Positions 1 to 64,000 of a DNA stretch of 64,000 nt are shown here, piece by piece. The stretch spans positions 2,546-66,545 of the forward strand of contig JAUMYO010000004.1 in NCBI GenBank assembly GCA_030528605.1. The letters run 5' to 3'. The position numbers and the translations under genes were made by a program. Within the stretch, counting starts at the first letter, position 1. Each line of letters opens with the position of its first letter. The stretch is from Peptostreptococcaceae bacterium (GTDB lineage: Bacteria > Bacillota > Clostridia > Peptostreptococcales > Filifactoraceae). The notes beneath the pieces were generated by a model. The model made no database searches, had not been told where the DNA came from, and worked only from the letters and a program-made list of their open reading frames with translations.

Positions 1-3000
1 TTCGATCGAGAAAAATTCCTTCTTCGACTCTTCAGCAATTTTGTATGCTACAGTTTCCCCAAGTCCCGGGATCGATATCAACGGCGGTAATAGTTTGTTA
101 TCGATCAGTTTGAATTTCGTCGCGTCTGATCGATACAGATCGACATTCAGGAGCTCAACGCCTCTAAGGTGCATTTCATATGCCATCTCTAAAACGATCC
201 CCATATTCTTTTCCTTTGCGGTAACTTCATTCCCTTTTGCCTCGATCGCTTTAAGGTTTGCCAAAACGATCTCTTTTCCTTTCAAAATGATCTCAAGATC
301 AAAGTCCTCCGCTTTTGTAGTAAAGAAAGCAGCATAAAAAGCTTCTTTGTGAAAGACTTTGAAGTATGCAATACGAAATGCCATCATTACATAGGCTGCC
401 GCATGTGCTTTCGGGAACATGTATTTTATTTTTTGGCACGAATCGATATACCACTGCGGCACATCATTTTCAAGCATGGATCCTATGTGGTCTTCTTTCA
501 GTCCTTTTCCCTTTCGGACATCCTCCATTATTTTGAATGCTGTAAGCGGTTCAAGCCCTTTTTGGATCAAATAGTTCATAATATCATCTCTGGTAGAGAT
601 GACATCCTTCAATGTCACTATATTGCTACGAATAAGATCCTGGGCATTATTCAGCCATACATCCGTACCATGAGACAGCCCCGATATCTGAAGTAATTCA
701 GCAAAAGTTGTGGGTCTTGTATCCATCAGCATCTGCCGGACGAACTTTGTTCCAAACTCCGGTATTCCTAATGTGCCCGTTTCACAGGATATTGCGGACA
801 GATCACACCCTAATGCTTTTGGGGAAGTGAATAAACTCATAGTCGTTTCGTCATCCAGCGGGATCTCGGTAGCATTTATTCCTGTAAAGTCTTCCAGCAT
901 TCTGATGATCGTCGGTACATCGTGTCCGAGGATATCAAGTTTTAATATACGACCACTGATGGAATGGTAGTCAAAATGGGTCGTCAAAACTTCCGATCTC
1001 ACATCGTTTGCAGGATATTGGATCGGTGTAAAATCATAGATGTCTTTATAATCCGGAACGACCATTACTCCTCCGGGATGCTGACCGGTGGTACGTTTGA
1101 CTCCTGTTACCTTATCGCGAAGACGCATCACTTCGGCATTGTTGATCTTGGCATCATAGTCTTCCATATACTTCATAACATATCCAAAAGCTGTCTTTTC
1201 GGCTACCGTACCGATCGTTCCCGCGCGAAAAACATGATCTTTTCCAAAAAGGTCTTCCGTGTATTTGTGTGCACGCGCCTGATATTCACCTGCAAAATTC
1301 AGATCGATATCCGGCTCCTTATCCCCTTCAAATCCTAAGAATACTTCAAATGGAATATCATGTCCTTCTTTGATAAGTTTCGCCCCGCAATTCGGACACG
1401 ATCTGTCCGGAAGATCCATCCCGGAGGCAATGGAACCATCTGTTATAAATTCACTGTATTTACAATCTCTGCAAATATAATGCGGCGGTAAAGGGTTGAC
1501 TTCCGTGATATCGCTCATCGTTGCTGCAAAAGAAGATCCGACAGAACCTCTTGATCCTACCAAGTATCCGTCTTCGATCGATCTTGTTACCAGTTTTTGA
1601 GCAATGATATACATCACGGCGTATCCGTTTCCGATAATAGAATTCAGTTCTCTATCCAATCGATTTTTGACAAGTTCCGGTAAAGGATCTCCGTAGATCC
1701 TCTTCGCCTTCTCATAACACATTTCTCTCAATTCCACATCCGAGCCTTCGATGATCGGTGGGAAAGTCCCGTCCGGGATCGGCTTAAAAGTTTCTATTTG
1801 GTCCGCAATTCGATTCGTATTTTCTACAACGACTCGATACGCATCCTCTTCTCCCAGATAAGAGAATTCTTCCAACATCTCCTCAGTCGTTCTAAAATAT
1901 AGGGAACCGTTATCCGGATCTTTTGCAAATTTTTGAGCCGCTTTGAATATATCTCGGATCACCCCGTCGCTCCGTTCTATATAGTGAACATCTCCTGTTG
2001 CCACTACAAGTTTTCCGGATCGATTCCCCAGATCCCATATTTTTTTATTGATCTGTTTCAGGTCCTCCTTGGAGTTGACGATCCCTTTTTTGATCATAAA
2101 TTCATTATTTTCCCAAGGCATGATCTCCAAATAGTCATAATAACTAACGATCGTTTCGATCTCATCCATCGGGCGATTATTGAGGACCGCTTGATATACT
2201 TCACCGGACTCACACGCACTACCGATCAGCAGACCTTGGCGATACTTACTAAGCACACTTTTTAGGATCCTAGGCACCTTATAAAAATGATTTATGTGCG
2301 AATCCGAGATGATCTTATACAGATTCTTCAGTCCGATCAGGTCTTTCGCCAAGATCACGATATGATTTGGGCGTTTCGTTTTATGATCCGTATCCACAAA
2401 TTTTTGGTTTACCTGGTCCAGTGTAATGACACCTTGCTCCTTGAACATTTCCAAAAATCTGAGGAATATTTCAGCAGTAGCCTGTGCATCATCTACCGCA
2501 CGGTGATGATTTTCAAGTTTGATCCCCAGTTTTTTCGCCACCACATTCAGACGATGACTCTTCAGATCGGTCAGTAGTGCTCTGGAAACCGAAACCGTAT
2601 CGATCGCTTTGGTATTATACGCCAATCCTAGACGCTCACAGTTGACCTTGATAAAACCTGTATCAAAATCGCTGTTGTGAGCAACAAACATCGCATCTCC
2701 GACAAAGTTCATAAATTCGGGGAGCACTTCTTCGATCTTAGGCTTTCCTGCGAGCATCTCATCCGTTATTCCTGTTAATTCAATGATCTTCGGACTGAGT
2801 TTCCTTTCCGGATCGATCAAGCGACTGAATCGGTCAACGATGGCTCCATCCACGATCTTGACTGCGCCTATCTCCGTGATCCTGTCATTTGCAGAAGAGA
2901 GTCCGGTCGTTTCAATATCAAATACGACAAAAGGCTGACTAAGCAGTAGCGAATTGTATTCCTTTAAAACTTTTTTCGTGTCATCCAGAAAGTATCCTTC

Positions 3001-4107
3001 AACTCCGTAGATGATCTTTATATCACTCTTGGCTCCTTGTTCCATCGCATCCGGAAAGGCTTGTACGACTCCATGATCTGTGATCGCGATCGCGGAATGA
3101 CCAAACTCTTTCGCCTGCTTTATAAGATCCTTTACATTCTCGATCGCATCCATCGATGACATATTACTGTGAAGGTGAAGCTCGACACGCTTGGTATCCG
3201 CATCATCTTTTCGCTTAAACTGCTTGGCGATATTGATATCCTTTAATGTGGCTACGATCTCTTTTTCATAGCTGTCAAAAGCAATATCCGCTTTGACCTT
3301 GATATAACTACCTTCTTTGATAAGCTCGCTCTCATCTTTCCAAAAAACTTTGCACATGATAGAACCTGTATTATCATTCATAGCAAAAGTTTGGATGACG
3401 GATCCTTTATTAAGTTTTCTTGAGGAAGACGCAAAAGTCCGTCCTTCAAAAACAACATTATTCTCTTCAACGCCGAGCTCTGATATCATTTTGGGATCAT
3501 TCATTATAGATCTTCCGCGGATCACTCCGTCCGGTCGATCTTTTTTAGGTTGCGTTTTCTGAGGTTGAGAAAGTTCCTTCATTTTTTCCGTTAATAGCTT
3601 TTCACTATCTTCAAAAAATCGGTCCCTATCAATATCATTTGCAAGGTCTTTCACCACGACCTTCACATCCAGACCCAAGCTCATCGCGATCGACCTCTTG
3701 ATCTGAGTATCAAGCTTCTTGCTCTCAATATTATTTTTAATGACTTTATTGTTTACATTGAGAACGATCTCTTTCTTTTCATTCCCCAGATCTTCGCAGT
3801 CTACAGACACACAGCTTTCGATCTTCTCGCTTACCGGACAAAACTTGCGAAGGATATATTCAATATTAGGGAGATAATTTACGATCCGATCCTTCACATC
3901 ACTATTACCGGTACATTTTGTCAATATAGTTACTTTTTTTAGTATCGGATTTCGCTGTTCACATTCTTTTTCCAACTTGTGCAGGATCTCGTAGTTGATG
4001 ATCTTATCCGATCGGATCAAAAACTCTAATTTAGCTTCATTTTTATATAGTTTGATCCTCTCAAGTTCGATAGCATTCTCTTCTAAATATCGTTTAATGA
4101 TCTGCAT
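1..4107 (-). CDS. polC: DNA polymerase III, PolC type (first ~1369 codons; 3' end runs off the left window edge)
   Basis: Absent from the ORF track because there is no stop in the window. Minus-strand translation from ATG 4107 gives MQIIKRYLEENAIELERIKLYK..., then PHP motif KRVELHLHSNMSSMDAI, exonuclease motifs FVVFDIETTGLS and AHNSDFD, and core GSRGSVGSSF. Follows ispG as in Firmicutes synteny. Confidence 0.95.
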   Translation of the reverse strand, partial: MQIIKRYLEENAIELERIKLYKNEAKLEFLIRSDKIINYEILHKLEKECEQRNPILKKVTILTKCTGNSDVKDRIVNYLPNIEYILRKFCPVSEKIESCVSVDCEDLGNEKKEIVLNVNNKVIKNNIESKKLDTQIKRSIAMSLGLDVKVVVKDLANDIDRDRFFEDSEKLLTEKMKELSQPQKTQPKKDRPDGVIRGRSIMNDPKMISELGVEENNVVFEGRTFASSSRKLNKGSVIQTFAMNDNTGSIMCKVFWKDESELIKEGSYIKVKADIAFDSYEKEIVATLKDINIAKQFKRKDDADTKRVELHLHSNMSSMDAIENVKDLIKQAKEFGHSAIAITDHGVVQAFPDAMEQGAKSDIKIIYGVEGYFLDDTKKVLKEYNSLLLSQPFVVFDIETTGLSSANDRITEIGAVKIVDGAIVDRFSRLIDPERKLSPKIIELTGITDEMLAGKPKIEEVLPEFMNFVGDAMFVAHNSDFDTGFIKVNCERLGLAYNTKAIDTVSVSRALLTDLKSHRLNVVAKKLGIKLENHHRAVDDAQATAEIFLRFLEMFKEQGVITLDQVNQKFVDTDHKTKRPNHIVILAKDLIGLKNLYKIISDSHINHFYKVPRILKSVLSKYRQGLLIGSACESGEVYQAVLNNRPMDEIETIVSYYDYLEIMPWENNEFMIKKGIVNSKEDLKQINKKIWDLGNRSGKLVVATGDVHYIERSDGVIRDIFKAAQKFAKDPDNGSLYFRTTEEMLEEFSYLGEEDAYRVVVENTNRIADQIETFKPIPDGTFPPIIEGSDVELREMCYEKAKRIYGDPLPELVKNRLDRELNSIIGNGYAVMYIIAQKLVTRSIEDGYLVGSRGSVGSSFAATMSDITEVNPLPPHYICRDCKYSEFITDGSIASGMDLPDRSCPNCGAKLIKEGHDIPFEVFLGFEGDKEPDIDLNFAGEYQARAHKYTEDLFGKDHVFRAGTIGTVAEKTAFGYVMKYMEDYDAKINNAEVMRLRDKVTGVKRTTGQHPGGVMVVPDYKDIYDFTPIQYPANDVRSEVLTTHFDYHSISGRILKLDILGHDVPTIIRMLEDFTGINATEIPLDDETTMSLFTSPKALGCDLSAISCETGTLGIPEFGTKFVRQMLMDTRPTTFAELLQISGLSHGTDVWLNNAQDLIRSNIVTLKDVISTRDDIMNYLIQKGLEPLTAFKIMEDVRKGKGLKEDHIGSMLENDVPQWYIDSCQKIKYMFPKAHAAAYVMMAFRIAYFKVFHKEAFYAAFFTTKAEDFDLEIILKGKEIVLANLKAIEAKGNEVTAKEKNMGIVLEMAYEMHLRGVELLNVDLYRSDATKFKLIDNKLLPPLISIPGLGETVAYKIAEESKKEFFSIE

Positions 4108-4119
4108 AGTCCCTCTTTA

Positions 4120-5166
4120 CTACATCTTTTCAAGCTCCGATAACAAAACCGATTCGATCTCTTCCTCTTTTATCTTCCGGATGATCTCTCCTTTTTTGAA
4201 TAAAAGTGCTTCGCCATTCCCTCCGGCGATCCCTATATCTGCTTCTTTCGCCTCTCCCGGACCGTTTACCGCACAACCCATGATCGCTACTTTAAGCGGT
4301 TTTTTTATGTTTTCAACTTTTTTTTCAACTCGTTCCGCCAATTCAATGAGATCGATCTTTGTTCGGGCACATGTCGGACAAGAGATGATCTGAATACTTT
4401 CACGATCCAGATCCAGTGCACCTAAAATATTTTTTGCCGCATAGATCTCTTCTACAGGATCTGCCGTAAGAGACACCCGGATCGTATCCCCGATCCCTTT
4501 TAATATCAGATGTCCTATCCCGATCGCTGATTTTACCGTACCTCTTTGCGTCGTGCCGGATTCTGTGATCCCTAAGTGCAAAGGATAATCCGAGATCTCG
4601 GAGAAGGTCTCATAAGCTTCTATAGTCCTAAAGATATCACTTGCTTTTAGTGATACAACAGTATTGTAAAAATCAAACTCTTCAAGGACTTTAATATGTT
4701 TGAGTGCGCTTTGTACCATCGCCATAGCACCATTCCCATACTCGGCAATAACAGATTTTTCTAAAGAACCTCCATTGACACCGATGCGTATCTTGATATT
4801 CCTAGTCTTGGCTTTTTGGACTATCTCTCGTACACGATCAAGGGGACCGATATTTCCCGGATTGATACGAAGACCGTCTACTCCATTTTCGATCGATCGA
4901 AGGGCAAGACGATGATCGAAATGGATATCAGCTACCAAAGGTATATTTATTTTTTTGATGATCGTTTTTATCGCTTCTGCGGACTCCATATCGGGTATAG
5001 ATGCTCTGACAAGCCGACAGCCCGCATCTTCCAGTCGTCGGATCTGCTCTACGGTTTTTTCTATATCTCTAGTGTCCGTGTTGGTCATCGACTGGATGAT
5101 AATGGGATTATTATTTCCGATCTTTATATTTCCGACAGAGACTTCTTTTGTTACTCTTCTATCCAT
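4120..5166 (-). CDS. ispG: 4-hydroxy-3-methylbut-2-en-1-yl diphosphate synthase
   Basis: 348 aa ORF; GcpE-like motifs IIIQSMTNTDT, LRINPGNIG, SCPTCART, MGCAVNGPGEA. Confidence 0.95.
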   Translation of the reverse strand: MDRRVTKEVSVGNIKIGNNNPIIIQSMTNTDTRDIEKTVEQIRRLEDAGCRLVRASIPDMESAEAIKTIIKKINIPLVADIHFDHRLALRSIENGVDGLRINPGNIGPLDRVREIVQKAKTRNIKIRIGVNGGSLEKSVIAEYGNGAMAMVQSALKHIKVLEEFDFYNTVVSLKASDIFRTIEAYETFSEISDYPLHLGITESGTTQRGTVKSAIGIGHLILKGIGDTIRVSLTADPVEEIYAAKNILGALDLDRESIQIISCPTCARTKIDLIELAERVEKKVENIKKPLKVAIMGCAVNGPGEAKEADIGIAGGNGEALLFKKGEIIRKIKEEEIESVLLSELEKM

Positions 5167-5168
5167 AT

Positions 5169-6182
5169 TTAACCTTTGCTAAAAAATAAGCGTACGATGT
5201 CTTTGTACGTTATGAAGATGCTAAATGCTATGATCAGGAAAAAACCGGCCATCGTCAAACGCATCTCCAGTTCTCTGTTTAATTGTTTTTTGCTCAATAG
5301 CTCATAAATGTAAAATAGAATTTTACTACCGTCAAGTCCCGGGATCGGAACAAGATTGATGATACCTAAATTCAAACTTAAAAGTGCTGTGAGTATGATC
5401 ACCGTTTCAAATCCGGCCTTGGTTGCTTCTCCCACAACAGCTACGATCCCGACCGGACCTGAAAATTCTTCTATATTTGCTCTACCTATAAATAGCTGCT
5501 TCAGAGTATCTACCATCATCGTACTTTGACGCGCTGTTGCGATCGATCCATATTTTATGGCACGAAAAAGATCCTTTTCAAATTTTGGACTGATCCCTAC
5601 CATGAATCGTCCTTCATGTTCTTCCATCAACATCTCAAGATCCATTTGATCTCCATCCGCTTTTTGAACAAGAAGATGCACTTTCTTGTCTTCAGGAACG
5701 ACTGAAAGCTCTGCAACGATATGCGTCCATTCAGTCGTCTTCTTGCCATTTACTTCGATCACTTGATCCCCGGCTTCTATTCCCGCCTTTGCTGCAGGAA
5801 GTCCTTCGCTGACAGCGGCGATCGTATTTGTAGGAAACCCTGCATGGTAAGCAACTCCGATCATCAACAAAAGTGCCGCAATAATATTTACCAGTGGCCC
5901 CATGATAATAACTTTTATCCTGTCCAAAGGACTTTTGTTCATAAAATTATCCGGCTCTGTAAACATCTCATCTTCATCATCACCAAAACGGACAAAAGCT
6001 CCAAAAGGTATAAGCCTTATATTATACTGTGTATCTTTCACGGTTTTTCCGAAAAGTTTCGGACCCATCCCGATCGATAATTCATAAGCACGGATCCCTA
6101 ATTTTTTTGCCATCAAAAAGTGCCCCAATTCATGGATCAACATTAAAAACGAGAACACCAAAATAGCTACGATAATTTTCAT
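5169..6182 (-). CDS. rseP: RIP zinc metalloprotease RseP/RasP (site-2 protease)
   Basis: 337 aa; HELGHF zinc motif, central PDZ-like segment, C-terminal LNLGIINLVPIPGLDG motif. Confidence 0.9.
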   Translation of the reverse strand: MKIIVAILVFSFLMLIHELGHFLMAKKLGIRAYELSIGMGPKLFGKTVKDTQYNIRLIPFGAFVRFGDDEDEMFTEPDNFMNKSPLDRIKVIIMGPLVNIIAALLLMIGVAYHAGFPTNTIAAVSEGLPAAKAGIEAGDQVIEVNGKKTTEWTHIVAELSVVPEDKKVHLLVQKADGDQMDLEMLMEEHEGRFMVGISPKFEKDLFRAIKYGSIATARQSTMMVDTLKQLFIGRANIEEFSGPVGIVAVVGEATKAGFETVIILTALLSLNLGIINLVPIPGLDGSKILFYIYELLSKKQLNRELEMRLTMAGFFLIIAFSIFITYKDIVRLFFSKG

Positions 6183-6237
6183 AAATTCTCCTTGAATAGA
6201 AAGTCCGGTTTATGCGAGTCAGTCGATCCTGTGAGAA

Positions 6238-7032
6238 CTACAGATTTTGAATAAAATCTATCAGGATCACTCCATAATATGTTAATGGAGCTGTAAAAAG
6301 TATGCTGTCAAAGCGATCCAGTACTCCTCCATGTCCCGGAATGATATTTCCATAATCTTTGATCTGAAGCTGACGTTTTATTGCGGATGCAAAAAGGTCG
6401 CCAAGTTGAGAAAAAATACTCCCGATGATAGCCAACGGCACAAAATACATCGGATTTTGTTCCTTAAAAGCCATTGCGAAAACTACGGTAAAAATAACGG
6501 TCCCCAATATCCCCCCGATAGATCCTTCGATCGTTTTTTTCGGACTGATCTGAGGGATCAGCTTTCGTTTACCAAAAAACACGCCACTAAAATATGCCGA
6601 TGTATCGCTGACCCACGCAAAAATAAAAACCAACCAAACATAAATGCTTCCCATATTGCTAAGTAAATTGATATGAGACAGGAAAACCGGAATATAAACA
6701 AACCCCAACAAGGTCACCATCAGATCCTCTATCCGTATCTTGCGCATAATGATCATATATGCCCCTGCTGCGATCAATAGATAAAGGATGTTGATCACGA
6801 TATGAGAAAAATTGAGTTCTGAAAGAGAGATCATCGTGTACATTATAACGGTCAAGAGATAGCTCCAAATAGTGATCGGTCTGTATCCGTTAGCTTCAAA
6901 AACTCTAAAATACTCAAACAACCCGACCAACGAACATATCGTTCCTCCGATATAGATATATACACCGCCTTTTAGCATTACAAAAAATAATACCGGCAAT
7001 AATAGTGCCCCCGAAATGATCCTAACTAACAT
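6238..7032 (-). CDS. cdsA: phosphatidate cytidylyltransferase
   Basis: Multi-TM protein with SDTSAYFSGVFFGKRKL and PGHGGVLDRFDS. Start moved to internal ATG 7032 (MLVRIISGALL), preceded by GGAGGGG; the track start would overlap uppS by 100 nt. Confidence 0.9.
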   Translation of the reverse strand: MLVRIISGALLLPVLFFVMLKGGVYIYIGGTICSLVGLFEYFRVFEANGYRPITIWSYLLTVIMYTMISLSELNFSHIVINILYLLIAAGAYMIIMRKIRIEDLMVTLLGFVYIPVFLSHINLLSNMGSIYVWLVFIFAWVSDTSAYFSGVFFGKRKLIPQISPKKTIEGSIGGILGTVIFTVVFAMAFKEQNPMYFVPLAIIGSIFSQLGDLFASAIKRQLQIKDYGNIIPGHGGVLDRFDSILFTAPLTYYGVILIDFIQNL

Positions 7033-7043
7033 AAACCCCTCCG

Positions 7044-7787
7044 CTACTTCGCGTTTCCAAACCTTCGATCTCGTTGTTGATAACTTAGTATCGCCTTTCT
7101 TAGATCTTCCGGCGTGAAATCCGGCCAATAAATATCGGAATACCAAAATTCACTATAGGCCGATTCCCATAATAAAAAATTAGATAGTCTCAACTCTCCA
7201 CTTGGTCGGATCACAAGGTCCGGATCCGGCATAAATCCCGTATCCAAGTTTTCAGAGATCAGTTCTTGCGTTACTTCATATGGTTGTAATCCTTCTTCTT
7301 TTATGCGCATGCAGATCTTTTGAACGGCACGTCGAATATCATCTCGCCCTCCATAGTTTAGAGCTATAGTCAAAGTAAGCCCTGTATTGTTTTTGGTCTT
7401 TTCGATCGAATCATACAGAACTTTTTGTATATTAGCCGGCAATGCCGAAAGATCTCCGATCGTTCGGAATCGAACATCATTTGCCATCATTTTTTTCAAT
7501 TCACTTTTAAGGTATATTTCGATCAGCTTCATGATCGCAGAAACTTCACTTGCTTCCCGTTTCCAATTTTCAGTCGAAAAAGCATAAGCGGTCAAATATT
7601 TTACGCCAAGATCCGAGCACTCCTCCACAATGATCTTCAGTGCCTCTACTCCCATTTTATGCCCCTGTGTTCTGAGCAGACCTCGGGTCTTTGCCCAACG
7701 ACCGTTTCCATCCATTATGATCCCGATATGAGCAGGGATCTTTTCCAAATCTAGATCCATATCATTACCTATTCCAATATATCTCAC
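7044..7787 (-). CDS. uppS: isoprenyl transferase (undecaprenyl diphosphate synthase)
   Basis: IIMDGNGRWA, YAFSTENWKR, LIRPSGELRLSNFLLW motifs. Start uncertain: GTG 7787 or ATG 7760. Confidence 0.9.
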   Translation of the reverse strand: MRYIGIGNDMDLDLEKIPAHIGIIMDGNGRWAKTRGLLRTQGHKMGVEALKIIVEECSDLGVKYLTAYAFSTENWKREASEVSAIMKLIEIYLKSELKKMMANDVRFRTIGDLSALPANIQKVLYDSIEKTKNNTGLTLTIALNYGGRDDIRRAVQKICMRIKEEGLQPYEVTQELISENLDTGFMPDPDLVIRPSGELRLSNFLLWESAYSEFWYSDIYWPDFTPEDLRKAILSYQQRDRRFGNAK

Positions 7788-7896
7788 TTATATCAATATG
7801 CAAGACATCTCCCAGGATATCTTTTTTGTTGTATTTTCGTATAGAGTTGTAGCGATCAGGATCCGGTCTCTCACGGTTTCCTGTCAGTACATACAA

Positions 7897-7931
7897 TTCA
7901 GGCTGTCAAACACCAAATTTGACAGCCTGAA
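7897..7931 (-). terminator. 14-bp perfect hairpin directly after the small ORF downstream of frr
   Basis: TTCAGGCTGTCAAA-caccaaa-TTTGACAGCCTGAA, starting 1 nt after the stop at 7933. No clean U-tract, so terminator function is uncertain. Confidence 0.45.
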
Positions 7932-7932
7932 C

Positions 7933-8127
7933 TTAAATGGTGGTTTTGAATCCTGTTACTACCAGATCGATCCTGTTATTTATTTTTTTCACCCTGACCA
8001 CATAGGGCTCTGTCAGGACCTCGCTATCTTTACCTCCCGAGATCATCTCGATGGAGTATTCTAAAACCCGGTCTTTCAATACGGCTTCCACTTTATTCAA
8101 CGGAAGCCCGATCCATAAATGTTCCAT
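7933..8127 (-). CDS. small hypothetical protein, translationally coupled to frr
   Basis: 64 aa ORF whose start overlaps the frr stop at 8127. No family recognised. Confidence 0.4.
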   Translation of the reverse strand: MEHLWIGLPLNKVEAVLKDRVLEYSIEMISGGKDSEVLTEPYVVRVKKINNRIDLVVTGFKTTI

Positions 8128-8684
8128 TACACTTCCATGATCTCTTTTTCTTTTTTGGTGACCATCTCATCTACAGTTTTTGTATATTTATCAATGATCT
8201 TCTGTACCTCTTCTGTTGCTTTCTTTGCATCATCCTCCGTAAGCTCTCCGTCTTTTTCCATTTTTTTCAGCTTATCATTTGCTTCTCGCCGTTCATTTCT
8301 CAATGCAACTTTAGCATTTTCTCCGGTCTTGGATGCAAGTTTTGTAAGTTCTTTTCTTCTTTCTTCTGTAAGCTGAGGTATAGCAATGCGAATTTGAGTT
8401 CCATCATTTGTCGGGTTGAAGCCCATATCCGACATTTGGATCGCTTTTTCAATGTCTTTGAGTGCAGATCTATCCCAAGGTTGTACAACGATCATCCTCG
8501 GTTCCGGAGCAGATACTCCCGCCATTTGCTTCAAAGGCGTCGGAGTCCCATAGTAGTCCACTACGATCTTATCCAATAAGGTCGGATTTGCTCTGCCGGC
8601 ACGAATAACTGCCAGATCTTCCTTTAACACATTAAGTGTTTTTTCCATTTTTTCTTCCAGTTTTGTATGCACTTCATTTCTCAT
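8127..8684 (-). CDS. frr: ribosome recycling factor
   Basis: 185 aa; typical RRF sequence ([31 protein letters not shown]). Confidence 0.95.
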
Positions 8685-8809
8685 AAGATCTCTCCTTGGA
8701 TTTTTCCTTCATTATATCATATTTTTTAGTTTTTATCTCCCATTTTGCATAATAAAAGAAGTCTTTTCTTTTGATATTTTTCAAAACGAGAGATCCTTTA
8801 TGATCCAAC

Positions 8810-9514
8810 TTATTCTACAAGAGTTCCGATCTCTTCTCCTGTCAGAACCTTGATAATATTATCCGGATCTTCCAAAGAAAACACTCGGATCGGAAGCTTA
8901 TTATCTCGACAAAGAGTGATCGCAGTAGCATCCATTACTTTCAAGTCTTGATTTATAACATCCAGATATGTCAAATAATCGTACTTTTTTGCTTCTGGAT
9001 CTTCCGCAGGATCACGATCATACACTCCATCTACTTTTTTTGCCAGCAAAATAATTTCCGCATCGATCTCAGCGGCACGAAGAGCAGCAGCGGTATCTGT
9101 AGAAAAATACGGATTGCCTGACCCGGCTCCAAAAATAACCACTCGTCCTTTTTCCAAATGCCTCATCGCCCGTCTTCTGATGTACGGCTCCGCGACTGCA
9201 TACATATCGATCCCCGTTTGGACTCGAGTAACGACATCTAAATTTTCAAGCGTTGATTGGAGAGCTAGTGAATTAATGACCGTAGCCAACATTCCCATAT
9301 GATCGGCTGTTGTTCGATCCATATTTTCTCCGGTCCTTCCTCTGAAAATATTTCCTCCTCCAACTACAATGGCGATCTCAGCTCCAAGCTCATGTGCTTT
9401 TTTGATCGATTTAGCGATATTCAGTACCGTATCATTATCAATACCAAAACCCTTATCCCCTGCCATAGCTTCTCCACTGAGTTTCAGTAATACTCTCTTG
9501 TTCTTTAATCCCAT
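8810..9514 (-). CDS. pyrH: UMP kinase
   Basis: 234 aa; [21 protein letters not shown] motifs. Confidence 0.95.
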
Positions 9515-9588
9515 AACAGCCCTCCATTTTATATTACTTATAAAAAGAGAACACAGCCGTGTTGCATATGTTCTCTAAATAGTTGATA

Positions 9589-10503
9589 TTAGTTGCCAAG
9601 TTGCTTTGCAACTTCCTCTGCAAAGTTTTCTTCTTTTTTCTCGATCCCTTCACCAACTTCAAATCTCTTGATGGCTGCGATCTTGATCGATTTCCCAAGT
9701 TCTTTCGCTTTATTCTCGATCACTTGAGAGATCGTAAGATCACTGTTCTTAACAAAGACTTGATCAAGCAAACATACTTCTTTCAGCTGCTTGTTCAATC
9801 TTCCCTCTACCATCTTTTTAGCAATTTCTTCAGGCTTTCCTTCGTTCATTGCTTGAGCTGTAAGGATCTCTCTTTCATGCGTGATATAGTTTTGGTCAAC
9901 ATCATCTCTTGAGATATACATCGGATTCATTGCCGCGATCTGCATCGCAACATCTTTCCCAAGCTCTTCCAACTCAGCAGGAGAAGCATCAGAATCAAAA
10001 TTTACCAAAACAGCGATCTTCCCCGTTCCGTGAGTATATCCTACAACAGCTCCGGTTGCTTTTTCTGTTGCAATTCTTCGGATATTCATATTTTCCCCGA
10101 TCTTTGCGATCAATCCGTTCAGTTTCGTTCCGATGTCTTCAGATGTTGCAGCGAACATATGCGTCTTCAACTCTTCAACGCTTGAAGGAAGTTTTGACAA
10201 GACGGTATCGGCAACTTCTTTTACAAAGCCTATAAACTCTTCATTCTTAGCAACGAAGTCCGTTTCAGAATTCACTTCAATGATCGCCGCTGTCTTCCCA
10301 TCCTCTGCGATCGCGATCTTAACAAGTCCTTCCGCTGCGATCCGGTCAGCTTTTTTTGCTGCTTTTGAAAGACCTTTCTCTCTCAAAATATCAGCTGCTC
10401 TATCCATATCACCATCTGCTTCTTGAAGAGCTCTTTTAACATCCATCATTCCGGCTTGAGTTCTCTCTCTTAGTTCTTTGACCATACTGGCAGTAATTTC
10501 CAT
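9589..10503 (-). CDS. tsf: translation elongation factor Ts
   Basis: 304 aa; MVKELRERTQAGMMDVKRAL N-terminus typical of EF-Ts. Confidence 0.95.
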   Translation of the reverse strand: MEITASMVKELRERTQAGMMDVKRALQEADGDMDRAADILREKGLSKAAKKADRIAAEGLVKIAIAEDGKTAAIIEVNSETDFVAKNEEFIGFVKEVADTVLSKLPSSVEELKTHMFAATSEDIGTKLNGLIAKIGENMNIRRIATEKATGAVVGYTHGTGKIAVLVNFDSDASPAELEELGKDVAMQIAAMNPMYISRDDVDQNYITHEREILTAQAMNEGKPEEIAKKMVEGRLNKQLKEVCLLDQVFVKNSDLTISQVIENKAKELGKSIKIAAIKRFEVGEGIEKKEENFAEEVAKQLGN

Positions 10504-10590
10504 TGATTATTCCTCCATTTCCATAAAAAAAGATACCCAACCTTAGTAACATGGTTGTACAAAGTTTTGGATATCTTTATTATTCGATCA

Positions 10591-11340
10591 TTATTCTTGT
10601 TCAGTTGATCCTTCTGCTTCTTCCGCTTCAGTTGATCCTTCGCTCACCTCACCGATCTCTCCTTGCTTCACTTCAATGATCGCTTGAGAGATCGCACTTG
10701 TGATAAGTTTTACCGCACGGATCGCATCATCATTACCCGGGATCGGGAAGTCAATGTCATCCGGATCACAGTTTGTATCAATAATTCCAACTACAGGAAT
10801 TCCCAATTTGTGAGCTTCAAGGATCGCAATTCTTTCTTTTCTCGGATCAACTACAAAAAGCGCTCCCGGAAGTTCAGGCATTTCCTTTATTCCGTTCAGA
10901 TATTTTTCCAACTTTTCTTTCTCAGCATTCAGCTTGATAACTTCTTTTTTCGGAAGCACATCAAAAGTTCCGTTTTCAGCCATCTCTTCGAGCTTACGCA
11001 ATCTTTCGATCCTAGTTTTGATCGTCTTGTGGTTTGTCAACATACCACCAAGCCATCTTTCGTTTACATAGAACATTCCTGAACGTTCTGCTTCCTCTTT
11101 GATCGCATCTTGAGCCTGTTTCTTTGTTCCTACAAACAAGATCGGCTTTCCTTCTTCAGCAACGCTTTTGATGAAATCGTAAGCTTCTTCGATCTTCTTT
11201 ACCGTTTTTTGAAGATCGATAATGTAGATGCCATTTCTTTCTGTGAAGATGTACTTTGCCATTTTAGGATTCCATCTTCTTGTCTGATGTCCAAAATGTA
11301 CACCAGCTTCAAGTAGTTGTTTCATACTTACTACAGCCAT
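10591..11340 (-). CDS. rpsB: 30S ribosomal protein S2
   Basis: Start moved to ATG 11340 ([27 protein letters not shown]), preceded by AAAGGAG. Confidence 0.95.
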
Positions 11341-11473
11341 AATATCTCCTTTTAGGTTTTTCCTCCGACTTGTTTGTACATGACATACCATTGGCACCTT
11401 GCCATGAATGCAAGCCGTGTGTTATATTTTTGCAAGTTTTCTTGCTTACCAAAGTGCGATTTGCACCTGTAAT

Positions 11474-11502
11474 ATTTTACACTATTATACGAAACTATGC
11501 AA
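11474..11502 (-). promoter_or_regulatory. candidate sigmaA promoter of the rpsB-tsf operon
   Basis: Minus strand TTGCAT, 17 nt, TGtTAAAAT (extended -10), followed by a ~130 nt leader with several short hairpins. Confidence 0.5.
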
Positions 11503-11509
11503 TACTTTT

Positions 11510-11881
11510 TTATCTGCGCGGAGGCAAAACTTCCATCCAATAATTATCCGGATCCGAAATAAAATAGATCCCCATTTTTGGATTTTCGTAAATAATACAT
11601 CCCATTTCTTTGTGTTTTGCATAAGCCGCTTCAAAATCATCCGTCCGGAAAGCTAAATGAAACTCATTGTCCCCCAGATCATAAGGTCGATCCTGATCTC
11701 TCAGCCATGTCAATTCCAGCTCATGCTCCGCTTCTTCATTTCCTACATAGACGATGATAAAACTACCATCTTCAGCCTCTTTTCTTCTGATCTCCTTGAG
11801 TCCCAGCGCTTCTTCATAAAACTTTAGACTTTTATCCAGATCAAATACATTGATATTATTGTGTATCATTTTGAATTTCAT
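11510..11881 (-). CDS. VOC family protein (glyoxalase I / lactoylglutathione lyase-like)
   Basis: 123 aa; NINVFDLDKSLKFYEEALGL ... ELELTW ... HLAF pattern of the glyoxalase fold. Confidence 0.8.
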   Translation of the reverse strand: MKFKMIHNNINVFDLDKSLKFYEEALGLKEIRRKEAEDGSFIIVYVGNEEAEHELELTWLRDQDRPYDLGDNEFHLAFRTDDFEAAYAKHKEMGCIIYENPKMGIYFISDPDNYWMEVLPPRR

Positions 11882-12034
11882 TTTTTCCTCCGATCAATAA
11901 AAATTTATACCTTTTAATCATATAATATTATACCTTACACAGGTCTTAAGGTCCTTATGAAAGTTGAAATTTCGACCCCTAGACATACATAACAAAACCT
12001 TCATCCCGGATCTTAAGAAGATACCGGATTCTAT

Positions 12035-12523
12035 TTATTTCGGATGATCAACTTTTGTGATCAACACCACTGCTTGAGATGAGATCCCCTCTCCCCGACC
12101 TTCAAACCCAAGCCACTCGGTCGTTGTTGCTTTTATATTGATCTTTGATCTTTCTATCTCGAGGTCTTCAGCGATATTTTCTTTCATCTGTTCGATATAT
12201 GGCAACATTTTTGGAGCCTGAGCCACGATCACCGAATCGATATTTACGATTTGATATCCCTCTTTTTTCAAAAAAGCAGCCACTTCTCGTAACAAAACAC
12301 GAGACGAGATATCTTTATATTTGGGGTCATTGTCCGGAAAATGTCTGCCAATATCTCCACGACCTAAAGCTCCCAGAATCGCATCCATTATGGTGTGGAT
12401 CAGAACATCTGCATCCGAGTGTCCGAGAAGCCCTTTATGAAAAGGGATCTCAACTCCCCCGAGGATCAGTTTTCGACCCTCCGTGAGCTGATGTACATCA
12501 TAACCTATGCCTATCCTATGCAA
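12035..12523 (-). CDS. ispF: 2-C-methyl-D-erythritol 2,4-cyclodiphosphate synthase
   Basis: 162 aa; [27 protein letters not shown] motifs. Confidence 0.95.
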
Positions 12524-13220
12524 AAAGTTCCTCCGATCTTAAGATCGCCTCGGCAAGCACGATATCCGAAAGAGTCGTGATCTTGATATTTTCGTAGCTT
12601 CCTTCAACGATATAAACTTTTTTACCATATTTCTCTACAACAGAAGCATCATCCGTCGGAACAAATCCGCATTCCAGACAAGCTAAGTTATCATAAGCCT
12701 CGATCAGTGTTTGACGGGTAAAGCCTTGTGGCGTTTGGATCATATAAACATTATCCCTGTCCGGGGTATGTTCTATCACATTATCCGGCGCGATCTTAAT
12801 AGTATCTTTTGACTTTACTGCCAAAACAGCTGCACCATTCTCTCGCACCGCCTCGATCACAGCATCGATCTCCGAAACTTTTACAAAAGGTCTTACTCCA
12901 TCATGGATCAAAACCACTTCCGCTTTCTCATCCGTAGCCAATATCCCATTGTAACAGGAGTCCACCCTTTCAGCTCCTCCATAAACCAATTTGATCGGCT
13001 TGTCCGATCTTATCTCGCTCAACACATTCTTCTTAAAGTAATCTTCTTCCGCCTTTATGATCACTAAAATGATCTCATCGATCGATCCCGCTTCAACAAA
13101 TTTTTCAATCGTTCGCAATACTACCGATTTTCCAAGAATGTCAATATGCTGTTTGCTTATCTTCGGATCATATTTCATCCGAGTGCCTCTGCCCGCTGCA
13201 ACGATCACTGCACTTGTCAT
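12516..13220 (-). CDS. ispD: 2-C-methyl-D-erythritol 4-phosphate cytidylyltransferase
   Basis: 234 aa; [25 protein letters not shown] motifs; overlaps ispF by 8 nt. Confidence 0.95.
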
Positions 13221-13234
13221 ACCTACCTCATTTT

Positions 13235-13453
13235 TTAAAGAGTCGTATCCTCTTTTTCGTATATAATTATATCCCCAACTTCACAGTCCAATGCTTCACA
13301 AATTTTTTCAAGCGTTGAAAAACGGATCGCCTTCGCTTTTCCATTCTTTAAAATAGACATATTCGCCATCGTTATCCCTACACGCTCCGATAATTCGGTT
13401 ACTGACATTTTGCGCATCGCCATAATAACATCCAAATTGACTCTGATCGCCAT
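13235..13453 (-). CDS. XRE-family helix-turn-helix transcriptional regulator (YozG-like)
   Basis: 72 aa; LDVIMAMRKMSVTELSERVGITMANMSILKNGKAKAIRFSTLEKICEALDC. Confidence 0.85.
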   Translation of the reverse strand: MAIRVNLDVIMAMRKMSVTELSERVGITMANMSILKNGKAKAIRFSTLEKICEALDCEVGDIIIYEKEDTTL

Positions 13454-13463
13454 GCCAACCTCC

Positions 13464-13949
13464 TTATATCGTCAAGTCATTTTCATTTTTGAGTTCGACC
13501 GCTTTTTTCACAAGATGCGATAAAACTGCAGATAAAACCGCTATAAAAATTGAAGCAAACAAAATCACAAAAATCGCCAAGAATATGTAAATGCTGACCA
13601 GATCCATAAAAAGTAACGCAAATGCTGCAAAAGAATACATAGAAACTACGATGATCGATAGCCGACTGATAATTTTTAGGCGCAGTATATTATCTTCGCA
13701 AAAAGAATTATCCTCTCCGATATTTGTAAAGATCATCCACGCCTGATATAATGCCATATAGATCGGGCAACAAGCGATCCAAATAAAAGTCAAACATGGC
13801 CAAAACATATATGATCGGTTTGGATCCATTTTGGCTAGATTCATACCGACATTCGGAGCCAAACCAAAGCACAAAAACAACCCTAAGGTTCCGGATATAG
13901 CAAGTAAGCCTTTTAGCCAGATCGAAAGTTCTTTTTGATTCATTTTCAT
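13464..13949 (-). CDS. DUF2975-type membrane protein, usual partner of the small XRE regulator
   Basis: 161 aa, 4 TM segments, C-terminal ...ELKNENDLTI tail typical of DUF2975. Confidence 0.75.
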   Translation of the reverse strand: MKMNQKELSIWLKGLLAISGTLGLFLCFGLAPNVGMNLAKMDPNRSYMFWPCLTFIWIACCPIYMALYQAWMIFTNIGEDNSFCEDNILRLKIISRLSIIVVSMYSFAAFALLFMDLVSIYIFLAIFVILFASIFIAVLSAVLSHLVKKAVELKNENDLTI

Positions 13950-14048
13950 ATCCTCCCGATTGATAATATATCATAATCGATAGCGAAAAGCAATATTTTT
14001 TTATCGTAAAACGATATATTTCGGTTTAAGGGTCTTTCTCCAATAACA

Positions 14049-14082
14049 AAACAGATGAAGCAAAAAGTGCTCCATCTGTTTA
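14049..14082 (-). terminator. hairpin terminator downstream of the flavin oxidoreductase gene
   Basis: Minus strand AAACAGATG-15 nt loop-CATCTGTTT followed by TGTTATT. Confidence 0.45.
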
Positions 14083-14170
14083 CATACTACACAACATATC
14101 CTTCCTCACTGTTAAAAAATATCATTGCACTTAGTGCCGACGCATTTTTAGATCTCAGTGTACCCAAGCT

Positions 14171-15247
14171 CTATTCGTTCGATCCGGCTTCACCGCAAAG
14201 CTCTTGAAACAATTCTTCCACAGTGATGATCTTGTCTATTTTTTTTACATTTTCTCCACAGAATATCAACGCATTGTCAAGATCCCCTTCAGCCGCTGAG
14301 ATCAGAGCGGAAGTTATACAGTAAGGTATGTTGGATCGATCACAGCTTTGAAGGCATTGATAACAATGCTGTATGCGCCTTTTTTCTTTTTCGGTCTCCT
14401 GTAGCAATTTATTTTTGATCGCGCGCCCCGGCATCCCGACAGGGCTTTTCTTTATAATAATATCCTTTTCTTTCGCTTTGATATAAGCATGTTTGAAGCT
14501 TTCACTCGCATCACATTCTTTTGTTGCAACAAATCTTGTCCCCATCTGAACCCCCGCACAGCCCAGATCCAAATAATGTCGGATATCATTGTGATCAAAA
14601 ACTCCACCACCAAAAATCACCGGGATCTTTCGGTCATATTTTTCTTCAAACTCCGAAACGATCTCCAAGATCTCCAAGATCTCTTTATCATAACCTTCGG
14701 ATCTGCAGCGCTCGATCTCATTTGAGGAAAATCCAAGATGTCCTCCCGCCATAGATCCTTCGATAACCACCATATCTGCCGTACGACGGTATTTTCGATC
14801 CCAAAGTCGAAGTAGTGTTTTGGCAGCTTTGGGAGGAGCAATGATCGGAGCGATCTTTACCCCTGAGTCTCTAACTAAAGCCGGCAATTCCGTTGGAAGC
14901 CCCGCCCCCGAAAAAATGATATCAATGTTATTTTCAACACTACATTGAACATATTTCTCGTAATGGTTCGCCGCACACATTATATTTACGCCAAGGACAC
15001 CCCCTTCGGCAATTTCTCTTGCTTTTCGGATCTCTTTTTCAAGAGCTCTCAGATTCGCTGCCAGAGGGTCTTTAGCAAAATCCTCTTCCCGATACCCGAT
15101 CTGCGCCACTGAGATCACACCAATGCCGCCATTTTTAGCAACAGTCCCCGCCAAACGGGAAAGACTGATCCCGATCCCCATTCCACCCTGTATGATCGGT
15201 ATTCGAGCGATCAGATCTCCTATTCGGATCGATTTTAAGTATGTCAT
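14171..15247 (-). CDS. NAD(P)H-dependent flavin oxidoreductase (nitronate monooxygenase / FabK-like family)
   Basis: 358 aa; PIIQGGMG, GGIGVIS, GGHLG, GVQMGTRF motifs; C-terminal Cys cluster HCYQCLQSC. Confidence 0.85.
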   Translation of the reverse strand: MTYLKSIRIGDLIARIPIIQGGMGIGISLSRLAGTVAKNGGIGVISVAQIGYREEDFAKDPLAANLRALEKEIRKAREIAEGGVLGVNIMCAANHYEKYVQCSVENNIDIIFSGAGLPTELPALVRDSGVKIAPIIAPPKAAKTLLRLWDRKYRRTADMVVIEGSMAGGHLGFSSNEIERCRSEGYDKEILEILEIVSEFEEKYDRKIPVIFGGGVFDHNDIRHYLDLGCAGVQMGTRFVATKECDASESFKHAYIKAKEKDIIIKKSPVGMPGRAIKNKLLQETEKEKRRIQHCYQCLQSCDRSNIPYCITSALISAAEGDLDNALIFCGENVKKIDKIITVEELFQELCGEAGSNE

Positions 15248-15713
15248 GTTTTCTCCTTCATTCCCTAGATCTTTTTATTATCATATCTTACCGGATCGTT
15301 CGTATTTAGAGACCGCATTTACCAAAACCAAAAGCACTCTGTTTTTCCCGGATATTTAATGCCCGATGTTTATGATATTCTTGGATACATATTCTTACAC
15401 TAATATCTTCGAGAACGACCGGTCAACGATATTTTTATTTTGGATCGCTTTTACGGAACAGAAGATATTTTTATGGTCATTTGATCGGATATCTCGTATC
15501 ATATCGGTCTTTTGTATTGGATTTCCTTTTGATATCATAGGAGAGTTTTTATCATTTGTCAATTATATTCTTTGATTTAGAGTGTATTTGATACATGTAA
15601 TTATAATATGTACAACAAAACATCCCATCGACATCCTCTGTGTATCATGTCTTTGAAAGAAATTTATAAACATGATATCAAACACTATGATATAATACTG
15701 AATGGAGGTAGCT

Positions 15714-16586
15714 ATGATAAAGTATGATATGCCGCTCTATCGCCCACCAAGCGAGGCGCGAAGTTTGATTATACAGGTCACACTGGGTTGTTCTCACAAC
15801 AAATGTACCTTTTGTTCCATGTATAAGTCTAAAAATTTCAAAGCAAGAAGCTTTGAGGAGATCCAAGAAGATCTTAAAATAGCACGAGAGAGTTATCCTG
15901 TTGTCAAAAGAATATTTTTGGCTGACGGAGATGCTCTCATACTGTCAATGGGTCGATTAGTTCCTATTTTGGAGGAGATACAACAAATGTTTCCCGAGTG
16001 CGAACGGATCGGGATCTACGGAACTTCCCGAAGTATTCACAATAAGACCGAGGAAGATCTCAGAACACTCTTTCAATTAGGTATCAAGATCGTCTATATG
16101 GGTTTGGAATCCGGCGATGATAAGATCTTAGAAAACATCCAAAAAGGTGAAAAAACAGAAGATGTTGTCCGAGCAGGAAAAAAATTGATGAGATCGGGGA
16201 TCAAACTTTCCGTCACCGTCATATCCGGTCTGGGAGGAACGGATCGCAAGGAGATCCATCCGCTTGAAACCGCCAAAGCTCTCAGCGAGATGAAACCGGA
16301 TTATATCGGCTTCTTGGCTTTGATGATAGAGCAGGGAACTCCGCTCTACGATCTGTACCAACAAGGACGATTTATTCCGCTTTCTGCATCCGATATAGTG
16401 GACGAGATGATCATTTTCTTAAGTACGATCGATTCGGAAGGGACGATCTTTCGATGTAACCATGCGTCCAACTATTTTGTGCTTTCAGGAACATTGAATC
16501 GGGATGTTCCGCTTATGCTGTCGGAATTAGGATCTGTAAAAGAAGATCTTTCAATACTGAAAGATGAACGATTCCGCCGACTATAG
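15714..16586 (+). CDS. radical SAM protein
   Basis: CSHNKCTFCSMY (CxxxCxxC). Start moved to ATG 15714 behind GGAGGTAGCT. Confidence 0.85.
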   Translation: MIKYDMPLYRPPSEARSLIIQVTLGCSHNKCTFCSMYKSKNFKARSFEEIQEDLKIARESYPVVKRIFLADGDALILSMGRLVPILEEIQQMFPECERIGIYGTSRSIHNKTEEDLRTLFQLGIKIVYMGLESGDDKILENIQKGEKTEDVVRAGKKLMRSGIKLSVTVISGLGGTDRKEIHPLETAKALSEMKPDYIGFLALMIEQGTPLYDLYQQGRFIPLSASDIVDEMIIFLSTIDSEGTIFRCNHASNYFVLSGTLNRDVPLMLSELGSVKEDLSILKDERFRRL

Positions 16587-16761
16587 CTGCTCTTATGCTA
16601 TCCTTCCATAGAAGTGTAGTTTTACCTTTTTTATGACCACAAGATCCATTTGATCTTTATAGAATACAGATCGTTAATATCGATGGTTCAAAAGAATGAT
16701 AGTAGCACTCAAAAAGAAAGACCGTAAACCGATGATCGATAATTTCAACTTCGATACAAAC

Positions 16762-16811
16762 AAAAAGCTCCTGCGTTCATCAAAAACTTAGACGAACTCA
16801 GGAGCTTTTTG
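16762..16811. terminator. bidirectional rho-independent terminator between convergent genes
   Basis: AAAAAGCTCCTG..GTTC..loop..GAAC..CAGGAGCTTTTT, with A-run and T-run flanks. Confidence 0.6.
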
Positions 16812-16923
16812 TAAGACATAAGATCTGTAAAAACGATACCTGTGCTTATTCAGCTTAAAAATGTTTTTATATCATAAGGTCTTTGGATCTTTTTGTACCG
16901 GATCCGTTGAAGCAGAAAAGTAA

Positions 16924-17355
16924 TTATAGTATATTCTTTAGGATCTCGATCGTTTGCTCTGTGAGTTTCGGACAAAAATCCAAAAGCTTTCCGCTTTCGA
17001 TAGCCTTCTCCAGTTCTTCCGGTTTGGACAGATCGTAATCCAGCAATTCTCTACACATCGTCGAGCCGTATTTTTCCAGAAATAAGCTTTTGAATCGTTC
17101 CGACTTTTCTCGCATAACAGCTTTTTGCTCCGAGTCTCCCTCTTTGTAGTGACCATACTTCAGACCGATCACCATAAGAGCGGCAGTTACGGAACCGCAA
17201 GTTTCTCCACGCATCATTCCGGCTCCGAAGCAGGAACTCATCCTTCTCACAAAATCTTTATCTAATTCCAGGAACTCAGCAAAATGCTCCGTTACAACTT
17301 GAGAACAATCGATCCCTTGAATAAACAGTTTCTTGATCTCCTCACTCTTCATCAA
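16924..17355 (-). CDS. C_GCAxxG_C_C family protein
   Basis: 143 aa; SCFGAGMMRGETCGSVTAALMV signature plus downstream Cys residues. Confidence 0.8.
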   Translation of the reverse strand: MMKSEEIKKLFIQGIDCSQVVTEHFAEFLELDKDFVRRMSSCFGAGMMRGETCGSVTAALMVIGLKYGHYKEGDSEQKAVMREKSERFKSLFLEKYGSTMCRELLDYDLSKPEELEKAIESGKLLDFCPKLTEQTIEILKNIL

Positions 17356-17368
17356 TGCCCTCCGAATT

Positions 17369-17689
17369 TTATTCTACCGGATATTTTTTTGCGTTTTTTC
17401 TAAATTTGTCGCAAATGATCTCTCCAATATTTAAATTATAAAAATTTGCCATAGAGATACAGTAGATCATAACATCGGAAATTTCTTCCCCTATATGCTC
17501 CAATACTTGATCATCGACCCGGATATAATCTCCATTATCTTGCCACTGGAATATTTCCATCAACTCCGCAGCTTCGATCGCTATACTCATAGCAAGATTT
17601 TTGGGACCATGAGCCTTTTCCCAATTTCTTTCTGAAATAAACTCCTTTACTATCTTTTGCAATTCATCTAAGTTTTGATAATTCTTCAT
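17369..17689 (-). CDS. MazG-like nucleotide pyrophosphohydrolase
   Basis: 106 aa; ERNWEKAHGPKNLAMSIAIEAAELMEIFQW ... EEISDVMIY. Confidence 0.85.
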   Translation of the reverse strand: MKNYQNLDELQKIVKEFISERNWEKAHGPKNLAMSIAIEAAELMEIFQWQDNGDYIRVDDQVLEHIGEEISDVMIYCISMANFYNLNIGEIICDKFRKNAKKYPVE

Positions 17690-17734
17690 TTTACAAACTC
17701 CTGTTCACTATTCCGATCGGATAGCTCAAAATCA

Positions 17735-18232
17735 TCATTTGAGAGTACAGTATTTTTTCATCAAAATGTCAACAAATTTTTCAAAAGCTTCTTTTTCTTC
17801 TTCTCCAAAACGAGAAAGTAAAGGACTGTCCAGATCCAATACTCCGATCACTTTTCCATTCGCTATCATCGGAACGACTAATTCCGATCTGGAAGCACTA
17901 TCACAGGCTATATGACCTTCAAATTCTTCTACATTCTCGACAAGCATCGTAGAATGCTTCTCCATCGCCGTTCCGCAAACACCTTTTCCGGATCGGATCC
18001 GATTACACGCCGGCAACCCTTGGAACGGTCCCAAAACCAATTCTCCATTTTTCTCCAGATAAAATCCTGCCCAGTTGAGATCTTCGATCACCGATTTGAT
18101 GATCGCCGAGGCATTTGAAAGATTCGCGATCCAATCATCTTCCGTATCCAATTGTCCGCCAAGGAGCATATTCATGTAATTCAATCGTTGAGCCTTGGTC
18201 ATTTTTTCGATCCCTATAATTTTTATTGACAT
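17735..18232 (-). CDS. GAF domain protein (free methionine-R-sulfoxide reductase-like)
   Basis: Start moved to ATG 18232 behind GGAGGATCT; GPFQGLPACNRI ... IACDSASRSELVVP motifs. Confidence 0.85.
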   Translation of the reverse strand: MSIKIIGIEKMTKAQRLNYMNMLLGGQLDTEDDWIANLSNASAIIKSVIEDLNWAGFYLEKNGELVLGPFQGLPACNRIRSGKGVCGTAMEKHSTMLVENVEEFEGHIACDSASRSELVVPMIANGKVIGVLDLDSPLLSRFGEEEKEAFEKFVDILMKKYCTLK

Positions 18233-18350
18233 AGATCCTCCATTTTTGTTTCTAAAAAGCACCAAAAGCCTGCGAGCTGTTGATGCTTGATCATTTTATC
18301 TTCTTTCGAGATATTCTTTTTTCATGTAGTGAATTATAAACTGCCGGCAA

Positions 18351-19919
18351 TTATTTCCTTCTGCGAGGTAAATTTTTCAGTTCTTCTTTGGTGATCGTTC
18401 CGGTCATAAAAAGTGCCCCGGCATATACGACAGCTCCGATCAAAATTCCCGCAAGAACTGAAATAGAATTCCGGATGGTCAACATATAGACCAATTCATA
18501 GACTCCCCTTGCAGACAGTCCCATCAAAGTAACCGTAAGCAACGGACCGAAAATGAATTGTTTTTTATCGATCTTAAAATTCACTCTCGATCGAACAGCG
18601 ATATAATCCAAGCAGGCTGCAACGATGTATGCTGCAACAGTCGAAAGCGCTGCTCCTTTGACATTCAAACTCGGTATCCCTGTCAAAATATAGGTCAATA
18701 TAAATTTTATACCGGCACCAATAAAGAGATTTATGACCGGAATATGAGCTCGCCCCATCCCTTGCAGGACGGATGTTGTAGATTGGATGATGCTTAAAAA
18801 GACCGCTCCGATCGCAGAGATCGCCAAAAGAACCCCTACACTTGCGGGTTCTTTTGGAAAGAGCATCATCATGATCGGCGTTGAAAGTGCGAACAAACCA
18901 ACCCCCGCAGGAAGCCCCAGCAAAAGGCTCACTCTTATCCCTAAGTTTGTATTTTTCTCCAATTTTTCATTGTCTGCGGTTGCAAAGGCGGAAGAAATGA
19001 TCGGCACCAAACTGATCGCAACCGCCGAAGTAACGACTTGCGGAAGATTGACCAAAGTTGCGACCATTCCTGTCAGCTGCCCATACATCGCATTAGCCTG
19101 ATCATTTGTAAAACCGATCGCTTCCAGTCTGCCCATAACAAGAGCCAAGTCGATCAAAACCATGACCGGCATCACTAACGCGCCGATGATGATCGGCAAT
19201 GCAATATGGAACATCTCTCGCAATATCTTAGTGTTGGATTCTTCTTCAAAAAATGTATTTTCGATAGTCTCTTTCGGATCTTCACTTTTCTTGAAATACA
19301 TATACAACATAACCAAAAGTCCCGCCAAAGCACCGGCCGTTGCTCCGAAAGTTCCTCCTGCCGCACCGTATTCCAATCCTTTTGGAACAAGCAACCAGGC
19401 AAGACCGAGTCCGGCGATGACTCTTGCGACCTGTTCCACGATCTGTGAGATCGCAGATGGGCGCATATCGTTGTGCCCCTGAAAATATCCTCTAAATGCA
19501 GCCATGATCGGCACGATCAGCAGTGCCGGTGAAAGTGCGATCATGGCATAATAGGCTTTGGGATTATGAAGTCGTTCGTTGACAAGATACTCTGCCCCAA
19601 AAAACACGCCGGCAGATGCGAGGATCCCAAAAGCGATCAAGATCTTAAATACGAGTCGAAAAACTTTATCTGCGCCCTTATAGTTTCCTACTACTCTACG
19701 CTCCGATACCATCTTTGAGATAGCAACCGGAAATCCGGATGTAGCGATCCCTACGAGTACAACATAGATCGGATATGCCGTTTGATAATAACCGATCCCT
19801 ACCGAAGTAATGATCCAAACCAGCGGGATCCTAAATACAGCACCCAAAATTTTTACGATAACTCCGGCTATACCAAGGATCGCCGCACCTTTTAGAAAAG
19901 TTTCCTTTTGTTTTGTCAT
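18351..19919 (-). CDS. MOP-superfamily flippase (SpoVB / MurJ-like polysaccharide biosynthesis protein)
   Basis: 522 aa, about 14 TM; N-terminus FLKGAAILGIAGVIVKILGAVFRIPL; located next to mfd as in Firmicutes. Confidence 0.85.
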   Translation of the reverse strand: MTKQKETFLKGAAILGIAGVIVKILGAVFRIPLVWIITSVGIGYYQTAYPIYVVLVGIATSGFPVAISKMVSERRVVGNYKGADKVFRLVFKILIAFGILASAGVFFGAEYLVNERLHNPKAYYAMIALSPALLIVPIMAAFRGYFQGHNDMRPSAISQIVEQVARVIAGLGLAWLLVPKGLEYGAAGGTFGATAGALAGLLVMLYMYFKKSEDPKETIENTFFEEESNTKILREMFHIALPIIIGALVMPVMVLIDLALVMGRLEAIGFTNDQANAMYGQLTGMVATLVNLPQVVTSAVAISLVPIISSAFATADNEKLEKNTNLGIRVSLLLGLPAGVGLFALSTPIMMMLFPKEPASVGVLLAISAIGAVFLSIIQSTTSVLQGMGRAHIPVINLFIGAGIKFILTYILTGIPSLNVKGAALSTVAAYIVAACLDYIAVRSRVNFKIDKKQFIFGPLLTVTLMGLSARGVYELVYMLTIRNSISVLAGILIGAVVYAGALFMTGTITKEELKNLPRRRK

Positions 19920-19920
19920 A

Positions 19921-20919
19921 TTACTTTATTTCAAGAGCTTTATTGATGATTATCTTTGAGGCTTTCTTCAGCTCTTCCATTTTCTCCTTATACTGATCCT
20001 GCTTCAACTGGCTTATAAGCTCATCCTTTATCGTGTCAAACGGGATCATGCTCTGATCTTTATCTGTAAGATAAATGATATGATACCCAAACTCCGTTTC
20101 AATGATATCGGAAATTTCTCCAACTTCCATTGAGAACGCTTTGTCATTAAACTCTTTCACCATCGCTCCCGGTGAAAAGAATCCCAGGTCTCCCCCTGAG
20201 ATCGCCGAACCCGGATCCTCGGAATTTTCTTCTGCTAATTTGGCAAAATCTTCGCCGGATCTTGCTTTGGCAAGAATCTCTTCCGCTTTCTTTAATTTTT
20301 CAGCTTTCTCTTGATCTGATAAAGGCTCCTTCCCTTCCTTTAATGAGAACAAAATATGAGAAGCTCTTACCTTATTGTTTGTGAATTTATCAGGATTTGA
20401 ATCATAGTATTCTTTCGCCTGTTCTTTTGTGATCTCTATTTTGCTTTGAATATCTTCCGCATATCGATTATGTGTGAGTGCCCGAGTAAGGTGTTCCTTA
20501 ATAAAAGTCTCATCAATATTGTTTTTCTTCAAGAATTCACTGTACTCCGGATCTTTGTTCACGATATCCATGTACGCATCGTTTTCGGATTGAACTTCTT
20601 CTTCTGTAGCACGAAGGTTTTTGGATCCGGCATCCTGATATACGATCTCCTGCATGATGATCAGATCTAAGATCTGACTTGCAAATCTTTCTCTGAAAGT
20701 GATACCCGGCTCTACTTCGTAAGACCATATATCCTCTCCGTAGATCTTCTCAAAGCCATTGTCTTCCGCTACTTTTGCTACTGTTTTATCGTAATATTCC
20801 TTTGTGATATTTACCCCATTGACCGAAGCCACTACATCTTCAGGCAATTTGGGTCCACATGCTGTGAGCATCAGCAGCCCTATCATTAACGTTGCTACAA
20901 ATTTTGTCATTTTTTTCAT
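19921..20919 (-). CDS. PrsA-like peptidylprolyl isomerase lipoprotein (parvulin type)
   Basis: Lipobox LLMLTAC; PpiC domain ASHILF...GGDLGFF...FGYHIIY. Confidence 0.85.
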   Translation of the reverse strand: MKKMTKFVATLMIGLLMLTACGPKLPEDVVASVNGVNITKEYYDKTVAKVAEDNGFEKIYGEDIWSYEVEPGITFRERFASQILDLIIMQEIVYQDAGSKNLRATEEEVQSENDAYMDIVNKDPEYSEFLKKNNIDETFIKEHLTRALTHNRYAEDIQSKIEITKEQAKEYYDSNPDKFTNNKVRASHILFSLKEGKEPLSDQEKAEKLKKAEEILAKARSGEDFAKLAEENSEDPGSAISGGDLGFFSPGAMVKEFNDKAFSMEVGEISDIIETEFGYHIIYLTDKDQSMIPFDTIKDELISQLKQDQYKEKMEELKKASKIIINKALEIK

Positions 20920-20954
20920 GTTAAAAACCTCCAGATTTATTCTCTAAAGCTAAA

Positions 20955-23900
20955 TTATACCATTTTTTCAAGATAATTGGCTATGCTTTTTAACAATTTA
21001 TATTCGTTTACTTTTCCAAAATCTTTTTTTACGATCAAAGATCCGCTTATCGAATAGAACTCTATATTTTTCCCTTTTTGACATATCCGCCCGATCTTCA
21101 GTTTTTTTCCGAGGGATCTCAGGTACGCAACATCTGTAAGTGCATAAACGGTAAAAGGAATGTCGGAAAAACGATCTTCCATTTCTTCTTCAATACTATG
21201 CTTATCTTCAAGATCTCGGATCGAAGCTATTTTCTTATATATCTCGATCTTATCCATCTCATCTTCAATGTATTCCGACGGAATATATGCATTGACTTTG
21301 ATATCGATCTCCGTTTCAAAGTCCTCCTCTACCTCCTGTCCACGCAGACGCTTGATCTCCTGATCCAGCATTTTGACATAGAGTTCGTATCCAATGTCCG
21401 CAATATGACCATGTTGTGTTTCTCCAAGCAAAGTTCCTGCCCCTCTGATCTCAAGATCCCTCATAGCCACTTTGAACCCGGATCCGAATTCGGTAAACTC
21501 TTTGATCGTCGTAAGCCTTTTTTCCGCAACTTCGCTTAATATCTTATCTTTCTCATACATAAAATAAGCATAGCCCTGTCTGCTCGTCCTCCCGACACGG
21601 CCTCGAAGTTGATACAATTGTGAAAGACCCATACGATCTGCGTCATATACTATGATCGTATTTGCATTCCCTATATCGATCCCTGTCTCTATTATAGTAG
21701 TGCACAAGAGTACATCATATTCTTTGTTAGTAAAATCAGTAAGGACATTCTCCAGCTTTCGCGAACTCATTTGCCCATGCGCTACAGCGATCCTTACATC
21801 AGGGAGCAATTTAGTCAATAGATCATACATTCGATCGATGGTCTGGACTCTATTGTAAACAAAAAAGACCTGCCCTCCACGTTCCACTTCGCGTAAGATC
21901 GCATCCGATATGATCCCTTCTTGTGCTTGGGTCACATAAGTGAGAACAGCACGTCTTTCTTTCGGAGGCTCTTCCAATGTCGTGATATCTCGTATCCCGC
22001 TCAAAGACATATGCAGAGTCCTAGGGATCGGTGTAGCGGATAAAGAAAGAACATCACAATTATTTCTGATAGCCTTTAGCTTCTCTTTATCTTTTACTCC
22101 GAATCGTTGTTCTTCATCCACCACGATCAATCCCAGATCTCTAAAGAGAATATCTTTTGACAATATTCGATGTGTCCCGATGAGAACATCCACCTCTCCG
22201 GTACGGAGCTGATCGATGACAGCTTCCTGATCTTTTACAGTCCTAAATCGGCTCAGTAGTTCAACTCGGATCGGAAAATTGCGGAATCTTTCGCGAAAAG
22301 TATGATAATGCTGCTGTGCCAAAACAGTCGTAGGAACTAAAAAGGCACTTTGCTTTGAATCCATCGTCGCCTTAAAAACTGCACGTAATGCAACTTCTGT
22401 CTTGCCATAACCCACATCTCCGCAAAGCAATCGGTCCATTATTTTTTCGCTTTCCATATCTTTTTTAACTTCTTGGATCGCTTGTAGTTGATCATTTGTT
22501 TCCACAAAAGGAAAATCCGACTCAAACTCCCTCTGCCATGGGGTATCCTCCGAAAAACGATGACCTTTTTGACTTTCTCTCTTCGCATAGAGTTCTACCA
22601 GATCCTGAGCGATCGATTCCACGATCTTCTTTGCTCTACGCTTCGTGGTCCTCCATTCATTGCTACCCATCTTACTGAGTTTGATCCCATCCTCTTTCAT
22701 ATTCCCAATATAGCGCTGGATCTTTGACATCTGATCCAGCGGAAGATACAGGGAATCCCCTCCATGATACGAGATCTTGATGTAGTCCTTGGTGATCTCA
22801 TCAAATGCCTTCTGCTCTACCGATACAAATCGCCCGATCCCATATTCCTCGTGGACGACATAGTCTCCTGCTTTCAGTTCGATAAAGGATTCGATCTTTT
22901 TTGTTTTCAGTTTTTCAGAGAATTTTCGAGAACTCCTTTTTTGGGGACTATAGATCTCATCTTTCGTAAAGATCGCTATCTTTGCTTGTGAATAGATCGC
23001 TCCCCCGGCAAAAGGAAATTTTGTAAAAATAATACATGTAGTTTGATTCTCTATCGATCCGTCACTAAGCTTCATCGACGGAATGTCATGATCCGACAAA
23101 AGATCACGGATCCCTTGGATCAAATTGTCATCTTCCAGCGAAATCAAGATCATATAGCCCGACTTACGAAGATATCGGATCTCCTCCAAAAGATCCATGA
23201 GTTTCCCATGAAAAGCTCTGGACTCCCTTGTATCGATCGATAAGATCGCATCGGTTTTCATTCCGCCGATGCTTGAACTCAATAAGGTATTGTAGATTTT
23301 TTTCTTTCGGTGTAAATGGTCCGTCACCTCCTGAGTGGATAAAAGCAACTTCCCTTGTCCTTTAATAGCAAACCCCTTCTCAAGAGCTTGGATATAACTG
23401 TCCTTATACTCTTCAAACGCTCCTTCCATCCGCTCAATGATCCTGGCAGGTTCATTGAGCAAGAAGATGCTCTCTTTCTTGATATAGTCAAATAAAGTAT
23501 TATCGGCAGGGTAAAAATAGTCAATATATTTTTCGATCCCCTCGAAATACTGACCCCTCTCTATTCTTTCGATATCATAAACGATGTCCCCGCTTGTATT
23601 TTCTCGAATATCTTTGCGCATTCGTTGTACCGCTTTTTTGATCTCTGCTTCAGACGGTAGCAGAAACGATCGTGAAGGTATGATATCTGCTTTTTGAAAC
23701 TTCTCGATAGATTTTTGAGTGTAAACATCAAAATTCCTTATCGAATCCACTTCATCATCAAAAAGCTCGATCCGAAGCGGATAGTCCATTGAAGGCGAAA
23801 AAATATCCAATATCCCGCCCCGGATCGCAAACATCCCGACTCCTTCGACCTTATGTTCACGAACATACCCCATATTTACTAACTTTTGGGCAAAATCATC

Positions 23901-24359
23901 TTTATCCAAAGTTTGGCCCACTTCGACCTGAAGATAGAGGGGTTGAAGATACTTTTTCGGAATATATTTTTTTAGAAGTGCTTCAGCTGTTATGATATAG
24001 ACCGCTCTTTCCTCGCGAAGCAAAGAAAAAAGCCCTTGGATCAAAGCACCCTCAGTGGACCTGTTTTTTGCTTCGATCGAATAGAATCGAATCTCCTGGC
24101 TCTTGATCAAGATCGCCTTGGTATTCGTTTTTCGTATCGCTCGATACGCCTCATCCGCTTCACGGTCAGAGTATGAGATCATTACCGGATCTTGCCCGCA
24201 ATGGTACAAATAAATTGCAAGATCGATCCGCTGAGACGGATGAAGTCCTGATAACAAGATATGGTCTTTGTTCTTGATCAGATCGTTCAGTCGCTGATGT
24301 TCTTGCGAAAGATCCAACAGCCTCTCTATCTTTATTTTCTTATTCATCATATTATCCAT
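20955..24359 (-). CDS. mfd: transcription-repair coupling factor
   Basis: 1134 aa; superfamily-2 helicase motifs GDVGYGKTEVA, DEEQRFG, SATPIPRT, QLRGRVGR. Confidence 0.95.
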   Translation of the reverse strand: MDNMMNKKIKIERLLDLSQEHQRLNDLIKNKDHILLSGLHPSQRIDLAIYLYHCGQDPVMISYSDREADEAYRAIRKTNTKAILIKSQEIRFYSIEAKNRSTEGALIQGLFSLLREERAVYIITAEALLKKYIPKKYLQPLYLQVEVGQTLDKDDFAQKLVNMGYVREHKVEGVGMFAIRGGILDIFSPSMDYPLRIELFDDEVDSIRNFDVYTQKSIEKFQKADIIPSRSFLLPSEAEIKKAVQRMRKDIRENTSGDIVYDIERIERGQYFEGIEKYIDYFYPADNTLFDYIKKESIFLLNEPARIIERMEGAFEEYKDSYIQALEKGFAIKGQGKLLLSTQEVTDHLHRKKKIYNTLLSSSIGGMKTDAILSIDTRESRAFHGKLMDLLEEIRYLRKSGYMILISLEDDNLIQGIRDLLSDHDIPSMKLSDGSIENQTTCIIFTKFPFAGGAIYSQAKIAIFTKDEIYSPQKRSSRKFSEKLKTKKIESFIELKAGDYVVHEEYGIGRFVSVEQKAFDEITKDYIKISYHGGDSLYLPLDQMSKIQRYIGNMKEDGIKLSKMGSNEWRTTKRRAKKIVESIAQDLVELYAKRESQKGHRFSEDTPWQREFESDFPFVETNDQLQAIQEVKKDMESEKIMDRLLCGDVGYGKTEVALRAVFKATMDSKQSAFLVPTTVLAQQHYHTFRERFRNFPIRVELLSRFRTVKDQEAVIDQLRTGEVDVLIGTHRILSKDILFRDLGLIVVDEEQRFGVKDKEKLKAIRNNCDVLSLSATPIPRTLHMSLSGIRDITTLEEPPKERRAVLTYVTQAQEGIISDAILREVERGGQVFFVYNRVQTIDRMYDLLTKLLPDVRIAVAHGQMSSRKLENVLTDFTNKEYDVLLCTTIIETGIDIGNANTIIVYDADRMGLSQLYQLRGRVGRTSRQGYAYFMYEKDKILSEVAEKRLTTIKEFTEFGSGFKVAMRDLEIRGAGTLLGETQHGHIADIGYELYVKMLDQEIKRLRGQEVEEDFETEIDIKVNAYIPSEYIEDEMDKIEIYKKIASIRDLEDKHSIEEEMEDRFSDIPFTVYALTDVAYLRSLGKKLKIGRICQKGKNIEFYSISGSLIVKKDFGKVNEYKLLKSIANYLEKMV

Positions 24360-24912
24360 TGTATTTGTTCATCGCGATATCGATCGTAGATCCAACAGAT
24401 TCTATTACAGCTCGAGCTGCTGTTTCGATCGCATCGATCATCGGCTGTATTTCTTCCTTGTCAAACTTACTGAGGACAAAACTCGCCAGATCCTGCTGAG
24501 GTCTCGGTCCGGACACTCCGATCCGGATCCTCGGAAAATCATCATACCCTAAAAGATAGATTATATTCTTCATTCCATTGTGAGTTCCGGCACTGCCTTT
24601 GAGTCGTATCCTGATCTTCCCGACATCAATGTCGATATCATCGTATATGACGATCAAATGCGAGCGATCGACCTTATAATAGTTCATGAGTTCTACTACG
24701 GACTGACCGCTTAAATTCATAAAAGTTTGAGGTTTAGCCAAAACGATCTTCTCTGTGCCGATCCTCCCTTCTCCAACGATCGCTTTGAACTTCAAGCGAT
24801 CCATCTTGATACCCAACCGCTTTGCTATCTCATCGATCGTAATAAAGCCCGCGTTATGTCTGGTCCCCTCGTATTGTCTGCCCGGATTCCCAAGACCAAC
24901 GATAATATACAT
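24352..24912 (-). CDS. pth: peptidyl-tRNA hydrolase
   Basis: 186 aa; IVGLGNPG..Y..TRHNAGF motif. Confidence 0.95.
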   Translation of the reverse strand: MYIIVGLGNPGRQYEGTRHNAGFITIDEIAKRLGIKMDRLKFKAIVGEGRIGTEKIVLAKPQTFMNLSGQSVVELMNYYKVDRSHLIVIYDDIDIDVGKIRIRLKGSAGTHNGMKNIIYLLGYDDFPRIRIGVSGPRPQQDLASFVLSKFDKEEIQPMIDAIETAARAVIESVGSTIDIAMNKYNG

Positions 24913-24988
24913 AATCTCTCCTTTCGGCTTGTTTTTTAGCGAAAAAAAGCCATACCTTCAGATGAAACTGTGTACGGCTTTTATCATA

Positions 24989-25942
24989 CTATGGTTCAAA
25001 CAGTTCGCTTACAGACTCTCCATTAAAGATCTTGGTGATCGCTGAAGAAAATAAGCTCGCTGTGCTGAGAACTTTGATCTTATCGATCTGCTTTTCTTCG
25101 GAAAGCAAGATCGTATCCAAAACGATCACTTGTTTCAGCGAAGAATTTCGGATGCGCTCGATCGCTTGTCCCGAAAGTACAGGATGTGTGCAGCAAGCAT
25201 AGATATCCATCGCACCATGAGCCTTGAGAGCGTCTGCCGCATTTACAAGCGTTCCTGCCGTATCGATCATGTCATCCAGTATGATCAGATTTTTCCCTTT
25301 TACATCCCCTATGATATTCATTACTTCAGAAACATTATTTTTTGGTCTTCTTTTATCCACGATCGCAATGGGAGCATCCAGATACTCCGCAAATTTTCTT
25401 GCTCTCGCAACACTTCCGTGATCCGGTGATACTACTACCAGATCCGGGATATGCATTTCTTCAAAATGTTTTACCAGGATCGGTCCTCCTAATAAATGAT
25501 CTACCGGTATATCAAAGTACCCTTGGATCTGATTTGCATGAAGATCCATCGTAAGGACCCGATCCACGCCCGCAGCAACCAAAAGATTTGCGACCAATTT
25601 TGCCGTGATCGGATCTCTCGCCTTTGCTTTTCGATCCTGGCGAGCATATCCATAATAAGGGACTACCGCTGTGATCCTTCCTGCTGATGCACGTTTCATC
25701 GCATCGATCATGATCAACATCTCCATCAGATTTTTGTTTACCGGCGCACAGGTCGATTGAATGATATATACATCCACACCTCTTACACTTTCATTGATAT
25801 TGACTGCGATCTCACCATCACTAAAAGTTTTTACATCTGCATCTCCAATCTTCAATCCAAGTTTATCTGCAATTTTTTCCGCCAATACCCTGTTTGAATT
25901 TCCCGCAAATAATTTGATCGTACTGCCACAGATAGAGCCCAT
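24989..25942 (-). CDS. prs: ribose-phosphate diphosphokinase
   Basis: 317 aa; [10 protein letters not shown] and DDMIDTAGT motifs. Confidence 0.95.
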
Positions 25943-25958
25943 TTCTTCCTCCTAAAAA

Positions 25959-27293
25959 TCATTTTTTCCAATTTTCTTTGTTTGTTTGTCGCTCGCGCGC
26001 TATTGCCAACGCATTATCCGGTACATCTTCAACGATCGTTGAACCGGCGGCTAAAGTTGAATTTTTTCCTATTTCTACAGGAGCAACCAAGTTAACATTG
26101 GATCCGATAAAGGCATTGTCGCCTACTGTCGATATGAACTTATTTTTTCCGTCATAATTAACAAATACGACTCCGCAACCGATGTTTACATCTTCTCCAA
26201 TTATTGCATCGCCGATATATGCTAAATGTGAAGCTTTGGATCCATTCCCAAACTTCGCATTCTTCAGTTCGACAAAATCACCGATCTTGCAATTTTCCCC
26301 AACTTCAGTATTCGGTCGCAGGTAAGCATAAGGACCGACCGTCGTCTTCGCGCCGACCTTAGCTTTAGTTAAAGTTGAAGATCGGATGATACAATCCTCC
26401 CCGATCACGGAATCTTCGATCGTTGTATCTTCTTGAATGATCGTTCCTCTCCCAACGACCGTCTTCCCTCGCAAATGACAGTTCGGATAGATCACACAAT
26501 CCGGCTCGATCACCACACCCTTGTCGATATATGTGACCGAAGGGTGGATCAATGTGACACCGTTATCCATATGCTTTTGGTTGATCCTTCGTCGCAAAAC
26601 TTCTTCTGCCTCCGCTAGTTGAGATCTGCTATTGATCCCTAACATACTTTCTTCATCGATCGTAAAGGTCGCAACTTTCGCTTCTTTGCATGCAAGTCCG
26701 AAAACATCGGTTACATAATATTCTTTTTGGTCATTGTCATCGGAAATTTTTGATATACATCTTCGGAGCAACGCCCCGTCAATAATATATGTTCCTACAT
26801 TAACTTCCTTGATCCGGCGTTGAGAATCATTCGCATCACGCTCCTCCACGATACTGTCAAAAAGACCGTCCTTCGTAATGATCCTTCCGTATCCCGTCGG
26901 ATCATCTACGATCGATGACATTAAGAGTGCGCCAAAACCTTCCGATTTTTTTGCCGCAAATCTTTCAAAATCTTCTCTGCGGATCAGCGGAGTATCTCCG
27001 TAAGTAATAATGACTTCATCATCGTCGTTGATATGATCCATCGCACACATGACCGCATGTCCGGTTCCAAGCTGTTGCTCTTGATAAGCATAGATCACCT
27101 TATCACCAAAATGCTCTTTGACCAACTCCGCGCCATAGCCGACAACGAGAATGATCTGTGTATCCTCATCCAATTTTGCGTTATCGACCACATGCTGGAT
27201 CATCGGAACATTTGAGAGCTTATGCAAGACTTTGGGAAGATCCGATCTCATTCTCGTCCCTTTTCCGGCTGCTAAAATAATTATTTTCTTCAT
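25959..27293 (-). CDS. glmU: bifunctional UDP-N-acetylglucosamine diphosphorylase / glucosamine-1-phosphate N-acetyltransferase
   Basis: Start moved to ATG 27293 (MKKIIILAAGKGTRM); C-terminal hexapeptide repeats. Confidence 0.95.
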   Translation of the reverse strand: MKKIIILAAGKGTRMRSDLPKVLHKLSNVPMIQHVVDNAKLDEDTQIILVVGYGAELVKEHFGDKVIYAYQEQQLGTGHAVMCAMDHINDDDEVIITYGDTPLIRREDFERFAAKKSEGFGALLMSSIVDDPTGYGRIITKDGLFDSIVEERDANDSQRRIKEVNVGTYIIDGALLRRCISKISDDNDQKEYYVTDVFGLACKEAKVATFTIDEESMLGINSRSQLAEAEEVLRRRINQKHMDNGVTLIHPSVTYIDKGVVIEPDCVIYPNCHLRGKTVVGRGTIIQEDTTIEDSVIGEDCIIRSSTLTKAKVGAKTTVGPYAYLRPNTEVGENCKIGDFVELKNAKFGNGSKASHLAYIGDAIIGEDVNIGCGVVFVNYDGKNKFISTVGDNAFIGSNVNLVAPVEIGKNSTLAAGSTIVEDVPDNALAIARERQTNKENWKK

Positions 27294-27387
27294 ATTCACT
27301 CCTTGAAAACAATATCCCTCCCCATTATACAACTTTTTTGTTGATTAGTACATTCCTTTTTCCCAAATGACATCCGGGAAGACTTTT

Positions 27388-27639
27388 TCATTGTCCATAC
27401 AAATAGATCGACTTATTGCCCGACATCCTCGGACCTGATGCCGATCTCGATCTTGAGACCATTCTTTTCAGCGTCTCCAGGTTCACATAGTATTTGTTTT
27501 CATCTACAGCCACCGTAGAAGGATATCCGGATGAAAGGATCTGCTCTTTCTTTTTCTGCTCATAACAAGATCTCACGAATTCATTCTCCTTCATTGGCGA
27601 TCGCCCCTTGTCCGGCTCAATGTCGTATTTCAGTTCCAT
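27388..27639 (-). CDS. hypothetical protein
   Basis: ORF in the same orientation as its neighbours. The track start is a TTG; ATG 27639 (MELKYDIEPDK) is preferred. No family recognised. Confidence 0.3.
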   Translation of the reverse strand: MELKYDIEPDKGRSPMKENEFVRSCYEQKKKEQILSSGYPSTVAVDENKYYVNLETLKRMVSRSRSASGPRMSGNKSIYLYGQ

Positions 27640-27761
27640 CGCTCTCTCTTCATAGCTGTCCAAAAAAACTACATATCAGTTTATACGATCTTCTTGATAA
27701 AAAACTTGCAACACAATAATTACATTGTTATACCCTTCCGGATCATCCGGTCGATAAGCGA

Positions 27762-28481
27762 TCACACTTCTATCGATCCTAAAACTTCTCCGATCTTCTC
27801 ACGAATGATCAAAGTTGCTATATGATCTTTCTGTGTCCCATCCCTGTTTATCAAAACGATATCACCGCCATTAAAATAGTCCACCAAGCCCGCTGCAGGA
27901 TATACCCCAAGTGAAGTCCCGCCTATGATAAGCAGATCCGCTTGTCGGATATGATCTACCGCTTCTTGGATCACAGACATATCCAAGCCTTCTTCATATA
28001 GTACCACGTCCGGCTTGATGATCCCTCCGCAACTGCACTTCGGAATACCCTCCGATCGCTCGATGGCACTCAGATCGTAAAACTTTTTGCAATTTAAGCA
28101 AAAGTTCCGCCGGATCGATCCATGCAGTTCGAGAACTTTCTTGCTCCCTGCCAACTGATGAAGTCCATCGATGTTTTGTGTTATTACCGCAGTGAGCTTT
28201 CCTTTTGCTTCAAGTTCAGCTAACTTCTCATGTGCTTTATTCGGCTTGACATTTTTGATGATCATTTTGTCCCGATAAAAGTCGTAGAATTCTTTTGTTT
28301 TACGCATAAAAAAACTATTCGATAATATCATTTCCGGCGGATGATCATATTTTTGATGATACAAGCCGTCTACACTTCTAAAATCAGGTATCCCACTTTC
28401 TGTCGAGACTCCGGCGCCACCGAAAAAAACGATCCTGTCAGCTTTGTTGACCAAAGCTTGTAATCTTAGTATTTCATTCAT
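27762..28481 (-). CDS. cobB: NAD-dependent protein deacylase (Sir2 family)
   Basis: 239 aa; GAGVSTESGIPDFRS, TQNIDGLH, zinc ribbon CLNC...CSCG. Confidence 0.9.
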   Translation of the reverse strand: MNEILRLQALVNKADRIVFFGGAGVSTESGIPDFRSVDGLYHQKYDHPPEMILSNSFFMRKTKEFYDFYRDKMIIKNVKPNKAHEKLAELEAKGKLTAVITQNIDGLHQLAGSKKVLELHGSIRRNFCLNCKKFYDLSAIERSEGIPKCSCGGIIKPDVVLYEEGLDMSVIQEAVDHIRQADLLIIGGTSLGVYPAAGLVDYFNGGDIVLINRDGTQKDHIATLIIREKIGEVLGSIEV

Positions 28482-28762
28482 TTTGACCTCCCTCTTAAAA
28501 CATCTGTTCTTAAAAGTCTACAGACTCACGATGATCACGATCATCCTTCCCTCAAATCAGTCTCAATGCCTTATTCAGATCTTAAGATCTAATATTTTGC
28601 GATCATGGACTTCTATGGTTTCAAAAATCCAAGGACAATCATATGATAGTTTCCATATCTCTGTTTATATTCCTTTGGTTTTTCAATCGTTCGGTAGACT
28701 TTCGCGACACATCGGGACAAATTTAGGACAAATTTTTCAAATATTCATCGATTTTTTGCCCT

Positions 28763-29587
28763 TCATTCCGCCTTGTCCAAATCAATGCCGGAAGATATAA
28801 AATAGCGATATCCGTTCTTCCAGCATAAATCATCCACCTGCTTTTTGATCTCATCATTGTTCCCATATTCAGTAAGGTAGATTTCAAGTCCCTTCTCCTT
28901 GCAATGATGTATATATTCCTTATAATATGCCGACGTTTCCGGGTCTTGTAAGATCATTTTCCGGTTATCAAAATCAATATTTGTAAAAACACATTCTTGA
29001 TTTACGCCGTCGATTCGGATCCTTTGGTCTTCTTCATCCAATACTGCTCTTTTTACAAAAAAATCTCCCCCGTTGATGATCACTTTTTTCTCAAGAGAAT
29101 CGATATTTCGTATCGCAGAGATCAATCCGTAAAAAATATTTTCACTTGGATAATAAAAATATACATCGGCATTATCCAAGAAAAAGCCGTCGATATTTTT
29201 CTCAGAGAGTTTTTGTGCTTGTTCATAGATATGTTTTTGCCAATTTTTTTCAGAAACATCCACCCAAAACTCGTCATCCCAGTTTTCGTAATTCCCCAGA
29301 ATAATATTTTTATACTCACTATAGTACGAACGAAAACTTTCCAAAGAGCCGAGGTTCAGATAAGAGTACACCTCGACCCCATTGCGATGCAATACCTCGA
29401 TTTGATCTTTGGAAAAATATTCAGCATCGATCACGACCGTTTTGTAATCATAAAGGTCCGCGATGTTTTCCGGATCGATCCCAATGAATACACCATATTC
29501 TTTTTTGGAATGCTGACAGGCGCAAGTCACCATACACAATATCATTATTATGGCGAAAAACTTTACCATCTTCTTTGAATTTTCCAT
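28763..29587 (-). CDS. putative endo-alpha-1,4-polygalactosaminidase (GH114-like) lipoprotein
   Basis: Start moved to ATG 29587 (MENSKKMVKFF...). Signal peptide with Cys; GH114-like motifs YSYLNLGSLE and GFFLDNAD. Confidence 0.65.
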   Translation of the reverse strand: MENSKKMVKFFAIIMILCMVTCACQHSKKEYGVFIGIDPENIADLYDYKTVVIDAEYFSKDQIEVLHRNGVEVYSYLNLGSLESFRSYYSEYKNIILGNYENWDDEFWVDVSEKNWQKHIYEQAQKLSEKNIDGFFLDNADVYFYYPSENIFYGLISAIRNIDSLEKKVIINGGDFFVKRAVLDEEDQRIRIDGVNQECVFTNIDFDNRKMILQDPETSAYYKEYIHHCKEKGLEIYLTEYGNNDEIKKQVDDLCWKNGYRYFISSGIDLDKAE

Positions 29588-29779
29588 ATCGATATCCTCA
29601 CTCAGACTCTCGTATCGAGTTTCTAAAGTCGGTAAGCAAAGTATCCACCCGAGCTTTAGTTCCAATTTACTCCATTTTTAATATATCATAATAAAGGCTT
29701 TTAATCAATTTACGAAAAAATGAACAAGAAAATTCTTACCATAAAATACATAATTCGTATCATTATTTATATAAAACTA

Positions 29780-29808
29780 TTTACAATTTATATTTATGGT
29801 GATATGAT
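29780..29808 (+). promoter_or_regulatory. candidate promoter of the RHH-protein/clpB operon
   Basis: TTTACA, 17 nt, TGaTATGAT (extended -10), about 20 nt upstream of ATG 29827. Confidence 0.45.
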
Positions 29809-29826
29809 TTGTTTATGGAGGTAGAT

Positions 29827-30480
29827 ATGAAAAAAAATATGTACAGCTTAATGCTTTCTGCGAGCATTATGCGGGAAATAGATCGGATCGCTTATAAAAC
29901 CGGAACAAATCGCAGTAATTTAATAAATCAGATCCTGGCAGAATATATTTCTTTTGAGACCCCCGAGATGAAGATCCGAGAGATCTTCAAAAATATTACC
30001 GAAATGATCGAGAGTACGGATCTTATCCTTCTATCGGAAGGAAACTCCACACTTTCTCTCAAAAGTCCGCTGGAATACAAGTATCGTCCAACGATAAAAT
30101 ATTCATTAGAGCTTCACAAATACGGAGAACATAAGCAGATCGGCAAAATGAGAGTTCTTTTTCGTACTCAGAGTAGAGAGTTGTTGAAAATTTTGGATGA
30201 CTTTTTTAGAGACTTTATCTTTCTCGAAAAAAAATATATCCATCCTCTATTTCCGACAGACAGTATTCAATATGAAGTGGAAAGCGGAAGATTTTGTCGG
30301 AGTTTTCCAATGCCTATGAGCACGAACGAAACCGACAATAAGATCATCAGCGAAGCTATCAGCTCTTATATCGCTATCTTCGACCATCTATTAAAATGGT
30401 ATCTCGCATCTCCGGATATAAGATTTGAAGCAATGGAAAAACAATATCTTTATCTTATTAAAAACAAAATCGTAATTTAA
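29827..30480 (+). CDS. hypothetical protein with N-terminal ribbon-helix-helix (CopG-like) motif
   Basis: Start at ATG 29827 behind [47 protein letters not shown] fits the beta-alpha-alpha RHH pattern; the ~170 aa C-terminal part is unrecognised. Stop is 8 nt before clpB. Confidence 0.65.
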
Positions 30481-30488
30481 GGAGGAAC

Positions 30489-33077
30489 ATGATGAACACA
30501 CAAAAATTAACACAAAAAACGATAGCTGCTTTGACAGAAGCAAGAAGTAATGCGATCTCAAGAAACAATACGCAAGTAGAGCCGGAGCATCTGATGCTAG
30601 CGCTGGTCGAACAGGAAGACGGACTGATCCCTCGACTGCTCCAAAAAATCGGGATCGATATTCACTTTGCACTCAGCATCGTATTGGGATATGTCAACAA
30701 ACTTCCTTCCGTGACCGGATCGGAGCAAAGCGTATATTACTCGCCGGCAATAGAACGGATCTTGGTCGAAGCAGAAAAAAGTGCCAAAGAATTTAAGGAT
30801 GAGTATGTCTCGGTAGAACATCTCGTACTTGCCTTTTTGGCGGATAAAAACGAGAAGATCCGTAATATGATGGTTTCCATCGGAATCGACAAGCAGCAAT
30901 TTTTGGAGGCTCTGAAAAGTATTCGTAACAACCGGAGAGTAGATAATGATGATCCGGAAGAAAACTATGAGGCATTGATCAAATATGGCTATGATCTTGT
31001 AGAAAGAGCACGCAGCCAAAAACTGGATCCTGTGATCGGTAGAGATAATGAGATCCGAAATCTGATCCGGATCCTATCAAGAAAAACAAAAAACAATCCT
31101 GTTTTGATCGGAGAGCCCGGTGTCGGTAAAACTGCGATCGTAGAAGGTCTGGCGATCCGTATCCTTAAAGGCGATGTACCGGAAGGCTTAAAAAATAAAA
31201 CGATCTTTTCGTTGGACATGGGGGCTTTGATCGCAGGAGCAAAGTTTCGAGGTGAATTTGAAGAACGCTTAAAAGCTGTTCTTAGTGAAGTAAAGGATTC
31301 CGAAGGAAGGATCATCTTATTCATCGATGAGCTTCATAATATCGTCGGTGCAGGAAAAACGGATGGTGCAATGGATGCCGGAAATCTGCTGAAACCCATG
31401 TTAGCTCGAGGAGAGCTCCATTGTATCGGTGCTACCACTTTAGATGAATATCGAAAGTATATCGAAAAAGATGCGGCTCTGGAGAGACGATTCCAACCGG
31501 TACTTGCCGATGAACCTTCTGTGGAGGATACGATCACGATATTGCGAGGACTCAAGGAGCGTTATGAATTATTTCATGGAGTATCTATTGCAGACTCCGC
31601 GTTGATCAGCGCCGCTACCCTTTCTCATCGATATATCAGCGACCGCTTTTTGCCGGATAAAGCGATCGACTTGGTCGATGAAGCCTGCGCTATGATAAGA
31701 ACGGAGATCGACTCCTTACCGACCGAGCTTGACGAGATCTCAAGAAAGATCATGCAGCTTGAGATCGAAGAGGAAGCACTAAAAAAAGAAACGGACAAAC
31801 TTAGTCTTGAAAGACTTGAAAACACAAAGCGAGAATTGGCAGAACATCGAGATGGATTTGCCGTAATGAAAGCAAAGTGGGAAAGCGAAAAGGAAGGGAT
31901 CGTTGCGATACAAAAGCTCAAAGAAGAGCTGGGAAATGTTAATGCCGAGATCGAAAGAGCGGAACGAGAATACAACCTGGAACGACTCGCCGAATTAAAA
32001 TACGGCATCCTTCCAAAACTACGATCCGACCTTGAGAAAGCCGAGATCGCTAACCAAAACTCTAAACAACACACTCTTCTGAGAGATCGTGTGACGGATG
32101 AAGAGATCGCTAAGATCATCGCAAGATGGACCGGGATCCCGGTCACTAAACTCTTGGAAGGAGAAAAGGAAAAAATATTGAATCTCGAGAACATCCTCCA
32201 TCGCCGCGTGATCGGACAAGATCAGGCTGTAACAAAAGTATCCGAAGCGATCCTCCGATCCAGAGCAGGCATCTCCGATCCGAATCGTCCGATCGGATCA
32301 TTTATGTTCTTGGGACCTACCGGAGTCGGAAAAACTGAGCTAGCAAAAGCTCTGGCAGAGAGCTTGTTTGATGATGAACAAAATATTATTCGGATCGATA
32401 TGTCCGAGTATATGGAGAAGCATTCCGTTTCCCGATTAGTCGGAGCGCCTCCGGGATATATCGGATATGATGAAGGCGGTCAACTCACCGAGGCGGTAAG
32501 AAGAAGACCTTACTCCGTAGTATTATTTGATGAAATTGAAAAAGCTCATCATGATGTATTCAATATTCTGCTGCAGGTTTTGGATGATGGACGAATTACA
32601 GACTCTCAAGGAAGAACAGTTGATTTTAAAAACACGATCATCATCATGACATCCAATCTCGGATCGGAGTATCTTCTATCCGGTATCGATGCAGAAGGCA
32701 ACTTGACAGAAGATGCGATCGAGCAAGTAAACTCTCTGCTTAAGATCTCTTTCCGTCCGGAGTTTCTCAACCGATTGGACGAGATCGTATTTTATAAACC
32801 TTTGTCAAAACAAGAGGTACTTTCCATCATCGATCTGATCATTCAAAAACTATCCGACCGATTAGAACAACAGCAACTCAAACTGGATATCACAACAGAG
32901 GCAAAAAACTTTATTGCCGAAGCAGCTTACGACCCGCTTTACGGAGCCCGTCCACTGAAGCGATATATCCAAAGCAAACTTGAAACCTTGATCGCTCGAA
33001 AGATCATCCTCGGTGATATCGATATCGATTCCACGATCGTCGTCGATGTTTTGAACGATGGATTAGTGATACACTGA
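30489..33077 (+). CDS. clpB: ATP-dependent chaperone ClpB
   Basis: 862 aa; two AAA+ modules ([18 protein letters not shown]), long middle coiled coil. Confidence 0.95.
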
Positions 33078-33148
33078 TCCTAACGCTCGGAAGATCCCAA
33101 TAAGCAAAACTCTTATCAAAATACGCAGAGCTTACTAGACTCAATAGA

Positions 33149-33192
33149 AAACCGATCGGTCTCAGATAAATTCTGAGCCTGATCGGTTTTTA
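33149..33192. terminator. rho-independent terminator between convergent clpB and pheT
   Basis: AAAACCGATCGGTCTCAG-ataaatt-CTGAGCCTGATCGGTTTTT (stem with a 2-nt internal mismatch, A-run and T-run flanks). Confidence 0.65.
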
Positions 33193-33378
33193 TCATACCT
33201 CTGATCCGCCAATGAAAGATCGATATTATTTCTAAACGATTTTTGAGCTTTAATGAGCAACCTTCCTGGGCAGACAGCAAGCTCGCATAGATCCTGTTGC
33301 CTTTTTCCCGGAAATCATTTTGAAAATTTTTTCGATTTTCTATCGTTCTCAGGATCTTAGAATCTCGTAAAGATCGAT

Positions 33379-35760
33379 CTATCTCAGAACAGCATTCGCT
33401 TCAATTTCAAGCTGCTGCAGGATCTTCTCCAATACCGGATCGATCTCTTCATCCGTCAAGGTCCGATCGCTCGCTCGGAATACCAGAGAAAACGCCACCG
33501 ATTTTTTATTTTCGCCCACCTGTTCTCCCTCGAATATATCGAAAAGCTTCACCGATTCCAAGTTTTTCTTTCCATACTTCTTGATGACGATCTCAAGAGA
33601 ACCTACAGCAGTTGATCGATCAACAACAAGAGCGATATCCTTGGTGATCGCCGGGAATCTTGGGATCTGATGATAAAGGACTTTAACATCAGAATGTTTC
33701 TGCGCCTTATCGATATAGATCTCAAAAAGATATACTCGCTTTTTGAGATCAAAATTTTCAAGAACGAGCGGATGGATCTCTCCGATCGTCGCAACGATAT
33801 CATCTCCGACATACACATCGGCACATCTGCCAGGATGATAAGTTTCGTTTTCTTTCTGCTTCACATAAGAGGCATCCTTGATCCCTATTCCTTCCAAAAT
33901 GCCTTGCAGTCTGGATTTTGCTGTAAAGAAACTCTCTCTGTCTCCATACACTCCCGCAACAAAAGATTTTTCTTCACTCGGAAGCTCCTCTCCTGTATCA
34001 AAGAAAGTATTTCCGTATTCAAACGCTGCAAACTCTTCATTCTTTTGAGAAATATTGGTATGGATCACTTCCAGCATCTCCGGTATCAGAGTCGTTCGCA
34101 TAACCGAGGTTTCTTCTCCAAGCGGATTTAGAAGTCGCAATGATCTATGATATTTTTCCCCTTGGATCTTGGTCTTCTTGATGGATGCAGGACTGATGAA
34201 AGAATATGTTGTGATCTCCGTCAACCCGTTCTCTCTGGCAAGGAGTTTCACACGATCTTCAAAATGTCGATCCTCTGATTTGATCGCTTGTGTTACCGGA
34301 GCAATGATCGGATTAGAACGGATATTATTATATCCGTAGATCCTGGTGATCTCTTCTATGATGTCTTCTTGGATCGTCATATCCATACGCTCCGCCGGAA
34401 CGACCACTTGGAGTTTGTCTCCATCCGCATGGACTTGGAATAACAGCTTTTGTAAGATGTCACAGATCGTTTTTTGTGGCAGCTTTTCGCCGATCAAGCG
34501 ATCGATCGTGCTGAATTTTGTCTCGATCATAGTCGGTTTATACTCATTTTCATATAAGTCGATACGATCTGAGACTACCTTTCCAAACCCCAGCTTTTCG
34601 ATCAGATGACATGCTCTGTCGATAGCATCTTTTGGGCGAAGAACATCGATCCCTTTTTCAAAATTTGAAGAGGCATCCGTTCGGATCCCAAGCCTTCTTG
34701 ATGTTAAGCGAATATTATCTGCGTCAAAATTTGCCGCTTCCAAGAAAATGTTTTTTGTGTTTTCGTCGATCTGAGTGCTTGCTCCACCCATCACGCCGGC
34801 GATGCCGATCGGCTTTTCTCCATCTGTGATCAACAATACATCTTCATCCAAATCATGCTCCAGATCATCCAAAGTCGTAATTTTTTCATCGGATCTTGCT
34901 CTGCGAACTACGATCTTCTTACTGTTCAGTTTGTCCGCATCATACGCATGAAGAGGCTGACCGTACTCGATCATAACATAGTTTGTGATATCGACGATAT
35001 TATTTATCGGTCTCATCCCATAACGGATCAGGCGTTGCTGTAACCAAAAAGGTGACGGACCGATCTTTACATCACGGATCTCTCGAAGGATAAATCTCGG
35101 ACAAAGATCTTTATCTAACACTTCCACCTGCGCAGAGATCTTATCATCGAGCTCTGCATGAAGTGAGATATCCGGTAGAGTGAATTTGGTATCCAAAGTT
35201 GCTGCGGTCTCTTTTGCTATTCCGATCAGAGAACGGCAGTCCGGTCGATTTGCTGTCAACTCAAACTCGATCACGACATCTTTTAACCCCATAGCTTCTA
35301 CTACATCCGCTCCGATCACGAAGTTTTCGCCCAGAAGATAGATCCCGTTTTTAGATCTTTCTTCAACATATTTGGTATCGATACCGAGTTCTTCACAGGA
35401 ACAAAGCATCCCGAAAGAATCAACTCCTCGTAATTTCCCTTTTTTGATCTTGATCCCATTTGGCAATACTGCCCCTTCCACAGCGACCGGAACGATATCC
35501 CCTACGGAAATATTATTTGCCCCCGTAACGATCTGAAGAAGGTCTTCTTTTCCTACATTTATCTTTGTGATCTGTAGTTTATCCGCATCCGGATGAGGAT
35601 GGATCTCCTCGATCTTTCCGATCGATATATTGACTATTTTGTCCCCAAGGTACTCGATCGTTTCTACTTTTGTCCCTGACATCGTCATTTCGTCGGCATA
35701 TCTTCTCGGTTCTACATTGATATCAACATAATCTTTCAGCCAATTTAATGATACTCTCAA
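33379..35760 (-). CDS. pheT: phenylalanine--tRNA ligase beta subunit
   Basis: 793 aa; MRVSLNWLKDYV N-terminus, tRNA-binding, B3/4, B5 and FDX-ACB layout. Confidence 0.95.
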   Translation of the reverse strand: MRVSLNWLKDYVDINVEPRRYADEMTMSGTKVETIEYLGDKIVNISIGKIEEIHPHPDADKLQITKINVGKEDLLQIVTGANNISVGDIVPVAVEGAVLPNGIKIKKGKLRGVDSFGMLCSCEELGIDTKYVEERSKNGIYLLGENFVIGADVVEAMGLKDVVIEFELTANRPDCRSLIGIAKETAATLDTKFTLPDISLHAELDDKISAQVEVLDKDLCPRFILREIRDVKIGPSPFWLQQRLIRYGMRPINNIVDITNYVMIEYGQPLHAYDADKLNSKKIVVRRARSDEKITTLDDLEHDLDEDVLLITDGEKPIGIAGVMGGASTQIDENTKNIFLEAANFDADNIRLTSRRLGIRTDASSNFEKGIDVLRPKDAIDRACHLIEKLGFGKVVSDRIDLYENEYKPTMIETKFSTIDRLIGEKLPQKTICDILQKLLFQVHADGDKLQVVVPAERMDMTIQEDIIEEITRIYGYNNIRSNPIIAPVTQAIKSEDRHFEDRVKLLARENGLTEITTYSFISPASIKKTKIQGEKYHRSLRLLNPLGEETSVMRTTLIPEMLEVIHTNISQKNEEFAAFEYGNTFFDTGEELPSEEKSFVAGVYGDRESFFTAKSRLQGILEGIGIKDASYVKQKENETYHPGRCADVYVGDDIVATIGEIHPLVLENFDLKKRVYLFEIYIDKAQKHSDVKVLYHQIPRFPAITKDIALVVDRSTAVGSLEIVIKKYGKKNLESVKLFDIFEGEQVGENKKSVAFSLVFRASDRTLTDEEIDPVLEKILQQLEIEANAVLR

Positions 35761-35772
35761 AAATACACCCCC

Positions 35773-36792
35773 TTAAAACTGCCTTAAGAATCTGAGATCA
35801 TTCTCATAGAACAATCGAATGTCTTCAATTCCATATTTTAACATTGCGATACGATCGATCCCCATTCCAAATGCAAACCCGGAATACTCTGTCGGATCGA
35901 TCCCGCAGTTTTTGAGTACATTGGGATGGACCATGCCGGCTCCCAATATCTCGATCCAACCTTCCTGCTTACAGATCGGGCAACCCTCTCCACGACATTT
36001 GAAACAGGTGATATCGACCTCCGCACTCGGCTCTGTAAAAGGAAAATTATGGGGTCTGAATTTTGCTTTAGTCTGCGGTCCGAACATCTGGCGAACAAAA
36101 GTTTCCAATGTGTCTTTCAAGTTAGCAAAAGTGATATCCTTATCTACCACCAACCCCTCGATCTGATGAAACATCGGCGAATGGGTCGCATCCGGAGTAT
36201 CATATCGAAAACATCTTCCCAGCGATACCATACGGATCGGCGGTTTTTGATTTTTCATGGTTCGGATCTGGACGGTCGAAGTGTGTGGTCTCAAAACGAT
36301 ATCCTTAGAAAAATAAAAAGTGTCGCTCATCTCTCTGGAAGGATGATATTTTGGTGAATTCAAATGGTCAAAACTGTTTTGGACCGTTTCCACCTCGGGA
36401 CCTTCTTCGATCGAAAAACCCATGGACATAAAGATCTCTTCGATCTCACTCATAGCTAAACTGATCGGATGCCTTTTGCCGACAAAAGTCGGATCTGCCG
36501 GGATCGTAACATCGATCTCTTCCGACAGGAGCTTCTTTTCAAGAACTTTTGCTTTAAGCTCCGTTTTCATTTGTTCGATCTTACCTTCAATATCCGAACG
36601 GATACTGTTTGCGATCGACCCCATCTCCGGTCGAACATCTGCAGGAAGTTTGCCTATCTCTTTGAGCATATTGGCAAGCTCATTCTTTTTTCCCAAAAAT
36701 TTCACTCGGATCTCTTCGATCTCATTAAGATCTATTGCTGAGCTCAGTTGATCGATCGCCTGTTCTTTTAGTTTTAATAATCTATCTTTCAA
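35773..36792 (-). CDS. pheS: phenylalanine--tRNA ligase alpha subunit
   Basis: 339 aa, TTG start behind GAGGTG; class II motifs FRYDTPDATHSPMFHQIEG and GFAFGMGIDRIAMLKYGI. Confidence 0.95.
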   Translation of the reverse strand: MKDRLLKLKEQAIDQLSSAIDLNEIEEIRVKFLGKKNELANMLKEIGKLPADVRPEMGSIANSIRSDIEGKIEQMKTELKAKVLEKKLLSEEIDVTIPADPTFVGKRHPISLAMSEIEEIFMSMGFSIEEGPEVETVQNSFDHLNSPKYHPSREMSDTFYFSKDIVLRPHTSTVQIRTMKNQKPPIRMVSLGRCFRYDTPDATHSPMFHQIEGLVVDKDITFANLKDTLETFVRQMFGPQTKAKFRPHNFPFTEPSAEVDITCFKCRGEGCPICKQEGWIEILGAGMVHPNVLKNCGIDPTEYSGFAFGMGIDRIAMLKYGIEDIRLFYENDLRFLRQF

Positions 36793-36801
36793 AATACACC
36801 T

Positions 36802-36987
36802 CTACTTATGAAAAACCAATTCTCCGGCTCGACCGTAATTTTCTGTTTCCATCTCACGAATGATCACGGTGACCGCTTCTTTCGAACATCCTACCGTTTC
36901 TACCAAAGCTTCCGTAACCTTCTTTACCATTTCTCTTTTTTGATCTACGGTCCTGCCCGCCATCATTTCTACTTGTACTACCGGCAT
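36802..36987 (-). CDS. 4-oxalocrotonate tautomerase family protein
   Basis: 61 aa beginning MPVVQVEMMAGRT (catalytic Pro1 after Met removal); AGGAGG RBS. Confidence 0.85.
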   Translation of the reverse strand: MPVVQVEMMAGRTVDQKREMVKKVTEALVETVGCSKEAVTVIIREMETENYGRAGELVFHK

Positions 36988-36995
36988 AATTCCTC

Positions 36996-39638
36996 CTATT
37001 TTCTCAACTGATCTATTCTCTCGATCACATTACTCAACATCTCTTTGTACTTATCGATCTTCGCTCTTTCTTCATCGATCAGACTCTGAGGTGCTTTCGC
37101 AACAAATCCCTGATTATTTAATTTCCCTTCGGCACGCTTGATCTCATCTTCAAATTTATTTTTTTCTTTTGAAAGACGCTCCAATTCTTTCTCATAGTCG
37201 ATCAGATCCGCCAATGGGATATAGATCTTGACCCCCTCCACTACCACATTTAGAGCATCTTCCGTACGATATTCTTTTTCGACAAACTCCACGCCTGAAG
37301 CGGAGGCAAGAGACATAAAATATCCTAAATGATCCTCCAATGCACTCTTCAAAGAATCTTCCGCATCAAATATCAGTTTAGCTTTTTTAGAAGGAGGGAC
37401 ATTCATCTCCGCTCTGGCATTTCGTATAGATCGGATCATTTCCATTATTTTAGACATCATTTGCTCCGCTTGCTCATTATGCTCTTTTTCTTCATAAGTC
37501 GGCCAAGCAGAAACAATGATCTTCTCATCCGAAGTCAATTTAGAATAGATCTCCTCGGTAATGAATGGCATAAATGGATGCAAAAGTTTCAAGATCCCTT
37601 CCAAAACATATTTTGCCGTACTCAATGCCATCTGTTTTGCTTGAATATCATCCCCGTATAATCTGGACTTGATCAACTCCAAATACCAATCGCAAAATTC
37701 AGACCACGCAAACTCATACACTTTTTCTGCAGCGATCCCGAGCTCAAACTTATCTAAGTTTACAGTCACTTCTTTTGTCACCGTATTAAGTCTGGATATG
37801 ATCCATCGATCACTGAGCTCCAAACCCTCTTGAAGCTCATTTAAATCTTTCGGAAGTTCTACATTTTCCATGTTCATCAATATGAAACGGGAAGCATTCC
37901 ATATTTTGTTTGCAAAGTTTCGAGACGCTTCGACTCTCTCCATATGAAAGCGCATATCATTCCCCGGGGAGTTTCCTGTTGCAAGAGTGAAGCGCAAAGC
38001 ATCCGCACCATATCGTTCGATGATATCCAGTGGATCGATCCCGTTACCCAGCGACTTACTCATCTTCTTACCCTCGGCATCACGAACCAAGCCATGAAGC
38101 AAAACATGTCTGAACGGCACTTCGTTCATGCAGAACATCGCGGCAAACACCATTCGGATGACCCAGAAGAAAATGATGTCCGGACCCGTAACAAGGACCG
38201 AGGTCGGATAATAATAGCGCAACAGTGCGGTACTGTTCGGCCATCCCAATGTACTGAAAGGCCAAAGTGCTGACGAGAACCAAGTATCAAGCACATCTTC
38301 ATCCTGTACGAATCGGCTCGATCTGCACTTTGGACACCTTGTGGGGAAAGTCCTGGATACTACGATCTCATCACAATCTTGGCAATAGTAAGCCGGGATC
38401 CGATGCCCCCACCAGAGCTGACGAGAAATATTCCAATCACGGATATTTTCAAGCCAATGATAATAGATCTTGTCAAAACGATTCGGAACAAGTTCCAGCT
38501 CTTTGTTTTGAAGTGCTTCGATCGCCGGTTTTGCCAGGTCTTCCATTTTGACAAACCACTGTTTTGAAAGCATCGGTTCAATGACCGTATCACATCGGTA
38601 ACAATGACCGACATTGTGAACATGATCTTTGATCTTCGCGATCGATCCGTCCTTTTCCAGATCTTCCACGATGGCTTTTCTTGCTTCAAATCGGCTCATT
38701 CCTTTATACTTACCCGCGTTCTCATTCATGACCCCATTGTCATCCATGATCCTCACACGAGGCAACGAATGGCGCTGACCGACTTCAAAGTCATTCGGGT
38801 CATGTGCCGGCGTGATCTTTACCACACCCGTTCCGAATTCCTTATCCACATAATCATCTTCGATGATCGGGATCTCTCGATCTACGTAAGGAACGGTAAC
38901 CGTCATACCGATGTATTTTTTATATCGTTCATCATTCGGATTGACTGCAACTGCCGTATCTCCCAAAATCGTCTCCGGTCTGGTGGTCGCGACCTCCAAT
39001 TTTTCACCGGTCTCTTTGATCGTATAATAAAAATGATAGAACTTACCCTGCGTTTCTTCGTGCTCCACTTCAGCATCGGAAAGAGATGTCGTACAATCCG
39101 GACACCAGTTGATGATCCGGTTGCCTCGATAGATATGACCTTGCTCGTACAGATCGACGAAAAATTCCGTAACGGCTTTGTTCAATCCCTCGTCCATCGT
39201 AAATCGTTCTTTTTCCCAATCGCATGAATCGCCGAGTTTTTTCATCTGCTCTACGATGCGACTGCCGAATTCATCTCGCCATGCCCACGCTCTTTTCAAA
39301 AACTCTTCTCGCCCCAGCTCCAACTTGCTGAGACCTTCCTGCTCTTTGATACGCTCTACGACTTTGACTTCGGTTGCGATCGAGGCATGATCCGTGCCGG
39401 GCTGCCAAAGAACATTGTAGCCCTGCATTCTCTTAAATCTTATAAGAATATCTTGTAATGTGTGATCCAAGGCATGTCCCATGTGTAGCTGCCCTGTAAT
39501 ATTCGGCGGAGGCAGCATGATCGTGAAGGGTTCTTTTGAGGCATCCGGTTTTGCAGTGAAATAACCGCCTTCCTCCCACATTTTATAGATCCTGCTCTCA
39601 AACTCCTTTGGGTCGTATGTCGTCGATAAATTTGCCAT
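36996..39638 (-). CDS. valS: valine--tRNA ligase
   Basis: About 880 aa; class I HIGH (QLHMGHAL) and KMSKS motifs, C-terminal coiled coil. Start placed at MANLSTTYDP. Confidence 0.95.
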   Translation of the reverse strand: MANLSTTYDPKEFESRIYKMWEEGGYFTAKPDASKEPFTIMLPPPNITGQLHMGHALDHTLQDILIRFKRMQGYNVLWQPGTDHASIATEVKVVERIKEQEGLSKLELGREEFLKRAWAWRDEFGSRIVEQMKKLGDSCDWEKERFTMDEGLNKAVTEFFVDLYEQGHIYRGNRIINWCPDCTTSLSDAEVEHEETQGKFYHFYYTIKETGEKLEVATTRPETILGDTAVAVNPNDERYKKYIGMTVTVPYVDREIPIIEDDYVDKEFGTGVVKITPAHDPNDFEVGQRHSLPRVRIMDDNGVMNENAGKYKGMSRFEARKAIVEDLEKDGSIAKIKDHVHNVGHCYRCDTVIEPMLSKQWFVKMEDLAKPAIEALQNKELELVPNRFDKIYYHWLENIRDWNISRQLWWGHRIPAYYCQDCDEIVVSRTFPTRCPKCRSSRFVQDEDVLDTWFSSALWPFSTLGWPNSTALLRYYYPTSVLVTGPDIIFFWVIRMVFAAMFCMNEVPFRHVLLHGLVRDAEGKKMSKSLGNGIDPLDIIERYGADALRFTLATGNSPGNDMRFHMERVEASRNFANKIWNASRFILMNMENVELPKDLNELQEGLELSDRWIISRLNTVTKEVTVNLDKFELGIAAEKVYEFAWSEFCDWYLELIKSRLYGDDIQAKQMALSTAKYVLEGILKLLHPFMPFITEEIYSKLTSDEKIIVSAWPTYEEKEHNEQAEQMMSKIMEMIRSIRNARAEMNVPPSKKAKLIFDAEDSLKSALEDHLGYFMSLASASGVEFVEKEYRTEDALNVVVEGVKIYIPLADLIDYEKELERLSKEKNKFEDEIKRAEGKLNNQGFVAKAPQSLIDEERAKIDKYKEMLSNVIERIDQLRK

Positions 39639-39663
39639 AACTTCCACTCTCCTCTTGTGTATA

Positions 39664-39893
39664 AATCAAAAGATCCCCCATCACAAAGGACGAGGGATCC
39701 GCGGTACCACCTTAATTCCGACATTGTCGGCTCTTTATTTCTTTAACGCAGAACTACGTTGTTGCTACTGCTATTTCACAACAAAACTCCAAAGCTACAT
39801 CGACAGTTTATTCCAAGAAATTTTCCAGCCACGAATTTCTCTCTCTTTAGGTGTAGGCTGCCGACCTCTTCTTCAACGTACTATATCAAATTT
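39664..39893 (-). promoter_or_regulatory. T-box leader (tRNA-sensing riboswitch), probable Val (GUC) specifier
   Basis: Minus strand contains AGAGA and GGCUGGAAA stem I elements, a candidate specifier loop GGAAUAAACU-GUC-GAUG, the T-box AAUUAAGGUGGUACCGCGGAUCC (39696-39718), and the terminator GAUCCCUCGUCC..GAUGGGGGAUCUUUU. Confidence 0.85.
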
Positions 39894-39899
39894 TTTTTC

Positions 39900-39928
39900 A
39901 TTATATATTAGATTTACCGATAATGCAA
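39900..39928 (-). promoter_or_regulatory. consensus-like promoter of the valS T-box leader
   Basis: Minus strand TTGCAT, 17 nt, TATAAT. Confidence 0.6.
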
Positions 39929-40075
39929 GACAAAAATCGGTAGAAGTCTTTATCTCAACAAAATTTTCTTTTTCCTTTCAGATCCATCTCAGAGAGATCG
40001 AAATGATCTGTCTTCTTCAAATCAAAGTAAATACAAAATTTTGGTCCGATCATTTGAAAGCCCCCGGGGTCTGTA

Positions 40076-40570
40076 TCAGATCGTGACATATTGAATATCG
40101 AAGTCATGCCCGGTCTTCTTCAAGACTTTCAAAACATCTTCAAAAGATAGAAAGATCGTTGCGGTGTTATCATTCGGATGGATCCCGAGATCCTTCTCTT
40201 TTTTGATATCTTTGTCAAAAATAAATTCTACGGCGTTTTCCGGATCATTGATCGCCGCAAGAGGTCCTACCTGTCCCGGAACGATCTTAAGATGTTTTGC
40301 CAATCGATCTTCCGATCCGAAACTTAATCTTGTACTGCCGATCTGTTTTGCGATCGCTTGTACATCCACCGTTTTATCCTTCGGGACTGTGATCACAAAA
40401 TGCCTTGTTCCCTTCGCATCTCGTACAAAAAAGTTTTTATACACTTCTCCATGTGATGTGATCCCTTCCTTCTCCATATCTTCTATCGTATGGCAGACAG
40501 GATGTTCCACCAGTTTGTAAGAGATCCCCATAGAATCTAAATATTTTAGTGTCTTTTCTTTATTATCCAT
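40076..40570 (-). CDS. YbaK/ProX-type aminoacyl-tRNA editing domain protein
   Basis: 164 aa; layout and motifs (KNFFVRDAKG, GQVGPLA) of prolyl-tRNA synthetase-associated editing domains. Confidence 0.8.
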   Translation of the reverse strand: MDNKEKTLKYLDSMGISYKLVEHPVCHTIEDMEKEGITSHGEVYKNFFVRDAKGTRHFVITVPKDKTVDVQAIAKQIGSTRLSFGSEDRLAKHLKIVPGQVGPLAAINDPENAVEFIFDKDIKKEKDLGIHPNDNTATIFLSFEDVLKVLKKTGHDFDIQYVTI

Positions 40571-40688
40571 TATTCCTCCTAAGTCGGTAATAGAGATATT
40601 ATATCAAGTTCAAACGCTTTAATCAATACCCGTCATCAGCTGTTCTGCCTGTTCTTTCCTCAAGATGAGAGGATCTTATATCGAAGAT

Positions 40689-41876
40689 CTATCCCAAATC
40701 GTTCCCTACGATGATATTTCCTCTTTCCAAAGAAATAAATACTTTTGAAATACCATGCTCTCGTTCTAAAAAATTTATCACCGATCTTTTTGTTTTATCG
40801 ATCGTCGTTTCGCTGAATTTGATGGGAACGACCATATCAAAGATCGCTTCGCTATGTGCTTTCTTCACGATCCTAAAATCGTGAATATCGATCGAAGGAT
40901 CGATCGTTTGGGCAAAACTTTTCGTTTCATCAAATATTTTTTTGATCTCGGGATCATCAAAATTGATCGGATCCATGTGGATCAAGATCCCGATCTTCAA
41001 ATTATTAGCGATCACCTTTTCTGCGTTATCTATGATATCATGCGCTTCTAACAGACCCAGATTATCTTGGACCTCCGCATGGACCGTCGCAAGGATCGTC
41101 CCCGCTCCATAGTTGTGAATGATCAGATCATGATAACCCATGATCCCTTCACAACTCATCAAAGTGCTGATGATCTCATCACACTGTTCCGGGTCCGGCA
41201 TCGTGCCTAAGATCGGATCGATCACGTCCTTTACGATATTCCATCCGTTATAAATGATCAGTATCGAAACGATCAAGCCGATATATCCGTCGATCGGGAT
41301 GGAAGTGGATCGATCAACGACTAAAGAGAGAATGATGATCGATGTCGTAGCGACATCACTCGTTGAATCCAGCGCCGCAGCGATCAAAGTTTTGGAATTT
41401 ATTTTCGTACCGATAACTTTATACAACTTGGATTGCCAGATCTTCAGTAAAACCGAAAAAATCAACAAAACCTGCGTCAATGATCCATGATCGATCTCGA
41501 TCGGATCCACGATCCTCTGCCAAGAAGTCCGAAGGAATTGAATGCCTACCACGATGACCATCATCGAGAGGACCAGAGCCGAAAGATATTCTGCCCTCCC
41601 ATGCCCAAAAGGATGCTCTTCATCCGCCGGTTTCCCGGCTACATAGAATCCTACAAGAGTCACGATGGATGCTCCGATATCAGACAGATTGTTCACAGCA
41701 TCCACCATTACAGCGATAGAATGGATGCTGAGCCCTATAAAAAGCTTTATAAGTGCGAGCAATGTGTTAGTAGCGACTCCGACAAAACCGCATAAATATC
41801 CATATTTTTTAACCACATGCGGATCTTTAGTATTATCCGCATCCTTTATAAAAATACGTATCAATAATCTTGTCAT
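40689..41876 (-). CDS. cation diffusion facilitator family transporter
   Basis: 395 aa; 6 TM, HPFGHGRAEY motif, cytoplasmic C-terminal domain. Confidence 0.9.
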   Translation of the reverse strand: MTRLLIRIFIKDADNTKDPHVVKKYGYLCGFVGVATNTLLALIKLFIGLSIHSIAVMVDAVNNLSDIGASIVTLVGFYVAGKPADEEHPFGHGRAEYLSALVLSMMVIVVGIQFLRTSWQRIVDPIEIDHGSLTQVLLIFSVLLKIWQSKLYKVIGTKINSKTLIAAALDSTSDVATTSIIILSLVVDRSTSIPIDGYIGLIVSILIIYNGWNIVKDVIDPILGTMPDPEQCDEIISTLMSCEGIMGYHDLIIHNYGAGTILATVHAEVQDNLGLLEAHDIIDNAEKVIANNLKIGILIHMDPINFDDPEIKKIFDETKSFAQTIDPSIDIHDFRIVKKAHSEAIFDMVVPIKFSETTIDKTKRSVINFLEREHGISKVFISLERGNIIVGNDLG

Positions 41877-41884
41877 CTTTTCGC

Positions 41885-42547
41885 CTACTTCAAGTGACCG
41901 GAAATTTTCTCAAGCGATGATGATCCGGGCAGATGATACACGTCCGCCTCACTTTCTACGCGGATCGCATCACCGATGATCTCAAAGACTGTGATCGACA
42001 AATTTGTAATAAATGGTTCTTTCCAAAAATCTTCGATCTTTCTATTGTTTACGACCGAGACCAGAGCTTTGATGTATGCTCCATGAGTGACCAAAAGCAC
42101 ATTGGCATTCGGATCACTTTTTGAGTAGCTTTTCATCTTTTGTAAAAATTCTCCCGCTCTTCCCAAAACGTCTTGGAAGCTTTCCGCACCCTCAGGCGGA
42201 ATATATCGAGCAGGAGATTTGAAATAATTGATATAATTGTTCCTAGTGACCTCATCAATACAGATCTCCTCTTGGGACTTCCCTTGCCAGTCACCAAAAC
42301 AAATCTCCGCAACCAAAGGTTCTTGTATGACCTCAAGCCCTCTGCCCTGGGCAATGATCTCAGCTGTTCTTAAAGCTCGTCCGAGGTGACTGGAAATGAT
42401 CAGGTCAAAAGGTTTGCTTTCCAGTTTTTTAGCCAACTCTTTCGCGCCTTGGATCCCCTCATCGGTCAAAGGGGAGTCGCTGTTTCCCTGGAGTATTTTT
42501 TTTCGGTTCATTTCGGTCTCGCCATGGCGAATCACAAATAATTTCAT
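41885..42547 (-). CDS. histidine phosphatase family protein (phosphoglycerate mutase-like)
   Basis: Start moved to ATG 42547 (MKLFVIRHGETEMN); RHGE catalytic motif and downstream TH. Confidence 0.85.
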   Translation of the reverse strand: MKLFVIRHGETEMNRKKILQGNSDSPLTDEGIQGAKELAKKLESKPFDLIISSHLGRALRTAEIIAQGRGLEVIQEPLVAEICFGDWQGKSQEEICIDEVTRNNYINYFKSPARYIPPEGAESFQDVLGRAGEFLQKMKSYSKSDPNANVLLVTHGAYIKALVSVVNNRKIEDFWKEPFITNLSITVFEIIGDAIRVESEADVYHLPGSSSLEKISGHLK

Positions 42548-42872
42548 CTTCAGATCCTCTCTCTCATGTTGCCTTAATAATATAAACATTATTATATCAT
42601 CAACAATCTATATTGCAAGCCTCAATCAAAAGTATCTTTTCAGCTTTCGATTTCATAATATTTTCATTTTGTCATCATAATAACGGATTACATCTTCTTT
42701 TCGTCTTAATATCCTAAAACACCCTAAAAATCAACGATTATATTTAATCTTGACCATATTGGATATCTCAAAAAAACGCAGACTTTCGATAATATTTTTG
42801 ACGGATTTCTGCCGTCAAAAGTGCCTATCAATTATCCGCTCTTCAAAAAAGTTATTTTTTTTGCTAAATGTA

Positions 42873-42901
42873 TTGACTATTGGTTACCAATGTTGTATAA
42901 T
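42873..42901 (+). promoter_or_regulatory. near-consensus sigmaA promoter facing away from the lysis genes
   Basis: TTGACT, 17 nt, TATAAT, followed by AAGGAGGTGAT. Confidence 0.6.
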
Positions 42902-42918
42902 ATACTTGTAAGGAGGTG

Positions 42919-43056
42919 ATAGACACGGAAGAAGAAGTCAAATGGATAGTAGCAATAACAGCAGTGATCAATCTAATAAATGCACTGCTTACACTATCCG
43001 AAAAAGCAAAAAGCGCTCCAAAAAAGAAGAAGCGCAAGGGCAACAAAAAGCGCTAG
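42919..43056 (+). CDS. candidate small membrane peptide with polybasic tail (start codon unresolved)
   Basis: Open frame ..(I)DTEEEVKWIVAITAVINLINALLTLSEKAKSAPKKKKRKGNKKR*, ending 8 nt before a terminator. Strong SD at 42911-42917, but no ATG/GTG/TTG at normal spacing; ATA 42919 or GTG 42916 are the only options. Confidence 0.3.
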   Translation: MDTEEEVKWIVAITAVINLINALLTLSEKAKSAPKKKKRKGNKKR

Positions 43057-43063
43057 CCACGCC

Positions 43064-43088
43064 GAGGGGGTTGCCCTCCCCCTCTTTT
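43064..43088 (+). terminator. rho-independent terminator
   Basis: GAGGGGG-ttgccct-CCCCCTC followed by TTTT. Confidence 0.65.
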
Positions 43089-43092
43089 AATT

Positions 43093-43121
43093 ATCATAAC
43101 ACAGAAAGGAGTTAAAATCAA
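43093..43121 (-). promoter_or_regulatory. candidate antisense promoter directed into the 3' end of the small peptide ORF
   Basis: Minus strand TTGATT, 17 nt, TGtTATGAT (extended -10). Confidence 0.4.
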
Positions 43122-43122
43122 A

Positions 43123-43209
43123 ATGAAAATTATTTTGTTGATAGCAATTCTTACCTTGATCATAAATATATATAACAAATCGAAAAGAGGTGGAAAATGG
43201 AAAAAATAA
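43123..43209 (+). CDS. 28-aa hydrophobic peptide with basic tail
   Basis: Below the track cutoff. ATG 43123 behind AAGGAG (11 nt spacing); MKIILLIAILTLIINIYNKSKRGGKWKK*. Overlaps the next ORF by 13 nt. Confidence 0.45.
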   Translation: MKIILLIAILTLIINIYNKSKRGGKWKK

Positions 43210-43385
43210 ACAGGAATGTTATTATCGGTAAAGCCGGAGGAACAGCCGGGAAGTCCTCCGTAAATTATAAGATCTCTTTGCCCGCTGATTGGGTCAAACA
43301 GATCGGAATTACTCCTTATGATAAGTCTGTGATTATGGAGTTTGACGGATGGCAAATAATCATAAAAAAAGAGGGTAGCAAATAA
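43197..43385 (+). CDS. AbrB/MazE/SpoVT-family DNA-binding protein
   Basis: 62 aa; YKISLPADWVKQIGITPYDKSVIMEFDGWQIIIKKE fits the swapped-hairpin AbrB pattern. Confidence 0.8.
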   Translation: MEKINRNVIIGKAGGTAGKSSVNYKISLPADWVKQIGITPYDKSVIMEFDGWQIIIKKEGSK

Positions 43386-43395
43386 GCCGCCCTCT
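43363..43395 (-). terminator. rho-independent terminator of the lysis operon
   Basis: Minus strand AGAGGG-14 nt loop-CCCTCT followed by TTTTTTT, 7 nt after the endolysin stop; overlaps the 3' end of the AbrB-like ORF. Confidence 0.7.
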
Positions 43396-43401
43396 TCTCA
43401 T

Positions 43402-44019
43402 TCATTTCTTGAAATTGATCTCCACTTTTTTCGATGCTTGATCAAACTTTATATCCATTCCCTGGTCTCTCAGGTCAGCCAAGCGGATAAAATTCTGATC
43501 ATTCTTTTTGATCACATCGACAAGCACTTCTTTCCCATTGATCTTTACCTTTTCTTTTACTACCACTTCCTCATCCTCCCTTTCGATCTTAAACGATGCG
43601 ACCTTTGCCGGGTCCATTTCAATATGTGGCGCATCCGAATAACTTTTCCAACGACCGCCCCAGGTGAGCCCCATTTTTTCGGCGATCTCTCCGGCTTTTC
43701 GTAGGATCGTATCATCGTATAGCTGTGCAGGCGGACTGCATGCGATATCGATCGCAAGTCCTGATTGATGTCTGGATTTGATATATATCCCATCACATCT
43801 GGTCACAGTTACCATTTGATGCTTTTTATATGGATTCGTCTTGGTCCTGCCCCAGCTGTAATATTCCTGCTGTGTTTCGACGGTCCGAAACGTCTGCGTG
43901 ATAAAAATATTGACTCCTGCAGCCTTGCATCTTCTCAAAAATTCTTCAGTCGCCATTTGCATTTTAGGTTGTAGCCTTTTAATGTCTTTGATCAGGGTCG
44001 GCGGTACTCCTCTTTCCAT
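43402..44019 (-). CDS. endolysin, peptidase M15 (VanY / L-alanyl-D-glutamate peptidase type) with C-terminal binding domain
   Basis: Start moved to ATG 44019 behind GGAGATG. HQSGLAIDI and WGGRWKSYSDAPHIE zinc-peptidase motifs; about 65 aa C-terminal extension. Confidence 0.9.
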   Translation of the reverse strand: MERGVPPTLIKDIKRLQPKMQMATEEFLRRCKAAGVNIFITQTFRTVETQQEYYSWGRTKTNPYKKHQMVTVTRCDGIYIKSRHQSGLAIDIACSPPAQLYDDTILRKAGEIAEKMGLTWGGRWKSYSDAPHIEMDPAKVASFKIEREDEEVVVKEKVKINGKEVLVDVIKKNDQNFIRLADLRDQGMDIKFDQASKKVEINFKK

Positions 44020-44020
44020 A

Positions 44021-44356
44021 TTACATCTCCTTGATCTCTGCACTCCATCCTTTAACGTTGAAATAGTCCACGATCGTTTCGATCACTACATCCGCTTGCT
44101 CCGGTGTTACATTGATCTTATTTCTTGCCAGCCAATCCAGCACAAATTCTTTTTTAAGCAGTCCTTGCCCTTTCTCTTTGTAGATATTCTCGGCAAACTT
44201 GATCCCCTTTTCCGCCCAATAGAGCAATTCCAGTCGCTGTTTCTCGCTTGTGTTTTCATCGATCCATTTTTTAATGGAAGGGATCAAAAACGCTGAAATG
44301 ATCAGCAATCCGATTTTGATCAACATCAGTACGATCTCAAATATCTCTTGTTTCAT
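44021..44356 (-). CDS. phage holin, LL-H-like
   Basis: 111 aa; single N-terminal TM (IVLMLIKIGLLIISAFLIP) plus a long hydrophilic tail; immediately upstream of the endolysin. Confidence 0.7.
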   Translation of the reverse strand: MKQEIFEIVLMLIKIGLLIISAFLIPSIKKWIDENTSEKQRLELLYWAEKGIKFAENIYKEKGQGLLKKEFVLDWLARNKINVTPEQADVVIETIVDYFNVKGWSAEIKEM

Positions 44357-44648
44357 TCTCTACCTCTCTTTCTGTGAGTCCCATTTTTTTCAGATTTTCG
44401 TGCTTTGCTTTGTTATAATAAAAGCTCGGAGCGATCCCAAACTCCGTAAACCATGCCGGGATAAGATACGACAGTGCTGATGTATCTTTGGTCTCCCAGA
44501 TGATGTATGCGGAAAAAGCGGTCAAGGCTGTCACAAAGAATGTCACATACACCAGCATGATCTTGCTGAACTCAAATCGTTTTTTATATCTATTCGTTTT
44601 TGCCCGATGGAGTTGTACTAGCTCCAATTCTTCTTTGCTCAGTCGCAT
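44337..44648 (-). CDS. two-TM membrane protein of the lysis cassette
   Basis: 103 aa; TM segments IMLVYVTFFVTALTAFSAYII and SYLIPAWFTEFGIAPSFY. Family not recognised. Confidence 0.5.
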   Translation of the reverse strand: MRLSKEELELVQLHRAKTNRYKKRFEFSKIMLVYVTFFVTALTAFSAYIIWETKDTSALSYLIPAWFTEFGIAPSFYYNKAKHENLKKMGLTEREVENETRDI

Positions 44649-44649
44649 C

Positions 44650-44907
44650 CTAACCTCCCATCAATCCTTTTTCGATCTGACGCATCAAAAAACTGACCAA
44701 TGTTGTGCCACCCAGCCCGATCAACCACCATATCGCTTTGTTTAGATTTTCCATCGACTTTATAAGCAGCTCCAACCGCGCCCCAAAGTCCGACTGCTTT
44801 TCTTTCAACGCATCGATCTCTTCGCTATGCTTATTCAAACGACTTTCGTTTCGATCCAATCGTTCGATCACATTTGCGTGTTTTTCATTGCAACTATTTC
44901 CCGTCAT
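44650..44907 (-). CDS. XhlA-like (hemolysin XhlA family) lysis-associated protein
   Basis: Start moved to ATG 44907 behind GGAAGGAGGG. N-terminal coiled coil plus C-terminal TM (AIWWLIGLGGTTLVSFLM), as in PBSX XhlA. Confidence 0.65.
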   Translation of the reverse strand: MTGNSCNEKHANVIERLDRNESRLNKHSEEIDALKEKQSDFGARLELLIKSMENLNKAIWWLIGLGGTTLVSFLMRQIEKGLMGG

Positions 44908-44940
44908 CGTATCCCTCCTTCCCTCGTTTCTTTCCAAAAA

Positions 44941-46200
44941 CTATTTCACGACATTCCCCTCATTGTTGATGATCGTCTTATACGATCCTTGATATCCGCT
45001 TGAGCTGTATTGTAGCCCACCTGCTCCAAATTTGAACACTTTCGTTGCATCTTTGTAGTCGTTTCCATCTACCGCGATATATAGAACTCCTTCTGCGATC
45101 GCGATCTTGCCGCTGATCGCCTGTAACACCTGTTTGCTTTCTGTCATCGCTACATTGGCAACATGGATCGACTTATCGACATTGGAGATGCTCGATGTGA
45201 TGTCCCGGACATGATCGCCCAGCTCCACTTCTCTATACTTCTGTAGCATGCAATCCCACCGGTAACTGATCACGGTCGCTTTTTTGCGGAAATTCCTTTT
45301 GGTATTGATCACTGTCACGACATCGCCGAGCTGCACATTCTCCAGCGGAGCAAGATCTTTGTACTCTTCCGTTTTGCCGAGTAGCTGGATATCTGCCTTG
45401 ATGTTCACTTTCGGGACACTTGCGGATCGAAGGAATTTTGTTGCCATCTGCCTCAGTGTGTTGTGGTCCGTGGCTTCGTTAAATTCCGCTGTGCCTATCC
45501 GTATTCGCTCGATCGTGCCGGGTGCATCGATATATTTTTCCGGCAGTCTCAGCCCATCCTTTCCGATGGGAATCAGGCGATTGATGACAGGATCGTCATC
45601 TTCGTCCACGGATAGCCCGATCAGGTTCTTCCCGTACCTTATCTGTACGCCTCGATCCGCTCCCGCATTCTTGAGCATTTTGACCGTGAAATTATCACGA
45701 ACCAGCTCTCCACCGAATCGCTTGTATATGCTGTCTTTGTCCTCGTCATTGGAGAGGATCGCTTTTATCGGATCAACTCCGCTTACAGAAAAATGGGCTA
45801 CGGTCCCCTCAAGATCCGTTTCAAAATCAAACGGCATGCTCACCATCATATTATTTTTGATCGCCGTCATGATCTGCAGCGGTGTTGCATTTGTCAGCCG
45901 GATATTGTCTAGATAATTTTCGAGCAGATCATAGCTGATGTGGTGTGCGTATGCTTTGATCGATCTTAGCGTGGGATTGACTCGATAGATCCGGAAGAGC
46001 TGTTCTCCTCTTGGAGTATTTGCCTTGATGATGTTCTCATTCTCTATTCTCTGATGCTTACCTTTTGCATCAAAAGGATGCTCCATTTCCAGTTCAAACA
46101 TGCCATTGAGTTCTTCTTTTACGATGCATGAGCTCGGCAGGATCGCTCCAAGTCCTAATCCGGCGAAGTTTGTTTCTGTTGATCTATATACTTTTATCAT
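44941..46200 (-). CDS. phage minor structural protein, Tal / prophage-tail N-terminal type
   Basis: 419 aa; the N-terminus MIKVYRSTETNFAGLGLGAILPSSCIVKEELNGMFELEMEHP...LFRIYR matches my memory of the TIGR01665-type tail-tip family. Confidence 0.75.
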   Translation of the reverse strand: MIKVYRSTETNFAGLGLGAILPSSCIVKEELNGMFELEMEHPFDAKGKHQRIENENIIKANTPRGEQLFRIYRVNPTLRSIKAYAHHISYDLLENYLDNIRLTNATPLQIMTAIKNNMMVSMPFDFETDLEGTVAHFSVSGVDPIKAILSNDEDKDSIYKRFGGELVRDNFTVKMLKNAGADRGVQIRYGKNLIGLSVDEDDDPVINRLIPIGKDGLRLPEKYIDAPGTIERIRIGTAEFNEATDHNTLRQMATKFLRSASVPKVNIKADIQLLGKTEEYKDLAPLENVQLGDVVTVINTKRNFRKKATVISYRWDCMLQKYREVELGDHVRDITSSISNVDKSIHVANVAMTESKQVLQAISGKIAIAEGVLYIAVDGNDYKDATKVFKFGAGGLQYSSSGYQGSYKTIINNEGNVVK

Positions 46201-46276
46201 TGTTCTGTTTTAGGGACGGTTTTCCGTCCCATGTGCAAAAAATTACCTAAAAAAGAGCCTTCCAGCTCTATTACCA

Positions 46277-46447
46277 TTACTCCTGATCCGTGATTGGATC
46301 GCCATTGCCGTCAAATCCGATGGCAAGCAGATCGGCAATGACATCTTCCCGTAGATCCGCAGGAACCAGTTTGATCCTTCGGGTTGCCTTCTCCGGGATA
46401 CATGTTCTTCGGTGCGCTCTTACCAGCGCCACATAAATATCGATCAT
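46277..46447 (-). CDS. small XkdX/CD1375-like tail-fibre-associated protein, copy 2
   Basis: Start moved to ATG 46447 behind AAAGGAGGAG; MIDIYVALVRAHRRTCIPEKATRRIKLVPADLREDVIADLLAIGFDGNGDPITDQE. Confidence 0.55.
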   Translation of the reverse strand: MIDIYVALVRAHRRTCIPEKATRRIKLVPADLREDVIADLLAIGFDGNGDPITDQE

Positions 46448-46514
46448 GTCCTTCGCTCCTCCTTTCGCCCAATATTCTATGATAAGCCCGATTTTTCGAG
46501 CCGCATAGCGAATG

Positions 46515-46679
46515 CTATTCCTCCACTTTGTTCCCATCATGATCATATCCCGCCTCCGTCAACATTTGTTTGACTGCTTCGATAAATTCTTCCGGAACCA
46601 ACTTCTTCTTTGCCGTTACTTTTGCCGGATCACATGTTCTTCGATGTGCCTTGACCAGATTAAAATAAATCCCTTCCAT
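46515..46679 (-). CDS. small XkdX/CD1375-like protein, copy 1 (paralogue of 46277-46447)
   Basis: Below the track cutoff. ATG 46679 behind GAAAGGGG; MEGIYFNLVKAHRRTCDPAKVTAKKKLVPEEFIEAVKQMLTEAGYDHDGNKVEE*. Shares the HRRTC.P...KLVP core with its neighbour. Confidence 0.5.
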   Translation of the reverse strand: MEGIYFNLVKAHRRTCDPAKVTAKKKLVPEEFIEAVKQMLTEAGYDHDGNKVEE

Positions 46680-46681
46680 CG

Positions 46682-46900
46682 TTATTCCCCTTTCAACTCA
46701 ATCATTTTTTCATAAAGCGTTGCAATAGCTGCCTGCACTTCAAGTTGGTCTCTCGCTCGATCCTCATAGATCGATGTCAATCCTTCTTGAAGATTTAATG
46801 TCTGTTCTTCCAAAGTGTTTACCTTCTCTTCCAGTTCTGCTTGATGATCCAGCGTCTTTCCCACGCCTTCCAAAATACTCATCGATTCTTTGTTCATCAT
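46682..46900 (-). CDS. small coiled-coil phage protein
   Basis: 72 aa, heptad-rich (LEEKVNTLEEQTLNLQEGL), tightly packed after the BppU-like gene. Confidence 0.5.
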   Translation of the reverse strand: MMNKESMSILEGVGKTLDHQAELEEKVNTLEEQTLNLQEGLTSIYEDRARDQLEVQAAIATLYEKMIELKGE

Positions 46901-46906
46901 CCCCTC

Positions 46907-48643
46907 CTACAAGATCCGATATACTTCACAATACGGTTTGATATAATACGTGCTATAATATTCACTTGGATAAAAATAGTTATTATTGTTCATTGTATTT
47001 TCTTCTCCGAGAGCAACTGTTATATTGCCTGTCCCAAATCCGAGCGGATCCGATTCACTCAGCGGCTGATTATCTCGGCGATGACCCTCCACCTCCGATT
47101 TGCTGAATTGAATGTGTTTGAAGCCTTTGAAATTACTCCCTATCGTATGATTTGGAACAGTGCCTACTTTTTGATGGTTTTGCATCGTACTGTTCCATTT
47201 GTCCGGTCGGAAAAACACAATATAATTTTCTTCCAGATTTTTGATCACTTCGGTCGGTACAGAACTTTGAGAAGCCCTCTGGTCGATCTTGTCCCCAACA
47301 TAAAAGCCCTTTCTTGAGCCGTAGATCTCCTTTTGAGACATCATCCCTTGGTACACTCGTTGAAACCGGCTCGGGTTTGCCTTAACGATACGATAGAGAT
47401 CTTTGGCATGTTCTTTGGTCCAGAGCAGTTGCGATTCATTGATCCCCAAAAAAGTTACAGAGTTGATACTGGTCCCACTCATAGAGACCACTCTTTTGTT
47501 GAATAGCCATTTGACAAAATCCGGTTTGATATTTTTCAGCACCCGCATGATCCTCTGAAATGTCGCCTCCGAAATCTCCCTGTGTCCAAACAACAAGTAC
47601 TTCGAATCGATCTCATCGGATTTCATCCGTTCAATTATAGCCGGATCGTTAAAGAACATTCGTATAATGTCCGTCTCTGTTTCAGCACTAAGAAAATACG
47701 ATAAACCCGATTGACCGTCAAACATCGATCGCCACATCCCTTTATTCCCGATGTATGAATCGATCACCTTTTTCAAAAAAATCCTGCGCTCAGAACCGGT
47801 AAAATTCATATACTTTGATTTTATGGAATTTGACGCTCGATAGGATCTCATCAGTGCCGAGCTGTTCATCATAAAATCCTTCCAGATCGTTTCGTTCTCG
47901 AGAATGTATTCCGATTCCCCCGCTACAATACTTTGGATATAGATCAGATAATTGAGCGGATCCGTCTGCGAATTGAGTTTGCCCGAGATCGTATCCAGCA
48001 TACCCAGCTTTTGATGCGTCTGTTGTCCTTGGGTGATGATGCTGTCCGCTTTGGTGTGCAATCTTGTGATTGCATCCATCACCCCCGCCGAACTGTTTTG
48101 CCTCATATACTGCACCAACCAATCCCAGACCTTGAACATCGTATCCAGATTCAGCTCCTGCGCATTCGTCCCCGGTGTGCCGATCTTTTGGATCATCGTT
48201 GTCATCAGATCATAAGCCTCATACAAGTTTTGGTATAGGATCACCAGAGCACCATACTCGTTGGATGACTCGATCGCATTATCACTCATCAGATTGCTCA
48301 CCACATGGATGCGAAACGGCAAAGTCGATAAGATCTGCTGATTATTTTTATACGTGATCACCTGTGCTTCGACATACCCTTCTTTGGCGAGCAACTGCGA
48401 TGTCAGCTCGATCTGCACTCTCCCCTGCGCCGCATTGGTGATCCTACCATTGTTAAACACCTCCGTTTGATCCGGCTTTTTCGCATATAGTCGTACCTCA
48501 TGACCCGTCAGATCGATGTTGACGCCATTATCGATCAGATTGATATCCAAAAATCGCGATCGGGCATCCTTCTGCACCGCCGTGATGATATCATGATTCT
48601 TCTTTTTAACATCCAGCGTCAGCCTATTATATATTTGTGCCAT
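46907..48643 (-). CDS. BppU-family baseplate upper protein / receptor-binding protein candidate
   Basis: Start ATG 48643 overlaps the Dit stop (TAATG). N-terminus MAQIYNRLTLDVKKK..QKDARSRFLDINLIDNGVNIDLTGHEVRLYAKKPD fits the BppU_N pattern. Confidence 0.75.
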   Translation of the reverse strand: MAQIYNRLTLDVKKKNHDIITAVQKDARSRFLDINLIDNGVNIDLTGHEVRLYAKKPDQTEVFNNGRITNAAQGRVQIELTSQLLAKEGYVEAQVITYKNNQQILSTLPFRIHVVSNLMSDNAIESSNEYGALVILYQNLYEAYDLMTTMIQKIGTPGTNAQELNLDTMFKVWDWLVQYMRQNSSAGVMDAITRLHTKADSIITQGQQTHQKLGMLDTISGKLNSQTDPLNYLIYIQSIVAGESEYILENETIWKDFMMNSSALMRSYRASNSIKSKYMNFTGSERRIFLKKVIDSYIGNKGMWRSMFDGQSGLSYFLSAETETDIIRMFFNDPAIIERMKSDEIDSKYLLFGHREISEATFQRIMRVLKNIKPDFVKWLFNKRVVSMSGTSINSVTFLGINESQLLWTKEHAKDLYRIVKANPSRFQRVYQGMMSQKEIYGSRKGFYVGDKIDQRASQSSVPTEVIKNLEENYIVFFRPDKWNSTMQNHQKVGTVPNHTIGSNFKGFKHIQFSKSEVEGHRRDNQPLSESDPLGFGTGNITVALGEENTMNNNNYFYPSEYYSTYYIKPYCEVYRIL

Positions 48644-49356
48644 TATAACCACCTCCAATTTGGCTGTATCACGACTTTAGAGACATTCCCGCTCCACCGG
48701 ATCGTATTTTCTCCGGTGTTAAAAGTCGGAAACTCCTCCGCCTCAAAGTCGTTATTTTTATTCCGATCATCTTTATACACTTCCATCATCTCTGAATTTA
48801 TCGTCACGCTGCCAGATATGTTCTTGATCCTATACGATCTGTCGTTGACCACCAGCGTTACCGTCCCCAATCCGAATACTTCGATGATCGGTTCACTTTC
48901 AAAAGTACCTTTGTTGTGAAAAATAACTGCCGATGTCGCGATGATCTCATCATCCAATGGCGATGCCGAAAACTTGAACGGATGCGTATCGAGCTGCAGC
49001 AAAAAACTCTTAAACTTTGTTGCAGCATATACCATATCGATCTGATTTACTACGACAACTTTATATTTCTTTGTCAGGTCATCCGAGAAGATCACCTCTC
49101 CCGCCCCTCGAAACAGTGCCGCGATCTTATCGATCTGCTCAAGATCGGTTACCAAACATTCGAGCGACAACGTATAATTTTCAAACGCATTTTCAAACTC
49201 ATGCAATGTGCCCGATCGCCCGGGAATATGGATGCTGCTGATCTTTTCTTTTGCACGCGGAGAAGATGGCATCTGTTGTATCACTAATCCCAACTCATCC
49301 GATCGGATACCGTTGAAAATCATGTAATTCTTCCGGAGTATGTGTTCGCTTATCAT
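48643..49356 (-). CDS. distal tail protein (Dit, siphovirus tail component)
   Basis: 237 aa; MIFNGIRSDELGLVI...IPGRSG pattern; follows the tape measure gene with an ATGA overlap. Confidence 0.8.
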   Translation of the reverse strand: MISEHILRKNYMIFNGIRSDELGLVIQQMPSSPRAKEKISSIHIPGRSGTLHEFENAFENYTLSLECLVTDLEQIDKIAALFRGAGEVIFSDDLTKKYKVVVVNQIDMVYAATKFKSFLLQLDTHPFKFSASPLDDEIIATSAVIFHNKGTFESEPIIEVFGLGTVTLVVNDRSYRIKNISGSVTINSEMMEVYKDDRNKNNDFEAEEFPTFNTGENTIRWSGNVSKVVIQPNWRWL

Positions 49357-50862
49357 GATATCCCTTCTCTCCTTTTTCTGTAAAATTCCAGCTCCTCTGC
49401 AAAATTCTGTATGTCTCTTTCATTCCCATTGTTCACATTGGCGATATGGATCACCATCCCTCCATCCGATGACTGTTTTCGATCTGATGAAATTAAGCTT
49501 TGTGTGTCTGAAACAGAATAGCTTACATTGCCTTTGATATTTGCTATGGCATCATATCCGTCAATCGTGGTTTGAGCTAGTGAGCGCATGGCATCCGATA
49601 TCGGTTTTTTTGCATCATAGATTCCATCCGCAATGATCGCAAAATCCAACTTATTCAGATCCCGTAGCGGTCCTTCTTTTGCCGGCGAGAACGGCAAGTG
49701 ATCCCTTATTTTTTGAACCACATTCCCGATCGCATCCGTCACAGCTCCGATCGCTCCTTTGATCCCATCCGCAATGGATGTAACGATGTTCTTCCCTGCA
49801 TCAAAAAATCGGTCTTTCCACTCCCTCACTTTATCCATCAGCCCGCTCATGATCTCACCGATCTTGCTATACAGCTCTTTGGCGATCGATCCGACTCCCA
49901 AAACGATATTTTTTAGGATCTCCGCTCCTGCGCCAAAAACACTCGGCAGTTTCGACACGATCATAGCTATAAATTTTACGATGATCTCTCCTGCTGCCGT
50001 CACGATTTTCGGAATAGCCTTGATAATACCGCTCACTAATTCCGTAGCTATATTTACTCCTGATTTAAGGTATTGGGGGTAATTCTGAATGATTGTGTCC
50101 AAAAATTTACTTATTACTTGAATCGTACTATCCGCAACCACCGGCAGATTTTCCAAAATCCCCGACACCAAAGACAGCAGTAGATCTTTCCCCGCTGTTA
50201 AGATTACAGGGATATTTGTCATCAAAAAACCGACAAATCCGGCAATAATATCTCCCGCCGCCGTAATAAACTCCGGCATTCCTCGTAAAATACCGGAGAT
50301 CAAATTGCGGATCAACTCCACTCCTTGATTTAGAAACATCGGTAGATTTGCCGTAATGGTATTCAGTCCATCCACAACCATTCCCGAAAAATTCGATAAG
50401 AATGAGAATGAGCCCGCTGTCATTCCCATAGAAATTTGATTGATAATATTACTCCCCGCCTCCAAAAGATGAGGGATCGCCGCTTGAACGAATGTCGCAA
50501 GAGCTGAAGGAAGTCCGACTATAATGTTCCCCAGCATCGGGAGGAGATTTTTGAAAACGAATGTTGCCGTTGTTTGAGCCAATGCCTGTAGATGCGGTGT
50601 AATGTCCTGTCCGAGAGATAGACCCCCCAGAACATTTTTGAACGATGCTTTCATAGATGCCATCGAACCCTGAAGTGTTTCCGCCGCTTCTTTTGCTGTA
50701 GTCCCGGTAATCCCAAGCTCCCCTTGGATCACATTGATCGCGTGAAACACATCCGACAAATTACTGATGTCATAGTCCATTCCGGATATTTTGCCCGCAT
50801 CCGCAAGCAACCTTTGCATCTCCTCTTTTGTTCCGCCATATCCCAATTTCAAGTTATCCAAC
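49353..50862 (-). CDS. tail tape measure protein, exon 2 (inferred)
   Basis: Encodes (M)LDNLKLGYGGTKEEMQRLLADAGK..., with long Gly/Ala/Ile-rich helical repeats. The track start is a TTG directly preceded by in-frame TAA-TGG, with no SD. Confidence 0.8.
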
Positions 50863-51705
50863 CATTACTACCCCCGGTTTCCCGGAATTTAAAAAGGAAC
50901 TTACGTTATATAAGCTCCTTAGGGATTAGACTATATCTTCAACTAATTCAAAATACCAATGTTTTTTATTCCCTTTTTGATAAATATAATTGTATTTGAT
51001 TTGTGATGTGTGGCAATCAAATCGTTTTGCAGCCCTATTTCTTGAATTAAAAACTAAAACCTCTCCAGTTAAAGAATGGATCGCTCTGACCGGCTTTTGT
51101 TTGTTTTTTATCCTATTTCTATAGCCTGACGCCATGTAGTTACCTGTTGCATCGATCCATCTTAGGTTTTCTATTCTGTTATCCGACTTGATCCCATTTA
51201 TATGATCCACTTGAGGCAGATTTTGAGGATTTGGAATAAATTCCTCCGCTATTATCCTGTGTATGTATAGCGGCATTGTTTTTCCACCTAACATCACTTG
51301 ACAATATCCATCTTTTCTTGTAGAGATCTTTAATATTCTCCCCGTCTTTCTATTCCTTACCTCTCCAAGCTCACTTACTTCATAATTAGGCTTTTGTTTA
51401 ATAGTTTTCCAAATCATATATTCCCTCTCTAAGATACATGATATCTTAAAAGGCTTAACTGGGACTATTCACACATTGATAGTTTGACAAGTTGGCACGC
51501 GCTTCCGATCACGTATCAATAGTGACCGTACTGAGTAACAAACTCATAGTCGTTACACCTTCCTCTCTCGAGGCTTGGCACGGGATCGTCATATCATTTC
51601 TGACTTAGAGTTCCCCCGTTAGCAAATGCACAACACGCATTCACACCCTTGATAAGGTTCACGTGCATTCACTGTATAATCACTTATACAGCGGACATTG
51701 ATTTT
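50863..51705 (-). mobile_element. group-I-like intron with embedded homing endonuclease gene (boundaries inferred)
   Basis: 843 nt between the two tape-measure halves. The upstream exon ends in U and the insert ends in G. Candidate P1 pairs exon UUAUACGAU with intron GCUGUAUAA; a CCGG-GAAA-CCGG hairpin lies near the 3' end. Confidence 0.65.
50926..51417 (-). CDS. HNH homing endonuclease (NUMOD4 + HNH_3 type)
   Basis: 163 aa; WKTI..NYEVSELGEVRN, HRIIAEEFIPNP, QVDHINGIKSDNRIENLRW. Confidence 0.9.
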   Translation of the reverse strand: MIWKTIKQKPNYEVSELGEVRNRKTGRILKISTRKDGYCQVMLGGKTMPLYIHRIIAEEFIPNPQNLPQVDHINGIKSDNRIENLRWIDATGNYMASGYRNRIKNKQKPVRAIHSLTGEVLVFNSRNRAAKRFDCHTSQIKYNYIYQKGNKKHWYFELVEDIV

Positions 51706-52202
51706 ATCGTATAATTTTGTTTTGCAAACCCTTGATACGCATTTTGGATCGATCCGATCGCCGTTCCCATCTTATTCGCATTATCCGCCATGTCGATCAT
51801 CGCCATGTTGGCATCTTCCGCCGACCAATCCAGTCGCCCCTCATTCGCTTTGATCAGAGCTGCCGAAAAAGAAGTGACACTTTGCATATACTCATTCGCA
51901 GAAACACCTACTGTCTTGTAAGCATCATTCGCATAGTTCTTGATCGTATCCGCGTGATCTTTGAACATCGTCTCCACACCGCCCAGCGATTGTTGCAATT
52001 CTCCTCCTTCGGTCAGAGAACTCCCAACAAATTTCCCGATCGCCGCCGCCGTGATCGCACCTTTGATCATAGAAACCAATTTACTCCCGGCAGCACTTCC
52101 TGCAGCACTCATACCCGGTTCGATCTCTTTTTGGATCATCCCGGCGATACCCTTTGCCGATGGCATGATCTGTACATACGCTTGACCCAATTCCGTTGCC
52201 AT
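51706..52202 (-). CDS. tail tape measure protein, exon 1 (inferred)
   Basis: MATELGQAYVQIMPSAKGI...AYQGFAKQNYT. The track ORF reads on into the insert for 7 codons and then stops. Confidence 0.8.
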
Positions 52203-52600
52203 TATCCATTTCCTCCTTCCTTTATGTTTTGTATGATCTTCTCTCTCATTTCTTCAAACTCCTTGCCGGATGAAAACGCAATAAAGTCCTCTTTCCTTTT
52301 TTCATTGCCCGCCAATACCGGTGCGAGCAACCCCGGTCTTTTGATTCCCTTTTGACCGTCCTTCGTTTGCATCCATACCAGTAAGCTCAGCCGATCCACT
52401 GCGCCTGCTGATAAGAGAGTATCCAGCGGCACCGTCTGCCCGGACAGCTTCATTTTGATCCTTGAATCATCCCTTAAACCACGAGCAAAAACAGCCACCT
52501 TGGATAACGGCAGCTGTTTGTGATCATAGATCTGATAGGTTTCCGCAAGATCGCATATCAGAGCATCCTCATCCTCGGCAACCATTCCGGCAAGGATCAT
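52202..52600 (-). CDS. Gp15-like tail assembly protein, probable frameshift extension (T part) of the chaperone
   Basis: 132 aa in the -1 frame relative to 52600-52860; no SD before its ATG; ...ALICDLAETYQIYD... pattern of phage Gp15 proteins. Confidence 0.7.
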   Translation of the reverse strand: MILAGMVAEDEDALICDLAETYQIYDHKQLPLSKVAVFARGLRDDSRIKMKLSGQTVPLDTLLSAGAVDRLSLLVWMQTKDGQKGIKRPGLLAPVLAGNEKRKEDFIAFSSGKEFEEMREKIIQNIKEGGNG

Positions 52601-52860
52601 CAGTTTTTTGTTTCTTTGTGATTTTGGAACACTTCCATGATCTCATTCGTGATCTTTTCCGTCGAAACAAGCCCCTCTTCATCCCGCAAATGATCTTTCA
52701 GTCGCTTCGCTTGCTCTTCGTCAAAAATAAGCTTCACGACATCCGGGATCAAAAGCGGATTTCGATCCACTTGCCCCAGTACCTCGATCAATTCATAATT
52801 CTCCAATCTCTTCTTGGAGATCCGATACTCAAATCCGGATCTTGTTTTACCTTTTATCAT
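52600..52860 (-). CDS. tail assembly chaperone (G-like)
   Basis: 86 aa acidic protein between the major tail and tape measure genes. Confidence 0.7.
   Translation of the reverse strand: MIKGKTRSGFEYRISKKRLENYELIEVLGQVDRNPLLIPDVVKLIFDEEQAKRLKDHLRDEEGLVSTEKITNEIMEVFQNHKETKN
52603..52609 (-). promoter_or_regulatory. candidate -1 programmed ribosomal frameshift heptamer A_AAA_AAC
   Basis: Minus strand ...ACA AAA AAC TGA. A slip to -1 reads AAA AAA CTG ATG ATC, fusing the chaperone to the downstream ORF. Confidence 0.5.
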
Positions 52861-52869
52861 GACCTCTCC

Positions 52870-53418
52870 TTATTTTTGAATATACTCATAATGCGTGTTG
52901 CCATCCTCATCCGGCACCGCCTGCAAAGTCGTCTCATACCCGATCGCATCTTCATCCGCATAACTGATCTCCCCGATCTCCGCGATTTTAGCGATCGGGA
53001 TCACGATCCGTTTCAGCACGCCGCCTTTCAGCACCATATCGATCACGACCGCATGCTCATCCAGCTCCTTTGAGTTCGCCTTGATCTTGATCCCCGATGC
53101 AAGATCGCCCGTTACATTATCCTTCCCATACACTTCCTTTAGCACCTCAATATTCGTTGCTTCGATCAATGTGTATTGGAAAGTATCCTTCTTATCCGTC
53201 TGCACGACCGCCACCACATCTCCGCCCCATGCTTTGATCTCTTCCGACTCCGGAGAGTTATTGTTCGTCAAGCCGTCTTCCGAAATATACCCCAAACTCT
53301 TAAACGCCTCATTCAGATCGACCTTCGCACTATCGGGAAGCTCCGTCCCGATCGGTGCCGAATAGACCGCTCCCCCTACTTTGGGTTTAGCGGTCGAAAC
53401 ATTTTTTACATCGCTCAT
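52870..53418 (-). CDS. major tail (tube) protein
   Basis: 182 aa; N-terminus [28 protein letters not shown]; position before the chaperones. Confidence 0.8.
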
Positions 53419-53428
53419 CCTCTACCTC

Positions 53429-53761
53429 CTAATATTTGATTTCAAATACTGCCTGATACCGATATTTTTTGGTATCCGTATCCGTAAAATTATGATCCCC
53501 TTCAAATCGGATGCCTCGGATCTCGTCCAGCTCGATCATACTCTCCACTGCTTCTTTTAGTCGTTCGTTTAGTTCTGCCGCTTCGAACAGTGTTTTTCCG
53601 TAACTTTGAAAAGCAAAAGTCGCTGATGGAAGATAGTTCTTTTTTGAGCTGCCGACCTTCTCCACCAAGATATAAGCTTCTTTATCCGGCTCCGGTTTTT
53701 CAAAAAGCACCTTTACTTGTAGCTTCTTTTCCAAATGCTTTTTTATGATCTCCTCTATCAT
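53429..53761 (-). CDS. tail completion / tail terminator-like protein
   Basis: 110 aa; assigned by position in the head-tail joining block only. Confidence 0.5.
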   Translation of the reverse strand: MIEEIIKKHLEKKLQVKVLFEKPEPDKEAYILVEKVGSSKKNYLPSATFAFQSYGKTLFEAAELNERLKEAVESMIELDEIRGIRFEGDHNFTDTDTKKYRYQAVFEIKY

Positions 53762-53997
53762 CGCTTCACCGCCTTCAGCAGAATATTCTCCTTCAGATTT
53801 CTTTTCTTCGCCCTTCGGCTTACAGCTTTTACCATCGCATTCGCTCGATGTCGTCCGATATACAGATCTTGCTCAAACCCGTCTCCGCAGATCTCACGCA
53901 CTCTCTTTGCCTCATCCGACAAGATCGTTTGCATCTCCTCAGACTTCATCAGCGCCCGGACTCCTTGCCGATTCAGCGTGAATTTCATCTTACTCAT
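53758..53997 (-). CDS. HK97 gp10-like head-tail joining protein
   Basis: 79 aa; assigned by position and a weak resemblance. Confidence 0.5.
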   Translation of the reverse strand: MSKMKFTLNRQGVRALMKSEEMQTILSDEAKRVREICGDGFEQDLYIGRHRANAMVKAVSRRAKKRNLKENILLKAVKR

Positions 53998-54328
53998 ACC
54001 GCTCCACCATTACTTTCTTGTTCCAGTCAAGCGGGATCATCTCTTCGATCCCCTCCAATACAGCCCCGAATGTCCGCCATCGTTTGCCAAAGAAAATAAC
54101 CTCCTTGTTCTCCCAATTGTGCGTATCGCCTTTTGGGATCCCAAGAGTATATATTGCCTTTCTTCCGGTCAAATTGAGCTGACTGATGACATCATCGCTG
54201 GATGTTGGCGAGACTAACACATTTTCTATTTGGATCTCTTGTTCTTCAACGATCGGACTGCCAAACGGATCTTCTCCAATATTGGTCGTGTCGCATAAAA
54301 TAACGGTGATTCCTTTCAGCTTACTCAT
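53990..54328 (-). CDS. head closure / head-tail adaptor protein
   Basis: 112 aa; position; overlapping starts and stops with its neighbours. Confidence 0.55.
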   Translation of the reverse strand: MSKLKGITVILCDTTNIGEDPFGSPIVEEQEIQIENVLVSPTSSDDVISQLNLTGRKAIYTLGIPKGDTHNWENKEVIFFGKRWRTFGAVLEGIEEMIPLDWNKKVMVERYE

Positions 54329-54710
54329 ACAGATTGATCACCCCATATCGTTGGCGCATCAGCCCCAATTTTGCAAGCTCCGTCTTCTTGATAAACAATC
54401 CTCCCCCCGGTACCAAAAAAGAACCCGACACCGAATAGCCCAGCGCCGCTTCGCTAAACTGCGTCATCGGTTCCTGATCCGTTGAGGTCATCAGCGTTCT
54501 GGCAACGATATCCACCGTTACCGACTTCACGACATTCGCATACGCTGTGTTTTTTGCCACCATTTTATCCAGATCCTTGCCGACTCGCTCCGCCTCTACC
54601 CGCAGATTATCCGAAACGACCAAGAGCAGTTTCTCTGCCCTTGCCGTCTCATTTGGTTTTAGCGGTCGCCAAAGCGTGATCAGGTCTTCCACTGTTGCAA
54701 AAGCACCCAT
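54321..54710 (-). CDS. gp6-like head-tail connector protein
   Basis: 129 aa; N-terminal ...VEDLITLWRPLKPNETARAEKLL... pattern of the Phage_connect_1 type. Confidence 0.6.
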   Translation of the reverse strand: MGAFATVEDLITLWRPLKPNETARAEKLLLVVSDNLRVEAERVGKDLDKMVAKNTAYANVVKSVTVDIVARTLMTSTDQEPMTQFSEAALGYSVSGSFLVPGGGLFIKKTELAKLGLMRQRYGVINLYE

Positions 54711-54718
54711 CCCATCAC

Positions 54719-55024
54719 CTACTCCACTACTTCCTGACTCTCCGCAATGATCGCCATAATATCCGCTTTTTTCGTTGCCTTACCCAGATCGATCCCCAGA
54801 TCCTTTGCCAATTTTTTAAGCTCATCGACCGACATCTTACCCAGATCGACCACATCGCCATCCGACAGACCTTCCGGCTCTTCATCCGATCCATCCTCCG
54901 GTAGATCCTGCGCGGTCTCAGGCGGATCGGCTACCTTTTGCCCATCCGCCAATTCCCAGTACTCCCCGGAAATGACACAGGAGCTATCCAAGATAGCCCC
55001 CGTCAAAGTATTCCTATATCTCAT
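54719..55024 (-). CDS. small acidic phage protein with Rho_N/SAP-like C-terminal motif
   Basis: 101 aa; MSVDELKKLAKDLGIDLGKATKKADIMAIIAE. Confidence 0.55.
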   Translation of the reverse strand: MRYRNTLTGAILDSSCVISGEYWELADGQKVADPPETAQDLPEDGSDEEPEGLSDGDVVDLGKMSVDELKKLAKDLGIDLGKATKKADIMAIIAESQEVVE

Positions 55025-55036
55025 CTTCTCCCCCTC

Positions 55037-55921
55037 TTAGTTCTCAGCGATACGGACAAACGAAGCCGCATCCATGATCCCCCAGCCGATAAACGCCTCC
55101 GCTCGAAGATACACCTGATTATACCCCTTCAAGTCCTTCCCCGAGTTATCCGGATCACCATACTCGATCACTTCCATCATGATCTCCTTCGCATATCCCC
55201 ATCGGAACATATTTTCAAAATCTCCGAGAATCGCACGATCTTTAACATCCGTTCCCTCCGATACCGTTGCATTGATATCGATCTTCACACCATTGATCCT
55301 CCCCGGATTTGCACCCCATGCCAGCTCCGGATACTGCTTTACTCCGTTAACTTGGATTTTTGCCAACTCCTGCGAAAAGATCGGAGACATTGCCATACCG
55401 TTTACTTCGCCATTTGCCCCCTGCACCATCGCAACCGCCGTCTCGATATTCGCCTCGATCTGCGAACGGTCAAATACCACCTTCTGCGTGATCATACTGT
55501 CAAAATGATTCGTCCCGATCACCGCAGAAGCCTGCTTCGTTCTCGGATTCACCCCATGAAACGCCATTAAGTCCAAACCTCTCGCCACCTTTTTTGCAAA
55601 ACCGTCATTGAACGCCTTTACGATCGCGATCTTCTCTTCCTCCGCCGCATACATAAACTCATCCGATACCCTCGCACCATACTCCACTTTGAGCGGTCTG
55701 GTGATCACAGGCTCCAGAGAGATACCCCCCTCCGTCTTTTTACCGTTCTCCGCCACGATGTCGATATCACTGTCCATCGTAAAAACAAACTCCTTACTTC
55801 CGTTAAACGGGATCGGCTCCTGATTTGCCAACACCGCCAATGAAGATCTCCCCTTTACCTTGTTGATCAGATCCGATACCAACTCCGGATCAAACAATGT
55901 TCCCTTTGATAATGTAGCCAT
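55037..55921 (-). CDS. major capsid protein (HK97 fold)
   Basis: 294 aa; MATLSKGTLFDPELVSDLINKVKGRSSLAVLA... N-terminus typical of Firmicutes phage capsid proteins; follows the scaffold gene. Confidence 0.85.
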   Translation of the reverse strand: MATLSKGTLFDPELVSDLINKVKGRSSLAVLANQEPIPFNGSKEFVFTMDSDIDIVAENGKKTEGGISLEPVITRPLKVEYGARVSDEFMYAAEEEKIAIVKAFNDGFAKKVARGLDLMAFHGVNPRTKQASAVIGTNHFDSMITQKVVFDRSQIEANIETAVAMVQGANGEVNGMAMSPIFSQELAKIQVNGVKQYPELAWGANPGRINGVKIDINATVSEGTDVKDRAILGDFENMFRWGYAKEIMMEVIEYGDPDNSGKDLKGYNQVYLRAEAFIGWGIMDAASFVRIAEN

Positions 55922-55925
55922 AACT

Positions 55926-56393
55926 CTACTCTCCTTTCAATCCTTTCAAAATATTTTTGTAAGCCGCATCCATCACATCCCCCTTAGGTTCCGTATTTCT
56001 CAGCGGAGGCGGCGGACTTTGCGACTTGAAAAACTCCGCCAAACTTTGCGCATCCTTTTGGATCGACTCCTCATCCTCTCCTGCAATTCTGCCGGCAAGA
56101 TCATACGGTATGCCGTTTTCCATCGCATATCTCGTGCGCAGTGATGATAATTCATAGCTTCTGACCTTTCCTGTCAGCTCCTCGATCGTTTTTTCAAGCG
56201 TTCCCGTGTTTGCACTCGATTTTTCTATTTCTGATCGCATCTCAGCAAGCTCATTTTCAAGGCTCGCATTTTTCCCTTTGATCTCTTCATAATCGGCATA
56301 CTTTTTGATCAATACTTCTTCTTGTCTTTTTAGTCGCTCTCCGATTACGAGATCTAATTCTTCTTGAGTTGTAATTGCTTTAAACTCACTCAT
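55926..56393 (-). CDS. capsid scaffolding protein
   Basis: 155 aa, coiled-coil rich, directly upstream of the capsid gene. Confidence 0.7.
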   Translation of the reverse strand: MSEFKAITTQEELDLVIGERLKRQEEVLIKKYADYEEIKGKNASLENELAEMRSEIEKSSANTGTLEKTIEELTGKVRSYELSSLRTRYAMENGIPYDLAGRIAGEDEESIQKDAQSLAEFFKSQSPPPPLRNTEPKGDVMDAAYKNILKGLKGE

Positions 56394-56440
56394 TTTGTTA
56401 CTCCTTCCTATTTGACCGGTTTGTTTCCGTAAAATTATAT

Positions 56441-56463
56441 AAAAAAGAGCGTTTCCGCTCCCT
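56441..56463 (-). terminator. rho-independent terminator immediately after TerL
   Basis: Minus strand GAGCG-GAAA-CGCTC followed by TTTTTT, then a TATAAT-like hexamer. Confidence 0.55.
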
Positions 56464-56464
56464 C

Positions 56465-57871
56465 TTAATACCTTATTCGCTGTTGCTTTTTAGGTTTTGA
56501 AATACTGCAAGCCCAAAAGGCAAGCAATGCACTGTCCATCAGTGCAATGTCATAATCTTCATATTGTGATTTATAGCCAAATCCCCCGCCACTTCCGATC
56601 AATCGCTTTTCACAGTTTGTCGCTACCTGTGTCAACGATGGTTGATCACTATGGCAGATCTGTAATTGAAATATTCCCTGCTCCCACATCGAATTTGCGA
56701 CAATGATCTCTTTCACGGTTGGTAGGATCGGTGATCTTAATTTATACTCCTTCATTTCTGCTTCCAGGATCTTCTGACCGGATTGTCCATCTACAACTAC
56801 GGTTTCAATATCCGCATCCATCAAAAAACGCAAGATCCAGCCGTTCCCGTTGCGGACCGATTGACAGTCGATACATTCGACAAAGATCCGGTCCTCCTCC
56901 GTTTTGACTGCAATGCTAAGTGCTACATGAGCTCCATCTTTTCCATACTTGATCCCCACGAACAATTTACCTTTCAGTTCCGGGACTTGATCCACAGCTA
57001 GCGCATCCCAATCCCGCTGACTGATCGCCGATTTCTGGTTATACCTTATCCAAAACCCCAAACGCTGGATATTAAAATCGATCTCATCATCCCCGATCTC
57101 ATCCTCAACACTTCTTTCGGTAAAAATGATGCCCAGGGATGGGTTCGTCAAATACCAGGCTTCTTTATCATGCGGATCCGTCTGTTCATCCACAGACCAT
57201 TCTGCCCATCCGGTGTTTTTACTCTCTCCGTTCAGCGCCCTTTTTCGCAGATCCGTAAACACCGTACCGCTTGAGATCGGGGTCGGCGGGGTCCCGCAAA
57301 AGATCGTTTGAGGATTTTGGGAATCCGTTACGACATATTTGAGTGCCGACTCCTGGTCGGTCGTATATTCCTGCGCTTCATCGATAACAAGTAAATCAAA
57401 TCCTTCGCCAAGTCCTCCGGTCGACGTTCTTGTCCGAAATTCGACCCGTCCCCCTGTTTTGAAAAACTCGACCCGCTCCCGACCGGTCGCCCGAAGCGTC
57501 ATATAATCTTCGCCCTCGACATAGCCCGCTTTTTCGATGATCCTTTTCAGCCTTTCCCATGCTGCATGCGATGTCGTTGTTCGATGCGCCGTGTGTAATG
57601 CCTGCTCCCCCTCTTCCAATGCGTACAGCTCCCGGATCGCTACGATCTCATTCTTTCCGTTTCTCCTCGGGATCGCATAGCCGAACTTCGTATGAGTCCA
57701 TAGCCCTTTTTTGTTTTTCGACAAGATCGCTTTTAATAGATTGACCTGCCACTTTTGAGCTTTACGCTCCGATCGCTCATACAACTCAACGGCTCTTTTG
57801 TACTCGCTCCTTGCTGTAGACAGAAACAGCGATTGCGTAGGGACTTGACTTCCGATCTTCTTCTTCGCCAT
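56465..57871 (-). CDS. terminase large subunit
   Basis: 468 aa; Walker A-like PRRNGKNE, Walker B LLVIDEAQ, C-terminal nuclease-like half. Confidence 0.85.
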   Translation of the reverse strand: MAKKKIGSQVPTQSLFLSTARSEYKRAVELYERSERKAQKWQVNLLKAILSKNKKGLWTHTKFGYAIPRRNGKNEIVAIRELYALEEGEQALHTAHRTTTSHAAWERLKRIIEKAGYVEGEDYMTLRATGRERVEFFKTGGRVEFRTRTSTGGLGEGFDLLVIDEAQEYTTDQESALKYVVTDSQNPQTIFCGTPPTPISSGTVFTDLRKRALNGESKNTGWAEWSVDEQTDPHDKEAWYLTNPSLGIIFTERSVEDEIGDDEIDFNIQRLGFWIRYNQKSAISQRDWDALAVDQVPELKGKLFVGIKYGKDGAHVALSIAVKTEEDRIFVECIDCQSVRNGNGWILRFLMDADIETVVVDGQSGQKILEAEMKEYKLRSPILPTVKEIIVANSMWEQGIFQLQICHSDQPSLTQVATNCEKRLIGSGGGFGYKSQYEDYDIALMDSALLAFWACSISKPKKQQRIRY

Positions 57872-57875
57872 ACCG

Positions 57876-58217
57876 TTATATAAAAGGAGTGATCTCCTTG
57901 ATCTCCCTCAAAAACTCCTTCGCCTTCTCTATAAACGAATTATCACACAAATAACCGATCCCCTTCGGTGTGATCCGCAAATGATCCCATCCCGTGATCA
58001 CAACATCCCTTCCCCATGTCTTTTGGACCCTCAGCCCCTCGATATATCCTTCGCCCAACATATGCTCCATAATATACAGCCAATAACTCGGATGGATACA
58101 AAAAAGCTGACCCTGTGCATCGATCATCTCTCGATCGATACACTCTCCCTTTTTCAGCTGCATATACAAATACGCCAATATCCGATATACGATCACAAAA
58201 TAATCATCCTTCGCCAT
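57876..58217 (-). CDS. YjcQ-like winged-helix protein in the small-terminase position
   Basis: Start moved to ATG 58217 behind GGAGGGAG. MAKDDYFVIVYRILAYLYMQLKKGE resembles the YjcQ family. Confidence 0.6.
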   Translation of the reverse strand: MAKDDYFVIVYRILAYLYMQLKKGECIDREMIDAQGQLFCIHPSYWLYIMEHMLGEGYIEGLRVQKTWGRDVVITGWDHLRITPKGIGYLCDNSFIEKAKEFLREIKEITPFI

Positions 58218-58286
58218 AGCTCCCTCCTTTCTGCACGAAAAAAGCACCCTAGTTATTACTACGATGCTTTCATTATCATTCTCTGT

Positions 58287-58457
58287 TTATGCTCCTAACC
58301 GATCCGATTCTTTCTTTTGTAATTCGATCGCACGCTCTTCGATCCGCTTCATTCGCTCCTCAGCGATCCTTCTTTGTTCTTCTGTCATTGGTCGTGGAGA
58401 TTGAGATTTCATTCGCTCTTGGAAGTTTTTGCGTGCTTCGTCTATTCTATTTTTCAT
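58287..58457 (-). CDS. small hypothetical phage protein
   Basis: Below the track cutoff. ATG 58457 behind GGAGGT; MKNRIDEARKNFQERMKSQSPRPMTEEQRRIAEERMKRIEERAIELQKKESDRLGA*. Confidence 0.45.
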   Translation of the reverse strand: MKNRIDEARKNFQERMKSQSPRPMTEEQRRIAEERMKRIEERAIELQKKESDRLGA

Positions 58458-58505
58458 AACTATACCTCCACTTCATATAATAATTACTTTGGAGTTTATT
58501 TGATG

Positions 58506-58715
58506 TTACCTTTTTTCATGTAGAGGTCTTATATAGGAATTCCGATCCGGCTTAGGTAAACCCTTTTCAGCAGCCATCTTGCAGTACAATTCAAATTCTT
58601 CATCAGATTTTCTTATATTCGGGATATGCCTAAAATAAAAGAACAGCCTATTTCTCTCCTCTTTGGATAACTCTTCGCCGTTTATTGCTCTGGATATAAC
58701 CTCTTTAATGTCCAT
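58506..58715 (-). CDS. hypothetical phage protein
   Basis: 69 aa ORF overlapping the end of the gp7-ART gene. Confidence 0.45.
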   Translation of the reverse strand: MDIKEVISRAINGEELSKEERNRLFFYFRHIPNIRKSDEEFELYCKMAAEKGLPKPDRNSYIRPLHEKR

Positions 58716-60015
58716 CTCCTACTACCTCCAAAATCACTTCTCCTTTTTTAATATCTTTTACTTGATATTTCGTTTTGTTTGATATTAACAGCTCTTTTTC
58801 ATTGACCGTGTAGCCGCTCGGTTTGTAGTCCGTATTCTCTCCTATATATAAGACCTTTGTTTTCTTTGGTACTCTTATTTCCAACAACACCCCTTTGTAT
58901 CCATCTTCATCATATGCAGTTGCATCTTCCGCAAAAGCTTTTGCTTGTTCATGATCCAAACTTGTGGAATAGAATACTTTACTTTCAAATACATCCCCGA
59001 CTTGATAGCTTTTAAAATATTTTTCATTTGTTCCTCTATAAGTAACAATATCCTCGTCCAGAACGAAATGATCTATGGCACTATTTAGACTGTCTTCATA
59101 AGCGGATCTATTGCCAATGGCTAAATCGCTGTTTATCTTATCATATCCGCCCTCCGTATATTCTTTTAGTGCTTCGCGTTCCGCTTGTGTCATTTTTTTA
59201 TAAGCGTCATTACTTTGGTTTTGAAATCTTATTTCTGTACCTTTGTTGGCTATTTTATACTCAGGTTGTAAGTTTATTTTTTTCCTTTCTTCTATTTTAT
59301 CACTGCGCCGAGGATCTGTCCACCGCTTTGTATGGACATTTTGCACTCGTCCGTCTCCCGGATAATAATCTACTCGGCATCGGCAATATCGATGCCTGCG
59401 ATATATGTCTTGTGGCACATCCGGATACTGATAAATTCCATCGATCGCATCGCACCAGTCGCAGCAGTCCCCTGTCGATATCCTTTTGATGATCGGCTGC
59501 AATCCTAATTTATGATGGTGATCCACATTCGTTTGAATGGTATCGTCAACGATCGACTGACAAAAATTCCTGATCGGCTCATCCAGCAGCCACGCAACCT
59601 CCTCAAAAGTCTCTGATGTGGAGATCTTGTTGACGATCCCGTCGATTCGGTCCTGATCGAGATCCGCCTTGAGTCCCTTTATCTTTAGTTTTGCCGCATG
59701 ATTCAGCTCAGTTTGGACATCCTTCGAATAATCCGCGATCATATCATATGCTTTTCCCATCGTTGGATTCAATATCCGCTCGGCAATATTATAATACATC
59801 CGACCATCCGGCAGATCTTCTGCTTTTATTCTTCCTTGCAGAACATTTGCCAATACATTCCCGACCTCGACCGAAAATTCATTCGCATTCTTGTAATTCG
59901 CCTTCTTCAGCTCCAGAAGCTCGATTGCTTTTCTTATGTTTTTATCGCCAGAGAGTCCTCGTTCAAAATCTTCTATAATTCCGGCTAATAGATCCGGTAC
60001 AATATCCTTTGCCAT
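58705..60015 (-). CDS. minor head protein (SPP1 gp7 / Mu F-like) fused to a C-terminal ADP-ribosyltransferase domain
   Basis: 436 aa. N-terminal part has CCDWCDAIDG...RRHRYCRCRV (Mu F-like). C-terminal ~170 aa has an R-S-E triad: VTYRG, FYSTSL, NEKELL (ExE), as in C3/VIP2-type ARTs. Confidence 0.85.
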   Translation of the reverse strand: MAKDIVPDLLAGIIEDFERGLSGDKNIRKAIELLELKKANYKNANEFSVEVGNVLANVLQGRIKAEDLPDGRMYYNIAERILNPTMGKAYDMIADYSKDVQTELNHAAKLKIKGLKADLDQDRIDGIVNKISTSETFEEVAWLLDEPIRNFCQSIVDDTIQTNVDHHHKLGLQPIIKRISTGDCCDWCDAIDGIYQYPDVPQDIYRRHRYCRCRVDYYPGDGRVQNVHTKRWTDPRRSDKIEERKKINLQPEYKIANKGTEIRFQNQSNDAYKKMTQAEREALKEYTEGGYDKINSDLAIGNRSAYEDSLNSAIDHFVLDEDIVTYRGTNEKYFKSYQVGDVFESKVFYSTSLDHEQAKAFAEDATAYDEDGYKGVLLEIRVPKKTKVLYIGENTDYKPSGYTVNEKELLISNKTKYQVKDIKKGEVILEVVGDGH

Positions 60016-60197
60016 TATTCGCCAACATCTCCTATCAATACTTTTCTTGCTTCCGCTTTGCTCATTCCAATCGATGTCGAAATAAGATTTACTGCTTGTC
60101 CTTCACTAATCAGTCTATTGGCAAACTGAGTCATTATTGCTATCAAACTCTGTGTTTGTGCTCCGTTTAGTGACTTGTTTTCATTCTTGGATTGCAC
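60015..60197 (-). CDS. hypothetical phage protein
   Basis: 60 aa, GTG start, packed between the portal and gp7 genes. Confidence 0.4.
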   Translation of the reverse strand: MQSKNENKSLNGAQTQSLIAIMTQFANRLISEGQAVNLISTSIGMSKAEARKVLIGDVGE

Positions 60198-60247
60198 TTC
60201 CGATTTTTTATCTAATTTTGCTTCAATTACGGTTTGGGGAACTGAAA

Positions 60248-61477
60248 TTACTTCCCCCCTTCAATGCCTGTTAAATCGGATAAGGATTTCTGATCAAAGA
60301 AATTTGGGATCGCTTGATTGATCTTGATCGCTCCATCTCCGATACTCGACAAAGTTGCCGCATCCGGTTCAAAAACCGGCTGCCATTTTGGGATCAGTTT
60401 GTAAAATTGATTTCTTCGATATGAGTAATCATCTCTCAAGCAACACGCCAAATATCCTACATTCAAAAATCCGCTACCAAAAGTTTTTTGCGCTTTTCGG
60501 GCATATAATCTCAATGTTTCGTGGCTCGCCTTGATCGCCTCGCTACTGGATGGATTATCACTTACAAATCCCAAATCGTCCAATGTCAAACCTGTTTCCC
60601 CGGCAAACCCAGCCGCCGCTGTCCGAAGCTGCTCCGTAAACGGAGACATCGAAGGCGTGGTAAATTGCCCCAATTTCGGACTGTCCCCGTCTCCGTCTTT
60701 CGTAAACTCCAACATAGATGCGATCGTTGCTTTCCAAGCGTCCATCGGCTCCGAATCCGGATGCGTCCCAATAACATATTTTTGAGGAAAAGAATAAAAC
60801 TCCGCTGTAATATCCGCACGCTCCAATGTCCTTTTCGCATACTGCTGATAGTAGATGCAGGATCTCGTGATCCGACTATGCCCAAACGGTCTCTTGGCAT
60901 CCGGTCGATGGATGATCGGCACCAATAGCGCATACGGCGCTTGATTCTCATAAGAATAGCTGTAATCTCCATCGACATAGTAATCTGTTCTTCCCGGGAT
61001 AAAGTATGCTTCCAATATTGGATCCTCTTTTTCATCTCGATTGAGTACCGCATATCCTTCTACAAGAAGATTGGTGATCGGGTCGATGATCCCTGTCGCA
61101 TTATCCCCCTCGATAACCTGCAATCTTGGAATATCATCCTCCCCTTGCGAGATATAAACAAAACAGCAAGATCCGATCAAAGCCGACAAAATAGCAGAAT
61201 CAAAAAAGACATCCGGATTGTTCATCTCGAATATCTCATTGATTTCAAAGCTGTCGTTGTCGAATCGTTTGAAGTTTAAACGGTCAGCAAGAGAGTCCAC
61301 TGACTTAGCACACCAACCCAAAGTAGCCATATATTTTTGCCGAATTTGAGGCGGAATTGTTATCCCTCTTTGATCATCTTTATATTTCATATTGTATTGT
61401 TCGTATCTCATCGAAACCCTTTTGGCTACTAATTTTAACTTATCTCTGAGATATTCGATCCCTTTATGATCTTGCAT
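60248..61477 (-). CDS. portal protein (SPP1 gp6-like)
   Basis: 409 aa; N-terminal ...RYEQYNMKYKDDQ..LGWCAKSVDSLADRL pattern of SPP1-type portals. Confidence 0.85.
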   Translation of the reverse strand: MQDHKGIEYLRDKLKLVAKRVSMRYEQYNMKYKDDQRGITIPPQIRQKYMATLGWCAKSVDSLADRLNFKRFDNDSFEINEIFEMNNPDVFFDSAILSALIGSCCFVYISQGEDDIPRLQVIEGDNATGIIDPITNLLVEGYAVLNRDEKEDPILEAYFIPGRTDYYVDGDYSYSYENQAPYALLVPIIHRPDAKRPFGHSRITRSCIYYQQYAKRTLERADITAEFYSFPQKYVIGTHPDSEPMDAWKATIASMLEFTKDGDGDSPKLGQFTTPSMSPFTEQLRTAAAGFAGETGLTLDDLGFVSDNPSSSEAIKASHETLRLYARKAQKTFGSGFLNVGYLACCLRDDYSYRRNQFYKLIPKWQPVFEPDAATLSSIGDGAIKINQAIPNFFDQKSLSDLTGIEGGK

Positions 61478-61573
61478 GTTTTACTCCTTCGTTTTAGCAT
61501 AATTCACACGAAAAAAAATGTACAGTGACGGCGTGAAGGTCTTTTGCGCGCCGTGAGGGGGAGGTATGCCCCC

Positions 61574-64000: not shown

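Follow-up and report, generated by a model that had tools for sequence, protein, structure and literature searches.

The window analysed here is a 64,000-nucleotide stretch of DNA from a Peptostreptococcaceae bacterium (contig JAUMYO010000004.1). At one end of the prophage that it contains lies a compact module of small open frames, referred to as ORF1 to ORF3, together with the transcription and translation signals collected in Table 1. Host genes (valS, tRNA_edit, cation efflux and His_Phos_1) are found to the left of the module, and phage genes on the minus strand (XhlA, holin, M15 endolysin and tail genes) to its right, a setting that agrees with the prophage-end location assigned in an earlier, sequence-only reading of the same DNA. 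That reading treated positions 42873-43121 as a self-contained pair, namely a toxin-like membrane peptide and a convergent antisense promoter. The segment is instead the front of a larger unit that includes ORF2 and ORF3, both of which were overlooked, as was a 13-bp palindrome in the spacer of the sense promoter, P1.

Table 1. Coordinates and properties of the features of the module (positions are those of the window).
Feature	Coordinates	Strand	Description
Promoter P1	42873-42901	+	-35 TTGACT (42873-42878), 17-nt spacer, -10 TATAAT (42896-42901)
Palindrome, putative ORF3 operator	42879-42891		ATTGGTTACCAAT, perfect, 13 bp, in P1 spacer
Shine-Dalgarno (SD) sequence	42910-42920	+	AAGGAGGTGAT, 11 nt
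ORF1	42925-43056	+	43 codons plus TAG, ACG start: (T/M)EEEVKWIVAITAVINLINALLTLSEKAKSAPKKKKRKGNKKR
Predicted antisense RNA	43001-43086	-	~85 nt; 5' hairpin, linker, terminator hairpin
Intrinsic terminator of ORF1 transcript	43064-43088	+	7-bp stem, 7-nt loop, TTTT
Antisense promoter	43093-43121	-	-35 TTGATT (43121-43116), 17-nt spacer, extended -10 TGtTATGAT (43101-43093)
ORF2	43123-43209	+	28 aa: MKIILLIAILTLIINIYNKSKRGGKWKK; SD AAAGGAG (43105-43111)
ORF3	43197-43385	+	62 aa, AbrB/MazE/SpoVT-type small DNA-binding protein (phrog_2329)

In the ORF1 product, an acidic N-terminus is followed by a single transmembrane helix, formed by a hydrophobic stretch of 18 residues, and by a tail of Lys/Arg, and the frame of GTG 42916, closed by TAG at 43054-43056, encodes exactly the peptide quoted previously. 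A transmembrane stretch combined with at least six Lys or Arg among the last 14 residues is rare in the window, where it occurs in two of the 1336 stop-to-stop frames of 25-100 aa found in all six reading frames; these two are ORF1 and the adjacent ORF2. P1, which matches the consensus at 11 of 12 positions and has a predicted transcription start at ~42908, and the strong SD are both located where they had been described. The terminator (GAGGGGG-TTGCCCT-CCCCCTC followed by TTTT) is also present, although the gap between it and the stop codon is 7 nt and not 8. No strong internal promoter was found on the plus strand of the module, the best candidate (43091-43118) matching the consensus at 9 of 12 positions.

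An odd point raised by the sequence-only reading, the lack of ATG, GTG or TTG at a working distance from the SD, was confirmed. However, an in-frame ACG that it did not list is located at 42925, 8 nt past AGGAGG and hence at the position expected of a start codon. Among 1.84 billion representative proteins, ORF1 has a sole match, P0116, a 40-aa protein with 54% identity (E 7.5e-4). The two align end to end, with 22 of 40 residues identical and only conservative changes in the helix, and the TTG start of P0116 faces ACG 42925. Because the homologue has TTG exactly at this position, the ACG appears to be a near-cognate or mutated start. The choice that had been offered between non-canonical initiation and a non-coding RNA accordingly shifts towards the former and away from the latter and, judged from this comparison, ORF1 is a real peptide gene. 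The frame is kept in the prophage that encodes P0116, a point on which the earlier proposal had been staked, and is better conserved there than the other frames. In a sister strain (L041), the single difference (43020 A>T) is synonymous in ORF1, and ACG is found in both sequenced strains. Initiation at ACG amounts to 0.1-1% of that at AUG in E. coli reporters (10.1101/063800); with such a start, the peptide may be produced at very low levels in the lineage of the window, or be absent from it. The +1 frame (57 aa from ATG 42942) is also open in both lineages, and it was rejected as a real gene: its conservation is lower (41%, four gaps), it lacks an SD, and it continues across the terminator.

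The second prophage, L110, carries more than the homologous peptide gene. There, the hexamers and spacing of P1 (TTGACT-17-TATAAT, 2212-2240) and the GGAGGTGA of the SD (2253-2260) precede P0116, and the gene is followed by a plus-strand terminator at the equivalent place (2399-2419), in which one G-C pair is replaced by a compensatory A-U pair. Beyond it, at the same position as ORF2, is a second small membrane peptide of 32 aa (2454-2552), 41% identical to ORF2. A holin/XhlA lysis cassette lies downstream on the opposite strand in L110 and the related L111, such that gene order and signals are as in the window. The arrangement as a whole is found again in an independent prophage. Two lineages are known, with ~65% DNA identity overall and a roughly even 61-76% across all module segments, so that conservation refers to one comparison and each compensatory change to a single event. 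On this basis, the module is a candidate for a new type I toxin-antitoxin-like family.

Searches for further relatives were uniformly negative. ORF1 had none in a word-indexed search of 5.8 billion proteins or in its repetition with a two-sequence profile, and tblastn against 50,697 phage genomes, including C. difficile phages, gave nothing at E up to 10. Nothing was returned from IMG/VR by a degenerate coding pattern or the exact DNA pattern of ORF1, nor from IMG/VR and the JGI metagenomes by peptide patterns derived from the single sequence or the alignment. A structured DNA pattern, GCAAGGGCAA..CGAGGG..CCCTC, yielded 11 matches in IMG/VR, all of them in unrelated high-GC phages. The only Pfam hit of ORF1 was DUF2973 (16.7 bits, below the cut-off of 22.2), and that of ORF2 was Hol_Tox (PF16935; 13.4 bits, below the cut-off of 23.3), while NCBIfam, PHROGs and PADLOC contained nothing for either. 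ORF2, a second peptide of the ORF1 design whose frame shares 13 nt with the start of ORF3, also had no match in dedicated searches that included tblastn against the phage collection (E up to 10). At the nucleotide level, blastn of the region against phage genomes found nothing, and an Rfam scan produced sub-threshold chance matches only.

On the minus strand, the promoter TTGATT-17-TGtTATGAT reported earlier is present. It matches the consensus at 9 of 12 positions plus the TG extension, and transcription is predicted to begin at ~43086. The equivalent in L110 is TTGCAT-17-TGtTATTAT; the -35 boxes are weak, and the 17-nt spacing is kept although the ORF2 start shifts by 2 nt. Within the coding region of the Lys-rich tail, in both lineages, is a minus-strand terminator that had escaped notice. 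In the window it consists of the hairpin GCGCUUC-UUCUUUUUU-GGAGCGC (43035-43013) and UUUUUGCUUUUU (43012-43001), and in L110 of GCTCTTCTTGCCGGAAGAGC and TTTTTTCTTT at 2368-2349. The stem shows a compensatory change (GCGC/GCGC in the window vs GCUC/GAGC in L110), the window hairpin has a U-G pair where the plus-strand equivalent has a C-A mismatch, and the synonymous difference of the sister strain falls in the hairpin loop. The minus-strand promoter and terminator, both conserved, jointly delimit a predicted antisense RNA of ~85 nt. Its predicted overlap with the last 17 codons and the mRNA terminator agrees with the convergent layout that had been proposed. The 5' hairpin of this RNA is the complement of the ORF1 terminator, and in the predicted fold of the L110 counterpart 29 unpaired nt separate a 5' hairpin from the terminator. 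Neither RNA folds better than its shuffled versions (z -0.7 and -0.85). The tail hairpin occurs on both strands because it is nearly palindromic, and its role may be no more than to end transcripts that run out of the prophage.

The ORF3 product matches phrog_2329 at E 1.5e-16. In Pfam, it reaches 17.6 bits for PF04014 (E 0.004), short of the cut-off of 24.7. Its profile matches AbrB N-domains, and many homologues carry PF04014 or the NCBI names AbrB/MazE/SpoVT. The best fold matches of its AlphaFold model (pLDDT 86) are MazE, AbrB, SpoVT and VapB, all of them weak. With ~60 aa, a PF04014-type domain and a predicted beta-alpha-beta fold, ORF3 resembles the AbrB/MazE/SpoVT swapped-hairpin proteins, and its assignment to this type is weak but consistent. 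Type II antitoxins and AbrB-type repressors have palindromic operators that overlap their own promoters, as ORF3 appears to do; ORF3 in the window is without an adjacent cognate protein toxin.

The palindrome in the P1 spacer is unique within the 64 kb. At the loci of ORF3 homologues, a perfect 13-bp palindrome is located inside the -35/-10 spacer in 45 of 92 distinct upstream regions, and most of the others have an 11-bp form. The promoters also share the hexamers and spacing of P1. Across these homologues the palindrome arms co-vary (TTGG/CCAA vs TTCG/CGAA), giving a family pattern of ATTGG-N3-CCAAT or ATTCG-N3-CGAAT between -35 and -10 on the strand of the gene, and P1 displays this pattern. 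The homologous promoter in L110 is missing the palindrome, and L110 also has no ORF3 homologue. From this we infer that the palindrome is a conserved, co-varying putative operator of the ORF3 family and that ORF3 would act as a repressor of P1. The distance between them is atypical: ORF3 starts 295 nt past the -10 box, in contrast to 15-34 nt (median 29 nt) in its relatives, which usually stand alone directly behind the operator-promoter and often beside an integrase or recombinase. Because its putative operator lies in P1, ORF3 is probably transcribed through the terminator at 43064-43088. Small transmembrane peptides are not a general companion of ORF3, since they are absent from ~100 homologue loci, including the closest (70% identity). 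Also rejected were an ATA start for the homologues of one group (L002), in which an in-frame ATG overlaps GGAGG, and a HipA-like nature of the 277-aa neighbour of long ORF3-domain proteins (L081 and similar), which has no Pfam match.

Known type I toxins combine AGGAGG 7-8 nt before the start with a hydrophobic N-terminus, a positive tail and a convergent antisense RNA (PMC7699646). The C. difficile toxin CD0977.1, paired with RCd11, and its relatives are prophage-borne, 35-50 aa long, hydrophobic in the N-terminal part and Lys-rich in the tail (PMC7699646), all of which applies to the module, as do the position of AGGAGG and, as predicted here, the convergent antisense RNA. The match to C. 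difficile systems claimed in the sequence-only reading holds for peptide design, prophage location and convergent antisense signals, but does not extend to sequence. CD0956.2/CD0977.1-like toxins are not homologous to ORF1 or ORF2 (tblastn, phage collection, E up to 10), and they start at ATG, unlike ORF1 (ACG) and its homologue (TTG).

Another parallel in layout is yonT/yoyJ/SR6 of the B. subtilis prophage SPbeta, which has two tandem toxins behind one promoter and an antisense RNA that arises from an extended -10 promoter and overlaps at the 3' end (PMC5848175). As in the module, where these elements are predicted, the antisense RNA is ~100 nt, its promoter lies between the two small ORFs, and the overlap is with the 3' part of the mRNA for the first of them. 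Also common to both are weak translation signals or a mutated start codon at one of the small ORFs, and further genes on the same read-through transcript, which is likewise a prediction for the module. The two loci share no sequence similarity. They also differ in that a clean intrinsic terminator follows ORF1 and none follows yonT, that the predicted antisense RNA stops short of the ribosome-binding site of ORF2 while SR6 extends over the yoyJ site, and that only the module promoter carries a putative operator for a protein regulator. For that last trait, tisB/istR-1 of E. coli, a type I toxin controlled by LexA, offers a comparison, as it places a membrane-peptide toxin under both an antisense or small RNA and a protein repressor at the toxin promoter. 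In tisB/istR-1 the repressor is that of the host SOS response, whereas that of the module would come from the phage, as an AbrB/MazE-type protein whose gene lies downstream on the same strand.

Taken in this way, the module would be the front half of a prophage-end accessory ("moron") cassette built like a type I toxin-antitoxin pair, a reading that we regard as evenly balanced between right and wrong. The strong sigma-A-type promoter P1 would drive an mRNA of ~180 nt that ends at the ORF1 terminator, and the product would be a 43-residue peptide that crosses the membrane once and carries a Lys/Arg-rich tail on the cytoplasmic side. From the extended -10 promoter just past the terminator, the opposite strand would yield an antisense RNA with full complementarity to the 3' end of the mRNA and to the final 17 codons of ORF1, stopping at its own hairpin and U-tract in the tail-coding region. 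By analogy with txpA/RatA, bsrG/SR4 and yonT/SR6 of Bacillus subtilis and with C. difficile, 3' pairing would expose the toxin mRNA to cleavage by RNase III and to decay, which would keep the peptide in check for as long as the prophage stays. Two extra brakes may operate in the window lineage: the ACG start (TTG in the sister lineage), which would cut initiation to ~1% of AUG or less, and the putative ORF3 operator in the P1 spacer. With ORF3 located behind ORF2 and downstream of a leaky terminator, read-through would result in feedback repression of P1.

Alternatively, the module may be a small membrane-protein moron of the ordinary kind rather than a toxin-antitoxin pair. Its two peptides, ORF1 and ORF2, would be non-toxic and would serve the lysogen in some accessory way, such as excluding superinfecting phages or adjusting lysis or a membrane process. 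In that case the hairpin and U-tract of the minus strand would only insulate the host from prophage transcription, and the minus-strand promoter would be fortuitous or unimportant. Morons typically have a promoter and a terminator of their own and occupy the kind of site seen here, where the module separates the lysis cassette from the prophage end, and the peptides belong to no toxin family. The folding scores of the putative antisense RNA are unremarkable, and promoter-like hexamer pairs are common in DNA this rich in AT (8 found in the window vs 4.2 expected). However, an extended -10 promoter with 17-nt spacing occurs at the same place in both lineages, at a frequency in dinucleotide shuffles of the ~55-nt segment of 0.8% (window) and 0.14% (L110). 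A conserved minus-strand terminator also follows it at a suitable distance, and the peptide design is that of characterised type I toxins. This alternative is a serious one that we nonetheless consider rather unlikely.

A bolder form of the type I reading stacks three brakes, the cis-antisense RNA, the ACG start and an AbrB/MazE-type repressor that is reached only by read-through of the toxin terminator. Type I control by an antisense RNA would thereby be joined to type II-like autoregulation, in a hybrid that would have arisen by recombination between a two-peptide cassette, as found in L110, and an operator-regulator cassette widespread in prophages of gut Clostridia. We put this forward tentatively and think it unlikely in full.

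It is improbable that the locus is a relic of a former type I pair, in which the toxin of the window lineage was silenced by start loss (ATG or TTG to ACG), leaving ORF2, ORF3 and perhaps the small RNA as the only parts still in use. In favour of decay are the ACG opposite the TTG of the homologue, its presence in both sequenced strains and the low efficiency of codons outside the near-cognate class, including ACG (0.1-1% of AUG); the second toxin of the yonT system, yoyJ, has also lost its start codon in other Bacillus species (PMC5848175). Against this, the ORF1 frame is intact, the sole polymorphism is synonymous, and the 11-nt SD is exceptionally strong. The sister lineage also has a non-AUG start, which suggests that weak initiation is a family feature, and for membrane toxins that are very potent, very little expression can suffice.

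Still less probable is that ORF1 is a leader peptide whose translation controls read-through of its terminator into ORF2 and ORF3, with termination prevented when a ribosome that stalls in the poly-Lys tail, or at TAG, covers the 5' arm. Such an attenuator would suit the short distance from TAG to the terminator stem, the putative operator in P1, from which ORF3 is probably reached through the terminator given the lack of a strong internal promoter, and the close spacing of ORF3 homologues to their -10 boxes. However, L110 has the ORF1-terminator-ORF2 unit without an ORF3 homologue, conserved transmembrane helices are unusual for leader peptides, and the minus-strand promoter and terminator are left unexplained. 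Finally, a plus-strand small RNA or ribosome-binding decoy with an exposed SD and an incidental frame would fit the missing canonical start, the SD-like sequence at the extreme 5' end and the plus-strand fold (z = -2.2), but is scarcely credible in view of the protein-level conservation, conservative replacements and canonical TTG start of the homologue, the lack of an Rfam family match and a peptide design otherwise unique within the window.

If the type I reading is true, the module would represent a new type I toxin-antitoxin family. Its prophages resemble those found in gut Clostridia (Lachnospiraceae-like), a group for which systems of this type are hardly charted. Such a module is invisible to annotation pipelines because its peptide has no canonical start and is absent from the 5.8-billion-protein collection. 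It would also be a natural case in which toxin dosage is set by a non-AUG start, and one in which control by an RNA antitoxin is possibly linked to a protein repressor. Separately, the clear co-varying putative operator of the ORF3 family (phrog_2329), a regulator common in prophages, allows its regulon to be predicted at more than 100 loci.

All of the signals that a sequence-only reading had placed in 42873–43121 (a promoter, an SD, an open frame for a small membrane peptide, a terminator and a minus-strand promoter) are present, with the correction that the terminator stem starts 7 nt, rather than 8 nt, past the ORF1 stop. In agreement with that reading, no ATG, GTG or TTG lies at a working distance from the SD; an in-frame ACG occurs at 42925, 8 nt past AGGAGG. 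The supposed location at a prophage end is borne out by host genes on the left (His_Phos_1, a cation-efflux protein, tRNA_edit and valS) and minus-strand lysis and tail genes on the right (M15 endolysin, LLH holin, XhlA and tail genes). Promoter-like hexamers are not rare by themselves, with eight found in the window versus 4.2 expected. The peptide design is rare within the window, as a TM stretch with a Lys/Arg-rich end occurs in two of its 1336 stop-to-stop frames of 25–100 aa, namely ORF1 and the next gene, ORF2.

Positions of the ORF1 locus features and the two following genes (window coordinates)
Feature	Position	Strand	Description
Promoter (P1)	42873–42901	+	TTGACT-17-TATAAT; 11/12 consensus positions
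Shine-Dalgarno	42910–42920	+	AAGGAGGTGAT, 11 nt
ORF1	stop TAG 43054–43056	+	encodes ...EEEVKWIVAITAVINLINALLTLSEKAKSAPKKKKRKGNKKR
Intrinsic terminator	stem-loop 43064–43084	+	followed by TTTT; starts 7 nt past ORF1 stop
Antisense promoter	43121–43093	-	TTGATT-17-TGtTATGAT
ORF2	43123–43209	+	28 aa, MKIILLIAILTLIINIYNKSKRGGKWKK; design as ORF1; own SD
ORF3	43197–43385	+	62 aa; overlaps ORF2 end

Between His_Phos_1 and the prophage promoter lies a perfect inverted repeat, TTTTGACGG-ATTTCTG-CCGTCAAAA (42797–42822), which may be a bidirectional terminator or a piece of the attachment region. A minus-strand promoter-like sequence (TTGACG-18-TATTAT, 42818–42789) overlaps it, and L042, a metagenome contig of identical sequence, breaks at ~42856.

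Relatives of ORF1 were found neither by word-indexed protein search nor by phage tblastn or pattern scans (IMG/VR, JGI metagenomes); when 1.84 billion representative proteins were searched exhaustively with HMMER, a single one emerged, P0116. This 40-aa peptide (MEDKTEWLVLITSVVNLITALMVLKEKSSSGKKSKGKKKR; 54% identical to ORF1 over its full length) is encoded in a different prophage, present on contig L110 (NCBI assembly) and on L111, a Logan contig identical to it. Its signals are laid out as in the window (TTGACT-17-TATAAT, GGAGGTGA, 6 nt, TTG start), and a terminator (GAGGGAG-CTTGCCC-CTCCCTC plus a T-tract) follows the peptide. Beyond a second peptide, of 32 aa, come more small genes and then a minus-strand cassette of holin, M23 endolysin and XhlA. 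DNA identity between the two modules is 61–76% all along, and 22 of 40 ORF1 residues are identical in P0116, with conservative replacements in the helix. By this alignment, conservation lies in the ORF1 frame among those compared, and ORF1 is a conserved peptide gene in the two lineages. In L041, a sister strain with 43 differences from the window in 8.2 kb, the only change within 42873–43121 is 43020 A>T, synonymous in ORF1. An overlapping +1 frame with an ATG start (57/58 aa; window 42942–43115, L110 2284–2460) passes through the terminator and is open in both lineages; it is probably incidental, being less conserved (41% with four gaps) and lacking an SD.

The TTG start of P0116 aligns exactly opposite ACG 42925, which would place the beginning of the ORF1 frame there and leave the start candidates proposed earlier, GTG 42916 and ATA 42919, unneeded. 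In E. coli reporters, ACG yields 0.1–1% of the expression from AUG, with Met at the N-terminus (10.1101/063800). Given such a start, translation of ORF1 in the window lineage would be very low, or the gene silenced.

The convergent minus-strand promoter also has a counterpart in L110, where TTGCAT-17-TGtTATTAT occupies the same place and retains the 17-nt spacing despite a 2-nt shift of the ORF2 start. When the ~55-nt segment was dinucleotide-shuffled, the pattern TTGnnn-N13-15-TGnTAnnnT arose in 0.8% (window) and 0.14% (L110) of cases; it occurs 15 times in 128 kb (both strands of the window). In both lineages, a minus-strand hairpin with a U-tract lies ~85 nt downstream of this promoter, within the region coding for the Lys-rich tail. 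The L110 hairpin (GCUCUUC-UUGCCG-GAAGAGC plus UUUUUUCUUU) was reported by a terminator scan, and that of the window (GCGCUUC-UUCUUUUUU-GGAGCGC plus UUUUUGCUUUUU) was missed because of its 9-nt loop. The third pair is changed on both sides (G-C versus U-A), a U-G pair of the window hairpin would become a mismatched C and A in the plus-strand version, and the hairpin is kept where the amino acids diverge (SAPKKKKR in the window versus SSSGKKS in L110). The predicted antisense RNA begins with a hairpin complementary to the plus-strand terminator, with one compensatory pair between window and L110; in L110, it is predicted to fold as this hairpin, 29 unpaired nt and the terminator. Against shuffled sequences, the folding energies do not stand out (z −0.7 and −0.85), and the hairpins are nearly palindromic. 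Within a comparison of just two lineages, the antisense signals are conserved. The tail-coding region 43008–43055 has three copies of AAGCGC, two of them as AAAAAGCGCT, so that hairpins built on GCGC can form in several alternative ways on either strand.

Directly past the terminator, on the same strand, are two genes absent from the sequence-only reading, ORF2 and ORF3. The L110 counterpart of ORF2, the 32-aa peptide, has a TM stretch and a Lys/Arg tail and is 41% identical, indicating that ORF2 is conserved in position and design. ORF3 is a member of phrog_2329 (E 1.5e-16), which carries no functional annotation, and scores weakly against the Pfam MazE/AbrB domain. It has >100 homologues; in several, PF04014 is present or NCBI gives the name [quoted passage not shown]. 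As to the host, the relatives of ORF3 suggest gut Clostridia (Lachnospiraceae). The best matches to its AlphaFold model (pLDDT 86) are MazE, AbrB, SpoVT and VapB, all with weak E-values, which is unsurprising for a half-domain of ~60 residues.

The nearest relative of ORF3 (P0002, 89% identical) is on L109, a contig that begins 132 nt upstream of it and has the same endolysin downstream as the window; in that stretch (1–132), a hydrophobic frame (...NAITIILCLVLIIRILRSK, then stop) takes the place of ORF2. Other homologues often lie directly upstream of a prophage integrase, such as the tyrosine integrase of the L002 group (L002 3294–4289), or, in L044 (3189–4535), of a large serine recombinase, which hints at control of integration/excision or of a lysogeny switch by the family. 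In L081, L087, L098 and L101 (~3001–4350; Oscillospiraceae, Acutalibacteraceae, Faecalibacterium), an ORF3-like domain is the N-terminus of a ~190-aa protein followed by a conserved ~277-aa protein (MTVKLVTNEKVAETSSKGNQEKW...). Pfam matches neither, and together they may represent a two-gene module yet to be characterised. The window leader TATAAT-ATACTTGTAAGGAGGTGATAGAC-ACG-GAA (42901–42930) is similar to L081-type leaders, which belong to distant homologues of ORF3 (TATAAT-TCTTGTGGTGATAGTT-ATG-GAA); by this likeness, the ORF1 promoter, SD and first codons may derive from an ORF3-type cassette by recombination, or the similarity could be coincidence.

Approximately 100 ORF3-homologue loci were compared, from IMG/VR, GTDB genomes, isolated phages and other assemblies (L001–L108, L123–L127). 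Almost all have a palindrome in the -35/-10 spacer and a gene start 15–34 nt (median 29) past the -10 box. The palindrome is ATTGG-N3-CCAAT in Lachnospiraceae-type loci and ATTCG-N3-CGAAT in Acutalibacteraceae/Oscillospiraceae-type loci and in Blautia phage Montmirail, which has four copies; thus, both arms change together. Additional copies are frequent, placed just past the -10 box or within another promoter, either a divergent one or that of the following gene. P1 (TTGACT-ATTGGTTACCAAT-GTTG-TATAAT) fits this class perfectly, and its palindrome, at 42879–42891, is the only one in the 64 kb. The window is exceptional in its distance of 295 nt between -10 box and ORF3 start, a space taken up by ORF1, the terminator and ORF2. 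L110 has neither an ORF3 homologue nor, in its otherwise homologous promoter, the palindrome, and so serves as a natural control for the link between the two. From these patterns, we infer that ORF3 binds the palindrome and represses P1.

Taken together, these signals suggest a locus built like the type I toxin-antitoxin pairs of Gram-positive bacteria, in which the toxin mRNA converges with an antisense RNA of lesser length and their 3′ ends overlap. In architecture and presumed function, the locus most closely resembles prophage type I systems, above all yonT/yoyJ/SR6 of prophage SPbeta, which has two tandem small toxin ORFs with an extended -10 antisense promoter between them, RNase III-dependent decay of the first toxin mRNA, and weak or mutated start signals for the second toxin (PMC5848175). 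The parallel drawn earlier with C. difficile prophage modules holds for peptide design and RBS spacing (PMC7699646) but not for homology, as judged by phage tblastn. By likeness to both, the antisense RNA would bring about decay of the ORF1 mRNA by pairing with its 3′ part. No toxin-family membership was found among the C. difficile toxin family, Pfam, NCBIfam, PHROG and PADLOC families. At the sequence level, the locus agrees with the general type I definition, save that the window lineage lacks a canonical start codon, and it is a candidate new type I toxin-antitoxin-like family, with two prophage lineages so far.

Of the other explanations, the least improbable, though still unlikely, is a harmless membrane-peptide moron whose minus-strand hairpin acts only as a transcriptional insulator. 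It is more doubtful that the pair is genuine with its toxin silenced through start-codon loss. ORF1 could also be a leader peptide, translated so as to control read-through into ORF2-ORF3, since its stop is near enough to the stem (7 nt) for a terminating ribosome to cover the 5′ arm of the terminator; the presence of the ORF1-terminator-ORF2 unit in L110 without ORF3 speaks against this, and we consider it improbable. The non-coding RNA allowed by the sequence-only reading is contradicted by conservation of the peptide and is highly improbable.

To the type I pair, the window lineage would add the ACG start, with its very low translation or silencing of ORF1, and the ORF3 operator within the toxin promoter. 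ORF3 lies behind the ORF1 terminator, whose U-tract is modest (UUUUAAUUAU), and the only internal plus-strand promoter candidate (43091–43118) is weak (9/12); read-through transcription is therefore the probable source of ORF3, which would feed back on P1. A more far-reaching and less likely reading is a hybrid circuit, in which control by an RNA antitoxin, a near-cognate start codon and a repressor of AbrB/MazE type from the same transcript would all bear on one toxin promoter. The co-varying operator arms make the regulon of the ORF3 family, phrog_2329, predictable.

Follow-up and report, generated by a model that had tools for sequence, protein, structure and literature searches.

A predicted mobile group I intron encoding an HNH endonuclease within a prophage tape measure gene of a Peptostreptococcaceae bacterium

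Group I introns with HNH enzymes are known from phage genes of SPO1, Twort and T4, and self-splicing is established for the td intron of phage T4. The ORF for I-HmuI, like the one described here, is located in L8. In prophages of the Bacillus cereus group, tape measure protein (TMP) genes carry the introns TMP-IVS1 and TMP-IVS2 (both IA2) and TMP-IVS3 (IA1) at three sites, in copies with and without complete endonuclease genes (Tourasse and Kolsto, 2008; PMC2504315). HNH-bearing group I introns in phage structural genes, TMP genes included, are textbook knowledge and have been known since 2008, and the locus presented here opens no new question. It is an ordinary example of this long-known kind of phage mobile element, and we found no paper in the literature on this particular intron family or its site.

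The locus lies in a 64,000-nt stretch of DNA (GCA_030528605.1 JAUMYO010000004.1:2546-66545; "the window") from a Peptostreptococcaceae bacterium, a probably uncultured Firmicute of approximately 42% G+C. Part of the window is bacterial chromosome, with PheS/PheT and ValRS behind a T-box at 39683-39885, and the prophage portion extends from approximately 43.4 kb upward. Megablast against the known phages in INPHARED found no close relative of this prophage, and Rfam found no further intron in the whole window and prophage. Positions 50863-51705 are, in our judgment, very probably a mobile, HNH-encoding group I intron of the IA2, T4 td-like type, which splits a single prophage TMP gene and is predicted to splice (Table 1).

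The intron was compared with the td locus of a T4-type phage over seven core elements, in which 88 of 109 positions are identical (19 of 21 over the stretch of the P8 3' strand, J8/7 and the P7 3' strand). Shared elements comprise P2 GUAUAAG-GUGA, CUAACGGGG-AAC, AUCCCGUGC, UAACGACUAU, CAACUUG, AGUUGRAGAUAUAGUCU and the terminal ..UAAUG, as well as P7.1/P7.2 and a short P1 with a U.G pair. Based on the core identity with td and the presence of P7.1 and P7.2, the intron is assigned to the phage IA2 type. Unlike td, it carries two additional hairpins between P3 and J3/4, interrupts a different gene in a Gram-positive host, and encodes an HNH enzyme in the P8 loop, whereas the td endonuclease is the GIY-YIG enzyme I-TevI, encoded between P6 and P7.

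With the SPO1 DNA polymerase intron the locus shares a homologous ORF (E=1.1e-12 over residues 1-102 against I-HmuI), including the N-terminal NUMOD4-like region and the DH..N..N HNH motif, and both are group I introns of Firmicute phages. The host gene is different, and the identity of approximately 35-40% is confined to the N-terminal two thirds. The TMP introns of the B. cereus group, likened here by description, share the type of host gene (TMP of temperate Firmicute siphoviruses), the phage-type class IA, insertion in highly conserved exon stretches, P1 and P10 adapted to the site and the occurrence of copies with and without a complete endonuclease. They belong to another phage lineage and other hosts, since the present family occurs in Streptococcus and Lactococcus phages and on Clostridia/Tissierellia-type contigs, and BLAST detected no DNA similarity to B. 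cereus phages.

Table 1. Predicted features of the split TMP gene and its intron, in positions of the window. Paired strands are given in the order 5' strand, 3' strand.
Feature	Position	Strand	Remarks
Upstream ORF, 172 aa	51684-52202	minus	
Downstream ORF, 502 aa	49353-50861	minus	TTG start
TMP exon 1	51706-52202	minus	497 nt; codons 1-165 and first two bases of Met166 codon
TMP exon 2	49353-50862	minus	1510 nt including stop
Predicted group I (IA2-like) intron, 843 nt	50863-51705	minus	First base A 51705, terminal G 50863
P1	51694-51708	minus	Exon GAU 51708-51706 with intron GUC 51696-51694; U51706.G51696 at 5' splice site
P10 guide UCAAU, in P1 loop	51701-51697	minus	Pairs with exon-2 GUUGG
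Exon-2 first bases GUUGG	50862-50858	minus	P10 strand
P2	51672-51691	minus	CUGUAUAA 51691-51684, GUGA loop, UUAUACAG 51679-51672
P3 5' strand GCACGUG	51660-51666	minus	7 bp with CGCGUGC 51501-51495
P3.1 hairpin CCUU-AUC-AAGG	51657-51647	minus	Extra, between P3 5' strand and J3/4
P3.2 hairpin GUGAAUGC...GCAUUUGC	51644-51622	minus	Extra, between P3 5' strand and J3/4
P4-P6 domain	51557-51619	minus	Rfam Intron_gpI match 51547-51619, model positions 60-148
P4, ACGGGG with UCCCGU	51619-51614, 51585-51580	minus	
P5, UC with GA	51609-51608, 51590-51589	minus	
P5a	51604-51593	minus	With P5, 11-nt-receptor-like motif UCUAAG/UAUGA
P6	51579-51578, 51558-51557	minus	
P6a, CCUC-GAGA-GAGG	51573-51562	minus	
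P7 5' strand GACUA	51547-51551	minus	R element ..UAACGACUA
P7.1, UGAGU-UUGUU-ACUCA	51546-51532	minus	Subgroup IA signature with P7.2
P7.2, CGGUCAC...GUGAUCG	51528-51506	minus	Subgroup IA signature with P7.1
P3 3' strand CGCGUGC	51501-51495	minus	P8 5' strand directly after
P8 5' strand CAACU	51494-51490	minus	
ORF Shine-Dalgarno GAGAGGG	51429-51423	minus	5 nt upstream of AUG
HNH homing endonuclease ORF, 163 aa, in P8 loop	50926-51417	minus	NUMOD4 and HNH_3
S element	50929-50944	minus	P8 3' strand, J8/7 and P7 3' strand; from Rfam alignment and td
P8 3' strand AGUUG	50944-50940	minus	
J8/7 AAGAUA	within 50929-50944	minus	Between P8 3' strand and P7 3' strand
P7 3' strand UAGUC	50933-50929	minus	Pairs with GACUA, giving P3/P7 pseudoknot
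Intron 3' domain	50863-50924	minus	
P9.0, CCC with GGG	50924-50922, 50873-50871	minus	
P9a, GGAGCUUA with UAAGUUCC	50918-50911, 50903-50896	minus	
P9b, CCGG-GAAA-CCGG	50885-50874	minus	

A preliminary description of this DNA had read the ORFs on either side of the insert as two parts of one TMP. The coordinates of all three ORFs and the length of the insert were reproduced, arithmetic included, as were the 288 nt and 63 nt that flank the middle ORF on its 5' and 3' side. Joining 51706 to 50862 yields the 2007 nt claimed, in frame (668 aa and a stop), and the peptide ...AYQGFAKQNYT-M-LDNLKLGYGGTKEEM..., in which LDNLKLGYGG follows the Met. The predicted ligated junction is ...AAUUAUACGAU joined to GUUGGAUAAC; shifting it by one base alters the product, and there is no alternative position. 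The joined peptide had been described as a conserved motif. It is contiguous (...AYQGFAKQNYTMLDNLKLGYGGTKEEM...) in uninterrupted homologues, among them the Streptococcus phages Javan240 and Javan423, and the TMP is uninterrupted in 80 of the best 80 viral-contig relatives from IMG/VR (of at least 600 related contigs). As these homologues are uninterrupted, the alignment that had been suggested as a check fixes the insertion point exactly, in the most conserved motif of the TMP (..GFAKQNYT/MLDNLKLGYGG.., with a slash at the insertion).

Among PHROG families, the spliced product matches 15 that bear the annotation tape measure protein, including phrog_6900 (2.7e-71, residues 1-191, spanning the junction at 166/167) and phrog_58 (2.3e-68). 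Upstream neighbours are a tail tube protein (Phage_TTP_17) and a chaperone (DUF5361), and BppU_N lies downstream, which fits a siphovirus tail module. Both its homology to TMP families and its gene position identify the product as a TMP. If unspliced, the exon 1 frame runs on through 7 intron codons (IKSMSAV) to a UAA within P2.

To examine the fold, 18 distinct homologous introns were aligned with MAFFT after deletion of the ORF and replacement of the P8 loop by an artificial GAAA. Across these introns 95.4% of the 90 proposed pairs are standard pairs, compared with 31-42% after displacement of the 3' partners by 1-3 columns, compensatory changes on both sides occur in 42 of the 90, and none of 500 shuffles reached any observed measure; because the structure, having been drawn from these very sequences, has an advantage over the displaced controls, and because the sequences are related, which inflates the shuffle statistics, these figures are supportive and are not formal probabilities.

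Compensatory changes were found in P2, P3, P3.1, P3.2, P4, P5, P5a, P6a, P7.1, P7.2, P8, P9a, P9b and P10. P2 and P3 are 100% paired in the 18 introns, with 2 and 3 compensatory pairs, respectively. There are 2 such pairs in P3.1 and 5 in P3.2, 2 in P7.1 and 6 in P7.2 (the latter two helices being 98-99% paired), and 4 in P9b, of which the GAAA loop is invariant; P9a is variable or absent in relatives. P10 is 100% paired in the 18 sequences, where it shows one compensatory change as well as wobble changes. Covariation is neutral on P1 (a GAU/GUC helix of only 3-4 bp), P7 (100% paired) and P9.0, as these are invariant in the family. RNAalifold, which was blind to the drawn structure and does not model pseudoknots, recovered 14 of the 18 helices (P10, P2, P3, both extra hairpins, P4, P5, P5a, P6, P6a, P7.1, P7.2, P8 and P9b).

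The search with the Rfam group I model (Intron_gpI, RF00028) that had been proposed for this locus detected the core in two pieces, since the 640-nt insert in P8 splits the model. The first piece (51547-51619; 21.4 bits, E=0.007) covers P4-P6 and the R element ..ACGACUA, and the second, at the 3' end of the ORF with UGAAGAUAUAGUCUAAUC of the S element, scores 22.3 bits (E=0.004); an ORF-less homologue, L020, matches over its full length (positions 1-253; 34.9 bits, E=3.2e-7), and is significant by E-value, although neither it nor the window pieces reach the gathering threshold of 50 bits. Both the R (..ACGACUA) and the S element (AAGAUAUAGUC) align to the Rfam consensus and to td. The P3.1/P3.2 and P7.1/P7.2 hairpins are insertions relative to the model. 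P3.1 is one of the optional pairings listed for group I introns (PMC3873408), and the extra hairpins therefore represent peripheral variation and not a new architecture. The receptor-like motif in P5 changes to CCUAAA/CAUGG in relatives, and by analogy with solved group I structures a tetraloop-receptor contact between L9 and P5 is likely.

Exon 1 ends in U and the insert in G, as described before, and this terminal G is the last base in all intron copies. The two hairpins that had been noted in the 3' tail are present and correspond to P9a and P9b. An earlier proposal paired exon UUAUACGAU with intron GCUGUAUAA (51692-51684). The complementarity exists, because the exon resembles the 3' strand of P2, but GCUGUAUAA does not serve as P1 or internal guide: the segment is the 5' strand of P2 and co-varies with UUAUACAG (as CUGCGUAA/UUAUGCAG and CUGCAUAG/CUAUGUAG in relatives), and the exon does not follow.

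Two alternative placements were likewise rejected. A second S-like element, GAAUAGUCC (approximately 51475, upstream of the ORF), was considered as the P7 3' strand, which would place the ORF in P9. It is absent from relatives, and L020, an intron of 302 nt, has a P8 of CAACUG-AUAAAUA-CAGUUG joined directly to the AAGAUAUAGUC that lies at the ORF end in the window. Short relatives, ORF-less or with ORF remnants, place the ORF in the P8 loop. The other placement took GCAUUUGC as the P3 5' strand, with the hairpins then P2.1-like; in every relative GCAUUUGC co-varies with the other strand of its own hairpin, and it is GYRSGUG, the P3 5' strand, that co-varies with the strand before P8.

The assignment of the middle ORF to the NUMOD4/HNH_3 type was borne out by Pfam (NUMOD4, 8.9e-13; HNH_3, 9.7e-11; both above cutoffs). 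The 163-aa product also matches I-HmuI (PDB 1U3E; 1.1e-12), with DH..N..NLRW aligned, and the PHROG HNH families (phrog_59, 7e-38). Its homology identifies it as an I-HmuI-like HNH endonuclease of predicted activity and target. Judged against 14 family ORFs, it is of full length and its VDHINGIKSDNRIENLRW motif is intact, and the HNH motif is conserved in all 15. The last codons of the ORF (V-E-D-I-V-stop) double as the P8 3' strand, J8/7 and the P7 3' strand, and for this reason every family ORF ends in ..V(E/K)DIV*. Several relatives have TGnTATAAT ahead of the ORF or, within an enlarged P6a, TTGACT-N17-TATAAT. The window has only TATCTT, and a promoter scan of the window intron gave nothing above chance; without the promoter of these relatives, expression of the endonuclease from the window copy is uncertain.

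The degenerate promoter-like element, together with the integrated state of the prophage in a probably uncultured bacterium, could indicate that the intron has decayed within a defective prophage, so that this copy no longer splices and the TMP gene is dead. We consider this very unlikely, as the window copy forms every helix of the family and retains all of the more than 150 family-invariant positions, including those in J3/4, J6/7, J8/7 and P7 and the terminal G, and as neither the exons nor the 163-aa ORF are truncated or otherwise damaged.

The same split arrangement, with the intron at an identical codon, was found by BLAST in genomes of Lactococcus phage 38502, Streptococcus phage Str-PAP-1 and Javan271. 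A scan with the conserved 5' motif AATGTCCGCTGNNTANGTGA identified 45 IMG/VR contigs with the intron, in all of which it follows the same codon (..AAY TAY ACG AU/; ..TCG AU/ in one divergent TMP). Three further copies lie on Oscillospiraceae, Eubacteriales and Tissierellia MAG contigs, the other 8 of the 11 matches in the genome-contig scan being chance. The ribozyme is kept both in forms without an ORF (L020, L051 and MissG1) and in forms with only the last endonuclease codons (..GWTFELVEDIV*; L024, L026 and L032). The relatives display the classical cycle in which an intron invades, its ORF decays and the ORF is finally lost. At this one position, introns with a full ORF, with a remnant and without an ORF, together with empty sites, line up as a clean natural series for the homing cycle, in a family that spans distant Firmicute phage lineages.

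The exon flanks differ between alleles with and without the intron. Every intron-bearing allele reads NCG AU/G UUR. The G at -3 is universal among them and pairs with C51694 in P1, and U+2 and U+3 pair with A51699 and A51698 in P10. In 67 distinct intron-less alleles the Thr codon is ACA, ACC, ACG or ACU (21, 19, 17 and 10 alleles), the Leu codon is mostly CUN, and NNG is combined with UUR in only 6. This fits selection for splicing or co-conversion of the flanks during homing, both of which are expected of a mobile group I intron. In Javan240, the intron-less site is AAGCAGAATTATACTATGCTAGATAACCTC.

The deposited records of relatives mostly annotate the TMP halves as separate proteins, and the GenBank entries with two separate TMP or minor tail proteins would agree with a truly split gene, in which a free-standing HNH gene lies between two separately made halves and the flanks contain no working ribozyme. 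The Rfam scores below the gathering score could be read in the same way, as could the TTG start of the downstream half, which has a G-rich stretch upstream. The earlier statement that this half has no SD was slightly overstated, since a GGGGG run lies 9-13 nt upstream of the TTG; the run is part of the P9.0 and P9b helices, in which it would be locked, and an in-frame TAA two codons upstream of the TTG was found as stated. Moreover, a complete group I core, in which 42 pairs co-vary, can be folded from the flanks, the gene is undivided in at least 80 close relatives, and relatives that lost the ORF keep an RNA of approximately 300 nt at exactly the same codon, which is senseless for an intergenic spacer. 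We therefore find a truly split gene hardly credible. An intein, a group II intron or translational bypass, which the bare interruption of a conserved protein motif would equally allow, has next to no chance of applying, as in-frame stops 7 codons past the junction argue against an intein, as there is neither a reverse transcriptase nor an Rfam group II match, as 843 nt to our knowledge far exceeds any known translational bypass, and as the R and S elements and the P3/P7 pseudoknot of group I are present.

Uninterrupted homologues, the co-varying fold, the likeness to td and the homology to I-HmuI together uphold the proposal of a single TMP gene divided by a group I intron with an HNH endonuclease. 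Modelled on established group I chemistry, the transcript of the tail operon would fold into the P1-P9 ribozyme. Free guanosine bound at P7 would attack after U51706, held in P1 by the U.G pair with G51696, after which the terminal G50863 would occupy the G site. P10 would align exon 2 for ligation into one 668-aa TMP frame. When related phages are co-resident, the endonuclease presumably nicks or cuts those of their TMP alleles that lack the intron, with ..AAYTAYACNATGYTNGAYAA.. as its predicted target, and repair would copy the intron in. Splicing, and the activity and target of the endonuclease, are what we infer from the sequence.

For annotation, one spliced TMP gene with an intron-encoded endonuclease should take the place of the HNH gene and the two ORFs now labelled TMP or minor tail. 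The same correction applies to Lactococcus phage 38502, Str-PAP-1, Javan271 and MissG1, whose ORF-less copy is annotated merely as "ncRNA". Prediction of tail length from TMP size depends on the joined exons. The value of the locus lies in this annotation and in the tidy homing-cycle series.

It is conceivable, if rather unlikely, that the family is a distinct and widespread IA2 sub-lineage, specialised on one TMP codon (QNYT/MLDNLKLGYGG), that is more than a passive parasite. Its range would include phages of Lactobacillales, Clostridia and Tissierellia. What could take it beyond passive parasitism are the two co-varying hairpins between P3 and J3/4, which are unusual peripheral additions, the terminator-like P9a and, in larger members, promoters of the sigma-70 type incorporated in P6a. 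Such an intron might set the timing of TMP production or throttle it, or, left unspliced, it might give rise to an N-terminal TMP fragment of 172 aa. In addition, several independent introns (Str-PAP-1 and L032) appear to share the TMP motif as an insertion hot spot.

Further insertions are seen or suggested in the tape-measure protein (TMP) genes of two relatives. In the viral contig L032 (IMGVR_UViG_3300021255_000229) the reading frame is broken a second time, past ..LDNLKLG (Table), by sequence resembling another structured insertion (..GCAUAAGGCAAUACCGUGCGAAGC..). The sequence suggests a second intron, 8 codons from the first, and this TMP motif may therefore be an insertion hot spot. The TMP gene of Str-PAP-1 also has a second, upstream insertion, with a different 'homing endonuclease' of its own, so that a single TMP gene holds two endonuclease-bearing insertions. 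The ribozyme lineage is not restricted to TMP genes, as a related core in Staphylococcus phage PMBT8 lies in an unrelated gene, flanked by one 'hypothetical protein' ORF on each side. Related cores are also present in PT1-1 and PT94.

Of the endonuclease ORF, the P8 loop of the short introns L024, L026/L027 and L032 has kept no more than the codons for the C terminus (ending in ..KGWRFEIVKDIV, ..GWTFELVEDIV and ..RGWTLNLVKDIV, each followed by a stop codon). These remnant codons are dual-use: in the ribozyme they also form J8/7 and the 3' strands of P8 and P7.

Near-consensus sigma-70 promoters (TTGACT/TTGCAA-N17-TATAAT) were identified within the expanded P6a of the larger introns L003, L007, L017, L037, L039, L048 and L049, and an extended -10 element (TGnTATAAT) is located just 5' of the HNH ORF in L001, L002, L008 and L050. 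The corresponding site in the window's intron reads only TATCTT. In the promoter-bearing members the hairpin after P3 is enlarged as well, and includes GCAGGAAAUGGC. The P9a hairpin of the window's intron was flagged as terminator-like, and its CUUUUUAAAU tail is kept across the family wherever P9a occurs. P9a could attenuate transcription into exon 2, the downstream TMP half, or end the endonuclease transcripts.

The TMP exons are joined in none of four GenBank records (38502, KX160204; Str-PAP-1, NC_028666; Javan271, MK448723; MissG1, OL774877), all of which annotate the halves as separate proteins ('tape measure' or 'minor tail'). Among these, only Javan271 carries the remark 'Phage intron', and the ORF-less intron of MissG1 is labeled 'ncRNA'.

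The T-box leader and the ValRS, PheS and PheT genes downstream of it identify this portion of the window as bacterial chromosome, and the phage genes as an integrated prophage, whose lysis end is close to 43402-44043.

Coordinates of features in the window and in related loci
Feature	Position	Strand	Remark
T-box leader	39683-39885	-	108 bits, exceeds Rfam cutoff; upstream of ValRS gene
ValRS	36996-39647	-
PheS	35773-36792	-
PheT	33379-35760	-
P9a hairpin	50885-50920	-	hairpin together with the UUUUU after it
L032, second frame break	~24 nt 3' of the intron's 3' splice site
Str-PAP-1 (L002), upstream insertion	locus 2774-3793
Str-PAP-1, endonuclease of upstream insertion	locus 3111-3731
PMBT8 (L063, MK893987), ribozyme core	locus 2501-2673		~73% identity over 160 nt
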